This document shows positions 1-64,000 of a DNA stretch of 64,000 nucleotides, in pieces. The stretch comes from Treponema sp. (GTDB lineage Bacteria > Spirochaetota > Spirochaetia > Treponematales > Treponemataceae), in assembly GCF_024400915.1 (NCBI RefSeq), contig NZ_JAKSLX010000014.1; one strand, written 5' to 3'. Numbering within the stretch: position 1 is the stretch's first letter; the number at the start of each line of letters is the position of its first letter. The notes under the pieces were generated by a model. That model did no database searches, had not been told where the DNA came from, and saw only the letters and a program-made list of their open reading frames with translations. A program made the position numbers and the translations under genes.

Positions 1-139
1 AATATTTTCTTGTCTGCTCCACAAAGGATGATGGATATTGGTAGTCGTCGCTCAGATCATTAACAATTCTCAGCATCTCCAGACGAATTCCAATCAAAGT
101 ATCCATGTCCGAACTGTCGGAAATCTTAAATTCAACCAT
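1..139 (-). CDS. hypothetical protein, N-terminal fragment; the gene continues past the left edge
   Basis: Not in the ORF track (<60 aa). Reverse-strand ATG at 139-137 with GGAG 5 nt upstream. The frame stays open to position 1 (MVEFKISDSSDMDTLIGIRLEMLRIVNDLSDDYQYPSSFVEQTRKY...). Function not assignable. Confidence 0.4.
   Translation of the reverse strand, partial: MVEFKISDSSDMDTLIGIRLEMLRIVNDLSDDYQYPSSFVEQTRKY
32..47 (+). repeat. isolated iteron-like 16-mer TGGATATTGGTAGTCG
   Basis: Fits the TGGAnnTnnGTAGTyr consensus of the 12.1-12.8 kb iteron field. The 15-mer is identical to the copy at 16484. It lies inside the partial CDS, where it reads D-Y-Q-Y-P. Confidence 0.6.
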
Positions 140-205
140 TTTTTCTCCTATTGTCTGTTATTCAAATCATCGAAATAAAATCTCAAACCTTATCCAAAAA
201 GGATT

Positions 206-1642
206 TCATTTTCCAGTCGAAATTCTCTTTATCCATTTTCTGCTTCGCAATCTGATCACACACCAGAAGGTTTTTACAATCTGGTCCGATTTTAGGCAGA
301 CATAAATCCAGAAGGCAGGAAGATGAAGAACAAATCCAGCAAGCAAACCCAACGGAATCGAAAGAATCCACAGGAAGACATTGTCCGCCAGCATAAGCAT
401 CTTTGTGTCACCGCCACCACGCAAGACACCCTTTGTCATGATGCTGTTGGTAGCCTGGAAAAGGACGATCAAGCTGATGGAAACCATAAGCTGCCTTGCA
501 ATGACAACTGTTTCTTCACTTACATTTTTATATGTGGCGATTATCGGATTGCTTACAAGAAGGATGAAGACTGCGGAAACTGCGCCCAGCGCAAAACCCA
601 ATCCAAGGAAAAGCCATCCCTGCTCCATTGTCTTTTCCTTGTCACCGGTTCCAAGTGTCTGGCCTGTAACAATCGCGCCTGCCTGACAGACACCCTGGAT
701 CATGACCGAACTGAGCTGCTGAGTAACACTTGTAATCGCATTCGCAGCGACGAACGCAGCCCCAAGATGTCCAATCACCATTGCCACAGAATTGTTACCA
801 AAAGCAAGAATGGCGTCGCTTATGAGAACAGGAATGCTTATCCGTATGTATTCGGAAATAAGTGTGCTGGTCTTCATGAAAAGGTCCTTTATCCTGAACC
901 GGATATTTTTGTCATAGATAAAAAGGTAAACAAGGATTACCGATGCCTCGAACAAACGGGAAATCAAAGTTCCAAGGGCAGCTCCCGCAACCTCCATCCG
1001 TGGCGCACCAAATTTTCCGAAAATAAGGATGTAGTTTGCTCCAAGGTTCACAAAAAAGGCGCCGATGGAAATGTACAATGGAAGCTTGACCTGTCCAACA
1101 CTTCTGAGGACGATTGTGATCACCAATGAAAGCCCCAAAAAGAAATATGTGACGACCGAGTAATCAAAATAGATTTTTCCAAGACGAATTATCTCTTCAT
1201 CCTGGGTGTACATGGTCATAAGTCTGGAAGGCATGAAAAGTGTAACAAGAGCAAAAATCAAGGCGATGGCAACAGTGATCCTGATAACAAGGCTTACAGT
1301 CTGTTTAAGGGCCCTGTCAGCTTTTTCCGGCTCCTCGCCAGCCTTTTTCATTCCCCAGTATCTGGAAACAAGGACAGAAGCTCCCATTCCCAAACCCATG
1401 CAGAGAATGTGGTATATTGAAATAAAGGAATTCGCAAGAGATGTGGCGGAAAGCGCAGATTCTCCAAGACTTCCCACCATGATCGTATCCAGCATGTTAA
1501 CGCCGATGCTGATCAGACTCTGAAGGGCAATCGGAAGGGCAAGCGCGAATATCTTTTTGTAAAAACCTGAATCATTAGAAAACAACTTCATAAAAAACTC
1601 TGAATTAAAAACTTTATGCTCATGAATATAGCATTTTTTCAA
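206..1642 (-). CDS. MATE family efflux transporter
   Basis: Multi-TM protein with the MATE N-terminal motif ALALPIALQSLISIGVNMLDTIMVG. Start uncertain (ATG 1642 or ATG 1591). Confidence 0.85.
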   Translation of the reverse strand: MKKCYIHEHKVFNSEFFMKLFSNDSGFYKKIFALALPIALQSLISIGVNMLDTIMVGSLGESALSATSLANSFISIYHILCMGLGMGASVLVSRYWGMKKAGEEPEKADRALKQTVSLVIRITVAIALIFALVTLFMPSRLMTMYTQDEEIIRLGKIYFDYSVVTYFFLGLSLVITIVLRSVGQVKLPLYISIGAFFVNLGANYILIFGKFGAPRMEVAGAALGTLISRLFEASVILVYLFIYDKNIRFRIKDLFMKTSTLISEYIRISIPVLISDAILAFGNNSVAMVIGHLGAAFVAANAITSVTQQLSSVMIQGVCQAGAIVTGQTLGTGDKEKTMEQGWLFLGLGFALGAVSAVFILLVSNPIIATYKNVSEETVVIARQLMVSISLIVLFQATNSIMTKGVLRGGGDTKMLMLADNVFLWILSIPLGLLAGFVLHLPAFWIYVCLKSDQIVKTFWCVIRLRSRKWIKRISTGK

Positions 1643-1780
1643 AGAAAATGAATTAGGGAAATATATGTAAAAAACGCAATCACAGGAACGGTAAAATCAA
1701 ATTTTGTAGGATAAGATACAGAAAACATTTTCTGTTTCTGATATCATTATCCCAACAGCTAATTACTACAGGAGCATTTT

Positions 1781-2608
1781 ATGGTATTCATCGGAAATCA
1801 TTTATCTTCTTCAAAAGGATTTTTGGCAATGGGAAAGGCGGCCACTGAATTAGGTGGAAACACTTTCGCATTCTTTACAAGAAATCCTCGTGGAGGCGCC
1901 GCCAAGGAAATCGAACCTGCGGATGCGGAAGCCCTGAACGCATATCTGGCGGAAAACGGATTCGGCAAGCTGGTAGCCCACGCCCCATATACAATGAATC
2001 TCTGCTCCGATAAAGCTGACATCCGGGAATTCGCAAAGAACATGCTGAAGGAAGATCTTCAGAGGATGGAATATACCCCAAACCAGTACTACAACTTTCA
2101 TCCAGGCTCTCATGTGGGACAGGGAATTGATGCTGCGATTCCTTTTATCGCCGATGCCTTGAATTTCGCGATGTTCGACGGGATGACCACCACGGTGCTG
2201 CTTGAAACAATGGCCGGCAAAGGAACTGAAGTCGGACGCACATTCCAGGAATTGAAACAGATAATGGATAGAGTTGACCAGAAATCAAATTTAGGCGTGT
2301 GCCTTGATACATGCCATGTCTGGGATGCAGGCTACGACATTTCTGATTTTGATGTTGTCCTGGATGAATTTGACGGAATAATCGGATTGGAAAACCTCAA
2401 GGCAATCCACCTGAATGACAGCATGAATCCTTTAGGTGCCCACAAGGACCGCCATGAAAAAATTGGAAAGGGATGCATCGGCTCATCTGTGCTGGAAAAG
2501 ATTATTAAGAATCCACGGGTTCAGGGACTTCCTTTCATCCTTGAAACACCAAATGAAGATGCAGGCTACAAGGCAGAAATCGCTTTGATCAAAACCTGGA
2601 TGATATAA
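1781..2608 (+). CDS. nfo: deoxyribonuclease IV (endonuclease IV, AP endonuclease family 2)
   Basis: Motifs HAPYTMNL, FHPGSH, LETMAGKGTE, CLDTCHVWDAGYD, IHLNDS and ILETP. AGGAG upstream of the ATG. Confidence 0.9.
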   Translation: MVFIGNHLSSSKGFLAMGKAATELGGNTFAFFTRNPRGGAAKEIEPADAEALNAYLAENGFGKLVAHAPYTMNLCSDKADIREFAKNMLKEDLQRMEYTPNQYYNFHPGSHVGQGIDAAIPFIADALNFAMFDGMTTTVLLETMAGKGTEVGRTFQELKQIMDRVDQKSNLGVCLDTCHVWDAGYDISDFDVVLDEFDGIIGLENLKAIHLNDSMNPLGAHKDRHEKIGKGCIGSSVLEKIIKNPRVQGLPFILETPNEDAGYKAEIALIKTWMI

Positions 2609-2698
2609 ATCGACTCCAGGTCTTCAGATTTTAATCCGGACATATTTCTGTCTCAAAGAAAATCACAGAATTCGAAATCGAAATTCTGGAATCCTCGG

Positions 2699-3004
2699 CT
2701 AGATCTCAAAATCAAGGCATGCTCTGGATGCTGTGTAGGGTCTTACCTTTGAATCTGCCACAGCTACATGTTCTGGATGCTTTGAATATCCTTTCAATGC
2801 TTCCACGCTTTCAAAAGTTGAATCCAGCATCAAGTCTGCTGTTGAGGAAGGTACACGGCCATCCGCATTTACCTTTATGTCAACCAATCCAGGAATCTTT
2901 CCCTGAAGACCTTCGAGTCCTTCCTTGATTCCTTTCTTAACGTTTGCCTTCTCCTCTTCTGAAAGTTCAGCCTTCAATGTCCACAAAATAATATGTTTAA
3001 CCAT
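2699..3004 (-). CDS. Dabb family (stress-responsive alpha/beta barrel) protein
   Basis: 101 aa starting MVKHIILW, with the typical Dabb length and pattern. GAGG upstream. Confidence 0.75.
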   Translation of the reverse strand: MVKHIILWTLKAELSEEEKANVKKGIKEGLEGLQGKIPGLVDIKVNADGRVPSSTADLMLDSTFESVEALKGYSKHPEHVAVADSKVRPYTASRACLDFEI

Positions 3005-3049
3005 TTCTACAACCTCTAGAATATTATATCAAAAAAAATTCAATCATTA

Positions 3050-3739
3050 CTATCTGTCACAAAGGAAATGTGTGTTTCCGGATTTATAAAGCATCACCTG
3101 ATTTCCAAACATGTCGATCGGATTTCCTTCCGCCCTGCCCCCAACCACATTCTCTGCTCCAGCAATCATCTGTTCAATGAAATCCTTGTTCAGCGGAATT
3201 GTTCCATGGGAAGGGAAAATCTCCTTAATCTCAGGTTCACGACTGCGCAAATCCTTGAGGCTCTTTATATAAAACTCCATATTTCTTCTTGGTCCGAACA
3301 TAAAGACATTTCCATCCTGGATTGGATCTCCACTAAAAAGGATTCCGCTGTTCCTATCAAGGACTGCAATGCTTCCAGGTGTGTGTCCGGCAAGCTCGAT
3401 TATTTCAAGAGGACGGTTTCCAAGATCAAGCACATCGCCGCCATTTACAGGGACAATCCTTCCATTTCCATCATGACCGCGATAATTGTCCTCTTCCTTT
3501 GGATTCATGTAGAATTCCTCGAATTCCTTGTTGCTGCCAATATGATCCGGATCGGCATGGGTATTTAAAAGCTTCAACGGCAACTCCGTGATTTCCAGGG
3601 CAGCTTCTCTTGCTTTTCCAATCATCATGCCTGTATCAATAAGAAGAGCTTCCTTTTCACCGGTGAGAAGGAAAAATCTCACGCCATTCTCCTCGAATCT
3701 CCAGGTGTTCTCATTCATCTTTATGACATCATATTCCAT
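3050..3739 (-). CDS. MBL-fold metallo-hydrolase
   Basis: Metal-binding motif NTHADPDHIG. Start moved from 3820 to ATG 3739, which has AGGAGG upstream; the longer ORF would overlap the upstream gene. Confidence 0.8.
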   Translation of the reverse strand: MEYDVIKMNENTWRFEENGVRFFLLTGEKEALLIDTGMMIGKAREAALEITELPLKLLNTHADPDHIGSNKEFEEFYMNPKEEDNYRGHDGNGRIVPVNGGDVLDLGNRPLEIIELAGHTPGSIAVLDRNSGILFSGDPIQDGNVFMFGPRRNMEFYIKSLKDLRSREPEIKEIFPSHGTIPLNKDFIEQMIAGAENVVGGRAEGNPIDMFGNQVMLYKSGNTHFLCDR

Positions 3740-3749
3740 ATCTTTCCTC

Positions 3750-4625
3750 CTAAAAATCAAACAGCAGCTGTTGTGGCTTCTCCTGTTCCGGAAAATCCCG
3801 CATATATCCAAAAATCTCATCCGGCTTATTCATAATACCATTTCTTCCGCAAAAATCATTGAAACGTCTGGTCAAATTCCAATAATCCGGACTTGAAAGC
3901 TCGTAGGCATTCCAACCGAATCTATCAAGATATCTTTGCTTAAGTCCCGGAAAATGCTTGTCCAGAGCGGCGTAATAATATTCCCGGTCTCCTTCCCGCA
4001 ATGTAAGTCCCATTCCAAAGGCAATGATGCCCACAACCTTGGCTTCGAGACAATAATCCAGGATTCCGTTCAGATTTTCCATCGTATCGTTCAGATAAGG
4101 CAGAACAGGTGTCATCCAAACAACCGTAGGGATTCCATGGTCACGGAAGATTTTAAGAGCCTCGAAGCGTTCCCGGGTGGTGCTGACATTTGGTTCCACG
4201 ATGCGGCAAAGATTCTCGTCATAGGTTGTGAGCGTCATCTGAACCACGCATTTTGCTTTTTTGTTGATGGATTCCAGAAGATCCAAATCCCTTAAGATTC
4301 TGGTGGATTTTGTCTGGATCGCAAGACCAAAACCATAATGGTCAATGATCTCCAGGCATTTTCTGGTGAGACCCAGCTTTTCTTCCAGATGGATGTAAGG
4401 ATCGCTCATGGATCCGGTGCCGATCATGCATTTTTTCCGCTTGCGTTTGAGCGCGTCCTCCAATAGTTCAGGCGCATTGACCTTTATCTCAATGTCCTCA
4501 AAGGGTTCCGGAGTATGATAGCATTTTGATCTGGCATCGCAATAAATGCAGCCATGGGTACAGCCCCGATACAGATTCATTCCGTTCTGGGCCGACAATA
4601 TGGATTTTGCGTTTATCTCGTGCAA
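3750..4625 (-). CDS. radical SAM protein (SPL-like family)
   Basis: CxxxCxxC cluster motif CTHGCIYC near the N-terminus. TTG start 6 nt after the esterase stop. Confidence 0.8.
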   Translation of the reverse strand: MHEINAKSILSAQNGMNLYRGCTHGCIYCDARSKCYHTPEPFEDIEIKVNAPELLEDALKRKRKKCMIGTGSMSDPYIHLEEKLGLTRKCLEIIDHYGFGLAIQTKSTRILRDLDLLESINKKAKCVVQMTLTTYDENLCRIVEPNVSTTRERFEALKIFRDHGIPTVVWMTPVLPYLNDTMENLNGILDYCLEAKVVGIIAFGMGLTLREGDREYYYAALDKHFPGLKQRYLDRFGWNAYELSSPDYWNLTRRFNDFCGRNGIMNKPDEIFGYMRDFPEQEKPQQLLFDF

Positions 4626-4631
4626 TTATGT

Positions 4632-5405
4632 TTATCCAAAAATCTCAGGAATGAATTTGCGGACGCATTTATCCCAGAATGGCATGTCATGTGTGCCTGA
4701 ATCTTCCCAATAGACATGTGCCACCTTGTTGTCCTCAAGGAATTTATTGAAATCCCTGTTATTCTCCAGAAGGAAATCCTCTGTTCCGCAGGCCATGTAG
4801 ATTGCAGGCATCTGTTTCTTTTCTTCCATGATTTTCCTTACCAGAATTTCAGGATTGTTTTCGCTTTCATGGACTTTCTCAAGGTCGCCAAAGCATTCAC
4901 GGTAATATTCGTAGTTGGCATGGCTGTCTGGTGTTCCAGGTTTCATTCCTGTAATCTTCTTTATGATCAATGCTGAAGAAAGAGCGATTGTGGTTCCAAA
5001 AGTTTCAGGATAGGCAAAGGCTGTATGAAGGGCACCAAATCCGCCCATGGAAAGTCCCATGATATATGTGTCTTCCCTCTTTTTTGCAAGGCCAAAATTC
5101 TTTCTGATATATCCGATTATCTCTTCACCGATAAGCGACTGGAAACGATGTCCTGTGGAAATTCCATTCAACCAGAATCCATTCTCGCCGTTTGGAATAA
5201 CGATCGCAAAATTGTATTTGTTTGCGAATTCCTCTGGAATCCAGTTTCCCGCATCCCCTGTATAGCCGTGAAGCAGCAGCAAGGTTTTGATTGGACGCTT
5301 TGTATATTCTGTTTCCTGATCAACGTAATCGTTTGGAAGGATCACCTGAAAAGAAATGTTGCGGATAAGGCAACGAGAAAAATATTTTACTGTTAATTGA
5401 CTCAT
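4632..5405 (-). CDS. alpha/beta hydrolase, esterase family
   Basis: Nucleophile elbow GLSMGG; esterase D/tributyrin-esterase-like layout. Confidence 0.75.
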   Translation of the reverse strand: MSQLTVKYFSRCLIRNISFQVILPNDYVDQETEYTKRPIKTLLLLHGYTGDAGNWIPEEFANKYNFAIVIPNGENGFWLNGISTGHRFQSLIGEEIIGYIRKNFGLAKKREDTYIMGLSMGGFGALHTAFAYPETFGTTIALSSALIIKKITGMKPGTPDSHANYEYYRECFGDLEKVHESENNPEILVRKIMEEKKQMPAIYMACGTEDFLLENNRDFNKFLEDNKVAHVYWEDSGTHDMPFWDKCVRKFIPEIFG

Positions 5406-5515
5406 CTATTTTTTCCTTATGTTGTAGACTTATAATTTCCTTCATTATAAATCCGATTGCAGAAATTTTCCATTTTTTAAGAATTCAAGGCATCCAATAT
5501 TGCTGACATAAAAAA

Positions 5516-6205
5516 TCACAGCTTTTCTGGGCTTATGATTTTGAGCCCGTCTTCCTGAACATCACAACAAAGACAGAGTATCTGGACTCCGGCTTTTTTC
5601 GCGTCTTCAAGAGCCTTTCCAAATTCGGCATGGGTCTGCAAATTCGGTCTGACTTCAGTCACTCCGGGAATCTGGACAACAAATGCGATATAGCATTCAA
5701 ATCCATTCTGCTGGGCCTGGGCCAATTCCTTCAGATGCTTCACTCCCCTTTCTGTTGGTGCATCAGGAAAATATCCAATCCCATCAAATTCAAGCGTACA
5801 GCCCTTAACTTCCATAAGACATTTCTTAGTCTGACCTTCAGAATCCTTTTCAAAATAGAAATCAATTCTGGAATTACCATATGTGAATTCAGGTTTTACC
5901 CCAAAGACTTCCTGCTGACCAAGCCATTCAAGGACCACTTTGTTCGGAGCCTGGCTGTCCATATTTATAAGGATTTCTCCACTTTCCGTCTTTTTATAAA
6001 CCGCGATTATGTCAAAACCTGTCTTTCTTGTTGCGACTCCCCTGCAATCCTCAAGGATCACAATGCAGCCGGGAACAAGAAGCTCTCTGCATCGGCCCGT
6101 GTTCTTTACATGGACCGTTTCGGTTTTTCCCTCAATCTGCACATGGGCAATAAAACGGTTGGGCCTGTCCATGAATCTGCCTGTAACGATTTTTGCGTAC
6201 TTCAT
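5516..6205 (-). CDS. sfsA: sugar fermentation stimulation protein SfsA
   Basis: Family pattern along the whole length (RPNRFIAHV, VHVKNTGRCRELL, GYFPDAPTERGVKHLKEL). Confidence 0.85.
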   Translation of the reverse strand: MKYAKIVTGRFMDRPNRFIAHVQIEGKTETVHVKNTGRCRELLVPGCIVILEDCRGVATRKTGFDIIAVYKKTESGEILINMDSQAPNKVVLEWLGQQEVFGVKPEFTYGNSRIDFYFEKDSEGQTKKCLMEVKGCTLEFDGIGYFPDAPTERGVKHLKELAQAQQNGFECYIAFVVQIPGVTEVRPNLQTHAEFGKALEDAKKAGVQILCLCCDVQEDGLKIISPEKL

Positions 6206-6206
6206 T

Positions 6207-6680
6207 CTAATTTAAAACTATTCCCTTTATTTGCAGGATTATGTTCTCCGCTTCCTTCTTTTCCATTTCTTCAAGATGATTAAAGATCAGGCAGGCTTTT
6301 CCATCCCATTCGAATTCTTCCGGTTTAAAGAATTCCCTCAGATAAACCTGGGCAACATGATTCGCGCAAGAATGGCAGGTGTAAAGATCCTTTAAGACCT
6401 CCGCCTGCTGAATGTCCTGGATATCCGGAATTTTAAGTTCTGTCTTCATGAATTGATGGATTATTCTTGCCCCTGTCCTTCGGTTGACCGGATTTTCGCA
6501 GTATCGCTCATCCTCATCTTCCAGCCAGCCTTTTTTCCGTCCGTAGCTGAACATTTCCAAATCACAATCCTGCCCCTGAATTCCAGTTTTTTCAGCAAGG
6601 TTAAAATTGCTCCAAAGAAGATGAATAAATTCCTTTACCGAAAAGAGGCTTTCATTTTCAGGGGCTGCATTTGGATTCAT
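6207..6680 (-). CDS. hypothetical protein
   Basis: 157-aa ORF packed between the alpha-galactosidase and sfsA genes on the same strand. No family recognised. Confidence 0.5.
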   Translation of the reverse strand: MNPNAAPENESLFSVKEFIHLLWSNFNLAEKTGIQGQDCDLEMFSYGRKKGWLEDEDERYCENPVNRRTGARIIHQFMKTELKIPDIQDIQQAEVLKDLYTCHSCANHVAQVYLREFFKPEEFEWDGKACLIFNHLEEMEKKEAENIILQIKGIVLN

Positions 6681-6688
6681 GACAGAAA

Positions 6689-8476
6689 CTATGCTCTTGG
6701 AGTTACTCTGACCGTAACATTGTCACAAGGAGCCACAACACCAAATTCATAAGTATCATCAATTTCCACAGTTTCTTTTGTCCACAGATCTGTGACGGTG
6801 TATTTTGTAGCCTGCTTAAAAAGCACAGGAGTTTTCTTTCCAAGCCTGTTCTTAAGGAACTCCATGTTCAGCACAAAATTTTCTGATTCATTCCTGTCAC
6901 TGAGATTTATGAACGAAACTGCCACGCTTCCATCACACAGAGGCTTTGCGATCACATCAGACCGTTCGTCATCTGTGATGTATTCAGCAGCAGGATTCTG
7001 ATGCTCATCCAGAATACTTGACCAGATTCGTTTTGCCTGCACACCAAGAGAATCCTGATTGACATTTATCAGATCCTTGTTTGTGATTATTTCGTAAATT
7101 TCATCACCCTTGACCACACGACGCAGATCAAGACCGAGCATCAATGGAGAATTCATCATGCACCACATGGCAAAATGAGTTCTGTTCATTGTGGATGTAA
7201 GACCATTCATTCCGATCATGAGCATATCAGGATCGTTCCAGCCTTTATCAAGACCGGCAAACTTATCCATGATCACAGCCTTATTGTACTGTGAACAGAC
7301 ACTTTGGGTTCCAGGATTGTTCCATTCACCAAAACCTGCATCACCATCCGAACCGACGCGGAAAGTGATGTCATTCAGAATTCTCCAGGAATCTCCGACT
7401 TTATATCCCCAGTTCTGTGGCTGAGTCTTTCCCCATTCACAGATGGAAAGCAAAATATCATGGTCTGGATCAGCCTCATTCAAGCCTTCAAGCATTGCGG
7501 CATAAGCGCAAAGTGTATTTTCCTGGCGGCGGTGATTCATTATCCTGATCTGGTTGTTCCCCTGAAGCAGACTTACCGGAATTTTATCCGACTTGACAAA
7601 ATGATTCTTGGATTCGGTTTCAGGAAGCATGTCATCAAAGAAGACATTGGCATCATCTCCAATTCCTGTGGCAAGCTGTAGCCAGCAGCCTGTTCCATTT
7701 TCCTTTCCGGTGGCATATTCAACCTGGACCGTATACTCGCCATCATCAGGAATCTCAGCATTAAAAAGCAATTCCCCGCTTCTTGTTCCTACAGGAGAAG
7801 TTCCGGTATTTGTGCCGTCAAACGTTCCAATGTTTGTTGCGTAGCCATCTTTTTCTTCAACGCCATTTCCACTGATCTCACCATCCACCGCAACTGAATA
7901 ATGCCGGGAGAATCCGTTTCCTTCTATAATTATGGATTTGATGTTTGGAGCATAGACATATTTTGCGTTTTCTGGATTTGAGAAAGTCGCATTGTCCCAA
8001 AGGAAATAGCAGTTGTCTATCTTAAGGAAATCAACACCCCAATCCACATAAGATTTTCCATCAGTTTTTTCGTGACCGCAGGTTCCAACAGCAGCTCCGG
8101 CACAAAGATTTGTACCAATATCATTGTACATTCCAAATTTCAAGTTCTTCGAATGGATGTAGTCCGCCAAAGCCTTGAATCCACCTGGAAATTTAATCTC
8201 GTCATTCTCCAGTTTTCCATTGATTCGTTCTGATTTATAGCAACCATCATCAAGAACCACATATTTATATCCAAGCTTGTCCAATCCCAATGCTACAATC
8301 TGATCCGCCATCGCTTTTGTAAGCAATTCTGTGTTTCCGCTTCCAAAGGCATTCCAGCTGTTCCATCCCATTGCCGGAAGACGATTCTTTTTTTTGTTCA
8401 ACAAAACTTTTCCGTTGGTAAAGGAATCAAAACGATATGCGTTGTCTGTAATTTTTTCTGGTGCTGTAAGGCTCAT
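6689..8476 (-). CDS. alpha-galactosidase, GH27, with a large internal insertion
   Basis: GH27 motifs GWNSWNAFG, VVLDDGC, DFLKIDNC and SICEWG. Start moved to ATG 8476 (AGGAGG upstream, MSLTAPEK). No signal peptide. Confidence 0.85.
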   Translation of the reverse strand: MSLTAPEKITDNAYRFDSFTNGKVLLNKKKNRLPAMGWNSWNAFGSGNTELLTKAMADQIVALGLDKLGYKYVVLDDGCYKSERINGKLENDEIKFPGGFKALADYIHSKNLKFGMYNDIGTNLCAGAAVGTCGHEKTDGKSYVDWGVDFLKIDNCYFLWDNATFSNPENAKYVYAPNIKSIIIEGNGFSRHYSVAVDGEISGNGVEEKDGYATNIGTFDGTNTGTSPVGTRSGELLFNAEIPDDGEYTVQVEYATGKENGTGCWLQLATGIGDDANVFFDDMLPETESKNHFVKSDKIPVSLLQGNNQIRIMNHRRQENTLCAYAAMLEGLNEADPDHDILLSICEWGKTQPQNWGYKVGDSWRILNDITFRVGSDGDAGFGEWNNPGTQSVCSQYNKAVIMDKFAGLDKGWNDPDMLMIGMNGLTSTMNRTHFAMWCMMNSPLMLGLDLRRVVKGDEIYEIITNKDLINVNQDSLGVQAKRIWSSILDEHQNPAAEYITDDERSDVIAKPLCDGSVAVSFINLSDRNESENFVLNMEFLKNRLGKKTPVLFKQATKYTVTDLWTKETVEIDDTYEFGVVAPCDNVTVRVTPRA

Positions 8477-8671
8477 CTGTGTACCTCCTAAAAAATCTGT
8501 TGGCAGCGACAAAAAAAGCGAACTGCATTCACAGCAGGCTTGATTAAGTCTGCATAAATTGTAATGCAATTCGCAAGTTTATAATATAAAAATCTTCAGT
8601 TTTCACTCGGAATTTTGTACTTATGTCGTTCTATGTTCCTGTTTTGTAAAATCCAATGGAAATCACGGTAT

Positions 8672-9172
8672 TCAATCTTCCAGAAGCATTGGCATCAGCA
8701 CCTTAAGGATTTCTCCTGCGACTACCAGTTTGTATGCCAGCCTGGTTGGCTGAGGCTCCAGTTCCACAAAAAACGAAGATGTTTTTCCATGCAGGCAGAT
8801 CGAAAAATAAACCTGTCCAGGAACTGACGCATCGGAATTTGCAGGATCTATGTTTCCCATGGTGCCTGTGACTCCAATTCCAATGTCTGCATCATAAGCT
8901 TTTCTGCAGGCTTCAGCCATTGCGGCGGAAGTCTCCTTTGAATACACGGAATATTTTTCGATGATCTGAGGATCCACTCCCTGCTGAATTTTGGCTTCAT
9001 TGCTGTAGGTGACAAACGCACCTTTTATGATGGCAGAGGAACCTTCTGTATCAGTCAGCAAGGATGCTATCTGGCCGGAAGTCGCGCTTTCCATTGTGGT
9101 GATTGTCATTTTCTTCGCAATCAAAAGCTTTGTGAGTTCCGAATATCCATTTCTGATTTCCGTTTCGTTCAT
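8672..9172 (-). CDS. CinA-family protein (PncC-like NMN amidohydrolase domain)
   Basis: 166 aa with the CinA C-terminal domain pattern (ESATSGQIASLLT, VTYSNEAK, IGVTG). Confidence 0.8.
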   Translation of the reverse strand: MNETEIRNGYSELTKLLIAKKMTITTMESATSGQIASLLTDTEGSSAIIKGAFVTYSNEAKIQQGVDPQIIEKYSVYSKETSAAMAEACRKAYDADIGIGVTGTMGNIDPANSDASVPGQVYFSICLHGKTSSFFVELEPQPTRLAYKLVVAGEILKVLMPMLLED

Positions 9173-9266
9173 CTTTAATTTCCCGGATTATAAATATTTG
9201 ACTACATCTTCCAATTTTCGCTTTGGAACCACATAATCTTTGTTTTCATCTTAGATTTGACGATGA

Positions 9267-9644
9267 CTATTCGTCATCCTCGTCTTCGTAATCATCATCT
9301 ATAAAAAGATTCAGAAGCTCTTCGATTTTTCCGTATTCTTCCATATCCTTTTTATACTGTTCCTGATCATCTTCTGCGGCAATCACGAAATTTCCGGCAT
9401 AATCAAACAAGGCTTCATAGACAACATCTATAAGCTCCTCGTCAAGCCCGGCAAGGTCATCCAGATCATTAATTTCTGAAAGCACTTCGCCAAGATTCTG
9501 TATCATGTCGCTGTAATCTTCCAGAAGCTCTTTTTCAGATGGATTAGTTTTTTCTATATACAACACACAATCTTTGTATTCTTCCAAAATGATTCCAAGA
9601 GATTTAAGCAAAAACTCATCAAGCTCCTGATCTTCCATAGACAT
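9267..9644 (-). CDS. hypothetical, extremely acidic small protein
   Basis: 125 aa, very rich in D/E, with tail DDDYEDEDDE. GGGAG upstream. The start could be the third codon (ATG 9638). Confidence 0.6.
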   Translation of the reverse strand: MSMEDQELDEFLLKSLGIILEEYKDCVLYIEKTNPSEKELLEDYSDMIQNLGEVLSEINDLDDLAGLDEELIDVVYEALFDYAGNFVIAAEDDQEQYKKDMEEYGKIEELLNLFIDDDYEDEDDE

Positions 9645-9672
9645 CTCCCAAAAAAGTGGATTTTAGTAGTTG

Positions 9673-10227
9673 TTATTCTGTCTGATATCTTGCCCGTTCT
9701 CCGCCAATCAATTTTGGACGACACCAGGCAGCGACGACATGAGCATTTCCAACAACATTTTGCGCCGGATGCACAGGCACCGCAACATCCTTCAGATGCA
9801 TTCCTATAAGGACATCACCAATATCCACACCGGCACTTGCCTTTACATGCTCTACGACAACAGCATTTTCAAAGCCATAGAAGGCAGCGGTCGCAAAAGA
9901 TCCACCACCATGAAGCCATGGAACAACGGATACAGGCTCATATCCATATCTGTCAGCACAATCCTGCTCAATAACCAGAGCACGATTAAGATGTTCGCAG
10001 CACTGGCAGGCAAGATATATTCCATTTGATCTCAAGATTTCGTGGGCTGTTTCGAATACAGCTTTCCCAATTTCCTCTGAAGAATCCTTTCCCATCTTTC
10101 CACCTGCAATCTCGCTGGAAGAACAGCCAATCACAAAAACAGATTCCTTTTTCTGAGGATGCTCCTGAAGAAATTCCGTAAGCAACTTTCTGACCTGCGA
10201 TTTTACATTCTCGATTTCTGCGCTCAT
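9673..10227 (-). CDS. TIGR01440/UPF0340 (DUF436) family protein
   Basis: Motifs IGCSSSEI, CEHLNRALV, GVDIGDVLIGMHLKDVAVPV and RPKLIGGERARY. Start set to ATG 10227, 1 nt after the upstream stop. Confidence 0.85.
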   Translation of the reverse strand: MSAEIENVKSQVRKLLTEFLQEHPQKKESVFVIGCSSSEIAGGKMGKDSSEEIGKAVFETAHEILRSNGIYLACQCCEHLNRALVIEQDCADRYGYEPVSVVPWLHGGGSFATAAFYGFENAVVVEHVKASAGVDIGDVLIGMHLKDVAVPVHPAQNVVGNAHVVAAWCRPKLIGGERARYQTE

Positions 10228-10228
10228 T

Positions 10229-10606
10229 TTACTCAGCCTCTTTGATTTCAATCTTTCCGCTTGCAGCAACCTTTATGGCAAATGATTTTGACTCAATCAC
10301 GGAATCCTCAAGCCAGGGTCTGCTGTAGACAAATTTGATTCTGGTTTCCCCCGGTTCAAGAGACTTAAGCTTATATTCAAACATTGACGGTGCGCCAACA
10401 ATGCCATCGGCACCAAGATAAGTGACCGTCTCTTCTATTGAGAAAATTCCGTCGTCATCAAGATTGTAGGTCCAGGTATATCCTGTGGTAGGATTGCCTC
10501 TAAGCACGATGGTCTCATCCTGACTTTTGAATTTTGATGTAAGACAACCGGCAAACAACACAGCACCGGAAATTCCCAAAAAGGCCCATTCAAGCATTTT
10601 TTTCAT
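10229..10606 (-). CDS. chagasin-family (I42) peptidase inhibitor lipoprotein
   Basis: Signature GNPTTGYTW. Lipobox LFAGC when started at ATG 10606 (MKKMLEWAFLGISGAVLFAGC). Confidence 0.75.
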   Translation of the reverse strand: MKKMLEWAFLGISGAVLFAGCLTSKFKSQDETIVLRGNPTTGYTWTYNLDDDGIFSIEETVTYLGADGIVGAPSMFEYKLKSLEPGETRIKFVYSRPWLEDSVIESKSFAIKVAASGKIEIKEAE

Positions 10607-10815
10607 GAGATGATTGTAGCATAAATCAAGACCGAAAAAAAGCATTGATATCCCTGTCAAAACAGTTGATTTTGGCTTTTTTTTGGCTTAAATCCGCACG
10701 AATTCAAAACCCTTTAAAAATCGCTCTAAAACGCGTCATTTTAACTCAGTCGATAAATTATTCGTTTTTTTTAAATCGACGCGTATACGTGAATCCTAGA
10801 GCGGTGTTTTTTGTG

Positions 10816-10934
10816 TACCTATATTATAGGTATTGCGGTATTTTCTACCTATTTTTTACCTACTTTTATGATATATTTTTACCTATTTTCTAAGTATTTT
10901 GGTATTTTTTACCGAATATTTAGGTATATTGGTA
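10816..10934. promoter_or_regulatory. cluster of GGTA/TACC repeats upstream of parA (candidate centromere/operator)
   Basis: Ten GGTA/TACC tetramers in ~120 bp. They include the palindrome TACCTATA-T-TATAGGTA (10816-10832) and two GGTA-T5-TACC units (10837-10849, 10901-10913). A TATAAT-like box follows near 10967. Confidence 0.5.
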
Positions 10935-11009
10935 TGGAAATTTTTGTATTTTTATTATATAATTTTTACATAGGCGAAAAAAATTAAATTTTGGGAGGAC
11001 CCATTTTTT

Positions 11010-11774
11010 ATGAAAATAATAACAGTTGCGCTCCAGAAGGGTGGGGTAGGAAAAACATCAGTTGCTGTAAGCCTTGCGGTGGAATTATCGAAGAAAGGAA
11101 ACACGATCCTTATCGATGCTGACCCTCAGGGAAATGCCACAACATGGCTCGATATCCAGACCATGGAATATGAGCTTGCGGATCTCCTTAATGGAAAATG
11201 CACCCTTGAAAAATGCATCACAAAGACAAACACAGAAAACCTTGCGATCATTCCAACTGCAGGTCTTGGCGGAGAACTTAAGGAATACAGCGAGAACAAG
11301 GCAGGCGGAAACCAGGGGAAAATCAAAAAGACACTCAAGGAAGTTGCCAAGAATTTTGATTACTGCGTCATAGACACTTCTCCAAGCTTTGGAAACTTTG
11401 AACGTTCGATTTTCTATGCGACAAACGAAATCATAGCTGTGCTTCAGCTTGATGAATTCTCAAAAGACGGACTGCAGATCTTCAATGACCGTTTGACAAC
11501 CTTTATCAACGACAACCTTGAAGAGGATGAAGCAAGACCTGTTTTCAACAAAATCGTGTTCAACGCAAAGGATGAACGAATTTCCCAGCAGACAATCATT
11601 CTCAAGCAGTTCATGCCATTGAAAGACCATGGATACAACCTTTATGTGATTCCGGTAGACCAGGCATACAGAAAAGCACAGAGCGCCCATATTTCCGTTC
11701 AGGATTTTAGCGGCACAAAAAGAGAAACATTGGAAACATTGAAATCATTGGCTGATGATTTGACAAAGGAGTAG
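11010..11774 (+). CDS. parA: ParA/Soj-type partition ATPase
   Basis: Deviant Walker A KGGVGKTS at the N-terminus, 254 aa. GGGAGG upstream. Confidence 0.9.
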   Translation: MKIITVALQKGGVGKTSVAVSLAVELSKKGNTILIDADPQGNATTWLDIQTMEYELADLLNGKCTLEKCITKTNTENLAIIPTAGLGGELKEYSENKAGGNQGKIKKTLKEVAKNFDYCVIDTSPSFGNFERSIFYATNEIIAVLQLDEFSKDGLQIFNDRLTTFINDNLEEDEARPVFNKIVFNAKDERISQQTIILKQFMPLKDHGYNLYVIPVDQAYRKAQSAHISVQDFSGTKRETLETLKSLADDLTKE

Positions 11775-11778
11775 GAAA

Positions 11779-12102
11779 ATGGCAGGAAAAAAGATTTCAC
11801 AGGAACAGCTCGCCGGAAACACAGAAGTTTTTGCAGATTTGCTTACTTCTGTTCCATCCAAGAAAACACCATCTGCCGTTCAGGCAGCTGCAGAAGAAAC
11901 AAAACCGGAAAAGGATGTCCATCTTACAATGCTTGTTAAGGAATCCACCAGAAAGGCATGGAAACAGTTCTTTATTGAACATGACCTGAACACAACACAG
12001 GGAATCGAAATTGCGATGCGCCATCTTATTGATGACATTGAAAACAAGAAATACAAACTTTCAAAGGGAGGTCTGTCTAAAATTATAGACGACCAGGATT
12101 AA
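11779..12102 (+). CDS. small partition adaptor, ribbon-helix-helix-like (ParG/omega-like)
   Basis: 107 aa, starting 4 nt after parA, with AAGGAG upstream. The C-terminal VHLTMLVKESTRKAWKQFFIEHDLNTTQGIEIAMRHLIDD looks like strand-helix-helix. The role is inferred from position. Confidence 0.55.
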   Translation: MAGKKISQEQLAGNTEVFADLLTSVPSKKTPSAVQAAAEETKPEKDVHLTMLVKESTRKAWKQFFIEHDLNTTQGIEIAMRHLIDDIENKKYKLSKGGLSKIIDDQD

Positions 12103-12137
12103 TCGAAAGTAAAATTTTGTAGACAGGAACCGAAAAA

Positions 12138-12820
12138 CGACTACTGAAATCCACTTGTGGACAACGGTAGTCGTTTTTGTTTAAAAAAGTGGAGTTTGGT
12201 AGTCATTGTATTTTGATAGACAGAATTTCATGGACTTTGGTAGTCGAATAATGGAAAAAATGTAAAATTCTGGTGGAGTTCGGTAGTTGTTGCTGAATTT
12301 GGTAGACAGAATTCAATATATTTTGGACTTTAGTAGTCGTGGACATTGGTAGTTGATTGATTCAGACTGCGAAGGCGTGGAAGGGTGCGGAGCAGTAAAA
12401 CGAAAGTTTTACCGAGGGTGACCGAGCCCTGGAAGGCCGTTTTGTGGAAGAAGGTCCGCCAAGAGTTAAATCAAGAAAAAGTGGATATAGGTAGTTTTTA
12501 GTGGTGGATTTCAGTAGTTGTTCATCGCAACAAAGAAAAATGGATATCGGTAGTCCTTGGTTTATATGATTTCTGGAGAATGGACTTGAGTAGTTATTAA
12601 AATATTTCAGGCGGATTAAAAACAACGGAATTCAAAATGAATCGTTGAAAGTTTCAACTACTTGTGGTATTATTTATGTAGTCTACTAACTAATCTTTTT
12701 GACTTGTAAAAAGTCGTTTTGGCAATTTTTTCAGGTTCTAGGATAACGGTAGTCGAAACTGTGGAGTTGAGTAGTTGCTTTTTGGACATCAGTAGTCTGA
12801 AATTTGGACTTGGGTAGTTG
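12138..12820. repeat. iteron field (candidate oriV): 14 direct copies and 1 inverted copy of TGGAnnTnnGTAGTyr
   Basis: Direct copies start at 12158, 12190, 12231, 12274, 12324, 12340, 12482, 12505, 12541, 12581, 12740, 12762, 12783 and 12805. The inverted copy is at 12138-12153 and a degenerate copy at 12293. The field is noncoding and lies between the par genes and rep. Confidence 0.85.
12356..12479. repeat. G-rich conserved module, copy A (candidate structured RNA or ssDNA signal)
   Basis: 12356-12460 differs at only 6 of 105 positions from 21988-22092. GC is ~58% by hand count, within AT-rich flanks. Hairpins are GTAAAAC-GAAA-GTTTTAC (12395-12412) and AGGGT-GACCGA-GCCCT (12415-12430). Confidence 0.6.
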
Positions 12821-12835
12821 AATCTCTCTGTAACT

Positions 12836-12905
12836 CCTTGCATTACAACAAATTATAACGTTGTTAATTAATAATAATATAAATTCATAATGGAATTACA
12901 AAAAA
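12836..12905. promoter_or_regulatory. AT-rich stretch (candidate DNA-unwinding element and rep promoter)
   Basis: Almost pure A/T between the last iteron and the rep ATG. Confidence 0.4.
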
Positions 12906-13883
12906 ATGAATGATTTATCTACGACAAAGCGGGAAACCGTCATCCAATCAAACTCAATAAGCCGGGGCATCTACACCTGTAGTCCTTTGGCCAGAAAGCT
13001 CATTGCCTATTGTATTCTTAAAATCGATTATTATCCACAGAAAATCGAAAATTCGGAGATCAACACTATACATCATTTCAAAAGCAGCTTCTCAATCTCC
13101 GAATTCATAAACAAGCTTGGAATCTCAAAAGGCTCAAATACCTATACCCAGGTAAAAAGAGCTGTTGAGGAATTGACCACAAGTGTAATCCAGGTTGAGA
13201 ATACGGAGGAGAAATACAAGGCCTTTACCTGGTTTTCTTCTGCTGACTACGATAAGAAGAAAGATTTGATCGAACTGGAATTCAACCAGCAGATTGGTCT
13301 TGCGATTATCGAATGGAAAGAGAAAAAACAGTATTCGGCAATGAACATAAAGATTATCGGTGAGCTTCAGAGTTTTTATGCCCTCCGTTTTTTTGAGATC
13401 GCCTGTTCCTGGTATAATTCGAAAGGCCGCTACGGTAACGAAAAGGATCAGTGGAAATTTGATCTTTCTGTTGAAGAAATAAAACGTATGTTCAAGATCG
13501 ACAAGGATGCATACAAAGACCGCATGAACAACTTTATTACAAAGGTCGTAAAGAATCCTCTTGAGGAATTGAACAGAATAAACAAGGATTTTACCATTTC
13601 CTATACAAAAATCGTGGAGCATCACAGGACGGTTGGCTTTACCTTTACCTGTACCCAGTGTGATGTTATAAAAATTGAGGCTGACGACACTTCGTACGTG
13701 AAGGAAGAGAAGCGACAGCTGAATGATGAGACAATCGAAATGGAATATTACAAGACAAAATATCCAGAGGAATGGGCGGAAGCAATGAAGCTTGCGGAAG
13801 AACAGAATGAGCTTCCTTTTGATTTTGCTCCTGCGACTGAAGCCCGCGCATTGAATTATCTTCTGGAAAAGGGATTGAAGTAG
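12906..13883 (+). CDS. plasmid replication initiator, Rep_3-like
   Basis: The N-terminal VIQSNSISRGIYTCSPLARKLIAYCILKI matches the Rep_3 pattern (N.li.a.y.L...e.rl). 325 aa, directly downstream of the iterons. Confidence 0.75.
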   Translation: MNDLSTTKRETVIQSNSISRGIYTCSPLARKLIAYCILKIDYYPQKIENSEINTIHHFKSSFSISEFINKLGISKGSNTYTQVKRAVEELTTSVIQVENTEEKYKAFTWFSSADYDKKKDLIELEFNQQIGLAIIEWKEKKQYSAMNIKIIGELQSFYALRFFEIACSWYNSKGRYGNEKDQWKFDLSVEEIKRMFKIDKDAYKDRMNNFITKVVKNPLEELNRINKDFTISYTKIVEHHRTVGFTFTCTQCDVIKIEADDTSYVKEEKRQLNDETIEMEYYKTKYPEEWAEAMKLAEEQNELPFDFAPATEARALNYLLEKGLK

Positions 13884-13921
13884 TCTTTTAGCTGCAGTTA
13901 TTCTGCGACTACCAATGTCCA
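13871..13921. repeat. convergent pair of iteron-like sites at the rep 3' end
   Basis: A degenerate GGGATTGAAGTAGTCT (13871-13886) contains the rep TAG stop. An inverted exact TGGACATTGGTAGTCG lies at 13906-13921. Confidence 0.6.
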
Positions 13922-13994
13922 ATTTAGTTGTTATATATAGAAGAAACTTTATATTTATAAAAAATATCGTAAAATTTGTAAAACCGGAGTTTTT

Positions 13995-15446
13995 ATGAAA
14001 AAACAGATTTTTAATCCTTATATGCCTTCATGGGAATATGTTCCTGATGGAGAGCCTCATGTTTTTGGTGATCGTGTTTACGTTTATGGTTCTCACGATA
14101 TGTTCAATGGTTGCGTTTTCTGTCTTGGAGATTATGTCTGTTATTCTGCACCTGTTACAGATTTGACAGACTGGAAATATGAGGGCGTGATCTACAGAAA
14201 GGACCAGGATCCTGTTCAGGATGGAAGAATGGTTCTTTATGCGCCAGATGTTACTGTTGGTCCTGATGGACGTTATTACCTTTATTACGTTTTTGACAAG
14301 GTTGGCTTTGTTTCTGTTGCCGTTTGTGACACTCCAGCTGGAAAATATGAATTCTATGGCCATGTTCACTACAAGGATGGAACAAGAATGGGAGACAGGG
14401 AAGGTGATATGCCACAGTTTGATCCTGCTGTAATCACCGAAGGAAATAAAACATACCTATATACCGGTTTTTGCGGTAATCACATGAAGGACAGAATCGG
14501 TGCGATGGCAACAGTTCTTGGTCCTGATATGCTGACCGTTGAAGAAGAGCCTGTTGTAATCATTCCTGGTGATGAATATGCGAAAAAGGATGTTGTTGTG
14601 GAGACAGGATGCAAGTATAAGCTGGATTCTGTTGAAAATTGGCCTGCATTCAAGAACCATGAATTTTTCGAGGCACCTTCTATCCGTAAGGTTGGTGACA
14701 CATATTATTTTGTTTTCTCTTCTGCCGTCATGCATGAGCTTTGCTATGCTACAAGCAAACAGCCAACCAGTGGATTTGTTTACGGTGGTGTCATTGTTTC
14801 AAATTGTGATGTCGGCATTGATTCTTATAAACCTGCTGACATGCCTGCCGCATACGGTGCGAACAATCATGGTGGCTTTGAGCTCATCAATGGCGAGTAC
14901 TACATGTTCTATCATCGTCACACAAACGGTAACTGGTATAGCCGCCAGGGATGTGCAGAAAAAATCAGGATTCTCGAGGATGGAACAATTCCACAGGTTG
15001 AAATCACTTCCTGCGGTTTGAATGGTGGTCCTTTGAAGGCAGAAGGGGAATATGGAGCTTACATCGCATGTAACATGTTCGTTCCTTCAAATCCAAATAA
15101 ATATGTGGGAGCTCACGGATGTCCGACAATCACCCAGGATGGTGTTGATGGGGACCAGAATCCAGGTTACATCAAAGACATTCCAGAAGGCACTGTGATT
15201 GGATTCAAATATTTTGAATTCAAGAATGTAAAGAAGATCACGATTACTACCCGCGGATATTTCTATGGCGGTTATGAAGTCAGAACAAAGTGGGACGGTC
15301 CTGCTGTAGGATTCATTGATTGTCTTTCCAGCAATTTCTGGGAAGAATATTCTGGTGAAGTTTCTATTCCTGATGGCGTTTCTGCTTTGTATCTTGTTTC
15401 AAAAGCATCTGGAAATGGTCAGCTTGCGAAAATCAAATTTAATTAA
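13995..15446 (+). CDS. glycoside hydrolase family 43 protein
   Basis: N-terminal NPYMPSWEYVPDGEPHVFGDRVYVYGSHD is typical of a GH43 subfamily. No signal peptide. Confidence 0.8.
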   Translation: MKKQIFNPYMPSWEYVPDGEPHVFGDRVYVYGSHDMFNGCVFCLGDYVCYSAPVTDLTDWKYEGVIYRKDQDPVQDGRMVLYAPDVTVGPDGRYYLYYVFDKVGFVSVAVCDTPAGKYEFYGHVHYKDGTRMGDREGDMPQFDPAVITEGNKTYLYTGFCGNHMKDRIGAMATVLGPDMLTVEEEPVVIIPGDEYAKKDVVVETGCKYKLDSVENWPAFKNHEFFEAPSIRKVGDTYYFVFSSAVMHELCYATSKQPTSGFVYGGVIVSNCDVGIDSYKPADMPAAYGANNHGGFELINGEYYMFYHRHTNGNWYSRQGCAEKIRILEDGTIPQVEITSCGLNGGPLKAEGEYGAYIACNMFVPSNPNKYVGAHGCPTITQDGVDGDQNPGYIKDIPEGTVIGFKYFEFKNVKKITITTRGYFYGGYEVRTKWDGPAVGFIDCLSSNFWEEYSGEVSIPDGVSALYLVSKASGNGQLAKIKFN

Positions 15447-15467
15447 TTTCTGTTTCTGATGAAATTT

Positions 15468-15514
15468 AAAGGCATCGGTCTGGTTCTGATTGGAATTGGG
15501 CCGATGCCTTTTTT
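15468..15514 (+). terminator. Rho-independent terminator
   Basis: Stem GGCATCGG/CCGATGCC (15471-78 / 15501-08) followed by TTTTTT. Confidence 0.7.
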
Positions 15515-15595
15515 GTTAGGGCAAATGGCATTCATAGGATTCGAATTTAGATTTGTAGAATCGTTGTTCCGTTATTATATTTATGTTATGGGAGT

Positions 15596-16456
15596 ATGTT
15601 GAAAATTCGAATGAAAAATATCTGGAGACTTTCTTTGCTGATTGTGGCCTCGGTTCTGATGGCTGTGAACATCAATACTTTTGTGCATATTGGAGGTTTG
15701 CTGCCAGGTGGATTTTCCGGAATCACCTTGCTGTTGCAGGAAATCCTTAAAACCTATCTGAATATTAAAATCCCGTTCAGCCTTGTTTATTGGCTTTTGA
15801 ATTTGGTGCCTGCCGCAATCTGTTTTAGAAATGTCGGAAAGAAATTCACTCTCTATTCCCTGATCGTGATTGTGCTGGCCGGTTTTCTTACAGATTTTAT
15901 TCCCGGTCTTGATATAACACAGGATATCCTTCTTTGTGCGATTTTTGGAGGAATCATCAATGGTGTTGCAGTCTGTCTCTGTCTGTTTGCGGGAGCCACC
16001 AGCGGCGGAACGGATTTTATTTCCATCATAGTTTCGGAAAAAACAGGAAAGAGCATCTGGAATTATATCTTTATTGGAAATTGTGCGGTCCTTGTTGTTT
16101 TTGGACTCCTTTTTGGATGGAACCGCGCTCTTTATTCAATAATCTTCCAGTATGTAAGCACACAGATCCTGAACATGCTCTATAAAAGATATCAGAAATC
16201 CACTCTGCTGATTGTTACGGACAAACCGTCGGAAATCGTATCTCTGGTTCGTTCCACCTTAAACCACGATGCTACCATTTTTACGGGAGAAGGCGGCTAT
16301 ACCGGAAAGGACAGGAAGATGGTCTATACGGTAGTTTCCAGCGATGAGGTGGAAAAGCTTACTTCTCTGATAAAGGATTGTGATTCATCTGCTTTTGTGA
16401 ACATTCTGCAGACAAAGGTTTTGAAAGGAAATTTCTTTATGAGGAAAAATGACTAG
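15596..16456 (+). CDS. YitT family membrane protein (DUF2179)
   Basis: Five TM segments plus the C-terminal DUF2179-like region; typical YitT layout. Confidence 0.8.
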   Translation: MLKIRMKNIWRLSLLIVASVLMAVNINTFVHIGGLLPGGFSGITLLLQEILKTYLNIKIPFSLVYWLLNLVPAAICFRNVGKKFTLYSLIVIVLAGFLTDFIPGLDITQDILLCAIFGGIINGVAVCLCLFAGATSGGTDFISIIVSEKTGKSIWNYIFIGNCAVLVVFGLLFGWNRALYSIIFQYVSTQILNMLYKRYQKSTLLIVTDKPSEIVSLVRSTLNHDATIFTGEGGYTGKDRKMVYTVVSSDEVEKLTSLIKDCDSSAFVNILQTKVLKGNFFMRKND

Positions 16457-16483
16457 CGGAAATTTTTTCGCCGTGAATTTGGG

Positions 16484-16499
16484 TGGATATTGGTAGTCA
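16484..16499 (+). repeat. isolated iteron-like 16-mer TGGATATTGGTAGTCA
   Basis: Intergenic, 28 nt after the yitT-like stop. The 15-mer is identical to the copy at 32-47. Confidence 0.6.
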
Positions 16500-16681
16500 T
16501 ATTCAGATTCATGATTTCCTCTTTTTTCTATAACAAGAATTTATTAATGTAAGAACATCTAACCGCCTCTGACTCAGTAAAAATTTGTTTTATTACATGA
16601 AATTTAAGTTATAATGAATTCGAAATAAAAATATGAAAATGGGGTTCTGTTTTCATAAGTCTTATACAAAGAGAGAATGAA

Positions 16682-18550
16682 ATGAGTTTGTTCGGATTGT
16701 TCATGGTGTTCTTTGGAATTTCCACGATTGTCGGTGTTCCAATTTTATCTTCTTTTCAGGTTACACAGATCAAAGGTTCTACTTGGGGAGATTGGGTTTC
16801 TAGTCTGGCTGCGTCTCTTGGACCTGCTGCTGGTGTTTTTATTGTTGTATGCATCATCATTTATTTCTGGATGAAGCCTTTGACTCAGCTGTTGAAGGAT
16901 GCTGAAACAAGGGAGCTTACTCCGGCTGAAAAAATGAAAGCTCAGAAAATCATGACCAGAACAAATGTCTTGACTGTAATCAGTATACTTCTTGGATATC
17001 CTGTTGGAAACGGTACGACAATCATCATCAAGACCATGGCAGGTAAGGTTAATTACAACAAGACTGACCTTATAGTGATTATGATTTTGATTTTCCTTTA
17101 TGGATTTACTGCAATCCAGTATTCCGTGAATTGTTTCAATTCCATGGCCAGAAAGCAGCTTGCCAAATTGAAGATTACAAGCACAGAAGGCATAAGGACC
17201 ACCCATTTTACCATTTCACTTGGTTTGACAATCGCAGATGTTGTTTTCCTTATGGGTTGGCATTTGTTCTGTTCCGGATATTCAGCTGTGAGAAATGAAT
17301 GGGAGATGGAATTGTTTATCAGAAAGGCTTTGTTCTCGTTGGGAGAATGTGTCTTTATTGCAACTCCTTTGGTATATCTGCTTTTGAGTCAGTTGAGAAA
17401 ACGTTTCTATGAAACAATCCGACAGATTGAGATGCTTAGAAAAGGAGGTGACCTTGTTTCTCGTCTCAGCATCGGAACATTTGATGACTTTGGTGTTGTT
17501 ATGACAGAAATGAATAAGCTCATGGATTTCCTCCGTGATGCCCTTTCTCATCTCAGGGTTGAAAATTCAAATGTAGGACAAGGTGCTGATGATCTGTATA
17601 TGGTTTCCGAAGCATCTTCTGCTGGTGTTGAACAGATTATTTCATCTTTTGGAAGGGTTCATTCAGAAAATGAACAGCAGGACAAGCTCCTCAACAATGC
17701 AAGGGTTAGTATTGAAAAGCTTAATGAAGACGCTATTTCTGCAAGCAACACAATGGAAGAACAGGCCCGTGATGAAGAGATGAACGCCGCTTCAATCACA
17801 GAAATGGTAAGAAATATCCAGTCCATTTCTGAATTGATTTCAAGAGCACAGATCCTTTCCACAGAACTTTCCCAGTCTTCTGTTGCCGGTACGGAAGAGG
17901 TTGAAAAGACTCAGGCTGTCATTGATAAGATCGAGGAAAAATCAAAGAAGATGATCGAGGTCATAAATGTTATCCAGAAGGTTGCCACACAGACTAATCT
18001 TCTTGCCATGAATGCCGCAATCGAAGCAGCTCATGCCGGCGCCGCAGGTAAAGGTTTCTCAGTCGTTGCAGATGAAATTCGAAAGCTTGCGGTGAACACA
18101 CAGAACCAGGCAAAGAACATCAGCGATCTTATTACAGAAATCACTGAATCCATAGATATCGGATCCATCACAATGAAAGGCACAAAGAATCTGTTCTACA
18201 AGATTCAGGATGGCATTACGGAGCAGAATGAGGTTGTAAAGAAAATCAACGATACAATGGATACACAGTCTGCAAGTGCAAATATAGTTCTTGCAAAAGT
18301 TAATCAGATTTCAAGACAGATCCTTGATGTAAATCAGATCATCAAGAATCAGGCAAACTACACAAATGAAATCAAGTATGGAATCGAAGAGATCGTAAAC
18401 CTTTCTGATAATGTAAATACAGCGATTGATGAGTCGGAAAATGTTATCCGCGTATTTGCAGGCTCAATCGAGACCGTTAAAGAGAAGGCAGAGGAAAACA
18501 GAAGTTCCGTTGAATCAATCACAAAGGAACTTAACAAGTTTACACTGTAG
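16682..18550 (+). CDS. methyl-accepting chemotaxis protein
   Basis: Signalling-domain core [33 protein letters not shown], with N-terminal TM segments and a HAMP-like linker. Confidence 0.9.
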   Translation: MSLFGLFMVFFGISTIVGVPILSSFQVTQIKGSTWGDWVSSLAASLGPAAGVFIVVCIIIYFWMKPLTQLLKDAETRELTPAEKMKAQKIMTRTNVLTVISILLGYPVGNGTTIIIKTMAGKVNYNKTDLIVIMILIFLYGFTAIQYSVNCFNSMARKQLAKLKITSTEGIRTTHFTISLGLTIADVVFLMGWHLFCSGYSAVRNEWEMELFIRKALFSLGECVFIATPLVYLLLSQLRKRFYETIRQIEMLRKGGDLVSRLSIGTFDDFGVVMTEMNKLMDFLRDALSHLRVENSNVGQGADDLYMVSEASSAGVEQIISSFGRVHSENEQQDKLLNNARVSIEKLNEDAISASNTMEEQARDEEMNAASITEMVRNIQSISELISRAQILSTELSQSSVAGTEEVEKTQAVIDKIEEKSKKMIEVINVIQKVATQTNLLAMNAAIEAAHAGAAGKGFSVVADEIRKLAVNTQNQAKNISDLITEITESIDIGSITMKGTKNLFYKIQDGITEQNEVVKKINDTMDTQSASANIVLAKVNQISRQILDVNQIIKNQANYTNEIKYGIEEIVNLSDNVNTAIDESENVIRVFAGSIETVKEKAEENRSSVESITKELNKFTL

Positions 18551-18573
18551 TTCAGATAACGGATAAAAATGAA

Positions 18574-18611
18574 AACGCCATCGAAACAGTTTGAGTTGCT
18601 TCGATGGCGTT
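18574..18611. terminator. 12-bp hairpin, probably the terminator of the minus-strand gene
   Basis: Stem AACGCCATCGAA/TTCGATGGCGTT. A T-rich tract follows on the minus strand only. Confidence 0.6.
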
Positions 18612-18630
18612 TCTGTCTATGGTATATAAG

Positions 18631-18655
18631 CTCCTCGGAAACGGGGAGTTTTTTT
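18631..18655 (+). terminator. Rho-independent terminator of the MCP gene
   Basis: CTCCTC-GGAAAC-GGGGAG hairpin followed by TTTTTTT. Confidence 0.65.
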
Positions 18656-18682
18656 AGTTGTGCTTTCCTGATTCATCGGAAA

Positions 18683-19609
18683 CTATTCCTTCTTTTTCTT
18701 AAGGATCTTGATAAGTTTAACAATCAATCCTACACGACCAAAAAGCAGCCAGAAGAAGAATGCAAGAACTGCAAGCAAAGGAACTCCAAAGACGATGAAA
18801 TAGAAGATTCCCATCAGCAATGAAGCCATGAAATTTACAAAATCGCTGCCGAATTTTCTGAAGTTTTCTCCTAAGTCTGGCCATTCAAAACCGCTGTCAT
18901 TGAAGCCTGTAGGAAGCTCGATGCCGATATAGATTGTTGAATAGTCAACCTGATTTGAAAGTCGTTTAAGTCTTCCTTCCATAACTTCGATTTCTGAGAT
19001 CACATTGTTCAGCTGGCGTTCAATCTCGAGAAGATCCTTTATGTCCTTTGCCTGGGAAAGATATGATTCAAGTTTGTCCCGCATGATTTTCTTTGTGTCC
19101 AGACGGGTCTTCAAGTCATAGAAATCTTCTGTGACATCCTGGCTGTTTACCGAGCGATACTTTATTTTTCCAAGCTCACCTGCGGCGGTCATGGCTTCCT
19201 CAAATTTTGATGAAGGAATCTTTACTGTCGCATGGTAGGAATATTCATAGGTCGATGAGTCTGTGATATAACCGCCAAAACTCTTCGCAAATTCTGTGAT
19301 GAGATTTTCTGAATTTGAAAGGGTGTCGCTTTCAAGTGTGATGTTTCCGGTCTTGATCAGCTTTCTTTCGACGTTGATGTTGTTGTTTCCATAGGCGGCT
19401 GATTCTTCCACATAGGATTCCATTTCCATTGCATCCGCCATAACGAAACTTGAATTTACGGTGTTCGCGGTTTTCATTTTGGCCATTCTTGGAGCTTCAA
19501 CCTGTTTTGTAAGAACTCCGTTGTCAGCGTATTTTTTATTGCCACAACCAGCCAATCCAAAAAGGATCAATCCTGTTAATGCCATGATAGTGATTTTTCT
19601 TGCTTTCAT
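18683..19609 (-). CDS. DUF4349 domain lipoprotein
   Basis: Lipobox LAGC. The central region matches the DUF4349 pattern (GGYITDS, VKIPSSKFEEAM, QDVTEDFYDLKTRL), followed by a coiled coil and C-terminal TM segments. Confidence 0.8.
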   Translation of the reverse strand: MKARKITIMALTGLILFGLAGCGNKKYADNGVLTKQVEAPRMAKMKTANTVNSSFVMADAMEMESYVEESAAYGNNNINVERKLIKTGNITLESDTLSNSENLITEFAKSFGGYITDSSTYEYSYHATVKIPSSKFEEAMTAAGELGKIKYRSVNSQDVTEDFYDLKTRLDTKKIMRDKLESYLSQAKDIKDLLEIERQLNNVISEIEVMEGRLKRLSNQVDYSTIYIGIELPTGFNDSGFEWPDLGENFRKFGSDFVNFMASLLMGIFYFIVFGVPLLAVLAFFFWLLFGRVGLIVKLIKILKKKKE

Positions 19610-19743
19610 ATAAACCTCACGAAATATATATCTTATAAAACAATTGTGGCTCTAATGTAACAAAAAATATTTTGGAAATCATTAGAGTTTTCTAAACTGG
19701 TTCTAATGTTTGCATAAAATTCGTAACGTAGTAAAATGGAACC

Positions 19744-21906
19744 ATGACTTTTAAACCTTGCATCAACGCTAAAAACCTAAAAAATGATATTCTTTCCGGA
19801 ATCATTGTTGCATTTGTCTCAATTCCTATCGCAATGGGATATGCCCAGATCTCCGGACTTCCTGCGGTATATGGACTTTACGGTTCCCTGTTTCCTGTTT
19901 TGATTTATGGATTGCTTGCTTCCTCGCCTCAGTTTGTTGTTGGTGTGGATGCCATGCCTGCCGCTATGATCGGTTCGTCCCTTGCAACCCTTGGGATTGT
20001 TTCCGGTACTGATGCCGCTTTGCAGATTGTTCCTTCCATTTCTTTGATGGTCGGTGTGTGGTTTGTGGTTTTCCGAATTCTGAAGGCGGGAAGGGTAGTA
20101 AAATACATCTCAAATCCAGTGATGGGAGGATTTATTTCCGGTGTTGGATTTACGATCATTCTGATGCAGGTTCCAAAGCTTTTTGGAGGAAATCCTTCGA
20201 CTGGCGAAGTGGTGCAGCTTGTGGCAAACATCATCAGGGAAATTCCGAATTTCAATCTTCTTTCGTTTCTGCTTGGACTTGGAACAGTTGTGGTTATCCT
20301 TGTTTCTAAGAAATTCCTGCCAAAATTTCCAATGTCCATTGTTATGCTTGGTGTAGGGATGGTTCTGACTGCTGTGTTTAAGATAGATCAGTATGGAGTT
20401 AAATTGCTTTCTGCCGTGGAAGGCGGATTCCCACATTTCTATGTTCCTGATGTGCTGCTTCTCGGAAACCATTTTCTTGACTATTTTATTTTGAGCCTGA
20501 CCATTTCCCTTGTTATAATGGCTCAGACCTTGCTGGCCTCAAACAGCTATGCTTCCAAATACGATTATGAGATCAACAACGATCAGGAGCTGGTTGCCTA
20601 TGCCGCAATGAACATTACGGCCGGACTTACCGGAAGCTGTCCAATCAACGGCAGTGTTTCACGATCGGCCATCGCAGACCAGTTTTCCTGCAAGAGCCAG
20701 GTGATGTCCATTACTGCTTTTATGACAATGCTGATTGTGACCCTTTTCTGCACAAGATTCTTTGTGTATCTTCCTGTACCGATTCTGACCGGGATTGTCA
20801 TGGGCGCTCTTATCGGAATTCTGGACATTAAGCAGGCCAAGCGACTGTGGAAATGCAACAAGCCTGAATTCCTGATTTTTGCCATGGCATTTCTTGGTGT
20901 CCTGTTTTTTGGAACAATTTACGGAGTGATGATCGGCGTGATTCTTTCCTTCATGTCGGTGGTGAAAAAGGCTGTTGTTCCTCCACGGGCATTTCTTGGA
21001 AAAATTCCAGGCCATCATGGCTATTATGATCTGAAGAGGAATAAGAGTTCCCGTCCGATCCAGAATACGGTGCTCTATCGTTTTGGCGGAAACCTGTTCT
21101 TTGCCAACATTGGCACTTTTGTGAATGATATTGAGGAAGCCGTTGCCGAAGACACAAAATTCGTGATTGTTGATGCAAGCGGCGTTGGAAACGTTGATAT
21201 AACTGCGGTGGATAAGCTGATTGCCTTGTATGAGAAACTGTCGAAAAAGGGAATTCAGTTCTATCTTGCGGAACAGCAGGGACATGTGAACGATCTGATT
21301 CGTCAGTATGGTGGTGACAGGCTGATTGAGGAAGGTAAGGTTAGAAGGACATTGTCTCTGGCATTGCGAGCCTGTGGATTTGAGAAACCATATCCTCTTG
21401 AAGGACTGACTGAGGGAACCAACTACAGCTATGTGGAATCCAGCGAGAAGCTTGCCGAATTCGAGTGGGCATTTGGAAAGGACGCCGAAGCAAAAATGGA
21501 ACAGCTGGCAAACGAAATTGTGGAAAACATTTCTTCTTATGCGGCCAGCACCGATGCAGCCCAGATTGAAAAAATCGATCTTGCGGAAGTTGAGGAGAAA
21601 ATCAGCTGGGGAAAAATCGGACTTTTCGACGAGGAGGAACTTCTCGAGCATCTTGAGATCAAGCTTGAGCAGCTGGTTTCTAATGGAAAGCTTTCCATGG
21701 AACAGCTTAAGGCACTGGAGAAGCTTATTGAGCACAGAAAAGAGGTTGTCGAGGAAAAAGTCAATCTTCTTAATCCAAAGGCGATCGAGCTCCTTCACAG
21801 GCGAATGGAAATTGTTGAAAGCCATCTGAAAAAAATAAGTCCAAAGGAATTTGAGCACATTAAGGCATTCAAGGAAAATCTGCGTCAGAAAATCAGGAAG
21901 AACTGA
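19744..21906 (+). CDS. SulP family anion transporter with a STAS domain and a ~170-aa coiled-coil C-terminal extension
   Basis: SulP membrane core, then a STAS-like region (VLYRFGGNLFFANI, VIVDASGVGNVDITA). The extension from about 21406 is rich in E/K/L. Confidence 0.9.
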   Translation: MTFKPCINAKNLKNDILSGIIVAFVSIPIAMGYAQISGLPAVYGLYGSLFPVLIYGLLASSPQFVVGVDAMPAAMIGSSLATLGIVSGTDAALQIVPSISLMVGVWFVVFRILKAGRVVKYISNPVMGGFISGVGFTIILMQVPKLFGGNPSTGEVVQLVANIIREIPNFNLLSFLLGLGTVVVILVSKKFLPKFPMSIVMLGVGMVLTAVFKIDQYGVKLLSAVEGGFPHFYVPDVLLLGNHFLDYFILSLTISLVIMAQTLLASNSYASKYDYEINNDQELVAYAAMNITAGLTGSCPINGSVSRSAIADQFSCKSQVMSITAFMTMLIVTLFCTRFFVYLPVPILTGIVMGALIGILDIKQAKRLWKCNKPEFLIFAMAFLGVLFFGTIYGVMIGVILSFMSVVKKAVVPPRAFLGKIPGHHGYYDLKRNKSSRPIQNTVLYRFGGNLFFANIGTFVNDIEEAVAEDTKFVIVDASGVGNVDITAVDKLIALYEKLSKKGIQFYLAEQQGHVNDLIRQYGGDRLIEEGKVRRTLSLALRACGFEKPYPLEGLTEGTNYSYVESSEKLAEFEWAFGKDAEAKMEQLANEIVENISSYAASTDAAQIEKIDLAEVEEKISWGKIGLFDEEELLEHLEIKLEQLVSNGKLSMEQLKALEKLIEHRKEVVEEKVNLLNPKAIELLHRRMEIVESHLKKISPKEFEHIKAFKENLRQKIRKN

Positions 21907-21909
21907 TGG

Positions 21910-22151
21910 TGGATGATGGTAGTCGCTGTCGGTGGATATTCGTAGTCATATTGAGTGGACTTCAGTAGTTGTGGACATTGGTAGTTGATTGATTCAGGTT
22001 GCGAAGGCGTGGAAGGGTGCGGAGCAGTAAAACGAAGGTTTTACCGAGGGTAACCGAGCCCTGGAAGGCCGTTTTGTGGAAGGAAGTCCGCCCGATGTTG
22101 AATCAGAATGAAGTGGATGTGAGTAGTCATTCGGGTGGATGTTGGTAGTTG
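21910..22151 (+). repeat. second iteron cluster (6 direct copies) flanking module copy B
   Basis: Copies at 21910, 21933, 21956, 21972, 22114 and 22136, all fitting TGGAnnTnnGTAGTyr, spaced 16-23 bp. Confidence 0.85.
21988..22112. repeat. G-rich conserved module, copy B
   Basis: 21988-22092 aligns without gaps to 12356-12460 with 6 mismatches. Hairpin GTAAAAC-GAAG-GTTTTAC at 22027-22044. Confidence 0.6.
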
Positions 22152-22226
22152 TGGAAAATCGATTTGTTCAATTCTAGGAAATCTCACTTATATTAAATTT
22201 CTGTCAGACTTTCTATAATCGTTTCT

Positions 22227-23309
22227 ATGAGTGATATTTTATTTGAAAAATTCAAGAATGATTTTCGTGTTGGCGCTGCCTTGAACGGTTTTATCTATGA
22301 TGACCAGGCTGTCGCTAAATTTGAGAAAAGGATTGGAAAGAAACTTCCGTTTGATGTGAAGGACATTAAGGATGGCGAGATTGTAAAGAACCATTTTAAC
22401 CTTATTGTGGCTGAAAACGACACAAAGATGGAACGTATTTATAAGGCGGAGAATACTTTTGATTTTGAGACCGCCGACAAATTTGTGAAATGGGGAAAGG
22501 AAAACAATAAGGATATCCGCTGGCATACCCTTGTCTGGCATAATCAGTCTCCAAAATGGATCTTTGAGGATGGAAACGGCGGAAAAGCCACAAAGGAGCA
22601 GCTGGAGAAACGTACCCGTGACTACATCTATGCTGTTGGCCAGCGTTACGCAAATGACATCTGTTCTGTTGATGTCGTGAACGAATGCATTTCCGACAAG
22701 AAATTCGCATTGAGGACTCCTGAGGACCGTTCCCAGTGGCTTGATATTATGGGTCCGGATTATGTCGACAAGGCCTTCTATTGGGCCAAGGAAGCATTTC
22801 CAAAATCAAATCTGGTCATAAATGACTACAACCTTGAAATGATTCCTGGCAAGCGGAATGGAATGTATGAATTTGTCAAGGGAATGCTTTCCCGCGGGGT
22901 TCCTGTGGATACTGTTGGGCTCCAGATGCACATCAACATGGCTTATCCTCCTGTAAGCATGATTGAAGAGACGATTGAACTGTATGGAAGTCTTGGATTG
23001 AATGTGATTGTCACAGAGATGGATGTTTCTGTTTACTATGATTTTAAGGACGGAAAGGAAGAATTTGAGCAGCGCAAGGAATTCACTGCGGAATTGATGG
23101 AGAAGCAGGCTGCCCGTTATGCTGAGCTTTTCCAGTGCTTCAGAAAGGAAGCCCAGAAAGGAATCCTCAAGGATGTTGTGCTTTGGGGTATTACAGATGC
23201 TTTCAGCTGGAAGAATCACTTTCCTGTTCCTGGCAGAATGGACGCACCTCTCCTGTTTGGTGTGAAAGGTGAGCCAAAGCCTGCATTTGAAAGCGTCATG
23301 AAAATCTAG
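22227..23309 (+). CDS. endo-1,4-beta-xylanase, GH10
   Basis: GH10 motifs WHTLVWHNQSPKW, VDVVNE, INDYN and VTEMDV. No signal peptide. Confidence 0.9.
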   Translation: MSDILFEKFKNDFRVGAALNGFIYDDQAVAKFEKRIGKKLPFDVKDIKDGEIVKNHFNLIVAENDTKMERIYKAENTFDFETADKFVKWGKENNKDIRWHTLVWHNQSPKWIFEDGNGGKATKEQLEKRTRDYIYAVGQRYANDICSVDVVNECISDKKFALRTPEDRSQWLDIMGPDYVDKAFYWAKEAFPKSNLVINDYNLEMIPGKRNGMYEFVKGMLSRGVPVDTVGLQMHINMAYPPVSMIEETIELYGSLGLNVIVTEMDVSVYYDFKDGKEEFEQRKEFTAELMEKQAARYAELFQCFRKEAQKGILKDVVLWGITDAFSWKNHFPVPGRMDAPLLFGVKGEPKPAFESVMKI

Positions 23310-24265
23310 AAAGGTTGAATCTTCAGCATGGTGATTGCCTGCTGGAGCAATGGACTTGAGTAGTCGTAGATTGAGGAATCTTCGTACCCGCGGAAACTTC
23401 CTTCCAGCATCATTGAAAGATAAAGGATGATGTCGTACCAGAGGAGTCTGCGGGTTTCTTTATAATTGAACTGGCTCTGCCCGTATCCGTCAAAGAAGGA
23501 AAGTGTGTATTTCTGGAGACGGAAACGGTCTTCCATGAGGGGATCGCCGAACAATGCCCGTTCCAGGTCGATGATTCCTGTAATTTCGTCGTTCTGAATG
23601 AAAATGTTTCCTTCCCATAGATCATAGTGGACAAGCGATGGTGTTACATTGCAGTCGAAGCATCTTCTGTCTTTCTCGAGAAGCTCGAAAAGTTCTTCCT
23701 TTGAGATGAAGAAATCCATTTTCTTTGATTCCGCGTCAGAAACCACATTGCCGAGAAGGAATGATGTGAAATCGAACAGGGTCTCGAAAGTCTCGGAGCC
23801 ACCCAGGGTTTTGTATACTGGATTCTGGATTTCCGCGATTTCCTTTACCAGCTTTCCAATCTTATAGTCGATTTTTTCTTTTGTCTCTTTTGGGAGTGTG
23901 TCTTTTATGTCGGAATATCTCTGGCCTTCGAGAAATTCCATGAAGAAGTATTTGCCGGAACAGATTTTCCGGCTGCCGTCAAAATAGTATACTTCTGGAA
24001 CTTTGACGGTCAGCTTGTCCTTGAGGAGTGAAAGTGCGGAAACCTCAGCCTCCATCATCTCAACTTCGTTTTTCATAAGACAGGATCTGTCGTCTGTTTC
24101 AATTTTCAGAATCGACTGGAAATCATCCGAAAAAGTGATTTTATAGATGGCATTGAAAAATCCGCTGTCGATTTCTTTGCATTCAACGAATTCTCTTTCT
24201 GGAAAAGCCTGTTTTGCCATTTCCATGATTGTCTCGATAGGCTGTCTGTTCTTAGAGTGTCCCAT
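23306..24265 (-). CDS. phosphotransferase (APH/choline-kinase-like) family protein
   Basis: Catalytic loop LVHYDLWEGNIF and metal-binding IDLERA. Its stop overlaps the xylanase stop by 4 nt. Confidence 0.75.
   Translation of the reverse strand: MGHSKNRQPIETIMEMAKQAFPEREFVECKEIDSGFFNAIYKITFSDDFQSILKIETDDRSCLMKNEVEMMEAEVSALSLLKDKLTVKVPEVYYFDGSRKICSGKYFFMEFLEGQRYSDIKDTLPKETKEKIDYKIGKLVKEIAEIQNPVYKTLGGSETFETLFDFTSFLLGNVVSDAESKKMDFFISKEELFELLEKDRRCFDCNVTPSLVHYDLWEGNIFIQNDEITGIIDLERALFGDPLMEDRFRLQKYTLSFFDGYGQSQFNYKETRRLLWYDIILYLSMMLEGSFRGYEDSSIYDYSSPLLQQAITMLKIQPF
23351..23366 (+). repeat. iteron-like 16-mer TGGACTTGAGTAGTCG inside the kinase CDS
   Basis: The 14-mer is identical to the origin copy at 12581. 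It is read on the minus strand as D-Y-S-S-P. Confidence 0.55.
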
Positions 24266-24551
24266 TTTTCACCTGTGTCCTGTTTAAGCTATAAAACATA
24301 ATGACTTTTCGTAAAACACAAATTTTTAAATCTGAAGATATAACACAATGTTATAAATGCACTATATTTAGATTCTACATTATTTAATGTAGTTATGCAA
24401 AACCTGTGATCTGCAATATCTTCAACTCCTTCCTAATTATTGCATGGATTTCAAAGGATTTCCAATGGTTTCATTGTATTTCTATTGTAATTAATAGTAA
24501 AAATAATATAATTGTTTCTCATCAACATTCATATAAAAAGAGGCCTGTAAA

Positions 24552-25844
24552 ATGAGTTCGCTTCAAAATACAGAAGTTATTCTTCAAATTTTACTTTCTG
24601 TTGGACTTATTGTAATTGTCGCAAAATACTTTGGTATTCTTGCAAGAAAGATTGGCATTCCAGAGGTTGCTGGAATGATCGTTGCTGGTCTTTTACTTCG
24701 TTTTATTCCATGGTTCCATAATTACGGCGGAACTGATTCGAACATCATCTACAACGAAGCAAATCAGTTTATTTCCTACATGTCAGAGATTGGGGTTATC
24801 CTTATCATGTTCTCAGCGGGATTGAGCACCAATCTTAAGTCTTTGATAAAATCTGGTGTGAAGTCTACTGTTATCGCAGCTTTTGGTGTTTTGGTTCCTT
24901 TGATCATGGGAACAATCATGGCCTGCTGTTTCTGGGGCTTCCATTCTTTTGGTTCCTTGGAATTCTTTAAATGCGTGTTCATCGGAACAATCCTCACTGC
25001 GACTTCTGTAAGCATCTCAGTTGCCGTTTTGAAGGAATTTGGAAAGATCAAGACGGATGTTGGCCAGACCATCATCAGTTCTGCGATTATCGATGATGTT
25101 TTTGGCATTATCGTCCTTACAATTGTTCTTGGTGTTTCTTCCGGAAAAGGCGGATACCTTGGAATCATCCTTAAGACAATTCTTTTCTTTGTCTGCGCTC
25201 TTGTTGTTGGATTCATTGTTTACAAGCTCTTTAAATGGTATGACAGACGCCATCCAAGATCCCACAGAATTCCAATCTATGCTTTGGGTGTTGCCTTGAT
25301 TTTTGCATACTGCGCAGAAAAATTCTTTGGAATTGCAGACATCACAGGTGCCTATATTGCGGGTATTGTTCTCTGCAATCTTCACGATGCTTCATATCTT
25401 GAATCAAAGATTGACATCAACTCATACATGTTCTTCAGCCCAGTGTTCTTTGCCGGCATCGGTCTCAAGACTGACCTTTCTGGAATGTCGATCGATCTTC
25501 TGTGGTTTGCGATCGCATTCGTGATCATCGGCTGTATCTCAAAGATTATCGGTTGTGGTGGAATATCTAAAGCTTTAGGTTTTTCTTGGAAGGAAAGCTA
25601 CCAGATTGGTCTTGGTATGATGGTTCGTGGTGAGGTTGCGTTGATCGTGGCTACAAAAGGACTTTCTACAGGGCTCATTGACCCAAAATATTTTACGGCA
25701 GTTATACTTCTCATTATTGTTTCTTCCATGCTGGTTCCTATTTTGCTTAAGCGTGCGTTTATGGGAAAAAATAAGCCGTCGGAAATTGGACCTCAGCCAG
25801 TTGTTGAATCGGCTCCTGCAGGAACAAATTCTACAGAAAACTAA
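24552..25844 (+). CDS. cation:proton antiporter (CPA2-like)
   Basis: About 12 TM segments with a Na+/H+ exchanger family pattern (EVAGMIVAGLLL, FSAGLS). Confidence 0.85.
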   Translation: MSSLQNTEVILQILLSVGLIVIVAKYFGILARKIGIPEVAGMIVAGLLLRFIPWFHNYGGTDSNIIYNEANQFISYMSEIGVILIMFSAGLSTNLKSLIKSGVKSTVIAAFGVLVPLIMGTIMACCFWGFHSFGSLEFFKCVFIGTILTATSVSISVAVLKEFGKIKTDVGQTIISSAIIDDVFGIIVLTIVLGVSSGKGGYLGIILKTILFFVCALVVGFIVYKLFKWYDRRHPRSHRIPIYALGVALIFAYCAEKFFGIADITGAYIAGIVLCNLHDASYLESKIDINSYMFFSPVFFAGIGLKTDLSGMSIDLLWFAIAFVIIGCISKIIGCGGISKALGFSWKESYQIGLGMMVRGEVALIVATKGLSTGLIDPKYFTAVILLIIVSSMLVPILLKRAFMGKNKPSEIGPQPVVESAPAGTNSTEN

Positions 25845-25909
25845 ATTTTTTCGTCATATAGTCAGAAGTCAATAAAGTTTTGTTTTAAAACTATAGAATT
25901 TTCGCTTAT

Positions 25910-25945
25910 AATAGAATTGCAGATTTCTGCGATTCTATTTTTTTT
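25910..25945 (+). terminator. Rho-independent terminator
   Basis: Stem AATAGAATTGCAGA/TCTGCGATTCTATT followed by a T-run. Confidence 0.75.
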
Positions 25946-25972
25946 AACTGACTATATTTGAAAAGGTAAGAA

Positions 25973-26962
25973 ATGAAAGTCTTTTTTTATTGCATGCGTG
26001 ATTTTGATGAGGTGCCGCTGGCTGAAAAAATCAACAGGGAATTCAATTTTGAATATGACTGGACGCCTGAATATCCATCTCCCGCAAATTATGAAAAGGC
26101 TAAGGGTTATGACGCGATCAGCATCACGCCTTGCGATATGAGCGCTCCTGTTCTGGATGCTTTTCATGCGCTGGGAATTAAATATATTGTCACCCGTTCT
26201 GTTGGATTTGACCACTTTGATCTGAAGCATGCCGCTGAGCTTGGAATTCGCATCGGGATTGCAACCTATCCTCCACAGGGAGTCGCCAACTACGCGATCA
26301 TGATGATGATGGCATGCGCAAGGAAGCTTCCTCATCTTATTAAACGTTCGGAAGTCCAGGATTATACGCTGAAAGGAAAAATTGGTCTTGATATTTCATA
26401 TTCAACAGTGGGAATTATCGGGACTGGAAAGATAGGTTCTACTGTGATAAAGCATCTTTCTACTTTTGGCTGCCGGCTTCTGTGCTGTGATCCTTACAGG
26501 AATCCGGAAGTTGAGGCTTTGGCTGAATACGTGGATTTTGATACATTGTGCCGTGAGTCGGATATCATCTCTCTTCATACAAATGCGACTGAAGAGAATC
26601 ATCATCTGTTGAACAAAGCCGCTTTTGATAAGATGAAGGATGGCGTGATAGTTGTTAATACATCACGAGGAAAGCTGATCGATGCCGACGATTTGATCGA
26701 TGCAATTGAAAGCGGAAAGGTCGGTGCCGCAAGTCTTGATGTCCTTGAGGATGAGGCAAACCTTTATTACATCAACAGGACGGGAGATCCAATCAAGAAT
26801 CGTCAGATGGCAATCCTGAGGTCTTTCCCAAATGTTCTCCTGACTCCACACACAGCCTTCTATACCGTTCAGGCAGTGGAAAATATGGTTGGCAGCAATT
26901 TCAAGGCGTTGAAGGCATTTGAGGACGGCGCAGAGACTCCGTTTGAGGTAAAGGCAAAATAA
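25973..26962 (+). CDS. ldhA: D-isomer-specific 2-hydroxyacid dehydrogenase (D-lactate dehydrogenase-like)
   Basis: NAD-binding motif VGIIGTGKIGS and the catalytic region LTPHTAFYT. 329 aa. Confidence 0.8.
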   Translation: MKVFFYCMRDFDEVPLAEKINREFNFEYDWTPEYPSPANYEKAKGYDAISITPCDMSAPVLDAFHALGIKYIVTRSVGFDHFDLKHAAELGIRIGIATYPPQGVANYAIMMMMACARKLPHLIKRSEVQDYTLKGKIGLDISYSTVGIIGTGKIGSTVIKHLSTFGCRLLCCDPYRNPEVEALAEYVDFDTLCRESDIISLHTNATEENHHLLNKAAFDKMKDGVIVVNTSRGKLIDADDLIDAIESGKVGAASLDVLEDEANLYYINRTGDPIKNRQMAILRSFPNVLLTPHTAFYTVQAVENMVGSNFKALKAFEDGAETPFEVKAK

Positions 26963-26992
26963 TCTTGTTTTGGGTGAAGTGAGGGAAAATAT

Positions 26993-27394
26993 ATGGAAAA
27001 ATTCATAAAGACTACCGCAGAAGAATTGACTGGAGTCCAGAAGGCCGCAATCCTGATGGCTGAGCTTGGACCTCTCTTGAATGACAATTATGGGGAACTC
27101 TGCAAGTATTTAAAACTCACCACAGAAGAGATGGAGAAGATCCGTCGCGCTATGGAAAATTTCAAGCCATATCTTCAGACGGAACCAAAAAACGTAGAGG
27201 AAATCTACAGGGAACAGGCGGTCCTTGCAGAAGCAATCAATTACGGAAGAAGAAAAGGAATTTTCACACCTATCCCAAAAGATCAGCTTAAAAATACTTA
27301 TGTTAAGAAGATACAGTCGGATGACATCACTGAGATTGTCAAGGAGAATCCAGACGCTGTGGCAAAACTTTTAAGCCAATGGCTTGATGAATAG
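26993..27394 (+). CDS. small FliG-N-like protein with a FliF-C-like tail
   Basis: LTGVQKAAILMAELGP resembles the FliG N-terminal domain. The tail ENPDAVAKLLSQWLDE resembles the FliF C-terminal helix. Both comparisons are from memory. Confidence 0.5.
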   Translation: MEKFIKTTAEELTGVQKAAILMAELGPLLNDNYGELCKYLKLTTEEMEKIRRAMENFKPYLQTEPKNVEEIYREQAVLAEAINYGRRKGIFTPIPKDQLKNTYVKKIQSDDITEIVKENPDAVAKLLSQWLDE

Positions 27395-27404
27395 GAACTG
27401 AGCT

Positions 27405-29291
27405 ATGAAAAAGAAGATTGCGGTATTGACTTCCGGATGGTCCATTGATTACCTGAACTGTGTCATTGAAGGCCTAAAAAAATCAATGGAGAAACGGAAC
27501 ATTGATATATACATTTTTACCTGCTATAAGTTCAATGAACCGAGCGGGGAAAACAACATCACAAGTTTCGCGGTTTTTGATCTCATTGATTACAAGGATT
27601 TTGATGGCGTCATCATCATGCCTAATCTTTTTAATGATGAGGAACGGGTTGAGCACGAAAGGAAACGTATTGTGGAATCAGGCGTTCCTGCGGTTTCTCT
27701 CTGTCAGCCTTTGGAAGGTCTCCATTTTGTGAACAGCGACAACCATGATTCATATAAGAATATGATTGTCCATCTGATAAAACAGCATTATCTTACTGAT
27801 TTCGCCTATATTGGTGGTCCGGACGGGAATGCAGGCGCAGACTCGAATTTCAGGGCATACAAGGAAGCTTTGGAAGAGAATGGGATTCCGGTGAATGACA
27901 AGGATGTCTATCTCCACGGTGACTGGTCTTATGACTTTGCCTATAAGAAGGCAAATGAGATTCTTACATCAAAGAAAATCCCACAGGCAATTGTCTGCGT
28001 GAACGATTGGGCTGCAATGGCAACGACAAAAGCTGCGCTTCAGCTTGGAATTTCTGTTCCTGAAGAACTTGTGGTCATAGGTTTTGATGATATCTCCTAT
28101 GCCAAAAATGTAATTCCTTCAATATCTACCGTAAATATTCGCGCCGAACTGCTGGCGGAAACCGCGGTGGATCTGCTTCTTAAAAAACAGAAGGAGCTGG
28201 TGACTGTAAACATCAAGGCGGAAGAGAAATACCGACAGAGCTGTGGATGCATTTCTGATATCCGAGTGGAGCAGATAAAATACAGCCAGGGATATTTCCA
28301 TGGAATTGATGATGTCCAGCGTTTTGCGAGCCAGCTTCGTCATATGGAAGACATCTTTATCCAGAATCAGACTGTCGTGAAGATGAAGAGCGCATTGCAG
28401 AATTATTTTGAGCGCCGTCATACTTCTGAAGGTTCAGATTTTGCTATTCTTATAAAGGATGAGGTGATCCAGAATCTTATTGATGTGGATTCAAGCCTTC
28501 CAGAAAGCACCACCTATGGCGAAAAAATGAGGATTGTCGTGAATCTTCAGGATGGAAAATCTGTCGCTGGCGGTGACATTCTCAATACAAGGGAATTGAT
28601 CCCAGCAAACATGAAAGAAAAGAACAGCACGATTTATCTTTTCCTTCCGATTTTCAACAGAAAATATCTTCACGGATATTATGTCTCAAAGAATTTCACC
28701 CATCTTCTCGACAACAAGAGCGCCTATAACTGGACACGAAACTTTGGAACCTGTATTGAGAAATTCCGTCAGACAGTAGAATACCGTTTGATCAGCGAAC
28801 AGCTCAGGGAGCTTTCGGTGAAGGATTCACTTTCGGGACTCTTGAATCGCACTGGACTTGATATGATCGCTTCCAAATTCTTTGAAGAAAACAATCAGGG
28901 CGGCAAGAAGACTGTGATAGCCTTTGTTGACATCAACAACATGAAGATCATAAATGATAAATTTGGCCATCTCCATGGGGACCTTGCGATCAAGACTGTT
29001 GCGGAATCAATCAGCGAAACCTTGCCAAAGGATTTTCTCGCAATTCGTTTTGGCGGAGATGAATTTGTGATTGTCGGATCTCGTCAGCGTGAAGGAAAGC
29101 TCGATCTTTGCGAAAGGATTAAGGATGACCTTGCCAAGAGGGCAGAGAAGATGTCGTTGCCTTATAATCTGACTGTGAGCACCGGTCTTAAATTCTTTAA
29201 ATCCGGAGAAAAGGCGACATTGCTCGATGCCATTGAAGAAGTTGATGAAATGATGTACAAGAATAAAATCCAGTTCCACAAATTGGGCTAG
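27405..29291 (+). CDS. diguanylate cyclase with an N-terminal LacI/PBP1-like sugar-binding domain
   Basis: C-terminal GGDEF domain (LSGLLNRTG, IRFGGDEFVIVG). The N-terminal ~280 aa look like a periplasmic-binding-protein type 1 fold (VCVNDWAAMATTKA, VIGFDDI) with no signal peptide. Confidence 0.85.
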   Translation: MKKKIAVLTSGWSIDYLNCVIEGLKKSMEKRNIDIYIFTCYKFNEPSGENNITSFAVFDLIDYKDFDGVIIMPNLFNDEERVEHERKRIVESGVPAVSLCQPLEGLHFVNSDNHDSYKNMIVHLIKQHYLTDFAYIGGPDGNAGADSNFRAYKEALEENGIPVNDKDVYLHGDWSYDFAYKKANEILTSKKIPQAIVCVNDWAAMATTKAALQLGISVPEELVVIGFDDISYAKNVIPSISTVNIRAELLAETAVDLLLKKQKELVTVNIKAEEKYRQSCGCISDIRVEQIKYSQGYFHGIDDVQRFASQLRHMEDIFIQNQTVVKMKSALQNYFERRHTSEGSDFAILIKDEVIQNLIDVDSSLPESTTYGEKMRIVVNLQDGKSVAGGDILNTRELIPANMKEKNSTIYLFLPIFNRKYLHGYYVSKNFTHLLDNKSAYNWTRNFGTCIEKFRQTVEYRLISEQLRELSVKDSLSGLLNRTGLDMIASKFFEENNQGGKKTVIAFVDINNMKIINDKFGHLHGDLAIKTVAESISETLPKDFLAIRFGGDEFVIVGSRQREGKLDLCERIKDDLAKRAEKMSLPYNLTVSTGLKFFKSGEKATLLDAIEEVDEMMYKNKIQFHKLG

Positions 29292-29309
29292 GATAGTCCT
29301 GAGGTTAAT

Positions 29310-30419
29310 ATGAACGTTTTTCCACCAATAAATAAATCTTTTTATACAATCAACAATGAACCTGCCGCAAACCTGAAAGAATGTCTTGGAATGATGTCGC
29401 GGGAACAGCTGAATACTCTTGTCGACAACTACAGTTTCGATTACGAGGTTTTTGAAAGCGAAGACCAGATTGTTGAATTCCTGAGCGACCGCATATTGAA
29501 TCTGTGCGATTATTATTTCAAGCTTAAGAGCGAGGATGTTGGCATGGCATATCTTGAATATATGCCAGAAAGCCCGGAAGCAGTCGTCGAGGACCAGATC
29601 TTTTCGGAAATCGAAGATGAGTATACAAAAAAGCTGCAGGGAACCATTGAGGAATTCGTGCAGTTTGGATTGATGTTCCATTTTGTAGATGAGGATGACT
29701 ACGATCACCTTGTTATGCCGGTGGAGCTCTGCATGGAATTTGTTTCGGAAAATCTCGGCAATGACGGAAGAAATAAATTCGGAATCTATTCGCGTTTCTC
29801 ACAGATCGCAGAGATCCTTGTGTCTCTGTATGGAATCGTTCCCGCCAAGATAATGGAGGCTGTCTGGAATCAGCAGTATCCAAACAGAAAAATCACAGAG
29901 GAGCTTTGCGGTGACCTGATGGAGGTTTCTTCATTCACAGATGGAATCGCTGACTATTATAACAAGGAGCTTGTGAACCCTTCGATTTTTGATGAGCTTT
30001 ATGAATACCTTAAAAAGGAACGGGAGAATAAACCCCGCTTCATCCCTTCTGGCACTCAGATAGATGTGATGCTCAAGATGATGGATGAGGACAAGACTTT
30101 CTGTTCGAATTTCTACAATGAATTTGAGTATGAATACAACAACGATGATTACGAGAATCTGAAGTCCTTCCTGAAAATCTACTATAAAGGCAAGGTTTCC
30201 TTGGAGGAAGTTCTTTTCCACATCTGTTTCTACACCAAGGCCGGATATCCTTTGACCCAGGTTGTGAAAATTCTGAATGAAAAGGATTTCCTGCTTTCTG
30301 GCATGGATGATTCTGTTGCGGAGCGTTTTGGCAGTCTGTTCAAGCTGTTCAATGAAACCTGCCATCATTGGACAAGCTGGGGATGGTCTCCAAGAGACTA
30401 CGAGAAATACAACAGCTAG
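29310..30419 (+). CDS. hypothetical acidic protein
   Basis: 369-aa ORF 18 nt after the cyclase gene. No family recognised. Confidence 0.55.
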   Translation: MNVFPPINKSFYTINNEPAANLKECLGMMSREQLNTLVDNYSFDYEVFESEDQIVEFLSDRILNLCDYYFKLKSEDVGMAYLEYMPESPEAVVEDQIFSEIEDEYTKKLQGTIEEFVQFGLMFHFVDEDDYDHLVMPVELCMEFVSENLGNDGRNKFGIYSRFSQIAEILVSLYGIVPAKIMEAVWNQQYPNRKITEELCGDLMEVSSFTDGIADYYNKELVNPSIFDELYEYLKKERENKPRFIPSGTQIDVMLKMMDEDKTFCSNFYNEFEYEYNNDDYENLKSFLKIYYKGKVSLEEVLFHICFYTKAGYPLTQVVKILNEKDFLLSGMDDSVAERFGSLFKLFNETCHHWTSWGWSPRDYEKYNS

Positions 30420-30436
30420 CGAACTGGGATTCCAGC

Positions 30437-30925
30437 CTATCTCTGATTAAGTTTTATGATTCTCTGGTTTTCCGATCCGCGGAATTCCAGCATGAGGTTG
30501 CGCTTTTCCTGGATGAAAGGACCGTCAACCAGAGTGTCTATGCATTTAAGCATGCGATCCGTAAATTCAGTGCGTTTCCTGCCGCCTTCCATCAGATCTT
30601 TTTCCAGCACATAGCCGGTCCAGCACCAGATATCTTTGCTTGGATAGATTGATTTCAGCTTCTCAAGAAATGGCGCGAGAACCTCCTGGTTTTCTTCCTC
30701 AAATGGTTCGCCGCCAAGCAGAGAAAAACCGGAGATTGACGCAGGTTCCATAAGCTTGATTATCTCGTTTTCGGTGTCGGATGTGAATTCGCTTCCAAAT
30801 TTGAAATCCCAGGTTTGAGGCTGGAAACATCCCGGACAGCAGTTTCTGCAGCCGCTGACAAAAAGAGATACGCGAACTCCAAGTCCGTTGGCAACATCAA
30901 AATTCTTTATGGCACCGTAATACAT
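30437..30925 (-). CDS. nrdG: anaerobic ribonucleoside-triphosphate reductase activating protein
   Basis: MYYGAIKNFDVANGLGVRVSLFVSGCRNCCPGCFQPQTWDF carries the NrdG cluster motif. Start moved to ATG 30925 (GGAG upstream). Confidence 0.9.
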   Translation of the reverse strand: MYYGAIKNFDVANGLGVRVSLFVSGCRNCCPGCFQPQTWDFKFGSEFTSDTENEIIKLMEPASISGFSLLGGEPFEEENQEVLAPFLEKLKSIYPSKDIWCWTGYVLEKDLMEGGRKRTEFTDRMLKCIDTLVDGPFIQEKRNLMLEFRGSENQRIIKLNQR

Positions 30926-30987
30926 AAATTCTCCAAAAAAAATCCCCGGAAAGCCATTCCGAGGATTCTGCAATGAAACTACAAAGG

Positions 30988-33150
30988 TTAGAGGTGAAGT
31001 ACTCTTTCCTTGATTTCTTCCGTTCTTCCCTGATTCCAGAAGTTGGTTCCGATATATCCGCAAGTTCTTCTTGCGACATTCATCATTGACTGATCTGTGT
31101 TTCCGCACTGAGGACATTTCCAGATGAGTTTTCCGTCGTTGTCTTCCACAACCTGAATCTCGCCGGTAAATCCACATTTCTGGCAGCAGTCAGATTTAGT
31201 GTTGAGCTCTGCGTACATGATGTTGTCGTAGATATGCTTCAATACTGCGATGACAGCTGGAATGTTCTGCTGCATGTTTGGAACTTCAACATAGCTGATT
31301 GCTCCACCAGGACTCAATTTCTGGAACTGGCTTTCGAATGTAAGCTTTGAGAATGCATCGATGTTTTCAGTTACATGCACATGATAGCTGTTTGTGATGT
31401 AGTTTTTATCTGTAACGCCTGGTATGACACCAAAACGCTGTTTAAGGCATTTTGCGAATTTGTATGTTGTCGATTCAAGTGGAGTTCCGTAAACAGAGAA
31501 TGCGATTGTTGTCTCTTCCTTCCATTTGTCACAAGCATCATTAAGGCGTTTCATAATATCCAGAGCGAATGGAGTTGCCTGTGGATCTGTATGTGGACGG
31601 CCTGTCATGTAGCGAACGCATTCGCAAAGACCTGCATATCCCAAAGAAATTGTTGAATATCCGTTGAAGAGAAGCTTGTCGATTTTTTCTCCCTTCTTGA
31701 GACGGGCGATGGCACCGTTCTGCCAGAGGATTGGAGCGACATCACTTGGAGTTCCCAAAAGTCTCTTGTGGCGGATCATAAGTGCACGGTAACACAAGTC
31801 AAGGCGGTCATTGAAGATCTGCCAGAATTTTTCCATGTCTTTGCCGCTTGAACATGCTATGTCAACAAGATTCAATGTTACGACACCCTGATTGAAGCGG
31901 CCATAGAATTTAGGCTTTCCTGTCTCATCACGGTATACAGAAAGGAATGAACGGCATCCCATACAAGGGAAACAGCTGCCTTCCTTGATTTCCTTCATTT
32001 TCTTTTCGCTGATGTAATCTGGAACAAGGCGTTTAGCAGTACATTTTGCTGCAAGTTCTGTAAGATAGAAATATTTCTGGTCTTCGTTGATGTTGTCTTC
32101 TTCCAAAACATAGATGAGCTTAGGGAATGCTGGAGTAACCCAGAAACCTGCTTCGTTGCGAACGCCCTTTGTACGCTGTTTGAGAACTTCCTCAATGATG
32201 AGAGCCAGATCAGCCTTTTCCTGTTCGTTGCGGGCTTCATTCAGATACATGAACACTGTGATGAATGGAGACTGTCCGTTTGTTGTCATGAGTGTGACAA
32301 CCTGATACTGGATGATCTGTACACCACGGGTGATTTCTTCTGCAAGGCGGCGTTCAACGATTTTGTCGAACTGTTCTTTTGTGAATGTGACACCTGTTTC
32401 TTCGATTGTCTGATTCAATTCCTTGATGAGCTTCTTGCGGCTTACGTCAACAAATGGAGCCAGGTGTGTCAAGGAGATTGACTGTCCGCCATATTGGCTT
32501 GAAGCAACCTGTGCGATTATCTGTGTTGCAATGTTACATGCTGTTGAGAAGGAATGAGGAGTATCGATCTTTGTTCCGCTGATTACTGTTCCGTTCTGGA
32601 GCATGTCCTCAAGATTCACGAGGTCACAGTTGTGCATATGCTGTGCGAAATAATCTGCGTCATGGAAATGAATGATACCTTCATTGTGGGCCTGAACGAT
32701 GTCTTCATCCAAAAGGAAACGGCGTGTGATATCCTTTGAAACTTCACCTGCCATGTAATCACGCTGAACAGACACCACAGTTGGATTCTTGTTGGAATTT
32801 TCCTGCTTAACTTCTTCGTTTGTGCATTCAAGCAAAGAGAGGATCTGCTGGTCTGTTGAATTTGATTTACGCATCAAAGCATGGCGATAACGGTATGTGA
32901 TGTATGAACGAGCGATCTGGAACGCACCGATGCGCATCAATTCAGTTTCTACCAAGTCCTGGATTGCCTCAACGTTAAGCTGTACCTTGCTTGCATAACA
33001 GGCATCCTTTACTTTTGATGATACTGCCTGGATGTAAGCCTCAGAGATGCGATCAACCTCTGGAACAGCGTTGTTTGCTTTTTCAATGGCATTAACTATT
33101 TTCTGGACGTCGAAGATGGCTTCTTCACCGTTTCTTTTGATGATCTTCAT
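30988..33150 (-). CDS. nrdD: anaerobic ribonucleoside-triphosphate reductase
   Basis: N-terminal ATP-cone, C-terminal Zn ribbon CCQKCGF...CPQCG, and the glycyl-radical motif RRTCGYIG. Confidence 0.95.
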   Translation of the reverse strand: MKIIKRNGEEAIFDVQKIVNAIEKANNAVPEVDRISEAYIQAVSSKVKDACYASKVQLNVEAIQDLVETELMRIGAFQIARSYITYRYRHALMRKSNSTDQQILSLLECTNEEVKQENSNKNPTVVSVQRDYMAGEVSKDITRRFLLDEDIVQAHNEGIIHFHDADYFAQHMHNCDLVNLEDMLQNGTVISGTKIDTPHSFSTACNIATQIIAQVASSQYGGQSISLTHLAPFVDVSRKKLIKELNQTIEETGVTFTKEQFDKIVERRLAEEITRGVQIIQYQVVTLMTTNGQSPFITVFMYLNEARNEQEKADLALIIEEVLKQRTKGVRNEAGFWVTPAFPKLIYVLEEDNINEDQKYFYLTELAAKCTAKRLVPDYISEKKMKEIKEGSCFPCMGCRSFLSVYRDETGKPKFYGRFNQGVVTLNLVDIACSSGKDMEKFWQIFNDRLDLCYRALMIRHKRLLGTPSDVAPILWQNGAIARLKKGEKIDKLLFNGYSTISLGYAGLCECVRYMTGRPHTDPQATPFALDIMKRLNDACDKWKEETTIAFSVYGTPLESTTYKFAKCLKQRFGVIPGVTDKNYITNSYHVHVTENIDAFSKLTFESQFQKLSPGGAISYVEVPNMQQNIPAVIAVLKHIYDNIMYAELNTKSDCCQKCGFTGEIQVVEDNDGKLIWKCPQCGNTDQSMMNVARRTCGYIGTNFWNQGRTEEIKERVLHL

Positions 33151-33230
33151 TTTTTATATCCCACCATTTTTTAAAACACACTTTTAACTAATTGTCAATA
33201 GTGTTTTTATATTATTTTTTCATTTAATGT

Positions 33231-33246
33231 ACACTATATATAGTGT
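33231..33246. promoter_or_regulatory. NrdR box
   Basis: Perfect palindrome ACACTATATATAGTGT, 81-96 nt upstream of the nrdD start. It matches the published NrdR box consensus acaCwAtATaTwGtgt. Confidence 0.7.
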
Positions 33247-33345
33247 CTTGCTGAATATGAATTTACCAAGTATTGCCTAAATTTTCAATAGAAAATACCC
33301 GAATTTCGAGGAATTTTGAGAATAAATTTTTAAGAATTTTTACGG

Positions 33346-34005
33346 CTATTCCACCTGGGTGTAGGTGGTTACTTTTTTGATTTTTCCGTTGTCCCAGAAG
33401 GTATATTTGTACCAGCATTCAAAACCGTCATCGTATTTTGTATGGATGATGTTGCCGTTATCGTCATAGTCATTCAGGTAGCGTTCGGTGTCGGCTGCCT
33501 GTGACTGGTCGATGGTATTTGAGTTTACGAGTCTTCCTTCTGAATTATATTCATACCAGGTCTCTGATCCGTTTGAATTTCTGAAGCGGGTTCTGTTGTT
33601 GTTCTCATCATATTCGTACCACTGCTCGAAATCAAAGGAATCGATTGTGTGAATCAGATTTCTGTTCTCGTCATACTCGAACCAGGTCTCTTTTCCGCTG
33701 GAATCCTTGGAATAAACCTTGAGTCCGTTTTCGTATGTATATTTTGTATCCTTCACATCATTCTTTGTAAGCTTGTGTTTGTAGGAAATGACGTTGCCAT
33801 CAGAATCATACTTCCACCAGAATTCACTGCCCATGGAAGTGAGCGTATGGATGATGTTGCCGTTCTTGTCATATTCAGTGTAGTTTGACAATTCAACCTG
33901 AACCTTTACGTTTTCACCGTTAAGCTTGAAGGTTTGAATTGTTGGCTTTGCAAAAACTGCCGCAGATAATAATGAGATGATGGATAAACAGATAATCTTT
34001 TTCAT
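33346..34005 (-). CDS. secreted protein made of YD/RHS-like repeats
   Basis: Signal peptide MKKIICLSIISLLSAAVFA. Repeats of the type W(F/Y)EYDENxNLIHT occur about 6 times. Confidence 0.6.
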   Translation of the reverse strand: MKKIICLSIISLLSAAVFAKPTIQTFKLNGENVKVQVELSNYTEYDKNGNIIHTLTSMGSEFWWKYDSDGNVISYKHKLTKNDVKDTKYTYENGLKVYSKDSSGKETWFEYDENRNLIHTIDSFDFEQWYEYDENNNRTRFRNSNGSETWYEYNSEGRLVNSNTIDQSQAADTERYLNDYDDNGNIIHTKYDDGFECWYKYTFWDNGKIKKVTTYTQVE

Positions 34006-34036
34006 AGCTATATTCTAATGTTTCCCAATAAAAAGT

Positions 34037-35392
34037 CTACTGAAGATTGTCTCTTGTGATGTTTTTAAGCCATTTCTTTTTTAGATAATGGATGATGATG
34101 GCAGGCATCTTTTCAAATTCATCGAGATAAAGAATCAGATAAACTCCAAGAGGTGGAAGCTTCAGGACAAAAGCTACAAAAAGTCCAAGAGGAACGGAAA
34201 CAACCCACATGCTGATTATATCCATTATGAATCCAAATTTTGCATCTCCACCTGCCCTGAAAAGGCCACAGATAAAGCAGGTGTTTACTGCGGCACCAAA
34301 AATGGAGAAGGCATTTATGATAACAAGAACGTTTCTGTAATGACTTGCGGTTGGAGTAAGAGCTGCGAAATATGGAAGTACAGGTATAAAGCAGAGAATC
34401 AGAAGGCTGGCTCCAAGACCGGCAAATGTCGTGCTTTTAAGAAGCCTTTTTGAATTTCGTTCCGCAAGCTCCAGGTCACCAGATCCCATGGTTTTTCCAA
34501 GAACAACTGCTCCACCATAAGCCATTCCAAAACAAAGGATGGTACAAAGCTGGCGAACAACAGAAACTACAGAATTTGCCGCAACTATGTCTTCACCCAT
34601 GTGACCGAGAATCACGGAATACATTGCCCATCCGGTTCCCCAGACAAGCTCATTTCCCAAGGCTGGAAGCGAGAATTTGATGAAATCCTTGTTGAGAATC
34701 TTATTGAATCGGAAAAGATTCATTAAGGTGAATTTTACATCCTTCTGTCTGGCGGCATAAACAATACAGAAAACCATCTCTATGATTCTTGAGATTGTGG
34801 TTGCGATTCCAACTCCAACAATTCCCATTTTTGGACATCCGAAAAGACCAAAGATGAATACCGCATTCAGACAGATGTTCAGAAGCAAGGCGGTGGTGGT
34901 CATAATCGTTACGATCTTTACTCGTTCAATGCTCTTTAAGCCGGCCTGGAATACCTGGGAGATTGAGAAACATACATAAGAAAGGCTTACTGCCCGAAGA
35001 TATTGTGAACCGGTCTGAATCAGGCTTTCATCGGCAGTGAAGATTTTCATCAGGAGCTGAGGGAAAAAGGCTGCGGCGATGGAAAAAATCAAACCAAATA
35101 TCGCAGATATTCTTAATGCGATTCCATGGAGAGTCATTATGGATTCGTAGTCCTTCTTTCCCCAATATTGGGCTGCAAGCATTACAAGACCGGAAGAAAG
35201 GCCTGTGGCAACCATCACCATAATGAACATGATCTGCCCTGCGAGTGAAGATGCGGCGATTGCTGTCTGTCCTACATAACCCAGCATGATTACGTCAGCT
35301 GAGCTTACGGCTGCAGTTATGAGGTTCTGGACTGCGATCGGTCCAACAACATGGAAAAGGGATTTATAAAACTGTTTTGATTCTGTGTCCAT
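34037..35392 (-). CDS. MATE family efflux transporter
   Basis: MATE N-terminal motif VGPIAVQNLITAAVSSADVIMLG. Start moved to ATG 35392 (GGAG upstream). Confidence 0.85.
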   Translation of the reverse strand: MDTESKQFYKSLFHVVGPIAVQNLITAAVSSADVIMLGYVGQTAIAASSLAGQIMFIMVMVATGLSSGLVMLAAQYWGKKDYESIMTLHGIALRISAIFGLIFSIAAAFFPQLLMKIFTADESLIQTGSQYLRAVSLSYVCFSISQVFQAGLKSIERVKIVTIMTTTALLLNICLNAVFIFGLFGCPKMGIVGVGIATTISRIIEMVFCIVYAARQKDVKFTLMNLFRFNKILNKDFIKFSLPALGNELVWGTGWAMYSVILGHMGEDIVAANSVVSVVRQLCTILCFGMAYGGAVVLGKTMGSGDLELAERNSKRLLKSTTFAGLGASLLILCFIPVLPYFAALTPTASHYRNVLVIINAFSIFGAAVNTCFICGLFRAGGDAKFGFIMDIISMWVVSVPLGLFVAFVLKLPPLGVYLILYLDEFEKMPAIIIHYLKKKWLKNITRDNLQ

Positions 35393-35446
35393 AAAAACTC
35401 CGGCAGTGTGATTATACAATTTCCCGCTAATTTTCTTCAATAAAAA

Positions 35447-36358
35447 GTGAAAACTAAGGTTATAATTAAAATCATGGAATATTCATCAAATTCAGATAAG
35501 ATCACACGGGAATATTTTGATTCCCTTCTTTTGGAGACACGCTATCTCGACAGCGCCCTGCCTTGTACTAAAATGGAACTTTTTGGAGAAACCTTTGACA
35601 CTCCAATCATGACAGCAGCTTTATCTCATCTTGGAAACACTGCCCCTGATGGAATGAAAATCTACGCACAGGCCGCAAAACAGGCAAATGCGGTTCATTG
35701 GGTTGGAATGGGTGAAGATGAAGAGCTTGAGGACATCATTTCTACAGGAGCCAAGACAATCAAAATCATAAAACCTCATGAAGATAATGCTGAAGTCTTT
35801 AGAAAGATTGAACATGCAGTTGGTGCCGGCTGTTTTGCGGTTGGAATGGATATAGATCATTCATTCAACGGCAAAGGCGGTTATGACAATGTTCTTGGAC
35901 TTCCTATGAAAGCAAAATCAACAGAGGAATTGGCTGAATTTGTGCAGGCCGCAAAGATTTCATTTGTCGTAAAGGGAGTTCAGAGCGCAAAGGATGCCGT
36001 AAAATGTCTGAAGGCAGGGTGTGCGGGAATTGTGATCTCTCATCATCACAACATGATGGCTTATTCAGTTCCTCCTTTATTTGTTTTGCCTGAGATCCTT
36101 TCTGCGGTTTCAAACGAAATTCCAGTTTTTGTTGATTGTGGAATTGAAAGCGGAATGGACGCATATAAGGCTTTGGCGCTTGGAGCGACAGCTGTTTCTG
36201 TAGGCAGACATTTGATGCCTCTTCTAAAGGAAGGTCCTGACAAGGTTGCTGCACGTATTGTTGAGATGAACAACGAGCTTGCAGGTGTTATGTCCCGAAC
36301 TGGCGTAAAATCCCTTTCAGAAATGGATCCGACCGTAATCCATAAACGCAATTTCTAG
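35447..36358 (+). CDS. FMN-dependent alpha-hydroxy-acid oxidising enzyme family protein
   Basis: Pattern DTPIMTAAL...GIVISHHH...PVFVDCGIESGMDAYKALALGATAVSVGR. Start uncertain (GTG 35447 or ATG 35474). Confidence 0.7.
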   Translation: MKTKVIIKIMEYSSNSDKITREYFDSLLLETRYLDSALPCTKMELFGETFDTPIMTAALSHLGNTAPDGMKIYAQAAKQANAVHWVGMGEDEELEDIISTGAKTIKIIKPHEDNAEVFRKIEHAVGAGCFAVGMDIDHSFNGKGGYDNVLGLPMKAKSTEELAEFVQAAKISFVVKGVQSAKDAVKCLKAGCAGIVISHHHNMMAYSVPPLFVLPEILSAVSNEIPVFVDCGIESGMDAYKALALGATAVSVGRHLMPLLKEGPDKVAARIVEMNNELAGVMSRTGVKSLSEMDPTVIHKRNF

Positions 36359-36373
36359 ATTTAAGGAATATTT

Positions 36374-37204
36374 ATGATTCTTGGAATATCATCTTGTCTA
36401 AATCATCAGTCTCCAGAGGATTGGGCTGAAAAGCATGTGGTACTTGGATTGAAGTGTGTTAATTTTCCTGTGACTTTCGATCAGGGGCGAGAGAAGTACA
36501 TGGCATATAAGAATGCCGCAGATAAAGCAGGTCTGAAGATCGCGGAAGTAGGGGTATGGAGAAATACTCTTGCGGCAGATCCTGCAGAACGAAAAAAATG
36601 GATTGATTTTGCTGTAGGCCAGCTTAAGATGGCTGATGAGATTGGTGCCCTTTGTGCTGTGAATGTTGCTGGAACACCTCATGGACTTCGCTGGGATGGC
36701 GGTTACAGGGAAAATTTCAGCCGCAAAACTTGGGATGAAATCGTAAGCATGATTCAGGAGATCATAGATAGGGCAGAACCAAAGAATGCCAAGTATTCTA
36801 TTGAATCTATGCCTTGGATGGTTCCTACAGGTCCAGATGAGTATCTAAAGCTTATGAAGGATGTGAATCGTCCTCAGTTTGCCGCTCATCTTGATGTTGT
36901 CAATATGATTACAAGTCCACAGCGATATTTCTTCAATGATGATTTCTTGCGTGAATGTTTTGATAAGCTTCATGGAAAGATTCTAAGCTGCCATCTCAAG
37001 GATATCCGTCTGAAGGAAGAATATACATTCCAGCTTCAGGAATGTGCATGTGGCGAAGGTTCCTTGGATATCAATCTTTTTGCGGAGCTTGCAACAAAAG
37101 AAAATCCAGAAATGCCAATGATCATCGAACATCTGAACACTGACGAGGAATACATCGCCAGCATCAGATATGTCCAGAAAAGACTTGGAATTCAGGAGCT
37201 TTAA
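36374..37204 (+). CDS. sugar phosphate isomerase/epimerase (xylose isomerase-like TIM barrel)
   Basis: Length and pattern typical of the AP-endonuclease-2/xylose-isomerase-like barrel family (IESMPW, HLDVVN, HLKD, IIEH). Confidence 0.7.
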   Translation: MILGISSCLNHQSPEDWAEKHVVLGLKCVNFPVTFDQGREKYMAYKNAADKAGLKIAEVGVWRNTLAADPAERKKWIDFAVGQLKMADEIGALCAVNVAGTPHGLRWDGGYRENFSRKTWDEIVSMIQEIIDRAEPKNAKYSIESMPWMVPTGPDEYLKLMKDVNRPQFAAHLDVVNMITSPQRYFFNDDFLRECFDKLHGKILSCHLKDIRLKEEYTFQLQECACGEGSLDINLFAELATKENPEMPMIIEHLNTDEEYIASIRYVQKRLGIQEL

Positions 37205-37244
37205 GCTTCAAGACAACCCGAAATTTAACTGCGAATATCAGGGG

Positions 37245-38207
37245 TTACTGTCTTAGCAGGGGCAATTTATCCAAGGTGATTGCATTGTCGCTGCTATACA
37301 GTTCCCTTAACGCATCAAAACTGTTGTGATTTTCAGTAAGGCAGAAATCCTTGCTCCAGGTCATGAACCAAAGCCATGGAGTCTTGTCCTGCTTTAAGGC
37401 ATCTCCACCAGGAATGACCCCGGTTTCAGCAATAGCGGCGCCTTTGTCCATCTTTGTTATAGCCTTCAATTCTTTGTATCTGTCATCAAAAGAACCATGC
37501 TTGTGTGGTTCCGGATACTGGTCTCTTGAAATGATGTCACAATATTCATCACCAACATAACCTTCTGGTCTTGGATTGTTCCAGACCCAAATCAGATTAT
37601 CCAAATGATGATGCTGTGTATAATATTTGAACATGAAGCGATAAAGTTCCCGGGCGACATCCATTCCTTTTGCGCCCCACCAGAACCATCCGCCTTCGCA
37701 TTCATGGAAAGGTCTCCAAAGAATAGGAATATGTTTTTCACAGAAAGGTTCAAGAATTCCAGCGATGACATCCAAGTCGCTTTTAAATGCTTTGTTTTCG
37801 ACTGTTCCATCTTTAAGTGCCAGGCTGGCATCAAAATCAGTATGTTCTGTATAAAATGATTTATCGTTGCCGCCAACAGGAGAAAACCAATGCCAGGTAA
37901 AAGTCAGGATTCCACCTTTTTCCGCCCAATCCATGGCAAGCTTTAAGGTGTCACGGTTTTCAGTTACTTCGGTGATGCAGGATTCGCTGGCACCTTCCAA
38001 ATTTATGTTTGGTGAATATGATAACAGTTCAAACCCACAGATGGCGGGCAGTTTTCCCGTCTCCTTCTGGATCAATAAAAGTTCTTCCTGCTTTTGGGTT
38101 TGTGTATGTTGTCCCGTTAAAATTGATTTTCCCTCAATGCTGTTAAAATATTCAAGAAGCTTCTTTACTTCTGGCTGCGCATTTGGATTTACTGGTTGTG
38201 TAATCAT
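37245..38207 (-). CDS. beta-mannanase, GH26
   Basis: GH26 signature WRPFHECEGGWFWWG, plus FTWHWF. Start moved to ATG 38207 (GAGG upstream). No signal peptide. Confidence 0.85.
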   Translation of the reverse strand: MITQPVNPNAQPEVKKLLEYFNSIEGKSILTGQHTQTQKQEELLLIQKETGKLPAICGFELLSYSPNINLEGASESCITEVTENRDTLKLAMDWAEKGGILTFTWHWFSPVGGNDKSFYTEHTDFDASLALKDGTVENKAFKSDLDVIAGILEPFCEKHIPILWRPFHECEGGWFWWGAKGMDVARELYRFMFKYYTQHHHLDNLIWVWNNPRPEGYVGDEYCDIISRDQYPEPHKHGSFDDRYKELKAITKMDKGAAIAETGVIPGGDALKQDKTPWLWFMTWSKDFCLTENHNSFDALRELYSSDNAITLDKLPLLRQ

Positions 38208-38415
38208 GTTTACCTCAATTTTTATCTCTCTGCTAGCCAATTGTGATGTAGAAACAAAGCATTGGTCAATACTTGTCGGCGAGGAGGATGATGGAAATTT
38301 TTGTGATTTGGGGAGAATGGAATCGTGAAAAATTTTATAGAAGATGTTGGTAATCTTATTCTTATGGGATATAATTCTGGATATTAAATAAATCTAAGAA
38401 AAAAGTGGTGAAAAA

Positions 38416-39810
38416 ATGAAAAAAAAAGAAAAAAAAGTAGAATTTATTAAAAAGAATTATGAGTTAGTAGCCGAAGTATTTCCAAATGTCTTCCATGATG
38501 AAGTTACTGGTCTTTTAAACAAAGACAGTTTTTTAATGCAAGCAAGCGATTTGCTGAACAAAAACAAGCTAAAGAAATATGGTATCCTGGCCTTCAATAT
38601 TTATAACTTCAGAACTGCCAATGTATTATATGGTGAACAGAAATGTAACAACCTTTTAAAGCATGTAGCAGAAAGGCTGAAAGAATTATTTAAGGATGAA
38701 CCATTTATATGTTGTTATGGAGGCGATCAGTTTGTTGTATTGTTCGAATATTCTAATAAAAAAATAAGAAATTTTGTACATTATCCACAACGTATATTAA
38801 ACAGTTCTGCTCCTATCCCAAATCAAAAAATAAAAATGGGTGTTTACGCTCCAATTGATACTAGTAACAGACTGGTTGTTAATTGTGCAAGGGCATTCAA
38901 GGCAATAAATAATATAAAAGATAGATATGATGTTGATTATGCCTATTTTGATGATGAGTTGATACAAAAAGAGAAAAAGCAAACACTGCTTGAAGGATCT
39001 ATGGAGAAAAGCCTCAAGAATGGTGATTTCAAAGTATACTACCAGCCTAAACATGTAGCAAAAAATGGAAACCTTGCTGGGGCTGAAGCTCTTGTTCGAT
39101 GGGATCTTCCAGGTGCGGGAATGATATCTCCAGATGATTTTATTCCTCTTTTTGAGAAAAATGGTTTTATAAAAGAACTTGATTTGTATGTTCTTGAAAA
39201 GGTTTGTGAAGACTTAGTTAGCTGGAAAGCAAAAGGATTGGATATAGTTCCGATTTCTGTTAATTTTTCCCGCCAGGATTATTCTGATGACCAGATTTTG
39301 GATAAACAAATTCAAATCGTGAATGCTTCTGGAATAGAACGTAAATATATTCATTTTGAAGTTACCGAATCGAAATGTGGTGTTGATATTGAATCTCTTA
39401 TCAAGAAACTCAAAAAAACACAACAGGCTGATTTTAAAATTGAGATGGATGATTTTGGTACTGGTTATTCTTCATTAGGAGCTTTGCATAAATTTCCTTT
39501 AGATGTTATTAAACTGGACAAGAGTTTAATTGATGCTGTTGTTGAAAATGACATCATAGTTGCTGGCATGATCAATATTGCTCACAATTTAGGGTTAAAT
39601 GTAGTGGCCGAAGGTGTTGAGAATCCAGAGCAGTTAAATATATTGAAATCTGCTACATGTGATATTATCCAAGGGTATCATTTTTCTAAACCATTGAAAG
39701 AACAGGATTTCGAGAATTATCTTGGAATGTATAAAAACAAAACAGAAGAGATACCTTCAAGAAAAGAGATGATTTCATCAGATTCTCTTCAAGATCCTCA
39801 GCCACTTTGA
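38416..39810 (+). CDS. c-di-GMP phosphodiesterase: degenerate GGDEF plus EAL domain
   Basis: Degenerate YGGDQF. EAL motifs EALVRW, DDFGTGYSS and QGYHFSKP. Confidence 0.85.
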   Translation: MKKKEKKVEFIKKNYELVAEVFPNVFHDEVTGLLNKDSFLMQASDLLNKNKLKKYGILAFNIYNFRTANVLYGEQKCNNLLKHVAERLKELFKDEPFICCYGGDQFVVLFEYSNKKIRNFVHYPQRILNSSAPIPNQKIKMGVYAPIDTSNRLVVNCARAFKAINNIKDRYDVDYAYFDDELIQKEKKQTLLEGSMEKSLKNGDFKVYYQPKHVAKNGNLAGAEALVRWDLPGAGMISPDDFIPLFEKNGFIKELDLYVLEKVCEDLVSWKAKGLDIVPISVNFSRQDYSDDQILDKQIQIVNASGIERKYIHFEVTESKCGVDIESLIKKLKKTQQADFKIEMDDFGTGYSSLGALHKFPLDVIKLDKSLIDAVVENDIIVAGMINIAHNLGLNVVAEGVENPEQLNILKSATCDIIQGYHFSKPLKEQDFENYLGMYKNKTEEIPSRKEMISSDSLQDPQPL

Positions 39811-41154
39811 TGGGATTTCCAGAGAAGAAAGAGTTGAGGATTTGAATTCTCCACCGTTCAACAAATCTGTGTAGATTCCGTTTTTGTCCAGTTGATTGCT
39901 TGCATGAAGATCCATTTTTGCGTCATTGGAATCGATGTTTATGCAGACGATGATTTCCTGTCCTTCGTATTGGCGAGAAAAGGCAAACTGTTGGTTTGAG
40001 ACTGAAATTTCCCTGTAATCGCCTTTCTGAAGGACGGAATTTTCCTGACGGATTTTTGCGAATCTTTTGATTGAATCGACCAGTGCCGTTGAATCCACAT
40101 CAGGACGGCAAAAATCCTCCAGTCTTTCAACAAATGGCGGCAGGGCTGGACGGAGCTGGAAGTCATCCCATTGTCCACGGCAGCCTTTGATTCCGAGTTC
40201 GCTTCCGTAATAGATTGATGGAATTCCTGGAATCGTAAAAAGAATTCCATAAAGCAGATGGAGAGAGCAGCAATCCTTCAATGTCGATCCGATCCTGTTT
40301 ACATCATGATTGTCCACAAAATTATAAAGAGGCGAATAACGGTAAATACCATTTGGCCCGAATTCTCTATTCAGATTGTAGGAAAGCTCAAAAAGATTTT
40401 TGTCGTTGATGCTGGACCAGATTCCTTTGTAAATCTGGTAGTTGGTGACTGAATCAAGGCGGCCTGGTTTTGCCCAATTGTTGTAGTCACCATTTACAAC
40501 TTCTCCCATAAGCCAAAAGTCATCTTTGATGGATTTGCAGAAAGAAGAAAGCCTGTCCATGAAAACTGGCGAAAGCACATCCGCCGCATCAAGCCTAAGT
40601 CCATCTATCCCAAATTCCTCGATCCAGAATTTGACCGCTGAAAAAAGATGATCCTGTACCGCTGGATTCTCGCCATTGAGTTTTACCAGATCTTTGCAGC
40701 CGGCCCATCCGTCATAGTCGAAATTGTCTCCAAAACAGCTTCTTCCATCGAAGTTTATGTTCAGGTACCAGTCCTTGTAGGATGAATTCGTGCCATTCTT
40801 TATGAGATCCTTGAAGGCAAAAAATTCCCGCCCGGTGTGATTGAAGACCGCATCAAGAATCACGGAAATTCCCCGGTTGTGGCATTCCCTGCAGAAATCC
40901 TTGAATTTCTCATTGTTCCCAAGACGGCGGTCAACGTAAAAATAATCCAGCGTATCATATCCGTGGGAAGTGGATTCAAATATCGGTCCGATATAAAGAG
41001 CGTTCACTCCAAGCTCATGGATTCTGTCCAGTTCCGGTGTTAGAATTTCAAAAAAATTACCGGGTGGACATTGGTAGTCATTATGACGAGGACAGTTCCC
41101 CATCCCCAGAGGATATATGTGATAAAAGAATTTATCTGAGAAAATTGCATTCAT
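39778..41154 (-). CDS. alpha-amylase family GH13 enzyme (neopullulanase/cyclomaltodextrinase-like)
   Basis: GH13 regions VILDAVFNH, GIDGLRLDAA, MGEV and FVDNHD. No signal peptide. Its 3' end overlaps the EAL gene by 33 nt. Confidence 0.9.
   Translation of the reverse strand: MNAIFSDKFFYHIYPLGMGNCPRHNDYQCPPGNFFEILTPELDRIHELGVNALYIGPIFESTSHGYDTLDYFYVDRRLGNNEKFKDFCRECHNRGISVILDAVFNHTGREFFAFKDLIKNGTNSSYKDWYLNINFDGRSCFGDNFDYDGWAGCKDLVKLNGENPAVQDHLFSAVKFWIEEFGIDGLRLDAADVLSPVFMDRLSSFCKSIKDDFWLMGEVVNGDYNNWAKPGRLDSVTNYQIYKGIWSSINDKNLFELSYNLNREFGPNGIYRYSPLYNFVDNHDVNRIGSTLKDCCSLHLLYGILFTIPGIPSIYYGSELGIKGCRGQWDDFQLRPALPPFVERLEDFCRPDVDSTALVDSIKRFAKIRQENSVLQKGDYREISVSNQQFAFSRQYEGQEIIVCINIDSNDAKMDLHASNQLDKNGIYTDLLNGGEFKSSTLSSLEIPSKWLRILKRI
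41065..41080 (+). repeat. iteron 16-mer TGGACATTGGTAGTCA inside the amylase CDS
   Basis: The 14-mer TGGACATTGGTAGT is identical to the copies at 12340, 21972 and (inverted) 13908-13921. It is read on the minus strand as D-Y-Q-C-P (codons 26-30). Confidence 0.6.
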
Positions 41155-41172
41155 TTTTTGATTCTCCGCGAA

Positions 41173-41751
41173 TTAACTTACGATTCCGTACATGAAGGAA
41201 TGGACGAGCTGATAGATGATCTGGTCGTCCGCTTCGATTTCCTTTGCCAGAACTGCCATGGAAACTGAAAAAAGGCTGTTTGTGAACAAGGTGGCATAAA
41301 GGATTTCCTTGCCCCTCATGTTTCCCAGTTCCTGGCACGAAAGCTCAAAGAAATGGCGGATTGTGTTTTTGATTTGCTCTGTCACCTTTGTATAGATCGA
41401 TTTGGCCTCGCTGTTCTCCGGTGCATTGATCAAGGAATTGTGAAGCCTGAAAAAAACTGTATTCTCACTGGCGAATTTGATCGTGTCCTGATACAGGCGG
41501 GTTATTGATTTAGTGAAGTCATGTTCGTATTCCGCGGCATTTTCTATAAGCTGGCAGAATCTGTTTCCATAGGTTGACGCGATCTCTTCCAGAATTCCAG
41601 CCTTGCTTCCAAAATAATAATACAAGGTTGGCTTTGTGATTTCCGCCTGCTGGCAGATTTCCTGGACTCCAACTCCATCGTATCCTTTCTGCGCAAACAG
41701 ATTCATTGCGATATTCAAAATCTGTGATTTTCTTCCTTCATCCTGTTCCAT
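41173..41751 (-). CDS. TetR/AcrR family transcriptional regulator
   Basis: N-terminal HTH ILNIAMNLFAQKGYDGVGVQEICQQAEITKPTLYYYF. Start set to ATG 41751; the TTG at 41787 is an alternative. Confidence 0.85.
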   Translation of the reverse strand: MEQDEGRKSQILNIAMNLFAQKGYDGVGVQEICQQAEITKPTLYYYFGSKAGILEEIASTYGNRFCQLIENAAEYEHDFTKSITRLYQDTIKFASENTVFFRLHNSLINAPENSEAKSIYTKVTEQIKNTIRHFFELSCQELGNMRGKEILYATLFTNSLFSVSMAVLAKEIEADDQIIYQLVHSFMYGIVS

Positions 41752-41894
41752 GGGTTTTAATATACCGAACGGTAGGTATAATGTCAATAAAAGAAATTGT
41801 GCCGTTGCATTAAAATTTCAATGAAATTTCGGATATCATGGTGTTTTCGCTGTATAATGATTCTGTTGTTACAGAGTCGGTTTTAAGAGGAAAG

Positions 41895-42458
41895 ATGATG
41901 ACAAAAAATGAACTGCGAACCCAGATAAAGGTGAGCCTTAAAGAAGCAAAATCCACGCTTCCAGCTGAATCAGAAAGGATTTGCAAAAAGCTGCTTGCCA
42001 CAAAAGCATACAGGGAATGTAACTGCGTTCTTGCCTACATGGCCCTTTTTGATGAAGTCGATCTTTCTTTCGTAATGGAGAACGCCTTGAAGGACGGGAA
42101 AAAAGTCTATATTCCCAGGGTCGTTCCGGATTCTTCCGATATGGATTTTTTCAGATATGACGAGGATTCCGAAATTGCATGCGGAAGCTTTGGAATTGAT
42201 GAGCCTGATTCAAATGGCGAGAAATTCCTTTTGGAGAAACGGGATGAGAATATCCTTGTGCTTGTTCCCGGACGTGCCTTTACAGCTGATGGAAAACGTC
42301 TTGGCCGCGGAAAAGGTTATTATGACAAATATCTTGGTGATCTGATTAGATGCGATCCGAAAAATCTGAATCTGATTGGAGTTTGTTTTCCGCTTCAGGT
42401 TGTGGAGGATCTTCCTGTAGAAGACCATGATATTAAGATGGACGAAGTTGTCTGCTGA
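41895..42458 (+). CDS. 5-formyltetrahydrofolate cyclo-ligase
   Basis: Family motifs VYIPRV and LVPGRAFTADGKRLGRGKGYYD. Start moved to ATG 41895 (AGAGG upstream). Confidence 0.85.
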   Translation: MMTKNELRTQIKVSLKEAKSTLPAESERICKKLLATKAYRECNCVLAYMALFDEVDLSFVMENALKDGKKVYIPRVVPDSSDMDFFRYDEDSEIACGSFGIDEPDSNGEKFLLEKRDENILVLVPGRAFTADGKRLGRGKGYYDKYLGDLIRCDPKNLNLIGVCFPLQVVEDLPVEDHDIKMDEVVC

Positions 42459-42507
42459 AATGAAATTTGGTCAGATTATCCGCAAAGAATGGAAAACATG
42501 ATGGAAG

Positions 42508-42556
42508 AATGCATCCCAGACTGGAAAGCTCCAGCTGAATGGGATGCATTTTTTTG
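42508..42556 (+). terminator. Rho-independent terminator
   Basis: 11-bp stem AATGCATCCCA/TGGGATGCATT with an inner CTGGA/TCCAG stem, followed by TTTTTT. It abuts the stop of the convergent MATE gene. Confidence 0.75.
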
Positions 42557-43957
42557 TTACACCAGAGCAGGTCTAGAGAACATCTTTTTCCAATATATCA
42601 GAAGCATGATGATTGTTGTAAGGAAAGAAAGCGTGTCGGAAACAGGCCCAGTCCAAAGGACTCCTTCAACACCAAGGAAAATTGGAAGGATGAAGGTGAA
42701 TGGAAGCTGGAACACAATCTGCTTTGAAAGTGAAAGAATTGAGGCCTGCATTGGATATCCTAAAGCCTGGAAAAAAATTCCGCTCATGATCTGGATACCA
42801 AGGGTTGGAATCAGCATAAGATAGATCCTCATGCATTTTATGGCAAATTCATTGTAGATGTCGTTTTCAGAACCGAAGATGCTGATGATTGCCATTGGTT
42901 TGAGCTGTGCCACGAGAAATGCGCAAGTGCAGATTATTGTTGAGATTACTGCCACAAGCTTGAACATTCTTTTTACGCGGTCATATTTTCCACTGCCATA
43001 ATTGTATCCAAAGATTGGCTGTGCGCCTGCAGAAAGGCCGATCACGATGCTCATGATGATAGAGAAAGTCTTCATCGTGATTCCAAGAGTTGTGACCGGA
43101 ATGTCTGGACCGTATTTTGATTTCAATCCGTATGCTACAAGGACATTGTTTCTGGCTGCAATCGCAATGACCAATGCCATCTGAGAAATGAAGCTTGAGA
43201 CACCGAGCTTTGATACAACTGGAATATATGAAAGGCTTTTCTTCCATAAAAAGCGGTGGAGCTTTACGCTCTTCATTTTTCTTGTGAAGTAATAGATATT
43301 CAGAATTCCGTTTGCTGCCTGTCCAAGAATTGTGGCCAAAGCTGCACCCTTTACTCCCCAATGGAAGATGAAGATAAAAATAGGATCCAGCACAACATTT
43401 ATGATTGTTCCTGTAAAAAGACCGATCATGTTGAATCTTGGGTTGCCGTCAGCGCGGATTATGCTAGAACCTCCAGAACAGATTGCGCAGAAAGGAAGAC
43501 CGATTGTGATTATCCGGCCATATTCGACCGCATAGGGAAGAATCCCATCGGAAGCTCCGAAAATTCGGCACAATGGTTTCATGAAGATCATGTAGAGGAT
43601 TGCAAGGAAAAGTCCAATTGTCAAAAATCCTATGATTCCTGCCATTGTTCCTTTTGCGGCCTCTTCTTCCTTTTTTTCTCCAAGCTTGAGGCTTAGGAAT
43701 GCTGCGGCGCCGTCACCGAATAGAAGTGAGAATGCCATGGCAAATGTAACGACTGGAAAAATAACAGAGGTAGCGCCGTTTCCAAGATACCCGACTCCTC
43801 GTCCAATAAAAATCTGGTCAACGATGTTATAGAAGGAATTTACCACCATGGAAATGATTCCAGGAATGGCGAATTTTGCCAGAAGCTTTCCGATTCTTTC
43901 AGTTCCTAAGATATTTTCTTTAGGTGATTCATTTGTTGATTCATTATCTTTTTTCAT
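42557..43957 (-). CDS. MATE family efflux transporter
   Basis: MATE motif LAKFAIPGIISMVVNSFYNIVDQIFIG. Start moved to ATG 43957. Confidence 0.85.
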   Translation of the reverse strand: MKKDNESTNESPKENILGTERIGKLLAKFAIPGIISMVVNSFYNIVDQIFIGRGVGYLGNGATSVIFPVVTFAMAFSLLFGDGAAAFLSLKLGEKKEEEAAKGTMAGIIGFLTIGLFLAILYMIFMKPLCRIFGASDGILPYAVEYGRIITIGLPFCAICSGGSSIIRADGNPRFNMIGLFTGTIINVVLDPIFIFIFHWGVKGAALATILGQAANGILNIYYFTRKMKSVKLHRFLWKKSLSYIPVVSKLGVSSFISQMALVIAIAARNNVLVAYGLKSKYGPDIPVTTLGITMKTFSIIMSIVIGLSAGAQPIFGYNYGSGKYDRVKRMFKLVAVISTIICTCAFLVAQLKPMAIISIFGSENDIYNEFAIKCMRIYLMLIPTLGIQIMSGIFFQALGYPMQASILSLSKQIVFQLPFTFILPIFLGVEGVLWTGPVSDTLSFLTTIIMLLIYWKKMFSRPALV

Positions 43958-44122
43958 ATGTTTAGATAATAACGATAAATAAAATTGACTGCAATCAGAG
44001 GAAATTTCTGCGGTTTGGTTGAAAATGCAACTAAAGGATATTTTTTTTGTCATTTTTTCAATGGACGTTTCTCAAAATGTGGATATATTATGTTAGATAC
44101 ATAGAATCGGAAAAGGAAAAAA

Positions 44123-45472
44123 ATGAAATTCATACATACAGCAGACTGGCATCTTGGAAACAGGATGCACGACATTGAGCGCAATGAGGAATTTAAATCG
44201 TTTCTGTCATGGCTAAAGAATGTGATTGTTGAAGAGAAAGCGGAAGGATTGATTGTTTCCGGTGACATTTTTGATACCGCGAATCCTCCTACAGAATCAA
44301 GACGGCAGTACATAAAATTCCTTGCGTCGCTTCTGGATACCTGCTGCAGGAATGTGATAGTTGTCGGCGGAAACCATGATTCCGGTGCTTTGCTGGATTC
44401 AGAAAAAGATATTCTTGCGGCCTTGGACATTCATGTCGTTGGTTCAATTTCTAATATCCGCCTGGAAGACATGGTTTTTGAGCTGAAGGATGATAATGAT
44501 GATGCGTCCGCAATCTGTGTTGCCATTCCTTTTGTCCGTGAAAATGATCTTAGGGATTATTTTGATGAAGAGGTTGAGGACGGCTGTTTCAGCGATCAGG
44601 CTTATGGTGCCTTGTACAATAAGGCGCTTGAAATCGCAAAAAAAATGCGGGGGGATCGCCAAATTCCGATTATCGCCACAGGCCATCTTTATGCGGCGAA
44701 TCTTGAAGGCAGGTTTTCAGCAGCGGAAAAGGAATCTGGTTCAGATGACGGACGAAGAATCCTTGATGTTGTAGGAAAACTTGGATCTGTCCATGCATCT
44801 GTTTTTTCTCCTGAATACGATTATGTCGCTCTCGGTCACATCCATTACACGACCATGGTGGATAAGAATCCCAAGGTGAGATATTCCGGTTCGCCTTTTA
44901 TTCTTGGATTCGATGAAGCTCATCTTGACCGCAATGTGTTGAGCGTGAATGTGGAAAAAGGGAAGAAACCGGAAGTCAATAAGATTGCGGTTCCAAGGAC
45001 AGTCGAATATAGAAGGATTTCTGGAGACTGTGAGACTATCCGCAAGGAGCTTGAAAAATATCATTTGAAGGAAGCGGATGGAATCACAGGCAAGTACATG
45101 GAAAGTCATCTGGAGCTCTATTATAAGAGGGAAGATGGAATCAACATCAACGATGAGCTTGAAGGCCTGATCACTGAGCTGAAGGAAAAAGAAGTCTATG
45201 TCGCCAGCAGAAGGGTGCAGGATGTGGGAAAAATCATGAATGGTGAAAATCCATATTGCGACGATATGGATGAACTTAAAAACATGGCTCCTGAGGAAAT
45301 CTTTAAGGCGCTTCTGCTTTCCAAGTCCCCAATCGATCTAGGTGAAATGGAAGAAGATATGACTGACGAGGAAAAAGATAAGAAAATCAGGGAAAAGCAG
45401 GATGAAATCGTAAAAAAATATCTTCCTACCTTTATGGAAATCTATAGCTCAGTTCAAAATGGAGATATGTAA
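44123..45472 (+). CDS. sbcD: exonuclease SbcCD, nuclease subunit D
   Basis: Mre11-type phosphoesterase motifs MKFIHTADWHLG, GDIFD, GNHD and GHIH. Confidence 0.9.
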   Translation: MKFIHTADWHLGNRMHDIERNEEFKSFLSWLKNVIVEEKAEGLIVSGDIFDTANPPTESRRQYIKFLASLLDTCCRNVIVVGGNHDSGALLDSEKDILAALDIHVVGSISNIRLEDMVFELKDDNDDASAICVAIPFVRENDLRDYFDEEVEDGCFSDQAYGALYNKALEIAKKMRGDRQIPIIATGHLYAANLEGRFSAAEKESGSDDGRRILDVVGKLGSVHASVFSPEYDYVALGHIHYTTMVDKNPKVRYSGSPFILGFDEAHLDRNVLSVNVEKGKKPEVNKIAVPRTVEYRRISGDCETIRKELEKYHLKEADGITGKYMESHLELYYKREDGININDELEGLITELKEKEVYVASRRVQDVGKIMNGENPYCDDMDELKNMAPEEIFKALLLSKSPIDLGEMEEDMTDEEKDKKIREKQDEIVKKYLPTFMEIYSSVQNGDM

Positions 45473-48400
45473 ATGAAAATCACCAAGATAGAAATCGAAA
45501 ACATAAACTCCCTCAAAGGAAAATGGACAATAGATTTTGCGCACCCGGATTACGAGAAGAACCATAACCTTTTTGTTATTTGTGGTGATACAGGTGCCGG
45601 AAAGACCACAATCCTTGATGCGATCACCCTCGCTCTTTATGGAAGGACTCCTAGACAGACAAGCTTCTCTTCTCAGAATGAATTGATGACCCGCCATACC
45701 ACAAAATGCTCGGCCCGTGTTACCTATGAATGCAGGCAAGGACGGTTCACATCAGAATTTTCCCAGAGAAGGGCCAGAGATAAGCTGGATGGAAATCTTA
45801 GCGCAGCCCAGGGAAGAATCGTCAATCTTGATACAAACGAAGAATTTTCAAATCTCGCCCAAAGTTCCTTGCAGAAAAAGACCAGCGAAATTATCCAGCT
45901 GGATTACGACCAGTTCTGCCGTTCAATCATGCTTGCCCAGGGACAGTTTGACGATTTTATAAAAGGAGATCCAAGATCAAAAGCCGGGATTCTCGCAAAA
46001 CTGAACGGAACAGAAAACTACAAGCTTTTTGCCAACAGGCTCTGGATGACCGGTAAACAGAAAATCGCTGAATATGATGAAAACAGAAAACAGCTTGATG
46101 GAATGAAAATTCTTACTCCAGAAGAGGTCGAGTCCAAAAATAAGGATATTGAGATCAAGAATGAAGAGATTATTTCAATCCAAAAAGAAATGGACAGGAA
46201 TACAGAAAATATTGCCTGGCTGGAAAAGCTTGCTGATCTGAATGAAAAGCTCAAAGAGGCGGAAAACCGTCGAGAAGAATTCGAACAGGATGAGATTTGT
46301 TTTAACGAGAAAAAAGGTTTGCTGGAGACTTCAGAAAAATCAAGAAACTGTGAGGCTTTTTACGCAAGCTTCAATCAAATTCGTGAAAGTCAGAAGGCAG
46401 ATGAAGATTTCTTGAAGGAAAATGGTCCACATCTTGCAGAGCTGGAAAAAGCAGTTGCTGATGCAAAGCTTGAAACCGGCAAGAAAGAATCTGAGCTAAA
46501 GGCTTTGAAGGAAAAAGAGGATTCCTGCCGTGAAACCTGGAACAAAGTGCGGGCATTGGATGAAAAAATCTCATCAAATTCAGAATCCCTTGGGGAAGCC
46601 GAAAAACGGGTTGAAGAAGCCAACAAAGAACTGGCAGAGAAAACAAAGAAATTTGATGGCCTAAAGAAAGATGTGGAAATTCTCAGTGAAGAAATCAGTC
46701 AGCTGGAAGAATATATCCAGGAAAATGAAAAAGACGGAAAACTGGAAGGTTTGGTTTCCGCCCTTGAAATCCTGAAAAAAAATCTGAATGGATATGAACA
46801 TGCAGTTGATTCAAAGCATTCGGAAAAGAAGGATGCCGCCGCAGAGATTGAGTCATCAGAAAAGAAGATAACGGAAGCTTCAGTAAAAATAGAAGAACTG
46901 AATCTGGCTCTTAAAGAACTGGTCAATACTGAATATGTCGCTGTTTCACTTCTGCTTCGAAAAGGATTGGAAAAAGGTAAATCCTGTCCAATATGCGGCT
47001 CAAAGGATCATCCTGCCTGCGAACACGAAGAAGATGCTTCGGAAATGGATTCCGGAACCCAGAAGGTTGGAATGGACATTTCTGAATTGAACAGGAAAAT
47101 CGAATCAGAAGAGCAGACAAAAGCTGAGGCAGAAAGATTAAAGACTGAGGCTGCAGGAACGATTGTGCGGCTTGAGAAAGAAATTTCAGAATTGGAGGAA
47201 AAGATTGATTGTGAAATTTCTGAGATGAATGAAAAGATCCTTCCTTGGGAAAAATCTGTGAGCAGACAGAATTCCAGACAGCAGATTTCAGATATCATTG
47301 ATGAATTCCAAGTTAAGCAGGAGCAGCTGAAAACAAAATCAGAAAAGCTCACCAAGAAAAGGAACGAAAAAACGGCGGCTGAATCTGCATTGGCGGAAAT
47401 CGATGTTGCAGCCTTGAATCGCAGGGTGGATGAGGAAAACGGAAAAAAATGTGAGATCCAGCAATTGCTGAACCTAATTCTTGAAGAAAGGAAGGATCTG
47501 TTTGAGGACAAAGATGTGGACTCCGAAGAAAAGGAATTCAATGGGAAATTAAAGAAAGCCTCAATGGAATTTGATGATGCCAAAGAGGAAACTGCAAGAA
47601 TTTCAAATGAAATGTCGGGACTTCAGGGACAGATCACAAAATGCAGAAATAACATTGAGTCCAGAAAAGAAGAATACGAAAAATCCGAAAAGACATTCCT
47701 GGAGGCCTTAAAGAAAAACGGTTTTGCAGATGAGGCGGAATTCTTAGGAAGCAGAATCAGCGAAGAAGCTTTGGCTGCTCTTAAGAAAGAAAAAGAGGAT
47801 ATCGCCAGAAGGGATGCGGAAACCATCACTACTGTAAATTCCTGCAAGAAAGAGAAGGAAGATTGCGCAAAGCTGAACAAAACAAATTCTTCTCTTGATG
47901 AACTGCAGAAAATCAAGAATGAACTGGTGGATAAAAAAGACAGCCTGAACAAAGAGATTGGATCGATCAACAACGAGCTTGCGGTCAATGATGAAAATAA
48001 GACCATCTATGACGAGAAAAAAGCGATTGTCGATGGATTGTATGAGGAGAAAGTATTCTGGGAGCAGATCCAGAGATTTGTTGGAAAGCAGGATGGCAGC
48101 GACTTTGAGGTCTTTGTTGAAGCCCTTGCATTCAAGAATCTTCTGCTGAAGGCGAACAAATATGTTTTTGCGATTACGGGAAGATATACCCTTGTTCAGA
48201 AAGAAGGCCAGGTGGATTTTCTTGTGCATGATGTGAACTATCCTGACGCAAAGGATGACAGGCCTGTCTCGAACATGAGTGGTGGAGAAAAATTCATAAT
48301 CAGCCTTTCTCTTGCTTTGGGTATCGCAGAATTGGCCAGCAGAAATGTGCAGGTTGATTCTCTGTTCCTTGATGAAGGATTTGGAACATTAAGTGGACAG

Positions 48401-48571
48401 CCTTTGGTCGAGGCGATAAATGCCCTTAAATCTTTGCAGAGCAGTGGAAAGATGCTGGGTATAATCACCCATGTAAATGATGTGATAAGGGAATTTGATC
48501 AGAAAATCGCTGCGGTCAGAACGGATGGCGGAGTCAGTGAATTGATTGGTTCTGGAGTCAGCCGAGGATAA
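45473..48571 (+). CDS. sbcC: exonuclease SbcCD, ATPase subunit C
   Basis: Walker A GDTGAGKTT, a long coiled coil with the zinc hook CPICG, the signature MSGGEKF and Walker B LFLDEGF. The ATG directly follows the sbcD TAA. Confidence 0.9.
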   Translation: MKITKIEIENINSLKGKWTIDFAHPDYEKNHNLFVICGDTGAGKTTILDAITLALYGRTPRQTSFSSQNELMTRHTTKCSARVTYECRQGRFTSEFSQRRARDKLDGNLSAAQGRIVNLDTNEEFSNLAQSSLQKKTSEIIQLDYDQFCRSIMLAQGQFDDFIKGDPRSKAGILAKLNGTENYKLFANRLWMTGKQKIAEYDENRKQLDGMKILTPEEVESKNKDIEIKNEEIISIQKEMDRNTENIAWLEKLADLNEKLKEAENRREEFEQDEICFNEKKGLLETSEKSRNCEAFYASFNQIRESQKADEDFLKENGPHLAELEKAVADAKLETGKKESELKALKEKEDSCRETWNKVRALDEKISSNSESLGEAEKRVEEANKELAEKTKKFDGLKKDVEILSEEISQLEEYIQENEKDGKLEGLVSALEILKKNLNGYEHAVDSKHSEKKDAAAEIESSEKKITEASVKIEELNLALKELVNTEYVAVSLLLRKGLEKGKSCPICGSKDHPACEHEEDASEMDSGTQKVGMDISELNRKIESEEQTKAEAERLKTEAAGTIVRLEKEISELEEKIDCEISEMNEKILPWEKSVSRQNSRQQISDIIDEFQVKQEQLKTKSEKLTKKRNEKTAAESALAEIDVAALNRRVDEENGKKCEIQQLLNLILEERKDLFEDKDVDSEEKEFNGKLKKASMEFDDAKEETARISNEMSGLQGQITKCRNNIESRKEEYEKSEKTFLEALKKNGFADEAEFLGSRISEEALAALKKEKEDIARRDAETITTVNSCKKEKEDCAKLNKTNSSLDELQKIKNELVDKKDSLNKEIGSINNELAVNDENKTIYDEKKAIVDGLYEEKVFWEQIQRFVGKQDGSDFEVFVEALAFKNLLLKANKYVFAITGRYTLVQKEGQVDFLVHDVNYPDAKDDRPVSNMSGGEKFIISLSLALGIAELASRNVQVDSLFLDEGFGTLSGQPLVEAINALKSLQSSGKMLGIITHVNDVIREFDQKIAAVRTDGGVSELIGSGVSRG

Positions 48572-48637
48572 AATTTATCTTTAAAATTGCCATTTTGAGA
48601 ATTCTTACTATATTAAGTGTACTCAAAGGGGCAATAT

Positions 48638-50794
48638 ATGAATAATTTATCAAATTCAATCTTAAATTCTATCATTGAAATCTCGGAAAAATGCAAGGAC
48701 AGTGGACTTTCAGAAAATGTGGTATGCGAAATTGAACCACAGCTGGAATCGCTGTCTGAAAGTCTTCATATCGAAAAAGAAATTGAGGTCATCTTCTTTG
48801 CGTTGATTTTTGCGCTTCAGAATCAGTACAACGACTCTGTGAACCTTCATCAGATCGCCGATTTCTTGGATTATCCATTTCTCCATATACTTGAATATCG
48901 TAAGGCTTTAGATGTTTTGGAAGAGAAGAGCCTCATCTATATGTGCTCCAGAAACAATGCAGGCAATCAATCTGAAAACAATGGCTACAAAGTTATGAAG
49001 AGTGTCTCAAATTGTATCATCGATGGAACTCCAATTGTGGAAGTCGGTGCAAAAGAAAGAAGTCTTGAGGAAGTGATTTGCGAGGTACTTAATATTGGGG
49101 ACTGCTATCGTGAAGACTACATGGATGTCACTGAATATACGCGACAAATAATCGCATTTGAGAAAAAATATAAGGAAATTGGGCTGATAAAGAATATTAC
49201 AGAACGGTTTCCTGATGAAATTGACAGCAGAATCCTCCTTTATTTCTATTGTTACTCTGTGATTTTTGGAGAGCCTTTTTGCGAATCAAACAGCAGAAAT
49301 TCAAGACGAGGCCCAATAGCCTGCGGTTTTATTCCTAATCCTCAAAGAATCGGCAGAAGAAAGGCCCTTACTAAAGGAGATGACATCCTGTTGAAGGAAG
49401 GGTACTTGGAAAAATTCTATACGGAAGATCTGAATTCCATGAGAGACGAATTTTATGTTGATTACAGGCTGACAAAAAAAGGTCTGAATCAGTTTTTTGG
49501 TTCAAGTGCTGATTCATACACAGTGGAAAGCGAAGATTTATCGGAATTGGACCAGACAGTCAATGCAATCAGAGATTTTGCCCGCATTTACGAAAACAGT
49601 TCGGGAGGCGTTGAGAAATACAGAAATTTGGAAGAAAGCGAAACTGAATCAATCATCAAATTTGAATATTTCAAAAAAATTAAAACCTTGGTTCCTAACG
49701 CTTTTGACCGCTGGCTTTATATTGATTGTGTGAACGACTTTATTGTGGGTTATAAAAGCGGATTGACTCATACGGTCAAGGACCTTCACGGACGTAGCCC
49801 AAAATATTTCCAGACAATCAGAAGCTTTATTGATGAAAAGCATTTTCTGCAGGAAGCAGGTCTTCTTGAAATAGAGAAGGAAGAGGTTGTGGACAAAGCA
49901 AAAATCGTCCTTACAGATAAATCCATAGAATTGCTTTATGGCGAGAATGCTGACATCTACAAAGTCAAGAAGAATTCTTCCAATATCATGGAGCCTGAAT
50001 CCCTTGTAGAAAAGGCACTGTTCTATACAGAAGATATGCAGGACCAGATCGAAATGCTCGGTCAAAGCCTGGAACAGAAGAATCTTGATGCAATCCAGGC
50101 TCGGCTTGAATCAAAGGGACTTTCCAAAGGATTTGCGGCAATCTTGTATGGCGCTCCAGGCACCGGAAAGACAGAAACCGTAATCCAGCTGGCAAAAAGG
50201 ACCAACAGAAAAATTCTGCATGTGGATATTTCTGAGTCAAAGTCAATGTGGTTTGGAGAGAGCGAAAAGCTTATCAAGAAAATTTTCACTGATTACAGGT
50301 CATTGTGTAAATCCTGCAAGAATCGCGGGGAAAATACACCTATTCTGTTGTTCAACGAGGCGGATGCCCTGATCTGCAAAAGAAACAAGCTGGAAGGTGG
50401 CGGAACCCGTCAGACAGAAAATGCGATGCAGAACATTCTGCTGGAGGAGATGGAAAAGCTTGATGGAATCATGATTGCCACAACCAACCTTTCTGAGAAT
50501 ATGGATGCCGCTTTTGAAAGACGTTTCCTGTTCAAGATAAAGTATTCAAAACCAGACGTTGAGGTCAGAAGCAAAATCTGGATGAACAAGATAAAGTCTT
50601 TGTCTGATGAAGATGCCTGTGCTCTTGCAAAGGATTTTGATTTCAGTGGTGGGGAGATTGATAACATAGTCCGCAAAAGTGAGATTGATGAAATCATCAC
50701 CGGAATCCGTCCTGCTTATGGCCGCCTTTTTGAGCTTTGCCAGAAAGAACGCCTTGAGAAAACTGGAAGCAAGGTGATGGGTTTTGCGGTCTAG
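48638..50794 (+). CDS. AAA+ ATPase with a ~470-aa uncharacterised N-terminal region
   Basis: C-terminal classical AAA module (GAPGTGKTE, LLFNEADAL, TTNL, FERRF). Start moved to ATG 48638 (AAGGGG upstream). Confidence 0.8.
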   Translation: MNNLSNSILNSIIEISEKCKDSGLSENVVCEIEPQLESLSESLHIEKEIEVIFFALIFALQNQYNDSVNLHQIADFLDYPFLHILEYRKALDVLEEKSLIYMCSRNNAGNQSENNGYKVMKSVSNCIIDGTPIVEVGAKERSLEEVICEVLNIGDCYREDYMDVTEYTRQIIAFEKKYKEIGLIKNITERFPDEIDSRILLYFYCYSVIFGEPFCESNSRNSRRGPIACGFIPNPQRIGRRKALTKGDDILLKEGYLEKFYTEDLNSMRDEFYVDYRLTKKGLNQFFGSSADSYTVESEDLSELDQTVNAIRDFARIYENSSGGVEKYRNLEESETESIIKFEYFKKIKTLVPNAFDRWLYIDCVNDFIVGYKSGLTHTVKDLHGRSPKYFQTIRSFIDEKHFLQEAGLLEIEKEEVVDKAKIVLTDKSIELLYGENADIYKVKKNSSNIMEPESLVEKALFYTEDMQDQIEMLGQSLEQKNLDAIQARLESKGLSKGFAAILYGAPGTGKTETVIQLAKRTNRKILHVDISESKSMWFGESEKLIKKIFTDYRSLCKSCKNRGENTPILLFNEADALICKRNKLEGGGTRQTENAMQNILLEEMEKLDGIMIATTNLSENMDAAFERRFLFKIKYSKPDVEVRSKIWMNKIKSLSDEDACALAKDFDFSGGEIDNIVRKSEIDEIITGIRPAYGRLFELCQKERLEKTGSKVMGFAV

Positions 50795-50869
50795 AAAATA
50801 GATAGAATTCTAAGTTTATGGATAAAATTTTATAAGGGATTGTTGTTAAAAAGATTTTGATTTTTTGGT

Positions 50870-51814
50870 ATGCTCAGAATGATGTTTACAACAATCCTAA
50901 TTCTGGTAATCGGAATTTCAATTCTATTCATAAGCTTGGCATGTAACGGAGTCATCGACCTGTCGGTGAAATATGCCATTTTCATTTCGGCTTTCACGAT
51001 CATAATCACTCTTATTCAATTTGTTGCTCATCGATATCTTAAAAATAAGAATAAGAAAACTGTCGCCAAGACTGTGGAATATATGGACAAGGTCATTGCT
51101 GAACTAAGCGAGAACCAGTTTTATCTTATGGAATTCGTGGCACAGATTCTTGGTAGCCACGATCTTTTTACAGGACGACATGTAATCCATACCCAGTCTT
51201 ATGTTGAGCTGATTGCGCTTAAATTGCGTGAACTGGGTTATTATCAGGAAGAGCTGACTGACCGGACGATCAAGAACATGAAGACCGCCGCATTCCTCCA
51301 TGACATCGGAAAGATTCATATTCCGGAGGGAATCCTGAACAAGAATGGAAAATTCACTGATGAGGAATTCCAGCTTATGCGCTGCCATCCGGAAGAAGGC
51401 GCCAAGCTCATAGATTTTCTTCCTTTGGTTGATGATGGCGAATTCAACAAAATCGCAGAGGAAATGACCTTGTGCCATCACGAAAAATGGGATGGTACAG
51501 GATATCCTTATCACCTGAAGGGAAACGAAATTCCTCTTTCCGCAAGAATCATGGCAGGCGCGGATGTTCTGGATGCTCTTTTGAGCCGCCGCCTCTATAA
51601 ATCCCCAGTTCCAATCACCGATGCGATTGAAAAATTCAAGATGGCTTCAGGCACACATTTTGAGCCATGCATTGTTGAGGCGGTAATTGCGCTTCAGGAT
51701 CAGATCGATGAGGTTGACCGTATTTTCAAGGAAACCGAAGCCGCCACAAATGAGGAAGAGCTTGCCTGGTGGGATAATTATCACGAGATGATTGAACGGG
51801 GAAGCAAACAGTAA
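50870..51814 (+). CDS. HD-GYP domain c-di-GMP phosphodiesterase, membrane-anchored
   Basis: Motifs HDIGK and HHEKWDGTGYP. Two N-terminal TM segments. Confidence 0.85.
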   Translation: MLRMMFTTILILVIGISILFISLACNGVIDLSVKYAIFISAFTIIITLIQFVAHRYLKNKNKKTVAKTVEYMDKVIAELSENQFYLMEFVAQILGSHDLFTGRHVIHTQSYVELIALKLRELGYYQEELTDRTIKNMKTAAFLHDIGKIHIPEGILNKNGKFTDEEFQLMRCHPEEGAKLIDFLPLVDDGEFNKIAEEMTLCHHEKWDGTGYPYHLKGNEIPLSARIMAGADVLDALLSRRLYKSPVPITDAIEKFKMASGTHFEPCIVEAVIALQDQIDEVDRIFKETEAATNEEELAWWDNYHEMIERGSKQ

Positions 51815-51867
51815 AAAGCTTTGGCCAGGTAGTAGTATTTTATTTCAAGTTATAGGAAAATGGAAAT

Positions 51868-52620
51868 ATGATCAGAACAATTTTTAGGATAATAAAAGTA
51901 ATATGCTGGATGCTTATTCGTGGCAAATGGCTTAGACTTGCAAAAAAATATGATAGACAGGGCAACATTGAAGCCCGAGATAAAATCGTTCATGAAAAGG
52001 TTCCTTTATGGGCTCGCTATGTAGTTCAGCAATGTCCTGCAGAGGTGGAAGTCATTGGTGAAGAAAAAATCCCACAGGATCGGGCTGTAGTCTTTATCGC
52101 AAATCATCAGAGCAACATGGATATCCCGGTTCTCCTGGGCTATATCGATAAGCTCATGTGTTTTGTTGCAAAGGCTGAGCTTTCAAAGATTCCTCTTCTT
52201 TATGATTGGATGAAGATGCTGCAGTGTACATTCATGGACAGAAAGAGTCCAAGATCTGCGGTAAAGGCGATGCATGATGCCGTTGACGGATTGAAGAAAG
52301 GCTATTCCCAGATGATTTTCCCTGAAGGAACAAGAAGCCGTGGCGGTGAACATCATGAATTCAAGGCCGGCAGCTTTAAGCTGGCATTCATGGCGGAAGC
52401 AACCATTGTTCCAGTCACAATTGATGGAACCTGGCGTTTGCTGGAAGAAAAAGGGGTGATGAGCAAGGGGAAAGTTACCGTCACAATTCATGATCCTATT
52501 GTGACAGCTGGCATGTCAAAGGACGAGATGAAGGAGCTTCCTCCAAAAATTGAACAGATTTGCTGCGCTGCTCTTCCTCCACCTAGGGAACTTCCTGCAA
52601 AGAAAAGAGGATTATTTTAA
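51868..52620 (+). CDS. plsC: 1-acyl-sn-glycerol-3-phosphate acyltransferase
   Basis: Acyltransferase motifs NHQSNMD (HX4D) and FPEGTRS. Confidence 0.85.
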   Translation: MIRTIFRIIKVICWMLIRGKWLRLAKKYDRQGNIEARDKIVHEKVPLWARYVVQQCPAEVEVIGEEKIPQDRAVVFIANHQSNMDIPVLLGYIDKLMCFVAKAELSKIPLLYDWMKMLQCTFMDRKSPRSAVKAMHDAVDGLKKGYSQMIFPEGTRSRGGEHHEFKAGSFKLAFMAEATIVPVTIDGTWRLLEEKGVMSKGKVTVTIHDPIVTAGMSKDEMKELPPKIEQICCAALPPPRELPAKKRGLF

Positions 52621-52729
52621 TAAATTTTCTTTATAAATCAAAATAAACTACATAACCGAAAAGATTACACCATTAATAAATAAAATGTTATGTTATAATT
52701 GTCTGAATAATATTTTGGTGGAGAAGGTT

Positions 52730-54781
52730 ATGAGCAAACGAAGATCCCTAGCTTTTAAATGTACGGCCATTGTAATTCTTGCCTATATCGCTATTACTGT
52801 AATTTCTTCTGGCATTCTTACAAAAATCCTCAAGTCGAAAATTTCGACAGAAACTGAAAAAAATTGTTATGCATTAACACAGTCATATTCTGAAGCAATC
52901 GCGGCAAAAATATCCCAGATTTGTGGACAGCTTACGGGCTATACCGTTTCTGAAGTGATCGCTTCTGGTGATCCTGATGAAATCCTGCCATGGTTCCTGG
53001 ATAATCGTTCTTTGCGTCCTGCCGACTGTGATTACATTGCTTATGTTAATAGAGAAGGTCAGATGTATGCAGAATCTGGCTCGATCACAAATGTTAAGGA
53101 TACTGATTTCTATAACGCCATCTTTAAAAAGAAATTCAGAGAATATGCAAGTACTTCCATAACTTCTGCGATTTCAGGAAAAACATCGATATTCATCTGT
53201 AAGGCTGTTCTTGAGAATGGTGCTGCCCAGGGATTCATCGCAAACAGCGTAAATGCCGGAATCATTCAGGATGCCTTTGAGAAATTTGATTTGTATGACG
53301 GAAAGGCTGTGATTACCTGTGGTGAGGAATTTATTACTTCTGCAGATAACCGTAAGGATGGTTATGAAATCCTCAAACAAGAAAATACTGTAATCGCAGA
53401 AAGCGACTATGGCAATTGGATCAAGCTTGATGAAACCGGTGAAGAATATTTTGTTACAAGCCAGAAGATTCAAGGTTCAAACTGGGTTTTGAATTTCATT
53501 GTTTCCAGCTCATCGATCACAAGTCTTGGAAACACAATCGCAATCACACAGATCGAGACAAGCATTATCCTGGTGATTTTGCTTTCAATCATAATCATGT
53601 TGATTATCAGCAGTTCCCTTAAGCCTCTCAAGATTGTTTCAAGATCAATCAATGAAATCGCCAGCGGAAGTGCGGATTTGACTAAACGAATTGAAATGAA
53701 GGGCTCTCATCTTGATGAAGTTGGACAGGTTGTCGACGGATTTAATATGTTCAGCGAGAAACTTCAGTCAATCATCGCTGCAATTAAGGATTCAAAGGAG
53801 AAGCTGTCCGGAACAGGCCGCAAACTCATTGATTCCACAAATGATACTTCAATCGCAATCGATAAGGTAATCGCAAACATCGACAATGTTGGTCATAGCA
53901 TTGAAGGCCAGTCTCAGAGCGTCGATGAGACTTCGGAGACAATCAATCAGATTTCAGAAAACATCCAGGCTCTCAGTCAGCTGGTTGAAGGACAGGTTAG
54001 TTCTGTTGCCCAGGCTAGTAGCTCAGTAGAAGAGATGATCGGCAACATTAATTCCGTAAACAAAACCGTGGAATCTATGAGTAATGCTTTTGCTGTACTT
54101 AACAAAAACTCTGCTGACAGTATTTCCAAGCAGACGATTGCCTATAACATGATCAAGGAAGTTGAGGATGAATCCCAGATATTGCTTCAGGCAAACGAAG
54201 TTATATCTGCAATTGCCGAACAGACTAATCTTCTTGCCATGAATGCCGCAATTGAGGCTGCCCATGCAGGTGACAGCGGTAAAGGCTTCAGTGTTGTTGC
54301 TGACGAAATCAGAAAGCTTTCTGAAAGTTCCGCTGAACAGACTGAAACAATCGGTAAGCAGCTGGAAAAAATCACAAATACAATTACCGCTGTTGTAAAT
54401 ACATCCCAGGAAGCACAGATTGCATTGTCTTCTGTTTCTGATGGTCTTGCAAACACAAATTCTCTTGTTCAGGAAATCACTCAGGCGATGATGGAGCAGG
54501 AAGTCGGTTCAAAGCAGATCATCGAAGCACTTAAGGTAATGAATGATTCAACCAGCGATGTAAGTTCCGCATCTGTTGTCATGAACAATGAAACAAAGAA
54601 AATCTACGAAGGTGTAAATTCCCTCAAGGAAAATTCAAATACCATGAAGGAAGCCATGGTGGACATGAGTAGCGGTGTAAGATTGATCAACGAAGCCGGC
54701 AATGAACTCCATTCACTTTCCGACCTTGTCAATGCTTCAATCATGGATATTGGAATTCAGGTTGATAAATTCAAGAGCTAG
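52730..54781 (+). CDS. methyl-accepting chemotaxis protein with a Cache-like sensor
   Basis: Core [34 protein letters not shown] periplasmic domain lies between two TM segments, followed by HAMP. Start moved to ATG 52730 (GGAGAAGG upstream). Confidence 0.9.
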
Positions 54782-54813
54782 TTTTTATTTTGTGTTATAA
54801 TCATATCTGTAAA

Positions 54814-55626
54814 ATGGACAGATTCTTTATAAACGGAAAAAAACAGGCCCAGCCTGCAGCTACAGTAAAACTCACTCAAAAAGATTTCGAGAACAATGAT
54901 TGCATCAGCGTCTACTGGTTAGGTGGAGGCGGTGCAATGATAAATTCCTTTGGAACAATCCTTCTTCTGGATCCGTTGCTGAAAGGTTTTGACATGCCGC
55001 TCCTGATTGATTATGTGGCAGATATCGGAATCATCAAGCATGTGGATGGTTATTTTGTTACCCATGTCGACAACGACCATTTTTCACGGGATACATTGCG
55101 GGATTTGGCTTCGGTCACTGATGAAGTCCACAGTTCCCATTACGTCGCCTCTTTGATGAAAGAGGAATGTGGCGTTGATGCTGTTGGTCATACCTGGCAT
55201 AATCTGGTGAAGATAAATGATGTTACAGTGGAATTTACTCCCGCCGATCACAACTGGCAAAGCGAACTGGAAGAATTCAATTACAGAATCTGGGATAAAA
55301 AAGAATACAGCGGATTTTATATAAGAACCCATGGAAAGAAAATCTGGATGGTTGGCGATTCCCGTCTCATGGATGAACAGCTTGAAATGGAACAGCCGGA
55401 TGTGATCCTCTTTGATTTTTCCGACAACGAGTTCCATATCGGGCTTAAGAACGCCATCAGGCTTGCCAATACCTATTCGGAGTCAAAGCTCGTGCTGATT
55501 CACTGGGGTACGGTTGATGCCCCTGAAATGAGTCCGTTCAATGGAAATCCTCAGGACATTTTGGATAATGTTATGAATCCGGAAAGGGTAGTGATCTTGA
55601 ATCCAGGGGAAGAATTCAGGTTGTAG
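54814..55626 (+). CDS. MBL-fold metallo-hydrolase (UlaG-like)
   Basis: Motif FVTHVDNDHF and the overall beta-lactamase-fold pattern. Start moved to ATG 54814. Confidence 0.6.
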   Translation: MDRFFINGKKQAQPAATVKLTQKDFENNDCISVYWLGGGGAMINSFGTILLLDPLLKGFDMPLLIDYVADIGIIKHVDGYFVTHVDNDHFSRDTLRDLASVTDEVHSSHYVASLMKEECGVDAVGHTWHNLVKINDVTVEFTPADHNWQSELEEFNYRIWDKKEYSGFYIRTHGKKIWMVGDSRLMDEQLEMEQPDVILFDFSDNEFHIGLKNAIRLANTYSESKLVLIHWGTVDAPEMSPFNGNPQDILDNVMNPERVVILNPGEEFRL

Positions 55627-55737
55627 TCCCGATTGGCTTGATTCTGTCTTCCTTTACAGATGTATTTTTTAATTAAATAATTTAATTTTCAAATTTGCCA
55701 CATTCAATATACAATGGTTATATTCAGGAGTATGACC

Positions 55738-56256
55738 ATGAACAGAAATCCAAAATCCTTGATTCTTATTTTTGCCCTGATGATTTTTTCCATCAGCTCC
55801 ATGTCTGCCCAGTTTAAAGTGCAGTTTGATGCAAGGGACATAAACAATGAGGTCGTGACAGATTCCGTTTTCTCAAAGACCAAGGTGACTATGATCAATG
55901 TATGGGGAACCTTTTGCGGACCATGCATCGCAGAGATGCCGGACTTAGGGATCCTGAACAAGGAATACGGCGAAAAGGATTTTCAGGTGGTTGGTATTGT
56001 TATAGATGCCCTGAACAGAAAAGGAACTCCTGATGCCAAAATGATTGAGACCGCAAGAAAGATCGTGAAGCAGACTGATGCAGATTATGTTCATGTTGTT
56101 CCTGACGCAAAGCTTATGAATGGGATCCTTAGAGGCATATATGCGGTTCCAACCACAATATTTGTGGATTCCAATGGAATTGTGATCGGTCAGGTTTACA
56201 CAGGCAGCAGAAGCCTGAAAGACTGGAAGAAGATTGTGGACGGCCTGTTAAGATGA
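55738..56256 (+). CDS. TlpA-family thiol-disulfide oxidoreductase, secreted
   Basis: Signal peptide, then WGTFCGPC (CxxC). AGGAG upstream. Confidence 0.8.
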   Translation: MNRNPKSLILIFALMIFSISSMSAQFKVQFDARDINNEVVTDSVFSKTKVTMINVWGTFCGPCIAEMPDLGILNKEYGEKDFQVVGIVIDALNRKGTPDAKMIETARKIVKQTDADYVHVVPDAKLMNGILRGIYAVPTTIFVDSNGIVIGQVYTGSRSLKDWKKIVDGLLR

Positions 56257-56390
56257 TCAGAAAATTTGTTCCCTTTGTGATACTGGTTTTAAGCGTTTCT
56301 CTGATTGTCGCTGGCATTTTTCGTCAGGAAGCGGAATGTGTTATTGAGAAAGCCACAAAGATCTGCATGGAGTGTATAGGAATTGGCTAA
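56253..56390 (+). CDS. CD1871A-family small CXXC membrane protein (45 aa)
   Basis: Not in the ORF track. The ATG overlaps the tlpA-like TGA (ATGA). Product MIRKFVPFVILVLSVSLIVAGIFRQEAECVIEKATKICMECIGIG has one TM segment and the C-terminal CxECIGxG typical of this family (from memory). Confidence 0.65.
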   Translation: MIRKFVPFVILVLSVSLIVAGIFRQEAECVIEKATKICMECIGIG

Positions 56391-57228
56391 ATCATCAAAA
56401 AGAAGATTGGTTATCCAGGCCTGCTTTGCCGCCCTCTCCAATGGATATCTAAAAGGATTTGCCAAGGGGAAAATCTATCAGGGCGATCTGAAGTATATAT
56501 GCGTTCCGGGAATGAACTGCTACTCCTGTCCTGGAGCCTTAGGTTCCTGCCCGATCGGAGCATTGCAGGCGACCTTGAACAGCCGTGAATACAGCGTCTC
56601 ACTTTATGTGTTGGGAATCATCTCTCTGTTTGGCATAATATTTGGACGTTTTGTCTGCGGTTTCCTGTGTCCCTTTGGACTCATCCAGGACCTGCTTTAT
56701 AAGATTCCATTCGTCAAGAAAATCAGGGAGCTGAAAGGTGAAAAAATAATCAAAAACTTTAGGTTTTTGATCCTTGGCATTTTTGTGATAATTCTCCCGA
56801 TGTTCATCGTTGACATAACAGGTCTTGGGGAGCCCTGGTTCTGCAAATTCATCTGTCCTGTTGGGACATTGGAAGGTGGAATTCCGCTGCTGATCTTGAA
56901 CAAGACTCTTCGTTCCGCCGCCGGTTTTCTGTTCAGATGGAAGCTGGTGATTCTTATGATCCTCCTGCTGTGCTCTGTTGTCATCTATCGTCCTTTTTGC
57001 AGGTACATCTGTCCTCTTGGTGCAGTTTACGGAATTTTCAACAAGGTCTCATTTATGGGATATAAGGTTGATGAGGCAAAATGCACAAGATGCGGTGCAT
57101 GCCAGAAGACTTGTAAGCTGAACATCAAGGTCTATGAAAATCCAAATTCGATTGATTGCATAAGGTGTGGAGACTGCAAGTCAGCCTGTCCGGGAAAGGC
57201 AATAGAAATTAAAGGATTGGGTAAGTGA
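56383..57228 (+). CDS. membrane 4Fe-4S binding protein (NapH/MauN-like)
   Basis: Repeated CP(F/V/L)G motifs in TM regions and two ferredoxin motifs, CTRCGACQKTC and CIRCGDCKSAC. TTG start overlaps the preceding ORF by 8 nt. Confidence 0.8.
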   Translation: MAKSSKRRLVIQACFAALSNGYLKGFAKGKIYQGDLKYICVPGMNCYSCPGALGSCPIGALQATLNSREYSVSLYVLGIISLFGIIFGRFVCGFLCPFGLIQDLLYKIPFVKKIRELKGEKIIKNFRFLILGIFVIILPMFIVDITGLGEPWFCKFICPVGTLEGGIPLLILNKTLRSAAGFLFRWKLVILMILLLCSVVIYRPFCRYICPLGAVYGIFNKVSFMGYKVDEAKCTRCGACQKTCKLNIKVYENPNSIDCIRCGDCKSACPGKAIEIKGLGK

Positions 57229-58007
57229 TTATGAGCGGAAATGTTTGTGATGACGTGAATATTTTGGGAAGATTTTGTGGCCAGCGGGATGTCGATGCCT
57301 TGACCCAGGATGAAATCAAAAAGATTCTTGGCAAGCCAAAGGCGGATGTGATGGTCCTGTTTGGCGGAAGCATTCTTGCAGGCGGGGAAGTTTTTGCGGA
57401 AGCCATAAGAAATGGTGTTGCCGGGACATATATAATTGTTGGAGGAGCAGGCTACACAACACAGGCTCTTCGAAATGCCATGCATGATCAGTTTCCGGAG
57501 CTGGAGACCGATGGTCGTACCGAGGCTGAGCTCTTCAATGATTATCTTAAGATGCAGTATGGAATTTCTGCGGATTATCTGGAAGTAAAATCCACAAACT
57601 GCGGAAACAATATCACATATCTGCTTGAGATCCTCAAGAACAACGATATTTCATGTGAATCGATAATCCTTTGCCAGGATGCCACAATGCAGAAAAGGAT
57701 GGAAGCAACCCTCAGAAAATATGAGCCTGAGATGAGGATAATCAACTATGCCAGTTACAGGGCAACAGTTCGGGAGGATCTTTCCTTTGAGGAAGATATC
57801 TGGGGCATGTGGGATTTTGAGAGATATCTGTCGCTGCTTATGGGAGAGATTCCACGGCTTACAGACGATGAAAATGGATATGGTCCCTCAGGGAAAAATT
57901 TTATTGCCCATGTTGAGATTCCTCTTGAAGTAAAGGACGCTTTTTTGAATCTGCAGAAACAGTACAAGAATCTGGTCCGTGAAGCAAATCCTGCTTATGC
58001 CGGATGA
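57225..58007 (+). CDS. YdcF family (DUF218) protein
   Basis: Strong resemblance, from memory, to E. coli YdcF: STNCGNN, CQDATMQKR and ERYLSLLMGEIPRLTDDENGYGPSGKNFIAHVEIP. Confidence 0.75.
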   Translation: MIMSGNVCDDVNILGRFCGQRDVDALTQDEIKKILGKPKADVMVLFGGSILAGGEVFAEAIRNGVAGTYIIVGGAGYTTQALRNAMHDQFPELETDGRTEAELFNDYLKMQYGISADYLEVKSTNCGNNITYLLEILKNNDISCESIILCQDATMQKRMEATLRKYEPEMRIINYASYRATVREDLSFEEDIWGMWDFERYLSLLMGEIPRLTDDENGYGPSGKNFIAHVEIPLEVKDAFLNLQKQYKNLVREANPAYAG

Positions 58008-58083
58008 TCTTTAATCTTCTGATTTAAGGAATTGTGCTGAGAGTAGGCAGTGGAATGGAAATATTTTATAATTCCAGGGGATT

Positions 58084-58524
58084 ATGATGAATAGAACCTA
58101 CAATTTTTATGGCTGGCAAACTGCTGACGTTGCCCCCGTTGATGATGAATATAGATCAGTGAAAAATCCTCGGGAACTTTATGATCTGTTGATGAAGATC
58201 TGGTGCGCGGAAACCTGTGCTCCACGTATGCGGGACAAATGGAGGAATTCCCATCCAACATATGGCCAGTGCTCGATTACAGCATTCCTTGCTCAGGATA
58301 TTTTTGGCGGTGAGGTGTATGGAATCCTTCGGGAAGGCGGAAATTATCATTGCTACAATGTGATTGGAGACTGCGTTTTTGACTTGACCAGCGAACAGTT
58401 CGGAGATGAGAAACTGTGTTACGAGAACAATCCTGTTCAGTCCCGGGATGTTCATTTTGCCAAGGAAGAAAAGAGACTGCGCTATGAATATCTCAAATCG
58501 AAATTAAGCGAAATTCTGCAATGA
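58084..58524 (+). CDS. hypothetical protein (possibly YunG-like)
   Basis: 146 aa. The pattern HPTYGQCSITAFLAQDIFGG...HCYN...DLTSEQFG is reminiscent of YunG-family proteins. Low certainty. Confidence 0.5.
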   Translation: MMNRTYNFYGWQTADVAPVDDEYRSVKNPRELYDLLMKIWCAETCAPRMRDKWRNSHPTYGQCSITAFLAQDIFGGEVYGILREGGNYHCYNVIGDCVFDLTSEQFGDEKLCYENNPVQSRDVHFAKEEKRLRYEYLKSKLSEILQ

Positions 58525-58550
58525 TTGATATAAAAAAATCGAGGTAAAAA

Positions 58551-59033
58551 ATGCATTTTGGATTCTCTTATGTGGGCTTGATTTTTATTCTGATGCTGAT
58601 GATTCCAAATCTTGTCTGGACAAAGAATCAGCCTAAGAATTACGAAAAATATGCGGGCAATGAAAATAAGGTTCTTGCCATAATGGAACGGATTGGTGAA
58701 GCTTGTGTAAGCGGATTGCTTCTGATTTTCTCTGATTTCAATTTTCACGGATTCACCTGGTGGTCTTTGTGGCTGCTTGGCGCATTTTTGCTTATGCTGC
58801 TGTATGAGGCTTATTGGATCCGTTATTTTAGAAGCGAAAAAACAATGAAGGATTTCTATTCAGGCATTCTGGGAATTCCTGTGGCAGGAGCAACTTTACC
58901 TGTCGCAGCAAGTGGTCTTCTTTCTGTGTATGGTATGAACCCTTTTTTGATGGTGGCAACCTTGGTGCTTGGAATTGGACATATCGGGATTCATTTGAAT
59001 CATAGAAAAGAAGCTTTTACGGAGGAAAATTAA
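58551..59033 (+). CDS. hypothetical membrane protein
   Basis: 160 aa with about four hydrophobic segments. No family recognised. Confidence 0.55.
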   Translation: MHFGFSYVGLIFILMLMIPNLVWTKNQPKNYEKYAGNENKVLAIMERIGEACVSGLLLIFSDFNFHGFTWWSLWLLGAFLLMLLYEAYWIRYFRSEKTMKDFYSGILGIPVAGATLPVAASGLLSVYGMNPFLMVATLVLGIGHIGIHLNHRKEAFTEEN

Positions 59034-59034
59034 T

Positions 59035-59532
59035 ATGAGAAGAAAAGACAGAGAAATTACAGATTTCAGCCAGTTGGTAAAAATAATCAGTCATTGTGAA
59101 GTTCTGCGTCTTGGCCTTGCGGATGGCGAGTTTCCATACATTGTGCCGCTGAATTTTTCTTATGAGGCTGATGCCGTAAGTGGACAAATTTGCTTTTATG
59201 TTCACGGAGCAATGGCAGGCCGGAAATATGAGCTTCTGAAAAAGAATCCTAAGTGTTCGTTTGAGATGGACAATCTGCTTAAGATTGACTATCTGTATGA
59301 TTGCCATGACATCACGACCCGTTACGAGAGTGTGATGGGAACTGCGGAAGTGGAAGAGATTCCTGATGCCGAAAAGGAAAAGGTGATGCAGGAAAAAGTG
59401 CTTTCCAGATGGGAAGAGGCAAAGACTTTTCCATGGAACCGGGATTCTTTGAAGCGATGCGCAATGTTTAAGATTGTGGTCAAGACTATCAGCGGAAAAA
59501 TGAATCCTTTGAACGGAGGCGCTGATTTATAG
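59035..59532 (+). CDS. pyridoxamine 5'-phosphate oxidase family (FMN-binding) protein
   Basis: The start MRRKDREI and PYIVPLNF are typical of this family. Confidence 0.8.
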   Translation: MRRKDREITDFSQLVKIISHCEVLRLGLADGEFPYIVPLNFSYEADAVSGQICFYVHGAMAGRKYELLKKNPKCSFEMDNLLKIDYLYDCHDITTRYESVMGTAEVEEIPDAEKEKVMQEKVLSRWEEAKTFPWNRDSLKRCAMFKIVVKTISGKMNPLNGGADL

Positions 59533-59574
59533 AAATCGGTGACTGATTTTAGGGAAGTTACAGGAGACGAGATT

Positions 59575-60030
59575 ATGTCAGTTAAGATTTTACCTTTTAC
59601 GATTGAAGATTATGATGCTGTGATTGAGCTTTGGAACAGCGTGGGAATGAGTAAGCGTGCCCTTAACCCGGTTGATGACAGCAGAATCGGAATCGAACGT
59701 TATTTGCGCCGAAATCCTTCAACCTGTTTTAAAGCGGTTTCTGAAGACGGAGAACTTGCTGGAGTTATTTTAAGTGGCCATGACGGGCGACGGGGAATTG
59801 TTCACCATCTGTGCGTTGATCCAAAGGTTCAACGGGGTGGAATCGGAACCATGCTTGTTGAAGCTGCGGAGAAATCCTTGAAGGCTGAAGGTATCCAGAA
59901 AATCTTCATCCTGGTTTTCAACGACAACGAGAAAGGAAACGCCTTCTGGGAAAAGCAAGGCTATTCATTGCGTACAAATCTGAACTACAGGAATAAATCC
60001 TTGAACAGTGAAATTCCGGCTGGGGAATAA
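59575..60030 (+). CDS. GNAT family N-acetyltransferase
   Basis: Acetyl-CoA motif VDPKVQRGGIGTMLV. Start moved to ATG 59575 (GGAG upstream). Confidence 0.85.
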   Translation: MSVKILPFTIEDYDAVIELWNSVGMSKRALNPVDDSRIGIERYLRRNPSTCFKAVSEDGELAGVILSGHDGRRGIVHHLCVDPKVQRGGIGTMLVEAAEKSLKAEGIQKIFILVFNDNEKGNAFWEKQGYSLRTNLNYRNKSLNSEIPAGE

Positions 60031-60060
60031 GCGGAGAGAATGAGATTGAAATGGCAGGAA

Positions 60061-60723
60061 TTAAAGCATTTCCTGTTTACGGCAGTTTTCTATTGCCTCT
60101 AGGAATGGCTCAACTTCCGAAAAATCTTTCTGCATGAGGCTGAGATAGGTGTTTCCGATAAAGGCTTTAAGCTGGGGATCTGGAATGTATTCCGTAAGCA
60201 GCACATAGGTTCTTGCGATGTCATATTCCTTTGGACCGCGGCACAGATTCATGAAATCAATCAAAAACAGATTGTTTTCTGCGGTACGGATTATGTTTCC
60301 TGGATGGAAATCCCCATGGCAAATTATGTTTCCTTCCGGAAGGTTTTCGATGTTCTTGCATCCAAAAAAAGAAAGATAGTCCTTGTAGGAAATGCCTTCT
60401 GTTGTTGTGTTGATGTGAAGCTGTTTTTGGAGATTTGCGAGATCCTGTAGGAGTGCGGTCATCTGTTCCGGAGTCTGGCAAGTCTCCGATTCCTGCAACA
60501 GAGAAGTGCCTTCTATTTTTGAGTAGATAACACCTGTACGATCTTCGATTTCAACCTGCTTAAAGAATTTGGGTGTGTTCAGTGAAGTCTCATTGATTAT
60601 TCTTGTGTTGCTGATTTCCAGCTGGATGGAATTTTTGTCGTAACCCTGTTTGAACAGTTTGCAGACAGTTCCATCTTCCATGTCGAAAACTTCGGCGGTA
60701 TTTCCGATAGCAATAAGTTTCAT
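60061..60723 (-). CDS. phosphotransferase (APH-like kinase) family protein
   Basis: Catalytic loop ICHGDFHPGNII and IDFMN. Confidence 0.7.
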   Translation of the reverse strand: MKLIAIGNTAEVFDMEDGTVCKLFKQGYDKNSIQLEISNTRIINETSLNTPKFFKQVEIEDRTGVIYSKIEGTSLLQESETCQTPEQMTALLQDLANLQKQLHINTTTEGISYKDYLSFFGCKNIENLPEGNIICHGDFHPGNIIRTAENNLFLIDFMNLCRGPKEYDIARTYVLLTEYIPDPQLKAFIGNTYLSLMQKDFSEVEPFLEAIENCRKQEML

Positions 60724-60866
60724 TTTTTAAATTTCCTTTTTTTGATGTTCATAAAACATGTTTGCGTTGATTATACTATGTAAACAGGTTGATTTAAATA
60801 TGCTCCAATTCGTCTGCCCTATTTGAATAACCAAATGTTTATGTTATCTTTTTTACAGGTGCCCTG

Positions 60867-61478
60867 ATGAAGATTTATATTGATTTTGATGATGTGATCT
60901 GCGAAACGGCAAGATATTTCGTGAAAATTGCCAATGAACTTTTTGGAATTAATTTGCCATACAATGAAGTCCAGTTTTTTAATCTGCAGAAAGCCTTTAA
61001 TTTAAATGATGAACAATATGAACAGTTGATGAAGGCAGGTCATACTCCAGAGACTTTGCTTGCCTACGAGGAAACTTTCTGTGCATCAAAAACAATCAAT
61101 AAATGGATTGATGAAGGGCACGATGTCTATGTAATAACCGGACGTCCTTTTGATTCGTATGGACCATCCAGGAAATGGCTCGATGAACATAATCTGAACC
61201 GGGCTCCATTATTCTGTGTCGATAAATACGGACGTGAAAATCATGTTCAGAAATGGACATACAGCATGACCCTTGAAGACCTGTATAAAATGGATTTTGA
61301 TTTTGCTGTTGAGGATTCACCTGCCGCATTTGAACATCTTCTTCATTTTCCAGGATGCAGTGTCGCAGTTTTTGACCGTCCCTGGAACAGGAATGCTGCA
61401 CTGCCTTGCAGAAATTTTATCCGTTGCAATGGATGGTCCGAAATAGATGAACTGCTGCAGACTGTAACGATAAAATAG
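60867..61478 (+). CDS. HAD-type 5'(3')-deoxyribonucleotidase-like protein
   Basis: N-terminal DxDxV nucleophile motif IYIDFDDVICET. Length typical of the NT5C-like family. Confidence 0.55.
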   Translation: MKIYIDFDDVICETARYFVKIANELFGINLPYNEVQFFNLQKAFNLNDEQYEQLMKAGHTPETLLAYEETFCASKTINKWIDEGHDVYVITGRPFDSYGPSRKWLDEHNLNRAPLFCVDKYGRENHVQKWTYSMTLEDLYKMDFDFAVEDSPAAFEHLLHFPGCSVAVFDRPWNRNAALPCRNFIRCNGWSEIDELLQTVTIK

Positions 61479-61499
61479 CAAGGCAAATAAAAGCGAATC

Positions 61500-61946
61500 C
61501 TATGCACAAAAGGGATTTATGACCTTTACTCCATCTACAATCTGACCGTCGGTTAAGTCTTCTGAATAGCAGACAACACAATTCTCGTAACTTGCCGTTG
61601 AAATAATAAGGGAGTCGTAGAATCCAAGCTGATATTTTATTTGAATATCGATTGCTTTTAGAATGATTGGTATGGAAACCTGGACTACCGGGAAAATCGA
61701 AGAATAATCTTCTATATCAAGTTTGACTGTGTTTTTGTCGCGATGAAGTTTTTTTGTAGAGGCATTGTAAAATTCCTGCAAATTTTGAGTCGAAATAATT
61801 CCGTTTCCTTCGTTTGCAACAGATTCGAGTAACTTCTTTGCGATTTCACTTTTTTCAGGATTGCTTGAGTCCCCTGTATAAACAAAAATGTTTGAATCAA
61901 AAAATACTTTGTTATTTGATTTTGTGTTTACAAAATTATTATTCAT
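61500..61946 (-). CDS. PIN-domain (VapC-like) toxin
   Basis: Acidic PIN residues in FFDSNIFVY and FYDSLIISTA. Start moved to ATG 61946 (GGAGG upstream), overlapping the upstream gene by 8 nt. Confidence 0.8.
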   Translation of the reverse strand: MNNNFVNTKSNNKVFFDSNIFVYTGDSSNPEKSEIAKKLLESVANEGNGIISTQNLQEFYNASTKKLHRDKNTVKLDIEDYSSIFPVVQVSIPIILKAIDIQIKYQLGFYDSLIISTASYENCVVCYSEDLTDGQIVDGVKVINPFCA

Positions 61947-62472
61947 ATAATTCCTCCCTGTTCCATTTCCATCCATCAGAATGCCCTGGATACATTTTCT
62001 GTCTTTCCCATATTTTTTCTAATGGACTCTTTTCTTTTTTTGTTTCCAGTTTTGTACTAGCTTCTTCTTTGCTTGATTTCTGAATGATTCCTGCAAGTTC
62101 AGAAAAAACTTCCAGCTGTTTTATAAAGGCAAGTTTTGTAAACATGCTGACTAAAGTAGCAGAATATGATTCTTCTACATTATAGTCAGCTCCAGGATCA
62201 GCTACCGCAAGAATCTTTTCCTTATGTTCAGGAATTTTATATTCCACTTCTTTATGCTCATTTCTTGTTATTTGACGGGTGATTCTATTGTCGATAAGAA
62301 AATCGTATGGAACTTTGTACAAACCGCTGAGGGCAACTACGGTTTTTACAGGAGGTTCCGCTTCTCCATTTTCGTATTTGATATACATCTGTCGGGAAAT
62401 TCCAAGAAATTTTGCGACCGCATTCTGAGAATAATTGAACTGTTCACGAAGAGCTTTTAATGTTTCTTTCAT
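61939..62472 (-). CDS. XRE-family HTH protein (putative antitoxin) with a ~110-aa C-terminal extension
   Basis: HTH FNYSQNAVAKFLGISRQMYIKYENGEAEP. Confidence 0.8.
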   Translation of the reverse strand: MKETLKALREQFNYSQNAVAKFLGISRQMYIKYENGEAEPPVKTVVALSGLYKVPYDFLIDNRITRQITRNEHKEVEYKIPEHKEKILAVADPGADYNVEESYSATLVSMFTKLAFIKQLEVFSELAGIIQKSSKEEASTKLETKKEKSPLEKIWERQKMYPGHSDGWKWNREELYE

Positions 62473-62530
62473 GGTTATAAGATAATGGGAAATGAATGTT
62501 AAGTCAAATAAAATTTACTATGTATGTAAA

Positions 62531-62549
62531 TTATAATAGATTATTATAA
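62531..62549. promoter_or_regulatory. palindromic operator candidate in the XRE/PIN promoter
   Basis: TTATAATA-GAT-TATTATAA, a perfect 8-bp inverted repeat overlapping TATAAT-like boxes, 59-77 nt upstream of the XRE ATG. Confidence 0.4.
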
Positions 62550-62569
62550 CTAAAATCTGAGTCCGGCAT

Positions 62570-62890
62570 TGCATAATTTATCGTTAGGCTTATGAAGTGT
62601 TAGCGATGGTAGCCCCACCGAAGGTGTTACGAAGTAATGCAGCGGCAGCGGAAGGGCGGACGTAGCGACCCAAAGGGGAACACCCAAAAGGCGAGAAAAA
62701 GTTCATAAACGGATTGCTGGAGATTGGTCGCGAATCCATTATATAGTTAAGATGAAAACGCCCGAGGCTTCCAGGAAAATGGCTGTATTAGCGATTCCTG
62801 TCTGCATCGGGCGAATGTGGACCGAAATTCAAATCGGCCATCGGTTCACGGTTTTGGCTGCAAATTGCACCGTGGCAGATTGAATTCTAT
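62570..62890. other. GC-rich, hairpin-rich noncoding region (candidate structured RNA)
   Basis: No ORF of 60 aa or more in any frame. Nested helix CGCCCGA(62759-65)/TCGGGCG(62807-13) with inner CAGGA/TCCTG. Further hairpins are CACC-GAA-GGTG, GGATT/AATCC, CCGA/TCGG and CACGGT/ACCGTG. Confidence 0.4.
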
Positions 62891-62897
62891 TAAAATT

Positions 62898-64000
62898 TTA
62901 TTCAGCTCTAAGATTCTGGAAATATTCACTTGAAACTGGAACTGGTTTTATGGCAGGTGTGCTGAAGAAGTATCCATCATAGCCTTCCAGCTGATATTTG
63001 TAGTTGAATTCTGTGAAGATGTAAGGTTTGCCTTCTGACAAAGAAAGGTCAATTTTTCCCCAATAATTATCAAAATCTTCTTCAAGGTAATCAGCAAGGT
63101 CAATTGTATAATCCAAGGCTGTTCCGTTATCTGCTGCCAACTGCTCTTCTTCTGAGATCTTTTCATCGAAGCATCCGCCAAGCTTTGTTACTACATCATA
63201 AGAGCCATCTTCATTAAGATAAGGACCGTAAGCTTCTGTACCATTTTTCTGTTCAATCAACTGGAAGCTGTGGGTGATGTTATAGGCTTTTGGTGGAATC
63301 ATTTTTGTGATGTGAAGGAGGTGACCGTCAAGAATTTCTGAGTAATCAGTTTCCTGATAGTCCCACTGCATTGGTTTTACACAGCCTTTTCCATGGATTG
63401 TATTTACTTCAAAGAAAAGATATGCGCTGTAGTGGTCTGGATTGTTGTCATCGAACATTACCCAGAAAATATTGCTTGTGTTAGGATTAACTAAAGGATA
63501 AACGATTTCAAAATCACCTGATTCTGTAAGTGTGCCCCAGTCTTCAGCTTCAATTGCTGTTGAGCGGTTTCCGTTTTTGTCAACGTACTGAAGATTTACC
63601 CAATCAATATTGCCGTAATCTGCTGCTTTCTTGAAAACAAATTTAAATCCGTCTGGATGGTCTTCAAAAGAAACCATGCCTGCCAAAGCTTCGAATTCTG
63701 CGTCTCCAGGGAAAATAAGCTTCCACTGTCCGTTCTCAGTTTTCTGGAAACGAGATACGCCATTTCCTTCTACGCCACCGTCAAAATTCTTTACATTGTC
63801 GATGATTTTATAAGAGAAAGTAGAAGATACAGGATCACTTTCTCCAGAATTTGCGGCTCGTGATAAAACTGTTCCATCATTCTTGTAGTTTCTTAAATCT
63901 ACAATTTCAGCAACATGTGGTTTTGATGGGTCAGGTTCTTTTGGACAGCCTGTAAACAATAATGCGCTTGTTGTAGCAAAAATTGCAAAAGCAATTATTA
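62898..64000 (-). CDS. hypothetical lipoprotein; N-terminus runs off the right edge
   Basis: The frame stays open upstream of the listed start, and the rc of 63950-64000 reads ...IIAFAIFATTSALLFTGCPKEP (lipobox LFTGC). The true start is therefore beyond 64000. Confidence 0.6.
   Translation of the reverse strand, partial: IIAFAIFATTSALLFTGCPKEPDPSKPHVAEIVDLRNYKNDGTVLSRAANSGESDPVSSTFSYKIIDNVKNFDGGVEGNGVSRFQKTENGQWKLIFPGDAEFEALAGMVSFEDHPDGFKFVFKKAADYGNIDWVNLQYVDKNGNRSTAIEAEDWGTLTESGDFEIVYPLVNPNTSNIFWVMFDDNNPDHYSAYLFFEVNTIHGKGCVKPMQWDYQETDYSEILDGHLLHITKMIPPKAYNITHSFQLIEQKNGTEAYGPYLNEDGSYDVVTKLGGCFDEKISEEEQLAADNGTALDYTIDLADYLEEDFDNYWGKIDLSLSEGKPYIFTEFNYKYQLEGYDGYFFSTPAIKPVPVSSEYFQNLRAE

Follow-up and report, generated by a model that had tools for sequence, protein, structure and literature searches.

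A remote accessory iteron cluster carrying a duplicated G-rich module in a Treponema Rep3/ParA replicon

Introduction

Why should six repeats of the kind found at a replication origin lie between the genes for a transporter and a xylanase, kilobases away from the initiator gene of their replicon? The question is raised by positions 21910-22151, here called site B, of a 64-kb stretch of Treponema DNA that was analyzed at its full length and is referred to as the window. Initiator titration or pairing by accessory iterons is a known kind of control, and to our knowledge extra iterons reduce initiation via titration and handcuffing in every iteron replicon that has been studied (P1 incA, F incC, RK2). 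The initial annotation took site B for a diverged duplicate of the origin core that could either titrate or handcuff the initiator or act as a second firing site. We found no published description of this Rep3 replicon family of rumen and gut Treponema. Close Rep relatives are likewise missing among annotated plasmids (PLSDB), the best match being a Treponema saccharophilum rrn plasmid with 35% identity.

The replicon and its origin

The replicon is a Treponema Rep3/ParA replicon. Its rep gene (12906-13883, + strand) encodes a Rep3 initiator with WH1 and WH2 (PF01051, 4e-23; PF21205, 7.7e-8). The partition module (10810-12102, + strand) consists of a repeat block (10810-10935), parA (11010-11774) and the gene for a 107-aa partner (11779-12102). 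The block upstream of parA contains about 12 (T)ACCTA/TAGGTA/GGTAT repeats in both orientations and is kept in relatives (3765-3900 in relative L005, 8225-8345 and 7617-7685 in relative L017); these ACCTA-type repeats are probably a type Ib par centromere/operator. In L017 a second, inverted par repeat block, neighboring two iterons, lies 580 nt upstream of the first.

The motif TGGA-N5-GTAGT was matched 26 times in the 64-kb window compared with 0.14 matches expected from shuffled sequence, and none of 100 shuffles reached 26. Fifteen copies fall between the parA operon (11010-12102) and rep. This gap holds an accessory array of 11 irregularly spaced iterons (12140-12594, + strand, one iteron on the - strand), situated between the par operon and the rep promoter and also containing three TAGACAGRA motifs, as well as four phased iterons (12741-12818, + strand; at 12741, 12762, 12783 and 12805) that are 21-22 bp apart. 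From the phased iterons to the start of rep the GC content drops to 15-20%, and four phased iterons with an AT-rich stretch abutting rep are an arrangement common to all relatives.

The promoter predicted at 12645-12683 (+ strand; TTGAAA, 17 nt, TG-n-TATTAT) is a consensus match only, with 10 of 12 positions agreeing, and lies 230 nt from the rep start. Its -10 element is bracketed by the inverted half-iterons AACTAC (12656-12661) and GTAGTC (12678-12683), and promoter and half-iterons are kept together in the relatives L001, L005, L006 and L010. The site looks like a Rep-dimer autorepression operator. Binding of the iteron by a monomer and of the operator by a dimer is the arrangement of F RepE and pPS10 RepA. 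The predicted origin core that is conserved in the family is 12645-12905, made up of promoter and half-iterons, the four phased iterons and the AT-rich stretch. Both GC skew and the strand of the genes change over at about 12 kb, in keeping with an origin at that place; the cumulative skew shows one minimum only, also at about 12 kb, and no inflection at 22 kb, at a resolution that is low over 10 kb.

The motif might instead not belong to Rep, being the centromere of ParA and the 107-aa protein or the site of another regulator, which would make site B an additional centromere or a region that regulates the GH10 xylanase gene. We regard this as very improbable. The main array does start directly after the par operon, like sopC and parS in F and P1, and orphan copies of the motif are intergenic and near gene ends. 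However, a separate conserved repeat family occupies the usual place of type Ib centromeres and operators upstream of parA, relatives have motif clusters downstream of rep, four phased copies abut rep, and half-site inverted repeats bracket the promoter. As the par operon has its own, distinct repeat family, the iterons are most likely sites of Rep. The anatomy of the motif, two blocks one helical turn apart, fits a Rep3 site. The phased iterons, the half-site operator, the separate par repeats and the skew flip together lead us to read the motif as the iteron of Rep and the par-rep gap as the origin; TGGA-N5-GTAGT is most likely the binding site of the Rep3 initiator, for which it is our candidate.

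Single iterons are also scattered over the window. Six such orphans were found (32, 9657, 13908 on the - strand, 16484, 23351 and 41065), whereas about 0.14 matches would be expected in the whole window. At least three of them are intergenic and three lie no more than 45 nt past a stop codon on the same strand, and they recall the dispersed RctB sites on Vibrio chromosome 2 (Chr2). L005 has orphan iterons at 10089 and 6745 (- strand); two orphans, one past the SulP stop and one past the rep stop, are conserved in this relative. A second motif, (G)TAGACAGRA(T), occurs four times in the window compared with 0.59 expected (12120, 12217 and 12303 on the + strand, 18611 on the - strand). It recurs within the iteron arrays of relatives, for example at 5092 and 5262 in L005 and at 11314 in L017, and was not found at site B (21910-22151).

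Parts and setting of site B

Exact search with the pattern TGGANNNNNGTAGT on the + strand returned the six direct iterons of the initial annotation, at 21910, 21933, 21956, 21972, 22114 and 22136. All six match the full 9-nt origin iteron consensus exactly, and they lie 9.0-9.4 kb from the phased core. Surrounded by cargo genes, the cluster sits in a 320-nt gap between a SulP/STAS gene (19744-21906) and a GH10 xylanase gene (22227-23309); gene annotation thus agrees with the earlier description of an intergenic setting that has no rep or par gene beside it. No promoter or terminator was predicted around site B. On the 3' side of its iterons, 22160-22249 has a GC content of 22-27%.

Read part by part from its sequence, site B is a mosaic. 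Iteron B1 (21910-21923, + strand) starts 4 nt past the SulP stop codon and is the ortholog of the lone orphan iteron at 10089 in L005. Iteron B2 (21933-21946, + strand), one of the six exact pattern matches, is identical together with its 3' flank (21931-21955, CATATTGAG) at 23 of 25 positions to an orphan iteron and flank at 16482-16506, where the iteron itself (16484-16497, + strand) lies between the YitT and MCP genes. This likeness suggests repeated exchange among the dispersed iterons. Iterons B3 and B4 (21956-21985, + strand) abut one another at a spacing of 16 nt and are copied from 12324-12353. They are followed by copy B of a G-rich module (21988-22108, + strand; 53% GC), which is free of the iteron consensus, and by B5 and B6 (22114-22149, + strand), generic iterons of the TGGAT subtype with 22-nt spacing.

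The duplication shared with the origin region

A repeat finder reported a direct duplication of 172 nt, 12324-12495 against 21956-22127, with 88% identity at a spacing of 9632 nt. Base-by-base alignment revealed that the likeness is unevenly distributed. Between 12324-12460 and 21956-22092 there are 8 differences over 137 nt (94% identity), and the G-rich core alone (12368-12460) differs from copy B at 4 of 93 positions. Right of 12460 the identity drops to 69% (19 differences over 61 nt), most of the residual likeness being iteron consensus. The right-hand iteron pairs 22114/22136 and 12482/12505 score 0.77 against one another, compared with 0.72-0.79 for other iteron pairs of the same subtype. 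Since the pair is no closer than others of its subtype, the arrangement of an iteron, a spacer of about 6 nt and another iteron is generic phasing; homology of the right flank to the origin copy was rejected for the same reason, and B5 and B6 do not demonstrably belong to the duplicated segment. The view of site B as a duplicate of 12324-12520 holds for the abutting iterons and the module, which were copied (94%), and is not borne out for the generic right-hand iterons (69% identity right of 12460).

The source is not the origin core, as the initial annotation had it. The abutting source pair (12324-12353, + strand) lies in the par-proximal accessory array, where iteron 12324 has orthologs in the relatives L005 and L010, and the module (copy A, 12356-12476, + strand; 51% GC in a surrounding of 33% GC) is an insertion compared with these two and absent from every relative examined.

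We considered an assembly chimera or artefact, which independent Logan contigs of run SRR17543911 from the same sample ruled out. Three of these contigs match the window at 100% identity (12375-14053, 18008-22029 and 22007-24716). Each of them ends within a 37-nt stretch common to both module copies (TGCGAAGGCGTGGAAGGGTGCGGAGCAGTAAAACGAA), inside which the breaks are accounted for because a k=31 graph must branch there. In this way the contigs cover both junctions of site B and the right junction of the origin copy. Whatever its consequence may be, site B is very probably a duplicated set of Rep sites.

Relatives of the replicon

About 20 related replicons, with Rep proteins 69-87% identical to that of the window, all carry TGGA-N5-GTAG(T) in the par-rep gap. 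Relatives of Rep at 69-85% identity occur in 13 GTDB species representatives, each of them named Treponema, and metagenomic contigs add further relatives with up to 87%. The closest ones, L005 (Rep 87%) and L010 (Rep 85%), were aligned at the origin. The contigs of relatives reach 194 kb (L018), and housekeeping-type genes such as enolase lie near par-rep in L001-L004 and L008 (4205-5596). These observations suggest that the related replicons are chromid-like secondary replicons of gut and rumen Treponema. One lineage with a Rep of 85% identity (L031, 1540-2529; also L032) has an additional gene of 329 aa, faintly matching RepA_C, inserted where the iteron array meets the par operon in the others. 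A search for iteron triplets in IMG/VR found none.

When conservation of site B was checked, the cluster proved to be missing from the closest relative, which is one half of what the initial annotation named as a refutation. L005 is the only relative with SulP-GH10 synteny; there the gap measures 93 nt and holds the one conserved iteron directly after the SulP stop. The SulP proteins of the window and L005 are 75% identical, and the rest of the SulP-GH10 gap does not align. Within the 10-kb flanks available for the relatives, no iteron cluster was found more than 2.3 kb from rep. The six-iteron cluster was found in a single lineage and sample; with the cluster in one lineage and one iteron in L005, conservation gives no sign of selection on site B.

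Accessory clusters as such are normal for the Treponema Rep3 family, given that in distant relatives the region directly downstream of rep holds 10-13 iterons of mixed orientation (11029-11473 in L006/L015; L016-L022, for example 10964-11366 in L017), placed like incA and incC. The subclade of the window (window, L001, L005, L010) has only 0-2 iterons downstream of rep and would have lost most of the usual array. Accessory arrays in the family thus appear to be fluid, and the lineage of the window would have rebuilt one at a remote place.

The G-rich module

Copies of the module are known from two places, both within iteron arrays of one replicon. Its absence from relatives was established with blastn and nhmmer over 33 loci, and as about 20 relatives are without it, we regard the module as a lineage-specific insertion rather than as part of the origin core. 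Searches beyond the family gave the same picture. Blastn found no match in PLSDB or phage genomes, an exact scan with a module 21-mer found none in 185,579 species genomes (GTDB representatives), and two module 21-mers had no match in IMG/VR. Six JGI metagenome matches to a module 19-mer were dismissed as chance, as they lie on contigs of 57-70% GC with no homology beyond the seed. Concatenated six-frame peptides of the module had no match at E<=10 among 5.8 billion proteins. Against Rfam nothing reached the gathering score in the whole window and nothing relevant appeared at E<=10 for site B, so that no known structured RNA family is matched. No promoter or terminator is predicted to flank the module copy in the origin region.

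A small basic ORF is open in the same frame on the + strand of both copies (12385-12501 and 21999-22148; 38 and 49 aa), and the core substitutions hit three of its codons, two of the changes being synonymous. As it lacks both a ribosome-binding site and a credible homolog, it probably does not represent a gene. A HMMER match of this ORF (E 3e-11) turned out to be a protein with six flavodoxin repeats, the score being the sum of six one-helix matches of about 25 bits; the flavodoxin assignment has no Pfam support and was rejected as repeat-inflated.

The module ends in a 7-nt inverted repeat, TGATTCA/TGAATCA. A MITE-like element does not fit, since this terminal inverted repeat is only 7 nt long, no target-site duplication was found and the window holds two copies, with none in the 33 loci or in the genome, viral, metagenome, plasmid and phage collections searched. 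The folding signals are borderline. Folding of the minus strand as RNA gave z of about -3 in both copies. Overall, fold z ranged from -1.0 to -3.0 depending on the strand, and the plus-strand values of -1.6 to -2.3 are not significant; neither are the DNA folds.

These properties bear on the idea that the actual unit is a cassette, functional or mobile, in which the G-rich module is joined to two abutting iterons, with the other iterons of site B incidental. Such a cassette might encode a small structured RNA, offer a strand-specific site for priming or for a cofactor, or be a non-autonomous element with iteron arrays as its landing places. No other part of the duplication is as well conserved as the module, the core of which contrasts with 31% divergence just to the right; it stands out in GC content as well, and its status as an insertion relative to all relatives, its terminal inverted repeat and its minus-strand fold would suit the idea too. 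All four core substitutions fall at positions predicted to be unpaired, but this has a chance probability of about 0.12. Against a cassette stand the two known copies confined to the iteron arrays of one replicon, the absence of the module from all the collections named above, the lack of matches for its translated ORFs, the non-significant plus-strand and DNA folds, and the fact that no target-site duplication, promoter or terminator was found. Moreover, an ancestral origin iteron lies inside the copy at its left end, so that a segmental copy fits better than transposition. We consider the cassette unlikely. A more elaborate version of it, less likely again, would make the iteron pair and module a new origin-associated functional cassette, for instance a structured RNA or a strand-specific cofactor or priming site, that works with Rep, was acquired by this lineage and then copied onto the remote orphan iteron. 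A datA-like control locus would thus be seen at its birth, in place of the lost inc array downstream of rep.

How site B may have arisen

We favor a segmental copy made onto an existing iteron. The common ancestor with L005 would have had one orphan iteron directly past the SulP stop codon. In the lineage of the window, a G-rich sequence of about 120 nt would then have entered the accessory array beside the origin. In a later step a segment of about 140 nt, comprising two abutting iterons and the module, may have been copied to the orphan site, with recombination or template switching between iterons as the probable route, and further iterons would have been added at site B. The direction of copying, from the origin to site B, is indicated by iteron 12324, which is ancestral at the origin as evidenced by its orthologs in L005 and L010 and is part of the copy. 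That a conserved orphan iteron grew into a six-iteron cluster follows from the only syntenic relative, which has one iteron there. The copied iterons show no changes at consensus positions compared with about 1.4-2.9 expected, a difference that is weakly informative.

A role in titration or handcuffing

By analogy with known systems, Rep titration or handcuffing would be the most reasonable role of site B. On balance we think it probable, by a modest degree, that site B is a six-site accessory cluster for the replicon's own Rep3 initiator that restrains replication in this manner. Rep monomers would bind the six iterons, lowering the amount of free Rep, and Rep-Rep bridges could pair site B with the origin iterons by handcuffing or looping. 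With site B the number of sites rises by about 40% over the 15-16 of the origin. Its position 9.6 kb into one replichore implies that it is duplicated almost at once after firing; lying in the right replichore, it would be doubled within seconds, and the doubled site might act as a datA-type brake on re-initiation. This model assigns the G-rich module no role, although no other part of the duplication is as well conserved. Site B may be either selectively kept or a tolerated by-product of iteron recombination.

Several known systems resemble site B in part. Like P1 incA and F incC, it consists of extra origin iterons outside the minimal origin. Those loci need no DUE and lower copy number by initiator titration and origin handcuffing. 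Their position, abutting rep within less than 1 kb, is matched by the array downstream of rep in distant relatives, whereas site B lies 8 kb from rep between the transporter and xylanase genes. It also differs from them by its non-iteron module of about 120 nt and by being one lineage deep. In RK2 oriV the iterons (5 + 3 + 1) form an essential group and upstream groups that reduce copy number, but unlike site B all of these lie within about 700 bp.

The distance is better matched by the RctB sites of Vibrio cholerae Chr2 and by Escherichia coli datA, where initiator sites kilobases from the origin are duplicated soon after firing and serve as a titration sink. [quoted passage not shown] The Chr2 sites are on a large secondary replicon, and like Chr2 the window has scattered single iterons. 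RctB is, however, a larger initiator with extra site types (39-mers, crtS) and control by Dam methylation, none of which was seen here, and function was demonstrated by ChIP and genetics in Vibrio whereas that of site B is inferred from its sequence.

The earlier suggestion of a second firing site found no support. According to this reading Rep would start replication at site B, directly or by looping, as at the alpha and beta origins of R6K. Those origins are distant iteron-bearing sites in contact with a seven-iteron array through initiator looping, and distant sites with at most one iteron fire in R6K via pi-mediated looping. Six consensus iterons followed by the 22-27% GC stretch at 22160-22249 would be in keeping with such a site. 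However, the AT-rich stretch is the promoter/leader of the GH10 gene and is equally AT-rich in L005, which does not have the cluster. Site B furthermore has no four-iteron phased set, no conserved AATTAATAATAATATAA block, no operator and no TAGACAGAA motifs, the cumulative GC skew turns only at about 12 kb (with the low resolution given above), and the relatives are without a site of this kind. In R6K the alpha and beta origins do fire, and nothing at site B indicates firing. We therefore judge a second origin to be very unlikely and retain restraint of replication by titration or handcuffing as the preferred role.

Discussion

Site B is an accessory iteron cluster, unusually remote and freshly born, that carries an orphan module. 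Current understanding of iteron control would be unchanged whether or not the cluster titrates Rep, and the G-rich module is the sole part of the finding that could hide something new.

The finding matters as part of a comparative series in which accessory iteron arrays are lost and rebuilt within Treponema Rep3 replicons. The series runs from an array downstream of rep in distant relatives, through almost none in the subclade of the window and an orphan iteron at the SulP end, to the six iterons found here. If site B titrates Rep, it would illustrate from nature how a remote sink of the datA type comes about; otherwise it would show that iteron arrays can seed ectopic copies of themselves.
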